Shown here: one piece after another, positions 1-15,665 of the stretch
Numbering within the stretch: position 1 is the first letter of the stretch
Layout: each line of letters starts with the position of its first letter
Assembly: GCA_037443035.1 (NCBI GenBank)
Contig: JBBIPC010000013.1
Location: 82,659-98,323, forward strand
Source of the DNA: Chthonomonadales bacterium
Lineage (GTDB): Bacteria; Armatimonadota; Chthonomonadetes; Chthonomonadales; CAJBBX01
Reading direction: 5' to 3'
Length of the DNA stretch: 15,665 nucleotides
Position numbers and translations under genes: made by a program
Notes under the pieces: model-generated
Databases searched by the model: none
What the model was told of the DNA's origin: nothing
What the model saw: only the letters and a program-made list of their open reading frames with translations

Positions 1-358
1 GGTCGTGCATTGCCGGCTCAACCCAAACGATGCCACACACCCGACGCCGTGAATCTGGCGGTCTGCCCATGTCAGCCAACTCGTGCCATGGTTCTCTCAC
101 TTCCGGCCTCTCCTGCCTCGGTGTACAGGGGTCAGAGCCAAGCGGTTTCGAGCCGCGCACCCCGGAAGCCGTGCTCCTATCGAACGGTGACGTAAGGACG
201 GGAGACTGCCTGGTAGCGCTCGTCGAGCACCATGATGTCTGCCTTCTGCACGAACTCCGCACGGGCTTTGGCGATGGCCTGTCTATTGCGAGGTGCAGTG
301 GAGTAATCAAGCGGATGGTGTGTCCTATGCCTTCGGAAGAGCGCCATCGCTACCGACG

Positions 359-1696
359 CTACTGCAACTCCGGCAAGATCCCCTGCTGCAACCGAAGCAT
401 CTCTTCCAGCATCACAACTGCATTTCGGTAGCTGTTCACCGTCGGCTCCAACAGGAGTGCCTGCAGCAACTTCGCCTTCGATCGCTCGGCGAATGCTTCC
501 ACCAGCAACTTGTGGATGGAACCCTGGAGCCGGAGCATGGCCGCGATTCCCTCGGGAAGCGGTTCCATGCGGCACGGATGGACTCCGTCGGCATCGCCAA
601 GCGCCGGCACCTCCACGACCATGTCATCAGGCAAGTTGGGTATGGCACCACGGTTGGGCACGTTGACGGCCGCAAGGTCGTGCCGAATGCCGCAGCCAAC
701 CGCCTCCATGATGGGCACGGCAAGCTCTCCGGACGGCTTCAGTGGAGCGTCTTCCAGGCGAGTCGGTTCATCCGACGGCTTCCGCCATGGTCGGGTAGTC
801 TTGTCGCCGCTCAGCGAGTAGACGAACTCCGGTACGTGGCCTGTCTCCCACGGATGACCGTCGGCCGGATCGTAGAAGTACTGCAGCTCGCTTGCCACGA
901 ACTCGTCCGCCCAGCCAATGTACTCGCCGTAGTGATTGGCGCCAGGGGAAGGCCACAGACCGTACCGCCGGAAGAGAATACGGGCCAGTCCGATCTCGTG
1001 CCAGTCGGCCAGCCAGTCTCCTTCCGCCTCGGCCTGGCGGAGCTTTGGATAGAGGTCCTCGCCGGTTCGCCGGTCCCGGATGTACTGGAAGAACGTGAAG
1101 TGGTTGATCCCGCAAGCCGCTGCGTCCAGATCCGTGGGAGCCATGCCGAGAATGTGCGCCACCTGCGCCAGGCCGCCGAACACCCCATGGCACAGGCCAT
1201 ACACCCGAATGGAGGTCAGACGACTCACTGCCTCGCAGAGCTTGTGCTCGGGATTCGTGAAGCTGAGCAGCAGAGCGTCTGGGCAGAGTCGTTCCATGGT
1301 ACGCGCAATCTCCACGGTCGGTCCCATGTTCCGCAGAGCATGGAAAAGAGACCCAGGCCCGCCGTTCTCGCCGAAGACCTGCCGAAACCCGTAGTGGCGG
1401 GGCACATGGAAGTCCTGGCTCCAGTACAGGAACCGGTCCACCTCGATGGCTTTGACTACGAAGGACGCACCGTCCAGGGCCGCTTCCAGATTCGTCGTAG
1501 CTTCGATGCGGACTGCGCGCCCGAGACGGTCGGCGACATACCGCGCGTACTGCTCGGCTCGGTCCACAGGTTCCTCCAGGCGATCCATTAGCGCGACAGT
1601 CAAGCCGGTCTCGCAGAGGGCGTCGCTCAGGAGAACGTCTCGGATGCTCGAAGGACCGAAGGAACGGCTTCCGGCACCGACGATGGCGATCTTCAT
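359..1696 (-). CDS. Glycoside hydrolase family 4, NAD+/Mn2+-dependent alpha-galactosidase/alpha-glucosidase (MelA-like)
   Basis: N-terminal Rossmann motif KIAIVGAGS, plus GENGGPGSLFHALRN, FTNPE, YGLCHG (metal-binding Cys), GINHFTF and VNVPNRGAIPNLPDDMVVEVP. ATG at 1696 chosen because TGAGGTG (SD-like, overlapping the GH38 stop) lies 6 nt upstream. ATG 1702 and GTG 1705 are alternatives. Confidence 0.92.
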   Translation of the reverse strand: MKIAIVGAGSRSFGPSSIRDVLLSDALCETGLTVALMDRLEEPVDRAEQYARYVADRLGRAVRIEATTNLEAALDGASFVVKAIEVDRFLYWSQDFHVPRHYGFRQVFGENGGPGSLFHALRNMGPTVEIARTMERLCPDALLLSFTNPEHKLCEAVSRLTSIRVYGLCHGVFGGLAQVAHILGMAPTDLDAAACGINHFTFFQYIRDRRTGEDLYPKLRQAEAEGDWLADWHEIGLARILFRRYGLWPSPGANHYGEYIGWADEFVASELQYFYDPADGHPWETGHVPEFVYSLSGDKTTRPWRKPSDEPTRLEDAPLKPSGELAVPIMEAVGCGIRHDLAAVNVPNRGAIPNLPDDMVVEVPALGDADGVHPCRMEPLPEGIAAMLRLQGSIHKLLVEAFAERSKAKLLQALLLEPTVNSYRNAVVMLEEMLRLQQGILPELQ

Positions 1697-1706
1697 CTCC
1701 ATCACC

Positions 1707-4700
1707 TCACGCGTGGGGACATCCCGCCTGCACCAAGTAGGTACGAACCTCCCACGGGCGCAGGCTCACCTGGACTGCATCGTCGTTCAGTGGCACCGGG
1801 CGAATCGGTTCCTCGACAATGTTGGCCAACCAGACGGCCTTGGCACCCTTCAGCCGCATGCGAGCACCAGCCACTTGCCTGCCTGCGGTCTCGGCAACCC
1901 GCACCACAACATGATCCGACGCACATTTCGCCGGCTTCAGTGCCGTGATGGTAGCGGAGCCGCCATCCTGCAGGTAGGCGCCAAAGCTCACGTCGCCGTT
2001 CTCGAGCGGCATTGCATTCGGACAGGCGATGAGTGGCTGATTGAAGCCTGCTGCAACTCGCATGACCCCCGCGTCGCGCCAGTTGCCCGGATGTGGGAGG
2101 AACGAGTACCGGATCACATGGCGTCCGACGTCGGAGATGGCGTCGGGATCGTAAGCACTGCGAACCAATGTCATGCGCAGGCGGCAACCCATAGCGTCGT
2201 AGCCATGCTTGCAGTCATTCAGGAGCGCGAAACCGTACGTCGCTCCGCCCACATCCGCCCAGCGGAGCGCTGGCACTTCCTGCCCATCGGAGGGTCGCTG
2301 GACCGCCGCATATGGTGTCTCGAACCACGCCTCGCATTCCGGCATGCGCGCCGTGAACGCTACCTTCAGCCCCGGCACTCCCTTCTTGGAATCTCCTACC
2401 TCACGCCAGTCCAACACCGTCTCGAAATCCACCCGAGGTAGGTGCTTGTAGAAGACCATATGCTGGGTAATCGCGGAACGACGTATGCGGTGCTTGACTT
2501 CGATGGTGCAGTGGACCGGCCCTGTCTCGAGAACACGGCAGGTAGCGCCAGTGAGGAGGTTGTGCACGGCGGCCACCTCCTGGACCTCCCAGGCAGTCAT
2601 GGCATGGGGTAGCTCTTCCGTGAGCTGGAACACATTCAGCGCCAGGTCCGGTCGAGCGGTGTCCATGTAATCGCTGGGCTTGCGCATGCCAAACCCGACC
2701 AGCTCGCGATGGACTCGCTTGTCGTAGAAGCCGACGATGATGCCACAGTCGCGACGGAGGTAGGCGATGTAGTAGGGAGTCTCGATACGCCAATAGGGCG
2801 CCGTGGCCGCGGCCTCCGGTGTATCGGCGCGCCGACCATCCGTGGGGGCGTAGGCTGGTTCCGGCACGAGCGGAGCCTCCTCCGGCTTCCGGTCGGTAAT
2901 ACGATAGACGGTACTGTCGAACGCCGGCACGTGGGCAACGAAGGCGAGCCCGCCTGCAACGTATTGCCCCACGGTCGTCCTGCCGAGACTGTCCGCCAGG
3001 GTCACGGCGCCTTTGCCACGCAGCCCAGGCACGAAGACCCAGTCTTCCCGCTCCCACCCCAGAGGGTTGACGACGGTGACATGCCCTGGTCTCCGTACGG
3101 GCGCGAGGACTTGCGTGGCTCTGGAGATGGCCTGTTGGGCGGTCCGTTCCACCTCCTCGAAGTCTTGGCGGTTCTTGTTGTACACCTCGTGGATCGCCGA
3201 GCCGTCGAAGATGTCGTGGAACTGATTGAAGCAGACCGTGCGCCACGCCTCGGTCATTCCTGTATCTGGCAGGAGACCAGCCATGGCGACGAGCGCCTCC
3301 GCCGTGCAGAGGAGATTCTCTCCGTGCCGGTTGTATCGCTTCGTATCAGCATGGGTGCTGTAGCAGCCCTCGAAGATGGTGGAGGATTCCCCACGATGCA
3401 CAGGTAGCGGCACGCCGCTGTCCAGCAGTTCCCGCGCGTAGGCTGCCGTGGTGGAGCATCGCGCCGAAGGCAGAACCGGGATCTGCTGGAACCGCCGCAG
3501 AGCTTGCAGATTCTGACGCGACGGACCACCGCCGTGATCCCCGATGCCGTGGAAATGGAGGGCGCAAGGATGCCCGGCCCTGTACGCACGGATGGCCGCC
3601 GCCACGAGGTCTCGCGCGTGGATCTCCCCATTGTAGCTCGGTGTGGAGATGGCCAGTAGCCGCGTGCCGTCCTGCCCTTCCCACCAGTACGCTGGCCAGA
3701 GATCAACGCCGCCTGGGTTGGCTCGGTGGTGGTAATAACGTTCCGCACCTGCTGAGACCGCTAGCTGCGGCAGATTGCCCGCATGCCCGAATGTGTCCGG
3801 CGCGTGGAGCGTTGTGGGCGTGAAGCCCAAGACTTCCCTGGAGTACGTCACACCTTCGAGAAGTTGGTGTGCCAGCGCCTCTCCGGAGGCCATGTTCACA
3901 TCGCCCTCGACCCACGTCATGCTGATGGGCTCCCAGCGCCCCTCTCGGATACGCTCTAGCACCTTTGCGAAGAGCTCTGGATCTTGCTGACGAACGACCT
4001 CGTAGGTTGCAGGCTGGCTGTGAGAGAACGTCAGCTCCGGGAACTCCTCCATCAGGCTGATCACATTGCGAAAGTCCCGTTTGATCACCTCCACGGTATC
4101 CGGCCAGGTCCAGAGCCAGTTCATGTCTATGTGGCTGTGGCCAACGCAGTGCACGGGCACCTGCTTGGCGCGCTTGTCCAGGGGCAGAAGCGTTTCCGCC
4201 ATTGCTCGGAGTGCCGCACCGAGCGAAGCCTCGTCCTCCGGTAGTGTTTCGAGAAGATCGGAGGCCGCCTTCTCGACAAGGGCCCGCTCGTCAGGAGTCA
4301 TGGCTAGCGTGTCCGCCCATGCCAGTTGGGCCCAGGCGACGTCCAGCGCCTCGAAACGAGCCCGCAGCCTCTCCGTAGTGAACTTCATCTGGAACCAGGT
4401 GGTCGTCTGGTTGTTCGGGATGTGCAGCGTCAGTCTCAGCTCCCCGTTCGGGCCTTCTGCGAGCGAAGGGATGACGGTGAACAGGCATGGGCCCGCCGCA
4501 ACGGGCACCCCGCTCTCGGAGAAGATGGACTTCCCGTTCCATTCCACATCCGCAGGATAGAGGCTGAACATGGTCGCCTCCAGGCGGTCTCCTGTCAGGG
4601 GAACGCCTGCCACCTGAGCCGGGACGGACAGACGGCACGTAAGTGTCAGGTCCTTGCCAGGCTCCAGCGTGAGACCATGGAATCCCCCGCCGCCGTCCTG

Positions 4701-4823
4701 TACCAGCGTGTCCGGACCGGGTCCTGCCTCCTTGTGCCACACCGTATCGGGAAATGCGTTGAGGGCGCGGTCGGCAGCCGCACGCAGCCTCGCCAGGGCG
4801 GACTGAACCTTCTGACTGGACAT
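1707..4823 (-). CDS. Glycoside hydrolase family 38 alpha-mannosidase with an ~220 aa N-terminal extension
   Basis: GH38 motifs GHSHIDMNWLW (Zn ligands), WVEGD, PDTFGH (nucleophile), GIGDHGGGP, GCYSTHADTKRYNR and NQFHDIFDGS. GGAGG SD 5 nt before the ATG. No signal peptide evident. Confidence 0.93.
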   Translation of the reverse strand: MSSQKVQSALARLRAAADRALNAFPDTVWHKEAGPGPDTLVQDGGGGFHGLTLEPGKDLTLTCRLSVPAQVAGVPLTGDRLEATMFSLYPADVEWNGKSIFSESGVPVAAGPCLFTVIPSLAEGPNGELRLTLHIPNNQTTTWFQMKFTTERLRARFEALDVAWAQLAWADTLAMTPDERALVEKAASDLLETLPEDEASLGAALRAMAETLLPLDKRAKQVPVHCVGHSHIDMNWLWTWPDTVEVIKRDFRNVISLMEEFPELTFSHSQPATYEVVRQQDPELFAKVLERIREGRWEPISMTWVEGDVNMASGEALAHQLLEGVTYSREVLGFTPTTLHAPDTFGHAGNLPQLAVSAGAERYYHHRANPGGVDLWPAYWWEGQDGTRLLAISTPSYNGEIHARDLVAAAIRAYRAGHPCALHFHGIGDHGGGPSRQNLQALRRFQQIPVLPSARCSTTAAYARELLDSGVPLPVHRGESSTIFEGCYSTHADTKRYNRHGENLLCTAEALVAMAGLLPDTGMTEAWRTVCFNQFHDIFDGSAIHEVYNKNRQDFEEVERTAQQAISRATQVLAPVRRPGHVTVVNPLGWEREDWVFVPGLRGKGAVTLADSLGRTTVGQYVAGGLAFVAHVPAFDSTVYRITDRKPEEAPLVPEPAYAPTDGRRADTPEAAATAPYWRIETPYYIAYLRRDCGIIVGFYDKRVHRELVGFGMRKPSDYMDTARPDLALNVFQLTEELPHAMTAWEVQEVAAVHNLLTGATCRVLETGPVHCTIEVKHRIRRSAITQHMVFYKHLPRVDFETVLDWREVGDSKKGVPGLKVAFTARMPECEAWFETPYAAVQRPSDGQEVPALRWADVGGATYGFALLNDCKHGYDAMGCRLRMTLVRSAYDPDAISDVGRHVIRYSFLPHPGNWRDAGVMRVAAGFNQPLIACPNAMPLENGDVSFGAYLQDGGSATITALKPAKCASDHVVVRVAETAGRQVAGARMRLKGAKAVWLANIVEEPIRPVPLNDDAVQVSLRPWEVRTYLVQAGCPHA

Positions 4824-4916
4824 GGGAACCTCCGATGTTGCGAACTTTCCGAACGAAGTTTCGCTCTCGGCAGGCCCGCTTCCTGCGCGGATGCCTGGTG
4901 CGAAGGAAGACTGCTG

Positions 4917-6191
4917 CTACTTGCCCTTGCGCACCGTCTCCGGCCCCAGCGTGGAGGACTTATCTACGAAACGCATGCGCCCGCCACGCTTGATCATCTC
5001 GAACGCATCGTAGAGGGTTCCGTCCGCAGTGCGAGCCTCGTAGGTCAGCCGATCGCCGTCGATGCCGATGATCTGATAGAGCTGCAGGTCCTGGCCGAAG
5101 CGTGCCGCCCATTTTCGGTCCCCCGCATCGTACTGCTTCGTACCAGTCACCGATGTTACGTAAACAGTACTCCCGGCCGCAGGTCCGGAGGACGGGTTGC
5201 TGCGACCGTACACATGGTCGTGGCCAGTCAGCACGAGGTCCACCTGGTGCCGGTCGAGGACGGGCTTCCACGCCTCCCGGAGCTCCTTGTTATCTCGGTT
5301 CTTCGCTCCGGAAAAGAGGGGGTGGTGAAACATCACCACTGTCCACCGGCATGGGTTGCTCGTCAGCAGTGTGCCCAGCCACGAGGTCTGTTCGGCGATC
5401 TTCTCCATGGAGTTGAGAACTACGAACCGGACGCCTTGATAATCGAAGGTGTAGCTCGATTCCTCCACGCCCGCCACGCCGTTCGCCGGCAGCGTGAATT
5501 GGGCGCGCCAATAGGGGGTAAGGCGGCGCGCCGTTCCTTGGGGATCTACTTTCTCGTATTGGTGGTTGCCGATGGCCGGAACCTGGAGGATCGAGGCCGC
5601 TGCCCGGCCACCCATGCTGAACCACTCGCCCCACTCGCTATCGCTGGATGCCGTGTTGGTGAGGTCGCCTGCATGGAGAATGAGCCGGGCATCCGGACAG
5701 TCAACCAGTGCTTGCCGTAGCACCCTCGAGCACCGGTCCCGTATTGCAGTCTGTTCATCGCCGAGATAGATAAAGCGGAACGGCTTCGGCGACGTCGAGG
5801 CAGTTCGGAACTGGAACCACTCGGACCATGTGGTGCCATTGGCAACGCGATAGGCATAGGTTGTCTCGGGGCGTAGGTTGGCGAAGACCACGCTGTGCTG
5901 CATGTACTTCGCCGTGCCGGTGGCGAAGAGCGTCGATGACACCGACAGAGTCTTGGCGACTTTCTCGATATCTGGACCAGCAGGTGCGACGGCAATCTGG
6001 GCGCTGCCGTTCCTTGCACCCTCCGGCGAGCGCCAGGTTACCGCTGCCGTAACGGTAGGGTCTCCCACCGGCGTAAGGACGATTCGGTCCGGCGCAGGAT
6101 CCCCAGCCCTGGCCATGACAACGGCCACAAGAGCCAGTCCCAGAGCACCTGGGACGGCCACGGCCAGCCATCGTGCTTGCTTTGCTGTCAT
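4917..6191 (-). CDS. Secreted calcineurin-like metallophosphoesterase of the purple acid phosphatase type, with an N-terminal FN3-like domain
   Basis: Motifs YLGDEQ, HAGDL, GNHQ, MFHH and GHDH. FN3-like segment (VTWRS...HSVVFANLRPETTYAYRV...WSEWFQFRT). Signal-peptide-like N-terminus MTAKQARWLAVAVPGALGLALVAVVMARA. G-rich SD before ATG 6191; the ORF track start at 6227 is also possible. Confidence 0.85.
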   Translation of the reverse strand: MTAKQARWLAVAVPGALGLALVAVVMARAGDPAPDRIVLTPVGDPTVTAAVTWRSPEGARNGSAQIAVAPAGPDIEKVAKTLSVSSTLFATGTAKYMQHSVVFANLRPETTYAYRVANGTTWSEWFQFRTASTSPKPFRFIYLGDEQTAIRDRCSRVLRQALVDCPDARLILHAGDLTNTASSDSEWGEWFSMGGRAAASILQVPAIGNHQYEKVDPQGTARRLTPYWRAQFTLPANGVAGVEESSYTFDYQGVRFVVLNSMEKIAEQTSWLGTLLTSNPCRWTVVMFHHPLFSGAKNRDNKELREAWKPVLDRHQVDLVLTGHDHVYGRSNPSSGPAAGSTVYVTSVTGTKQYDAGDRKWAARFGQDLQLYQIIGIDGDRLTYEARTADGTLYDAFEMIKRGGRMRFVDKSSTLGPETVRKGK

Positions 6192-6421
6192 TGATTGATC
6201 CCCCGTACCTCCGATGCGCGCTGCCATGCAGGGCTATAGCGCATTGTAGCCGACGCCGGTTCACGAGAGGTTAGCACAGCGTAAAGATTCTGTTGTCTGT
6301 ACCCAAGCGTTGGGTGGCAGGCGTCTCAGGGCTTGTTCTCAGGAACCGCCTATCGCCATCGCGCGTATCTCGTTGGTACGAGCTTGCGTCTGGGCAAGCA
6401 CTTGCGGTCAGGGGGATTAGC

Positions 6422-6883
6422 ATGTCGCAGCACTCGTTCCAAGCGAAAGTCGTGGTCTCGGGTAGCCGGGCCTACGTGGCCATTCCCTTCGATCCCGACG
6501 AGGTCTGGGGCGAGCGAGCGCGACATGATGTGACGGGAACCGTCAAGGGTCGCGACTTCCGCGGACGGATTCAGAGCATCCAGGGCGCGCCGGCCCTGTC
6601 CCTCGGACCGGCATGGCGTAGGGACAACGGCGTGCAGGTTGGTGACCTTGTGCAGGTTGTCCTGCGTCCCGAAGGACCTCAGGTATCCGAAATGGCCGCA
6701 GACATCGCCGCAGCGTTCGTTGCCAATCCCGAGGCGCGCGCTGTCTTCGAGGGGCTCTCGACGTTCTGCCGGAAGAACTACATGCGGTGGATTGACAGTG
6801 CCAAACGGCCCGACACACGAGCACGACGTATCACACAGATGATGGGAATGCTCCGGGCCGGCAAGAGTGACCCCACACCCTGA
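6422..6883 (+). CDS. DUF1905 plus YdeI/OmpD-associated (OmdA) domain protein
   Basis: YVAIPFDPDEVWG...VTGTV...GVQVGDLVQVVL (DUF1905-like), followed by EARAVFEGLS...RKNYMRWIDSAKRPDTRARRI (OmdA-like). GGGGG SD-like run before ATG 6422. Confidence 0.85.
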   Translation: MSQHSFQAKVVVSGSRAYVAIPFDPDEVWGERARHDVTGTVKGRDFRGRIQSIQGAPALSLGPAWRRDNGVQVGDLVQVVLRPEGPQVSEMAADIAAAFVANPEARAVFEGLSTFCRKNYMRWIDSAKRPDTRARRITQMMGMLRAGKSDPTP

Positions 6884-6926
6884 GAAGCGCTAGCAGGCGC
6901 GCAGAGGGTCATGGCGTCACCTTCTA

Positions 6927-6964
6927 GAAACGAAGAGCCGCCGGAACGTCCTGGCGGCTCCGTT
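6927..6964 (-). terminator. Intrinsic terminator hairpin between convergent genes, mainly for perR-ahpC and possibly bidirectional
   Basis: Stem GAGCCGCC (6935-6942) pairs with GGCGGCTC (6953-6960). On the minus strand it is followed by TTCGTTTCT. Confidence 0.7.
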
Positions 6965-6985
6965 GCGCCGACTCGTTGGGCAGGG

Positions 6986-7567
6986 TTAGCTCAGCGTCTT
7001 GTCGCCGGGCTTCCAGTTGGCCGGGCATAGCTCGCCCGTCTGGATCGCTTGCAGGACCCTGAGAGTCTCCTCCACGCTACGACCCACGCTGAGGCTGTTG
7101 ATCACCGAGTACTGCAGGACGCCATCCGGATCAATGATGAACAGACCGCGCAAGGCAATGCCCTCTTCCTCGATGAGCACACCGTACTTCCGAGAGACTT
7201 CCTTGGTGATATCCGATGCGATGGGGAACCTTACGCCGGCGATGCCGTTCTGCTCACGCGGCGTCTGTAGCCACGCACGATGCGAATACACCGAGTCCGT
7301 CGAAACACCCAGCACGTCGGCGCCGAGTTTGAGAAACTCGTCGTAGGCGTCCGACATGGCTGTGATCTCCGTGGGACATACGAACGTGAAGTCCAGCGGG
7401 TAGAAGAACATCACGAGCCACTTGCCCTTGTAGTCGGACAGCGATGCCGTCGAAGAGAGAGTCTCCATGTCCGCCGTCGTCTTCATGGTGAAGTCCGGCG
7501 CGGGCTTGCCAACGCGCGCCGTATTGGCGACGTTCTGGCAGCAGTTGCACGTACACTCACAAGACAT
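6986..7567 (-). CDS. ahpC: Typical 2-Cys peroxiredoxin (AhpC/Prx1) with a Cys-rich N-terminal tail
   Basis: VGKPAPDF, FFYPLDFTFVCPTE (peroxidatic Cys), STDSVYSHRAW, ALRGLFIIDPDG, GRSVEETLRVL and LCPANWKPG (resolving Cys). Confidence 0.95.
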   Translation of the reverse strand: MSCECTCNCCQNVANTARVGKPAPDFTMKTTADMETLSSTASLSDYKGKWLVMFFYPLDFTFVCPTEITAMSDAYDEFLKLGADVLGVSTDSVYSHRAWLQTPREQNGIAGVRFPIASDITKEVSRKYGVLIEEEGIALRGLFIIDPDGVLQYSVINSLSVGRSVEETLRVLQAIQTGELCPANWKPGDKTLS

Positions 7568-7573
7568 GCCTTC

Positions 7574-8008
7574 TTATTCCTCCTCAGTCGTTTGGGATGG
7601 TAGCGGCTGAGCGGACTGGCACCCCGGGCAGATACCAGTCCACCGCATTTCGCAATCCTCGATCACGTATCGGGTCGCACCCTGGATCCGGTGCCGCGTG
7701 TGCTCGTATTCGCGGAATGGCACGTCGGTTACCACACCGCACCTGGAGCACACGATGTGGGCGTGCGCCCGCACGGTGGGATCGTAGCGCCGAGGGCCGC
7801 TCGGAGACGCGATGACGCGCACCCGTCCCGACTCTGCCAGTGACCCAAGAATTCGGTAGACGGTCCCCAGGCTGATACGTGGGAGCGCCTTGCGCGCCTC
7901 GTGAAAGACCCACTCAGCGGTAGGGTGGTCCGATGCCGAGAGGACCGCCTGCATGACGGCCTCTTTCTGCTTCGTAAGGCGTGTTGCGAAAGCCCGCTCG
8001 CGTTTCAT
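7574..8008 (-). CDS. perR: Fur-family transcriptional repressor, PerR type
   Basis: RLTKQK, DHPTAE, SLGTVYRIL, RYD-x5-HAH-IVCxxC...D and GICPGC. The regulatory-metal ligand pattern (H, D, H, H, D) and Zn-Cys4 site match Bacillus PerR. It sits 6 nt upstream of ahpC. Confidence 0.85.
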   Translation of the reverse strand: MKRERAFATRLTKQKEAVMQAVLSASDHPTAEWVFHEARKALPRISLGTVYRILGSLAESGRVRVIASPSGPRRYDPTVRAHAHIVCSRCGVVTDVPFREYEHTRHRIQGATRYVIEDCEMRWTGICPGCQSAQPLPSQTTEEE

Positions 8009-8034
8009 AGTAATCGTAATAGCTCCTATTACGA
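8009..8034. promoter_or_regulatory. Putative PerR/Fur operator (palindrome)
   Basis: Perfect 9-3-9 inverted repeat TCGTAATAG-ctc-CTATTACGA (8014-8034), plus an extra GTAAT unit at 8010-8014. AT-rich in a GC-rich context and immediately upstream of the perR ATG. Confidence 0.6.
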
Positions 8035-8284
8035 GATTGTCCAGGCGCTGGTTCCCAACAACTCACTGCTATGACAGATGCTACGAGACCACATGCCGTC
8101 CTCGTTCCTCGAACTGGACCAGTGCAGCCGTCACCGCCGCTGTAGCTCTATACCGAAGCCCAGGTGCCGCGGCCCTCTCGGACGCACCAGAGTCGTATAG
8201 CAGCCGCCCCCGGCTGCGTATGCGTCCACCGTCTCGGCTGCAAGATCTCGCCCTGGTATCGTAACCAAACGCCAGCATGGAGCG

Positions 8285-8290
8285 TATAAT
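8285..8290 (+). promoter_or_regulatory. -10 box of the ssrA promoter
   Basis: Perfect TATAAT 9 nt before the mature tmRNA 5' end. No convincing -35. Confidence 0.65.
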
Positions 8291-8299
8291 AGTGTGCAC

Positions 8300-8654
8300 G
8301 GGGGTGAGTGGTGTCGACCTGGACGACGCCGGCCCTGGTTGCGAGCCGAGGCGCCGCTGGCCTCGTAAAAAGCGGCAAAACAACAAACGCGAACACTTCT
8401 CAGTACGCGTACGCGGCCTAATTAGGCTGCGCGTCCAACCGCTCCCTGTCGGCTGGAGCGGAAGAGGGCGTCACCCGAGCCGACTTACCGCCGAGGGCCA
8501 GTCCGTCGCCTGACAGCGGGACAACCAAGACGGAAGGGTGCGCGAGGATCCTGTCTGCGGGAGCTTCGAGCACGGGATCAGAACGCAGACTACGCTCGTA
8601 GACGCCGGGTGAGGGTCTCCGGGGACCGGGGTTCGAGTCCCCGCACCTCCACCA
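8300..8654 (+). ncRNA. ssrA: tmRNA (one-piece), tag peptide ANTSQYAYAA
   Basis: 5' GGGGGTG pairs with 3' CACCTCC-ACCA, including the G3:U Ala identity pair. TCGAC near the 5' end. T-arm CGGGGTTCGAGTCCCCG. pk1-like GAGGC/GCCTC and GCCGCT/AGCGGC. Resume codon GCG at 8389 after an A-rich stretch, and the tag ORF 8389-8421 ends in YAA-TAA. Confidence 0.97.
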
Positions 8655-8660
8655 TTTTCG

Positions 8661-8700
8661 GGAGGCCGGCCGCGGTAGGTCGGCCTTCTTGCTTCTTCCT
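8661..8700 (+). terminator. Intrinsic terminator of ssrA
   Basis: 11-bp stem GGAGGCCGGCC/GGTCGGCCTTC (two G-U pairs) with a 6-nt loop, followed by pyrimidine-rich TTGCTTCTTCCT. Confidence 0.7.
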
Positions 8701-8832
8701 ACGCTACGACCTCTCTGACATTGCTACGGTGACCGGTATCGCCCATTGCCGTGTTTCGTAGTCTGCCTCTGGTAGCGCTGGTCGAGGCCAGCTCGATGAC
8801 GGCCACGGATGGCGCCGCCCCCTGAAGCTAAG

Positions 8833-9657
8833 CTACCCTTTCAGCCCAGTAAGGACGACGCCCCGTACAATGTGGCGCTGGAAGAGCAGAAATGCGACGA
8901 TCACCGGTACCGTCGCCACGGCAGCGGCCGCCATGACCAGTCCGTACTGCATGCTGTACCGTCCCAGGAAGATCATGAGTCCCACAGGCAGCGTGCGCAT
9001 CTCCGTCTCGTTCACGGCGATGAGGGGCAACATGAAATCATTCCATGCGCCGAGAAACGAGAAGATGCCCAGGGTCGCCAGCGCCGGTTTGCCCAGCGGC
9101 AGGATGATCTGACGGTAGATGCCGCCGGTGCTACAGCCGTCGATGACGGCCGCCTCTTCCAGCTCCCTCGGTATAGTCAGGAAGAACTGACGCAGGAGAA
9201 AGACGCCGAAGACCCCCGACAGCCCGGGCACGATGAGCGCATAGTACGTGTTGAACCAGCCGAGCTTCTGCAAGATCAGGAAAACGGGGATGATGGTCAC
9301 CTGGCCGGGGATGACGAGCGTCGCTAGCACTGCGAAGAAGACGGCATCCCGACCCGGGAAATCCAGCCTGGCGAAGGAATAGGCCGCCATGGAGCTGAGC
9401 AGGAGATAGGCGAAGGTCCCCACAAGTGAAACGAGAACGCTGTTGAAGAACCATCGGGTGACAGGTGCCTCCTCGGCCCGCTGCAGCAGTCCCAGGTAGT
9501 TGCTGAGTGTCGGATGCTGGGGCCACCAGTGGGGTACCGGCTGAAAGATCTCCGACTCGGGCAAGAAGGACATCACGAGCATCCAGACCACAGGCGCGAT
9601 GAATAGAACGGCCGCAGCTGTCATAGCGGCGTACAGGAGCACACGAGCCAGCTTCAT
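8833..9657 (-). CDS. Carbohydrate ABC transporter permease (CUT1, MalG/UgpE-like)
   Basis: WFFNSVLVS, MAAYSFARLDFPGRD, EAA motif IPRELEEAAVIDGC, WNDFMLPL and TLPVGL. Start moved to ATG 9657, which overlaps the upstream TGA (ATGA). Confidence 0.93.
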   Translation of the reverse strand: MKLARVLLYAAMTAAAVLFIAPVVWMLVMSFLPESEIFQPVPHWWPQHPTLSNYLGLLQRAEEAPVTRWFFNSVLVSLVGTFAYLLLSSMAAYSFARLDFPGRDAVFFAVLATLVIPGQVTIIPVFLILQKLGWFNTYYALIVPGLSGVFGVFLLRQFFLTIPRELEEAAVIDGCSTGGIYRQIILPLGKPALATLGIFSFLGAWNDFMLPLIAVNETEMRTLPVGLMIFLGRYSMQYGLVMAAAAVATVPVIVAFLLFQRHIVRGVVLTGLKG

Positions 9658-10538
9658 GCGCTGAAGTCCTCCCGGCGACCTGCTACGAGGCGGTACTGAA
9701 CAACCGTCAATCCCAGCACCAGCGCAAAGAGCACGTAGGCCACGGCACATGCATAGCCCATACGGTAAAGGCTGAAGCCTGTCTGGTACATGTAGAGCAC
9801 AACGGTCAGCGTGCTGTAATGGGGACCGCCGCCGGTGAGAATGTAGCTCTGTCCGAACACCTGGGACGACCCGATCAGCGACATGACCAGGCAGAAGAGA
9901 AGCGCCGGCCTAAGAAGTGGTAGCGTCACATGCCGAAACCGCGCCAGCGGCCCGGCGCCGTCTATGCGTGCCGCTTCATAGTATTCCTCCGGTATGCCCC
10001 GCAAGCCGGCCAGATAGACGAGCATGTTGCCCCCTGCACCCCACCAGATGCTCATGAGGGCCAGCGACGGCATGGCGAGCTTCGGGCTATTCAGCCACGC
10101 CAGCCTCGGTGCACCCAGGGCGGAGAGATAGTAGTTGAGGATGCCGAACTCGGTGCTGTAGAGCCACCGCCAGATAATAGCCGTGACCGCGACCGACAGC
10201 ACCACGGGCAGGTAGTAGACCGTCTTGAAGAGTGTCTCGCCTCGGATACGACTGTTCAGCCCCAGAGCCAGGAGGAGCGATACGCCGTTTCCCGGCACCA
10301 CCGTGAGGAGCGCGAAGTAGCCGGTGTTCAGGAGAGCACGGTGGAAGAGATCATCGGCTAGCAACGAACGGTAGTTGGAAAGGCCGATGAACGGCCGCGA
10401 CTGGCCGAGAACGTGCCAGTCGTGCAGGCTGATCCAGAACCCGTACACGACTGGCAGGGCCAGGAAGCCGATGAACAAGAGGAGGTACGGAGCGAGGAAC
10501 ACGTAGGCCGTGAAGCGCTCCTCCCAGCGTCGGTTCAT
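9654..10538 (-). CDS. Carbohydrate ABC transporter permease (CUT1, MalF/UgpA-like)
   Basis: FIGLSNY, EAA motif IPEEYYEAARIDGAG, RHVTLPLLRP, ILTGGGP and GYACAVA. ATGA overlap with the binding-protein stop. Confidence 0.94.
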   Translation of the reverse strand: MNRRWEERFTAYVFLAPYLLLFIGFLALPVVYGFWISLHDWHVLGQSRPFIGLSNYRSLLADDLFHRALLNTGYFALLTVVPGNGVSLLLALGLNSRIRGETLFKTVYYLPVVLSVAVTAIIWRWLYSTEFGILNYYLSALGAPRLAWLNSPKLAMPSLALMSIWWGAGGNMLVYLAGLRGIPEEYYEAARIDGAGPLARFRHVTLPLLRPALLFCLVMSLIGSSQVFGQSYILTGGGPHYSTLTVVLYMYQTGFSLYRMGYACAVAYVLFALVLGLTVVQYRLVAGRREDFSA

Positions 10539-11827
10539 GGCCGTTCCATCACCTGGCTAATCCGCCGGTGGGCCTCCCCCAGCGCCTCTTGCGGGCTTTG
10601 GAGACCGAGGAGTGAAGACTCGACGGCCGCATCATAGAATGGCGTGATCTCCGTCGCCTTGTGGGACGCCGGCTCGAAGACAACGTAGGGCAGCTCTTTG
10701 GCAAACTCCCTCTGCACGCGCATTGCCTCGAAGCGAGGATGGCGCAGTAGGGACTGACGCACAGGGATCTGACCGCCGGCCGCCCAGTCGAGACTGGTGT
10801 CGGATAGATACCGCATGAACCGCCAGGCCAACGCTGCCCGCTCGGGAGCGATCTTGGCGGGCATGCAGAGCATATGGGATCCGCCCCAGGCAGCCTTCCG
10901 ACGACCGAAGAGCGGCACCGGTGCGCCGGCATATTCCAGCCCTTTCTGCTCCTCCAGACTGGAAAGCATGTAGATCCCTTCGATGGCCATGGCCACCCGT
11001 CCCTGCCGAAAGCCCATCCACGAGTCGAAGCCCTCGGGTTTCGGAGCGATGCGGTAGCGGGAGATCATGTCCGCCATGAGCTGGGTGGCTTCTACGTTGG
11101 CAGGTTGGTTGATGGCCGAAGCGCGCAGGTCAGGCGTCAGGATGGACCCACCGAACTGGCTGATGAACGTGATCCAGTTGGTCCGTAGCCAAGTGAACGC
11201 GAAGCCCCATTGGTCCGGGCGTCCATCGCCGTCGCTGTCGCGGGTGAGCTTCCGAGCCGTGTCGAGGAACTCCGCAAGCGTGGACGGCGGTCGGGCTCGG
11301 CCGGTGGCGTCCACGATCCCGGCCTGGCGGAACAGCTTCTCGTTGTAGTAGAGTCCCTGCGGGTGGCAGTCCAAAGGGAGCCCGTACTGCTTACCTTCGT
11401 AGCGCGCCGCACTCAGGATGTTGGGTATGATATCGCTGAGCGGGAAGCTCCTGTCTCCGGCAACGACATCGTCCAGCGATCGCATGACGCCGTAACGGGC
11501 GAACTCCGCAAGACGATTGGCATGGCAGATGAACACGTCCGGAGCGCCCCCGTACGCCAGCGACAGGGTGAGCTTGTCGTAGTAGGTGGCCCAGGGGATG
11601 ATCTGCATTTTCACACGGAGGCCAGTATCCTCCTGGAAACGTTTGACGATCCGCTCCATGGTGGTGCCATCTGGTCCCGTGAAACCATTCCAGAATCGCA
11701 GGACGCCCGGCTCGGCCACCACGTGTGGAGGACGCCGTCCGCAGCCACCGACCACGAGAACTGCCACGGACACAAGCAGCGCTGTTCCCGCGCTCGCTGC
11801 CGAACCGCCGATTCTCCGCAAGGACAA
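10535..11827 (-). CDS. Sugar ABC transporter substrate-binding lipoprotein (SBP_bac_1/8 type)
   Basis: Hydrophobic signal ending VVGGC (lipobox-like), then FWNGFTGPDG, GGAPDVF, YEGKQYGLPLD, LYYNEKLF and FRQGRVAMAIEG. TTG start uncertain. Confidence 0.92.
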   Translation of the reverse strand: MSLRRIGGSAASAGTALLVSVAVLVVGGCGRRPPHVVAEPGVLRFWNGFTGPDGTTMERIVKRFQEDTGLRVKMQIIPWATYYDKLTLSLAYGGAPDVFICHANRLAEFARYGVMRSLDDVVAGDRSFPLSDIIPNILSAARYEGKQYGLPLDCHPQGLYYNEKLFRQAGIVDATGRARPPSTLAEFLDTARKLTRDSDGDGRPDQWGFAFTWLRTNWITFISQFGGSILTPDLRASAINQPANVEATQLMADMISRYRIAPKPEGFDSWMGFRQGRVAMAIEGIYMLSSLEEQKGLEYAGAPVPLFGRRKAAWGGSHMLCMPAKIAPERAALAWRFMRYLSDTSLDWAAGGQIPVRQSLLRHPRFEAMRVQREFAKELPYVVFEPASHKATEITPFYDAAVESSLLGLQSPQEALGEAHRRISQVMERP

Positions 11828-11843
11828 TCCCCAGCCGATTCCC

Positions 11844-12851
11844 CTACGGCGCCGTCTGTGGCGTTACTGTTGGGCCCAGCATGTAGGGTGTATCCCCACG
11901 CCAGAAGAGCCGGTCAATGCGCAATGTGCGGCCCAAGGGATTGGACCCGTACATAGGCTCGTTCTGGTCGTCCCAGCCATGATACGCCATCCACGTCTGG
12001 CCGTTGGGGAGCGTGATGATGCATTGGTGGCCTGGCCCATAGACCTTGCCAGGCACGGTCTCGAGGAGGGCGCCCGGTGACTTGGCGTAAGGACCTCGTA
12101 GCGAACGCGCCTGGGCGTGGAAGACGGCGTAAGACGCGTCCCTCTTGTACGACTGGAACCATCCTCCCGAGTAGAACAGATGGTAGATACCCCGACGGCG
12201 AATGAGCGTCGGCGCTTCTGTGACGCCCTTCTCCTCGGGCCTATCCGGCTTGATCAAGGCCGACACATCATCCTTCACGCTCAGGAGATCTGGCGCCATG
12301 CTCCGAATTACGATGCTTCGGGGGTCTTCTTCGGAGTAGACGAGGTACGGCTTACGGTCGCCATCGAAGAACACGGTTGTGTCAATGACCCCTACCCGGT
12401 TCGCACCGGCGCGCACGAGGATGGCCTTGTGCACGAAAGGACCCAGCGGGTGCTCGGCCACCGCGATGCCGATGTCGTGCTTGCGCGTCTCGGGGTTCAG
12501 GGCGGAGTAGGTCATGTAGAGCTTGCCCTTGTATGCGATAACTTCGGGTGCCCACAAGTGCTCCTTCGACCATGGCGGTTCGAAACACCCGCCTCGGTGG
12601 GTCCAATGCACCAAGTCGGGCGACTCCATGACCTGGAAGCCACCTGGGCCCGAATGGGTCGCATAGGCGTAGTACTTCCCCTCCCAGCGGATGATGAACG
12701 GATCAGGGAAATCCCGTGCCCAAACGGGGTTCGTGTAGGTGCGTGCGCGTGGACGCGGCCCACGCGAAGATGCGCCTTGCGGGGCGGCGCTCATTGCCAT
12801 CCACCCCGCAAGGCCAGCCACTATCAGCAGACCTGCCCTATGGAAAGGCAT
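11844..12851 (-). CDS. Exported glycoside hydrolase family 43 (arabinanase/xylosidase/arabinofuranosidase-like five-blade propeller)
   Basis: NPV...FPDP (catalytic base Asp), WAPEV, IDTTVF (pKa-modulating Asp), TEAP (catalytic acid Glu) and GPGH. N-terminal signal-peptide-like segment. Confidence 0.9.
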   Translation of the reverse strand: MPFHRAGLLIVAGLAGWMAMSAAPQGASSRGPRPRARTYTNPVWARDFPDPFIIRWEGKYYAYATHSGPGGFQVMESPDLVHWTHRGGCFEPPWSKEHLWAPEVIAYKGKLYMTYSALNPETRKHDIGIAVAEHPLGPFVHKAILVRAGANRVGVIDTTVFFDGDRKPYLVYSEEDPRSIVIRSMAPDLLSVKDDVSALIKPDRPEEKGVTEAPTLIRRRGIYHLFYSGGWFQSYKRDASYAVFHAQARSLRGPYAKSPGALLETVPGKVYGPGHQCIITLPNGQTWMAYHGWDDQNEPMYGSNPLGRTLRIDRLFWRGDTPYMLGPTVTPQTAP

Positions 12852-12860
12852 GGCACAGGT

Positions 12861-13703
12861 CTATGGCACGTGGAAGTTGCAGCGGTCGTCCCAGCCGCTG
12901 AAGTTTTGGCGCCACATGGTAGGCGTAACCGTGTGGCCACCCTTGACCACATCGGGGCCGATGCGGCGCCAGGTTGCCGCCCACTGGAGGAACTTCGCGT
13001 GACCGTCCAGGAAACCGTAGTTGGCCCCCCCGGTACCATTTGTCGCAACGTCGTCCCGGTTGGCGACTTTGGAGTGTCGGTCGAAGGCGACATTATGGCC
13101 GAAGTCCCTGCATACGTAGCCCTCGTCGGCCTCCCAGGTTGCCACCTGATGCCACTCCGCGTTGTTCCAGCCTGGTCGGCTTTCCACAAGCTGGATCGAC
13201 TCGGCCACCTGGTCAATGGAGGAAAGTTTCAGCGCATTCCATGGACCGTTCGGATAGTCACTGATGTTCAGACGGTAGGAGCCAGGAATGTTATCGGCCG
13301 TGGGGGCGTCCGGCAGCCCGCTCCAACTGTCGTTCCAGAGCCCTCTGGTATAGCTCTCGCTGTCCGAGGGACACTGGTACAGGTTCTTGTTCTTGATGTA
13401 GGCCTGGATGACATAGTCCCAGCCCCACATAGGGTCGCGCCACGGCCAGCAGTAGCGCCCGCCGTTGGGGCAGCCGTTCCAGCTCGGCTCGTCGTTGAAC
13501 CATGCCTTGGGCATGTACTCATCGTAATCCTGCGCGAACATCTGCAGCGCCATCGTGAGCTGCTTCATGTTGGACAGGCAGGAAATGGAACGTGCCTTCT
13601 CCCTCGCCTGGGCGAAAACGGGGAAGAGGATGGCTGCCAGTATCGCGATGATCGCGATAACCACCAGCAGCTCGATCAGGGTAAAGCCGAGAGATCGTTT
13701 CAC
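12861..13703 (-). CDS. Type IV pilin-like protein: prepilin N-terminal cleavage/methylation motif, DUF1559 (SBP_bac_10) and H-X9-DG-type C-terminal motif
   Basis: [37 protein letters not shown]...CLSNMKQL...DYDE, YQCPSD and RH...[13 protein letters not shown]. Strong SD GAAGGAGG before GTG at 13703, which gives a proper short basic prepilin leader. Confidence 0.92.
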
Positions 13704-13837
13704 AGAACCCTCCTTCTTGGCCGAATCCGTCGGCCTCGGTAATGGCGCGCCGAGGTCCGCTCTTCCGCGGCACCATCGGCGCATGTCGCGTAGTGTGCAC
13801 CGCTCGTAACTTGTGTCCTTGCCATGTGATCGGCCAC

Positions 13838-14197
13838 CTATCGGCCACCAGGTCGGCTGCCGTAGGCGCCACTGTAGGGACTAGAACCTGGCTGACCCTG
13901 GCCCGCAGGTCCCCTGCCGTAGGCGCCACTGTAGGGATTACCGCCGGATAGTTGACCGCTATAAGGTCCGGCGCCTGCAGATGTCCCGGGTCCTGCTGGG
14001 CGCTGGCCGTAGGGATTCTCGCCCCGCTTGCCGTAGCCAGGGGGTTGGTACGCTTCCTTGGGAAAGGTCCGTGGGTCCCTGGGACCACCAGCCGTGAGCG
14101 CTCGGAATCCCACCACCGCCAGCACAACCACCCCGATGGCTATGACGACCCATAGCGCCCAGGGAGGCAGTTCCGGCCCACCCTTGAGCCCTTTCAA
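13838..14197 (-). CDS. Small single-pass membrane protein with a Gly/Pro/Tyr-rich low-complexity repeat tail (hypothetical)
   Basis: SD GAAGGAGG upstream of a TTG that overlaps the regulator's TGA (TTGA). One hydrophobic helix ([19 protein letters not shown]), then NPYG, GPYSG and two copies of PYSGAYG. Confidence 0.75.
13857..13937. repeat. 24-bp exact direct repeat, two copies 57 bp apart and in frame, inside the small gene
   Basis: CTGCCGTAGGCGCCACTGTAGGGA at 13857-13880 and 13914-13937. It encodes PYSGAYG twice. Confidence 0.9.
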
Positions 14198-15162
14198 GTT
14201 CCTGTTCCTCCTTCGTCAATGCCCCGCCGTGGAGCATGGTTCCTCGGTACGTAGTGGAGACGCACCGTCGGGTCCTGATCGTAATTGCCGAATCCCCTGC
14301 CGAATAAGTTGAAGCCTCCCCGATGCTGGGCGTCGGCCTTGATGCCAATGCGGACGGAGATCGGTCCACGAGGCTCCATGCCGATCTCCGAAATCGTCGG
14401 CCCTGGCACCGACAGACCGTCCACGTAACAGCCTTCCCTGTCCACCGACCAGACCTTCATCATCCCGTACTGGGTCATGTGGTCGCTCCACCAGGGAGGG
14501 TTCAGCCGTCCGCGCCGCCCGCCCAAGTCCCCCGGTGAGGTCCACGTTCCCACCTCGGCACCGTTCAACCACACGGTAATGTCCGAGGGGTGATCATTGT
14601 CGTAGTCCGGACATTCGGAGCAGACCTCGGCAAGGAACTCGAACCGGACCACCTCGACGGAGGATGGGAGCGTGTTGGGAAACACGTACTCCACGAACCC
14701 ATCCTGCATCCAGAGGAGACGGGCCGTGCCCCGATCCGGGTGATAGAACGACTGCGGCTCGTCCAAGAAACCGATGACTCGTTCGGAGTTGACCAGACCG
14801 CATGTGGGGACAGGTCGGGCCTGAGTGAATAGCCCGACCGGCATGCTTATTTCTTCCACGCAATCCTCAGGGGAACGGAAGCCGTTGAGCGCGATGACCA
14901 CCCGCTCGACGGCGATGTGACAGCGCTTCTGCATGCCCTGTACGCCAGGCATGTACTCACTCTGCACCAGCCCAGCCTGCTCGAGGATCTGCATGTGCTT
15001 CGTGACCGTCGGTTGGGACAACCCGAGCGCGGCACCGATCTCGTTGATATTCCGGTCACCGTCGGCGAGCAGGTTGAGAATGCGCAGGCGCGTCTCCGAG
15101 CCCAGCGCCCGAAAGGTATCGGCGCTCGTCTTCACGCTTAGCTGAAGAACGCCTGAAGGCAT
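14194..15162 (-). CDS. ArsR-type HTH transcriptional regulator with a large C-terminal domain (COG4189-like)
   Basis: FRALGSETRLRIL...NINEIGAALGLSQPTVTKHMQILEQAGLV, then GMQKRC, MPVGLF, PTCGL, GFVEYVFPN, EVCSECP, PSDITVWLNG, WTSPGDLGGRRGRLNPPWW, TQYG and GGFNLFGRGFGNYDQD. From recall, this family often lies beside GH43/GH51 arabinan genes. Confidence 0.88.
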   Translation of the reverse strand: MPSGVLQLSVKTSADTFRALGSETRLRILNLLADGDRNINEIGAALGLSQPTVTKHMQILEQAGLVQSEYMPGVQGMQKRCHIAVERVVIALNGFRSPEDCVEEISMPVGLFTQARPVPTCGLVNSERVIGFLDEPQSFYHPDRGTARLLWMQDGFVEYVFPNTLPSSVEVVRFEFLAEVCSECPDYDNDHPSDITVWLNGAEVGTWTSPGDLGGRRGRLNPPWWSDHMTQYGMMKVWSVDREGCYVDGLSVPGPTISEIGMEPRGPISVRIGIKADAQHRGGFNLFGRGFGNYDQDPTVRLHYVPRNHAPRRGIDEGGTGT

Positions 15163-15197
15163 GGCACGTGCCTGTGCTCGATAGCTTACTCGCTATG

Positions 15198-15226
15198 AGT
15201 ATAGCAGAACGTGCAAGAAAACGCAA
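15198..15226 (-). promoter_or_regulatory. Sigma70-type promoter for the regulator/pilin/GH43/ABC locus
   Basis: Minus strand TTGCGT (15226-15221), 17-nt spacer, TATACT (15203-15198), with an extended -10 TGn. Located about 35 nt upstream of the regulator ATG. Confidence 0.7.
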
Positions 15227-15235
15227 GCATGCCGC

Positions 15236-15426
15236 GTTGCTTCACGCAATGTCTAACTCTGGACGGCGTGTTGCCTTAGATAAGAACCTGACTGTGTGTC
15301 TCCGATTGTTGGGGGACGCGCAGGACGAAGTATGAGGCACAAGATGAGTATGTGCGCAAGGCGGCAGCTGGTCTGGGCTCAGGCGAAGCGCTACCGCAAC
15401 GCCAAGAAGGAGGCAAGGGGCGGATG
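15236..15426 (+). mobile_element. Probable IS left end with a truncated, frameshifted transposase N-terminus (rve/DDE type, family not assigned)
   Basis: 15332-15414 reads MRHKMSMCARRQLVWAQAKRYRNAKKE, and a shifted frame gives KGRM (15415-15426). This resembles the 'R..L......RY..A.K.EKGRILDE' N-terminus recalled for integrase-core transposases. Two imperfect GTTGC...CTRACT motifs lie upstream at 15236-15258 and 15270-15293. Confidence 0.45.
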
Positions 15427-15534
15427 CACCCGAGCCCTCCTGCCTGGTCGGCCCCACGCCGATGCCTCCTCCGACGGGCTTCTGGACGTTCCCGCCGCAT
15501 GTGGTTCGAGCGGCAACCCGGTCAATCGTCGCAC

Positions 15535-15633
15535 GTAGGGGGGAGCTCCAAACCCGCCCATACCGATGCCAACGTGGTCAATCCGAAACCGACGCACGGC
15601 CGCACACGGGCAGCCACCGGGGGCTGCCCCTAC
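15535..15633. repeat. Inverted pair of GTAG-type REP-like palindromes (REPIN-like)
   Basis: Minus strand 15633-15608: GTAG-GGGCAGCC-CCCGGT-GGCTGCCC (perfect 8-bp stem). Plus strand 15535-15559: GTAG-GGGGGAGCTC-C-AAACCCGCCC (degenerate hairpin). Confidence 0.6.
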
Positions 15634-15642
15634 GAACTGCGT

Positions 15643-15665
15643 CTCCCCTTTTGCGGGGAGGGTCG
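15643..15665 (+). repeat. Start of a second palindromic repeat type (CTCCCC...GGGGAG-GG), cut by the window edge
   Basis: CTCCCC-TTTTGC-GGGGAG hairpin followed by GGTCG. Resembles the widespread 'CTCTCCC...GGGAGAGGG...GGGTGAGGG' intergenic repeats. Confidence 0.35.

Follow-up and report, generated by a model that had tools for sequence, protein, structure and literature searches.

DUF1559 pilins coupled to sugar regulators and clade-specific glycan genes in an Armatimonadota genome: a candidate filament-based route of glycan capture

The bindosome (Bas) of Sulfolobus solfataricus uses proteins bearing class III signal peptides for ABC sugar uptake and needs a type IV pilus-like ATPase (PMC3047682). 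Type IV pilin-like proteins that contact glycans have been described in Streptococcus sanguinis, PilC (PMC9934059), and in Akkermansia, MUL2 (PMC13174399). In addition, the polysaccharide utilization loci (PUL) of Bacteroidota, built on SusC/SusD, share with the locus described here the grouping of a regulator, a glycan-matched surface candidate, a hydrolase and a transporter, and the many copies per genome. No paralogue family of unknown function in Planctopirus is larger than DUF1559, which has 68 copies there (PMC10632474) and has expanded in related phyla too. Descriptions of the family report a large, scattered paralogue expansion and neighbours with export signals (PMC8567305, PMC10632474), as found here. 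Our protein shares with these DUF1559/SBP_bac_10 (PF07596) H-X9-DG proteins the class III signal peptide, PF07596, and TIGR04294 together with TIGR02532.

The window, the whole stretch of 15,665 nucleotides analysed from this Armatimonadota genome, contains a cluster of seven co-oriented genes assigned by annotation and profile search (Table 1). The coordinates agree with the initial annotation in gene order, in three overlapping junctions (4 nt each, at regulator/small protein, SBP/permease and permease/permease) and in the 9 nt between the pilin stop and the GH43 start; the SBP gene follows GH43 by 16 nt, and a 134-nt gap separates the small-protein gene from the pilin gene. A terminator-like hairpin lies at 8660-8689, and the seven genes are presumably read as a single transcript. 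The complete order is conserved in two other genomes (G023 and G021), and 5 of the 7 genes are kept in a third (G017) as far as its contig end. The flanking genes differ in all three, indicating that the order reflects more than chance. No ABC ATPase is present in the cluster, and no pilus or type II secretion (T2SS) assembly gene was found among the 13 window proteins scanned, as had been stated.

Table 1. Features of the seven-gene cluster and its boundaries, with positions counted in the window.
Feature	Position	Strand	Evidence or remark
Putative sigma70-type promoter	15198..15226	-	Extended -10 15198-15206, weak -35 ~15221-15226; sequence reading
Palindrome, 5-bp arms + 6-bp spacer, just downstream of -10	15181..15196		Sequence pattern
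ArsR-type HTH regulator (HTH_5), 322 aa, large C-terminal domain, unassigned	14194..15162	-	PF01022 52.4 bits
Small single-TM protein, 119 aa, Pro/Gly-rich tail	13838..14197	-	Position kept in orthologues
Hairpin just upstream of pilin ribosome-binding site	13719..13735	-	Sequence; inside the 134-nt gap
DUF1559 / H-X9-DG prepilin, 280 aa, GTG start	12861..13703	-	PF07963 34.4 bits, PF07596 41.5 bits
GH43 glycoside hydrolase, predicted signal peptide (N-terminal hydrophobic stretch)	11844..12851	-	PF04616 188.5 bits
Sugar ABC solute-binding lipoprotein (SBP_bac_1), lipobox Cys29	10535..11827	-	PF01547 106.7 bits
Sugar ABC permease 1	9654..10538	-	PF00528
Sugar ABC permease 2	8833..9657	-	PF00528
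tmRNA gene, convergent; downstream boundary, outside the system	8300..8654	+	ARAGORN

A single promoter had been proposed ahead of the operon. Promoter-like elements, including the extended -10, recur at the equivalent place in all nine orthologous upstream regions compared, but a strict consensus scan returned no site, the extended -10 element scoring below threshold. The palindrome pattern has a single match in the 3.76-Mb genome. Of 9 f1/g50 orthologue loci, 8 have it in the equivalent position, a count that is partly circular because the pattern was derived from those same loci; the 7 more distant loci all lack it. The palindrome is a candidate operator of the ArsR-type regulator, which has one copy in the genome, an alternative start at 15135 and orthologues (56-74%) in 6 of 40 relatives. 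The hairpin ahead of the pilin has counterparts of differing sequence, about as far from the gene, in most of the 16 upstream regions of orthologues that were folded (no shuffle control). The small single-TM protein of the cluster has no Pfam or NCBIfam match; a suspected resemblance between archaeal pilins and the N-terminus of the small proteins was set aside, being without support from either collection.

The window pilin has a class III signal peptide with a 6-residue leader, Gly followed by Phe1, and Glu5, and its head is rich in aromatic residues. Its scores exceed the cut-offs of PF07963 (34.4 against 21.2), PF07596 (41.5 against 23.3), TIGR02532 (28.8 against 16.3) and TIGR04294 (21.6 against 19), and no SBP_bac_1 or SBP_bac_8 match was found in it. 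An insertion extends the His to Asp-Gly spacing to 22 residues, compared with 9 in several relatives. A longer ATG reading (13784) was discarded, since in the orthologues a ribosome-binding site precedes a start codon that lies a few codons ahead of Phe1. The AlphaFold2 model (pLDDT 92) consists of a helix (residues 2-53) and a compact head, the type IV pilin arrangement of an N-terminal helix of about 50 residues under a globular head. A VIA fold search with the full model placed type IV pilins in the top 16 rows, all below Z 5 (best row Z 4.9, rmsd 3.4, 110 aligned), and Foldseek returned nothing at E <= 0.001. The head-only model (pLDDT 72.7) gave no significant Foldseek match and none at Z >= 2 by VIA, which carries no verdict on fold novelty. 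The profile search of solved structures matched the stem alone, and an ESM Atlas search revealed only unnamed or DUF1559 clusters.

The best solved relative of GH43 is 4qqs (E 2.6e-38), with two Asp and one Glu aligned, which we take to be the residues expected for GH43 catalysis. The enzyme scores under every NCBIfam arabinanase cut-off, and it is likely of the arabinofuranosidase/xylosidase type. The binding lipoprotein has 5ci5 and the arabino-oligosaccharide-binding 6rjy as solved relatives and no N_methyl match; together with the two permeases it makes up a CUT1-type importer, which may be energised by a MalK-type ATPase (ABC_tran + OB_MalK) encoded on contig C3. Orthologues of the binding protein were found in 102 of 400 genomes, versus 31 of 400 phylum genomes for the window head clade. 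The SusD-like role suggested at first is not supported as an obligate partnership of pilin and ABC system: of 20 orthologous ABC loci chosen, 16 lack a pilin, among them that of G001, a genome from the same genus (96% complete) in which neither the head nor the regulator was found, and only 1 of 10 binding proteins in our genome lies within 3 genes of a pilin, compatible with chance (P 0.53).

At least 41 DUF1559 / H-X9-DG pilins are encoded in the genome, as counted by a strict pattern that missed 2 further copies of the canonical form and about 4 divergent ones. All 41 keep Gly or Ala at the cleavage site; the stems have a median identity of 80% over 55 residues and the heads one of 24%, and Trp/Phe/Tyr account for 15% of the heads versus 7.5% of the proteome. 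All ten LacI or GntR+sugar-binding-domain regulators are located 1-2 genes upstream of a same-strand pilin (P 4e-18); none of 124 control proteins is a regulator of this kind. The genome-wide count supports the anticipated neighbourhood of pilins and sugar regulators; it lends no such support for sugar-binding proteins, as given above, or for CAZymes, which are not significantly enriched beside pilins (14/175 versus 5/124, p 0.23). A surveyed regulator precedes just 12 of the 41 pilins by 1-2 genes, in a survey that left out AraC, ROK and two-component regulators. A small anchored partner stands beside 27 of 41 pilins, and 24 of the 55 genomic small single-TM proteins lie within two genes of a pilin, with 2.1 expected. 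Regulator, pilin and small anchored protein form the recurrent unit; several such cassettes have no adjoining enzyme, and most pilin cassettes have no transporter. The search for a common motif upstream of the 41 pilins returned only promoter-like or ribosome-binding words. DUF6785 membrane proteins were seen within three genes of a pilin in 3 of the 20 phmmer matches listed.

The shared pilus machinery postulated from the window was located on other contigs, with PilD, PilB, PilC, PilT and six secretin matches; a T2SS-like locus is present on contig C6, and BamA is encoded as well. The claimed lack of SusC/SusD extends to the whole 100%-complete genome, in which no PF00593 or PF07980 match was found while Bacteroides controls were positive. 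An absence of TonB receptors from the phylum is ruled out by 1-6 matches in each of 88 of 151 phylum genomes, including sampled g50 genomes.

Comparison across the phylum revealed that different head clades keep different glycan genes, although these counts are not independent, as kin share operons by descent. Among 23 wide loci of the window clade, GH43 is present in 15, a window-type binding protein in 14 and either of them in 16, leaving 7 with neither; over 29 loci of this clade, none has the GH144-like gene. In the second clade (g0547), all 29 loci carry a GH144-like gene and 26 of them LacI, and none of the 29 has GH43 or a window-type binding protein. The partners are never crossed, in keeping with the initial annotation, which had regarded the pilin as a substrate-matched module and asked whether head clades track GH family. 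The GH43 enzymes of families f14 and f29 are only 26-37% identical, and the regulator of f14, where the pilin is directly ahead of the binding protein, is a LacI; therefore, the link survives partner replacement. By family activity, the GH144-like neighbour presumably acts on beta-1,2-glucan, making this the likely candidate ligand of the second clade, and GH43-type arabino/xylo glycans are candidate ligands of the window clade. A neighbour in family f3 (g1048-like) first taken as a hydrolase has no Pfam or NCBIfam match and was left out of the counts. A metagenome scan with a divergent member yielded mostly Armatimonadota-type loci, and GH43 was absent from three short divergent metagenome loci.

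Glycan-dependent expression, expected for family members, was seen in the cultured relative Fervidibacter sacchari, in RNA-seq over 8 polysaccharides tabulated in the supplements of PMC11535203. There, variation of at least 5-fold is seen in 12 of the 30 DUF1559 rows, with peaks spread over 6 different substrates. A LacI, a pilin and a hypothetical protein whose accession numbers are neighbours share their peak on starch (log r 0.96 and 0.996), and a GntR/LacI and pilin pair peaks on gellan (r 0.94). These supplementary data show that regulator and pilin are co-expressed in a glycan-dependent manner, although an RNA peak is not always followed by protein abundance (PMC11535203).

We propose that the pilin is probably an inducible, glycan-matched module, and that the window pilin likely belongs to a set of about 40 glycan-specific subunits that can be exchanged for one another. 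The ArsR-type regulator would repress its own cluster at the palindrome until an arabino- or xylo-type sugar releases it and switches the cluster on. PilD would then cleave the prepilin, the processed pilin would be loaded into the shared type IV filament, perhaps escorted or anchored by its small protein, and the aromatic-rich head would bind its matching glycan. Retraction of the filament might draw the glycan through a secretin toward the periplasm, where, by prediction, GH43 cleaves it and the pieces pass in through the ABC transporter. This mechanism of capture and delivery as a whole, the leading one of the readings, is possible rather than probable, its chances falling a little short of even. 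Its extension to Armatimonadota at large and probably to PVC phyla, with sugar-induced interchangeable DUF1559 filament tips, each with its own escort, bringing polymer through the secretin and doing the job of SusC/SusD, is doubtful.

Several observations also fit other roles. Regulator coupling, head-clade tracking and co-induction would be expected equally of a glycan-specific adhesin, by which the pilus attaches the cell to matching polysaccharide particles while sugars enter by another route. Such a role would agree with the optional ABC linkage, with adhesion by the lectin pilin PilC (PMC9934059) and with Fimbriiglobus type IV pili, cited as helping adhesion to chitin (PMC11131199). We consider it fairly unlikely, given the f14 pilin immediately preceding a binding protein and a genome with no TonB-receptor match as the alternative route, sugar porin families lying outside that search. 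It is unlikely, too, that the pilin and its small partner together remain non-polymerised in the inner membrane, the pilin binding or sensing periplasmic glycans for transporters or signalling. The frequency of the small partner and the lack of a linked assembly gene would suit this, as would planctomycete N_methyl + SBP_bac_10 proteins that fractionate unlike plain pilins (PMC8567305); however, the invariant cleavage site and conserved stem exceed the need of a plain anchor, and the top fold matches, low as their Z scores are, were type IV pilins.

The signal peptide of the window GH43, its start so close behind the pilin, and the T2SS-like locus could instead point to a cargo adaptor in a type II secretion pseudopilus, through which the adjacent glycan enzyme would be exported or displayed. 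This is improbable, as linked enzymes with no hydrophobic leader keep their pilin (GH43 in 11/11 g50 loci and the GH144-like enzyme in 15/29, by a hydropathy rule and not SignalP; in one genus neither enzyme has a signal peptide and both stay linked), which argues against an export adaptor, and several cassettes have no adjacent enzyme, although their cargo may be encoded elsewhere. A passenger role, in which one paralogue among many dropped into a sugar operon and was passed on together with it, would explain why no head was seen in most genomes with the binding protein and why CAZyme enrichment is not significant, but is very improbable in view of the ten coupled regulators, two clades whose distinct partners persist from family to family and despite partner replacement, and the co-induction in F. 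sacchari.

A glycan-matched pilin acting in a shared filament would give a very large protein family of unexplained function a testable role, and bears on how these bacteria capture polysaccharides without SusC/SusD. With candidate ligands now available for two head clades and induction data published for a cultured relative, binding and knockout tests become direct. If the proposal is true, glycan import joins the functions of bacterial type IV filaments, and the heads represent a new set of glycan-binding proteins. The pattern of regulator-coupled, glycan-matched pilins was not found in the literature searched, and each of the closest known systems differs from it. Unlike in the PUL, there is no SusC/SusD match here, the pilin is an optional companion of the ABC system and most cassettes have no transporter. 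In the bindosome, the class III signal sits on the solute-binding proteins and a dedicated bas operon is present (PMC3047682), whereas in our genome the role of binding protein falls to an ordinary lipoprotein, the pilin has a gene of its own and no SBP match, an outer membrane is present and the assembly machine is unlinked. PilC and MUL2 are one or a few subunits, PilC with a grafted lectin module, in contrast to the dozens of separately encoded paralogues here, whose head is loop-rich and gave no match among solved structures. Finally, the excerpts of PMC8567305 and PMC10632474 give no role for DUF1559 proteins, whereas here they are accompanied by sugar regulators, a small protein and clade-specific glycan genes.

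The pilin-containing cluster of the window, which spans C13:82659-98323 of genome G000, is real and conserved, and belongs to a genome-wide design. As described in the initial annotation, seven genes run in the same direction (all on the minus strand) with three 4-nt overlaps and a 9-nt gap between the pilin and GH43 genes, and a convergent tmRNA bounds the end of the cluster. Upstream of the regulator gene there is a -10 element of the extended type, together with a palindrome. The pattern of the palindrome has a single match in the genome (3.76 Mb, 100% complete) and is present again in eight of nine loci of close orthologues, though this count is in part circular. A strict promoter scan of the window gave no site. 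No ABC ATPase was found within the seven-gene cluster, and a MalK-type ATPase is located on a different contig.

The window pilin scored above the cut-offs for PF07963, PF07596, TIGR02532 and TIGR04294 and is a member of DUF1559. Its AlphaFold2 model, computed from a 34-row alignment, has a pLDDT of 92 and consists of a helix (residues 2-53) and a loop-rich head. The best 16 rows of a VIA fold search with the model were without exception type IV pilins, with a top Z of only 4.9, and Foldseek with the full model returned nothing at E <= 0.001. A custom codon model called 3012 genes in the genome, and a strict pattern picks out 41 pilin copies; it overlooks two further canonical members and about four divergent ones, which were excluded from every count. 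The median identity of the paralogues to the window pilin is only 24% in the head, against 80% over the N-terminal 55 residues. Aromatic residues make up 15% of the heads versus 7.5% of the proteome, which is compatible with sugar binding but also with a packed core. Proteins P0020-P0034 of the head clade have another stem type and the literal 9-residue motif spacing, and possibly come from another phylum.

Counting sugar regulators against chance, as had been suggested, revealed a coupling to pilins. All ten regulators tested, namely all eight LacI matches and both GntR proteins with a sugar-binding domain, are encoded on the same strand as a pilin and one or two genes upstream of it (58 eligible slots among 2971 genes, P 4e-18). 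Two of three DeoR-like genes and the single ArsR-type gene, the window regulator, likewise lie within two genes of a pilin. In the reverse view, only 12 of the 41 pilins have one of these regulators upstream. Small single-TM proteins are found within two genes of a pilin in 24 of 55 cases versus 2.1 expected (P 3e-18 already at 22), and a small anchored partner is present for 27 of 41 pilins. For sugar binding proteins and CAZymes no significant enrichment was seen. One of ten binding proteins lies within three genes of a pilin (P 0.53), and glycan-active Pfam domains occur in 14/175 pilin neighbours of at least 135 aa versus 5/124 controls (p 0.23), the controls being drawn from 20 random stretches, with two of 126 removed by the size limit and one divergent pilin copy included. 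Therefore, based on these counts, the recurrent unit is regulator, pilin and small anchored protein, rather than pilin and ABC system. A second, lipoprotein-like type of small partner occurs at three loci (L009, L011 and L019, with genes g0674, g0696 and g1395), and in some of these proteins a short predicted helical hairpin replaces the Pro/Gly tail. The genome also encodes 19 multi-pass membrane proteins of DUF6785/DUF6784 (318-681 aa), three of them within three genes of a pilin, which are possibly a second transporter class.

When 400 other genomes of the phylum were searched with the head of the window pilin, 31 gave a match at E <= 1e-25, and wide loci were examined in 23 of these. Of the 23 loci, 15 carry GH43 and 14 the binding protein, with at least one of the two in 16. 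By group, either or both are present in 3/3 loci of genus g17, 6/6 of g50, 0/4 of family f3 and 0/1 of genus g9. Family f14 has the binding protein in 5/6 loci, immediately after the pilin, GH43 in 4/6, and a LacI regulator; family f29 has GH43 in 2/3 and no binding protein. Since f14 uses LacI and the window GH43 is only 26-30% identical to that of f14 and 34-37% to that of f29, the link between pilin and glycan genes outlives replacement of the partners. A second head, that of g0547, is 25% identical to the window head and has matches in 37 of 400 genomes. All 29 loci returned for its clade have an adjoining glycoamylase-family gene, which we take to be GH144-like, and 26 have LacI; none has GH43 or a window-type binding protein. 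Conversely, no GH144-like gene was present at 29 window-clade loci. These two head clades thus track GH family, as the initial annotation had proposed to test, and the two sets of partners are never crossed, in counts that include non-independent kin (12 loci from one genus in each set). At four loci (L093, L094, L096 and L112) a second cassette of regulator, pilin and small protein, from another clade, lies inserted between GH43 and the binding protein.

The relationship was also approached from the ABC side. Orthologues of the binding protein occur in 102 of 400 genomes, and 20 loci were chosen from genomes in which its pilin linkage was not already known. The fetched stretches, some of which reach contig ends, held a canonical pilin in three, a divergent pilin in one and none in 16, which makes the pilin an accessory to the ABC system rather than its obligate partner. 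In G001, a genome of the same genus (96% complete), the binding protein is found at 75% identity with no adjoining pilin, and neither the head nor the regulator was found when searched for. The same regulator and ABC genes are joined by other pilin clades in genome G028 and at loci L162, L247 and L248.

Expression was assessed in the available part of a published RNA-seq study of Fervidibacter sacchari, a cultured relative grown on eight polysaccharides (PMC11535203). Among 30 rows named DUF1559, those named 'prepilin' being left out, 12 vary at least 5-fold and five at least 10-fold, with peaks on six substrates; 28 nearby rows gave two and none, respectively (p 0.005, a rough, non-random background). 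WP_259096448 (LacI), WP_259096451 (DUF1559) and WP_259096453 (hypothetical) are all highest on starch, with little variation in the accessions to either side, and WP_259101407 (GntR/LacI) and WP_259101409 are highest on gellan, adjacency being deduced from accession numbers. Protein levels are not always in step with RNA, and xanthan appears in the proteome columns versus xyloglucan in the methods. In the main text as available, pili are named only under author contributions. Induction is thus shown only for a relative, in DUF1559 members not identified as window-clade orthologues.

The assembly genes sought elsewhere in the genome were located: PilD, PilC, PilT and PilB lie at a type IVa pilus locus on contig C7, outside the cluster. 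Further machine loci are T2SS-like on C6 and a third on C10, and the genome has four PilB/GspE-type ATPase matches, several shorter PilT-like matches and six secretin matches. The tandem secretins on C34 are candidate dedicated outer-membrane channels for DUF1559 pilins. BamA was found, and TonB-receptor PF00593 and SusD PF07980 had zero matches in this genome. The PF00593 absence is local, because 88 of 151 phylum genomes have 1-6 matches each.

Features of the source genome (G000) located in or outside the window
Location	Strand	Feature
window 359-4823	-	GH38-like and GH4 genes, purple-acid-phosphatase-like gene upstream; separate sugar cluster, unlinked to the pilin finding
window 6986-8008	-	Fur/PerR-type regulator, then peroxiredoxin with Cys-rich N-terminus; ordinary oxidative-stress pair
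window 13838-13930		Tail of the small protein: near-repeats of a Pro-Tyr-Ser-Gly-Ala-Tyr-Gly unit, visible as DNA repeats; reduced or missing in g50 orthologues
C7:92732-93061		Small single-TM protein of pilin-partner type, no adjoining pilin; 9 kb from the pilus locus
C7:101856-136147 (L035 + L036)		Type IVa pilus locus, also with a secretin and very large subunits (2792, 1659 and 1001 aa)
C34 (L034:2322-7082)		Tandem trio of secretin genes; ATPase and pilin genes absent nearby

From the observed gene content, coupling and clade matching we tentatively propose a capture-and-delivery mechanism, with confidence somewhat short of even. An inducing sugar would release the regulator, and the pilin would be produced together with its small partner. 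PilD would cleave the pilin, which would enter a shared type IV filament, and its head would bind the matching glycan. Retraction might then draw the glycan to or through a secretin. GH43 would cleave it and the ABC system would import the products. That the pilin serves adhesion only, as a glycan-specific adhesin, is rather unlikely, and slightly less probable still is an unpolymerised pilin acting as a periplasmic binder or sensor. A role as export adaptor is distinctly improbable. T2SS cargo has to enter the periplasm first. By a hydropathy rule only, the g50 GH43 begins at the catalytic domain without a hydrophobic leader in 11/11 loci, and the GH144-like enzyme lacks a leader in 15/29 (12 of g50 and three of family f47), yet the pilin still adjoins. 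Therefore, the pilin is unlikely to be the export adaptor of its neighbour in those genomes. A mere passenger pilin is very improbable. The capture-and-delivery mechanism remains our preferred reading.

DUF1559 has been described as a large family of unknown function (PMC10632474, PMC4807772), expanded, scattered and with neighbours bearing signal peptides (PMC8567305), in the parts of these papers available. The accessible texts also cover planctomycete pili and uptake (PMC11131199, PMC6461901), scattered operons in Chthonomonas (PMC4959169), Streptococcus sanguinis PilC (PMC9934059), MUL2 (PMC13174399) and the bindosome (PMC3047682). A search light on subscription journals and preprint supplements found no report in which DUF1559 genes are connected with glycan loci or with regulators of sugar use. 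The present work adds the two-clade crossed test, the leaderless-enzyme argument, the small-partner statistics, the ABC converse test and a reading of published RNA-seq. By their defining features, the cluster is neither a PUL nor a bindosome. However, judged from its genes, it may work like both, as their pilin-based counterpart.
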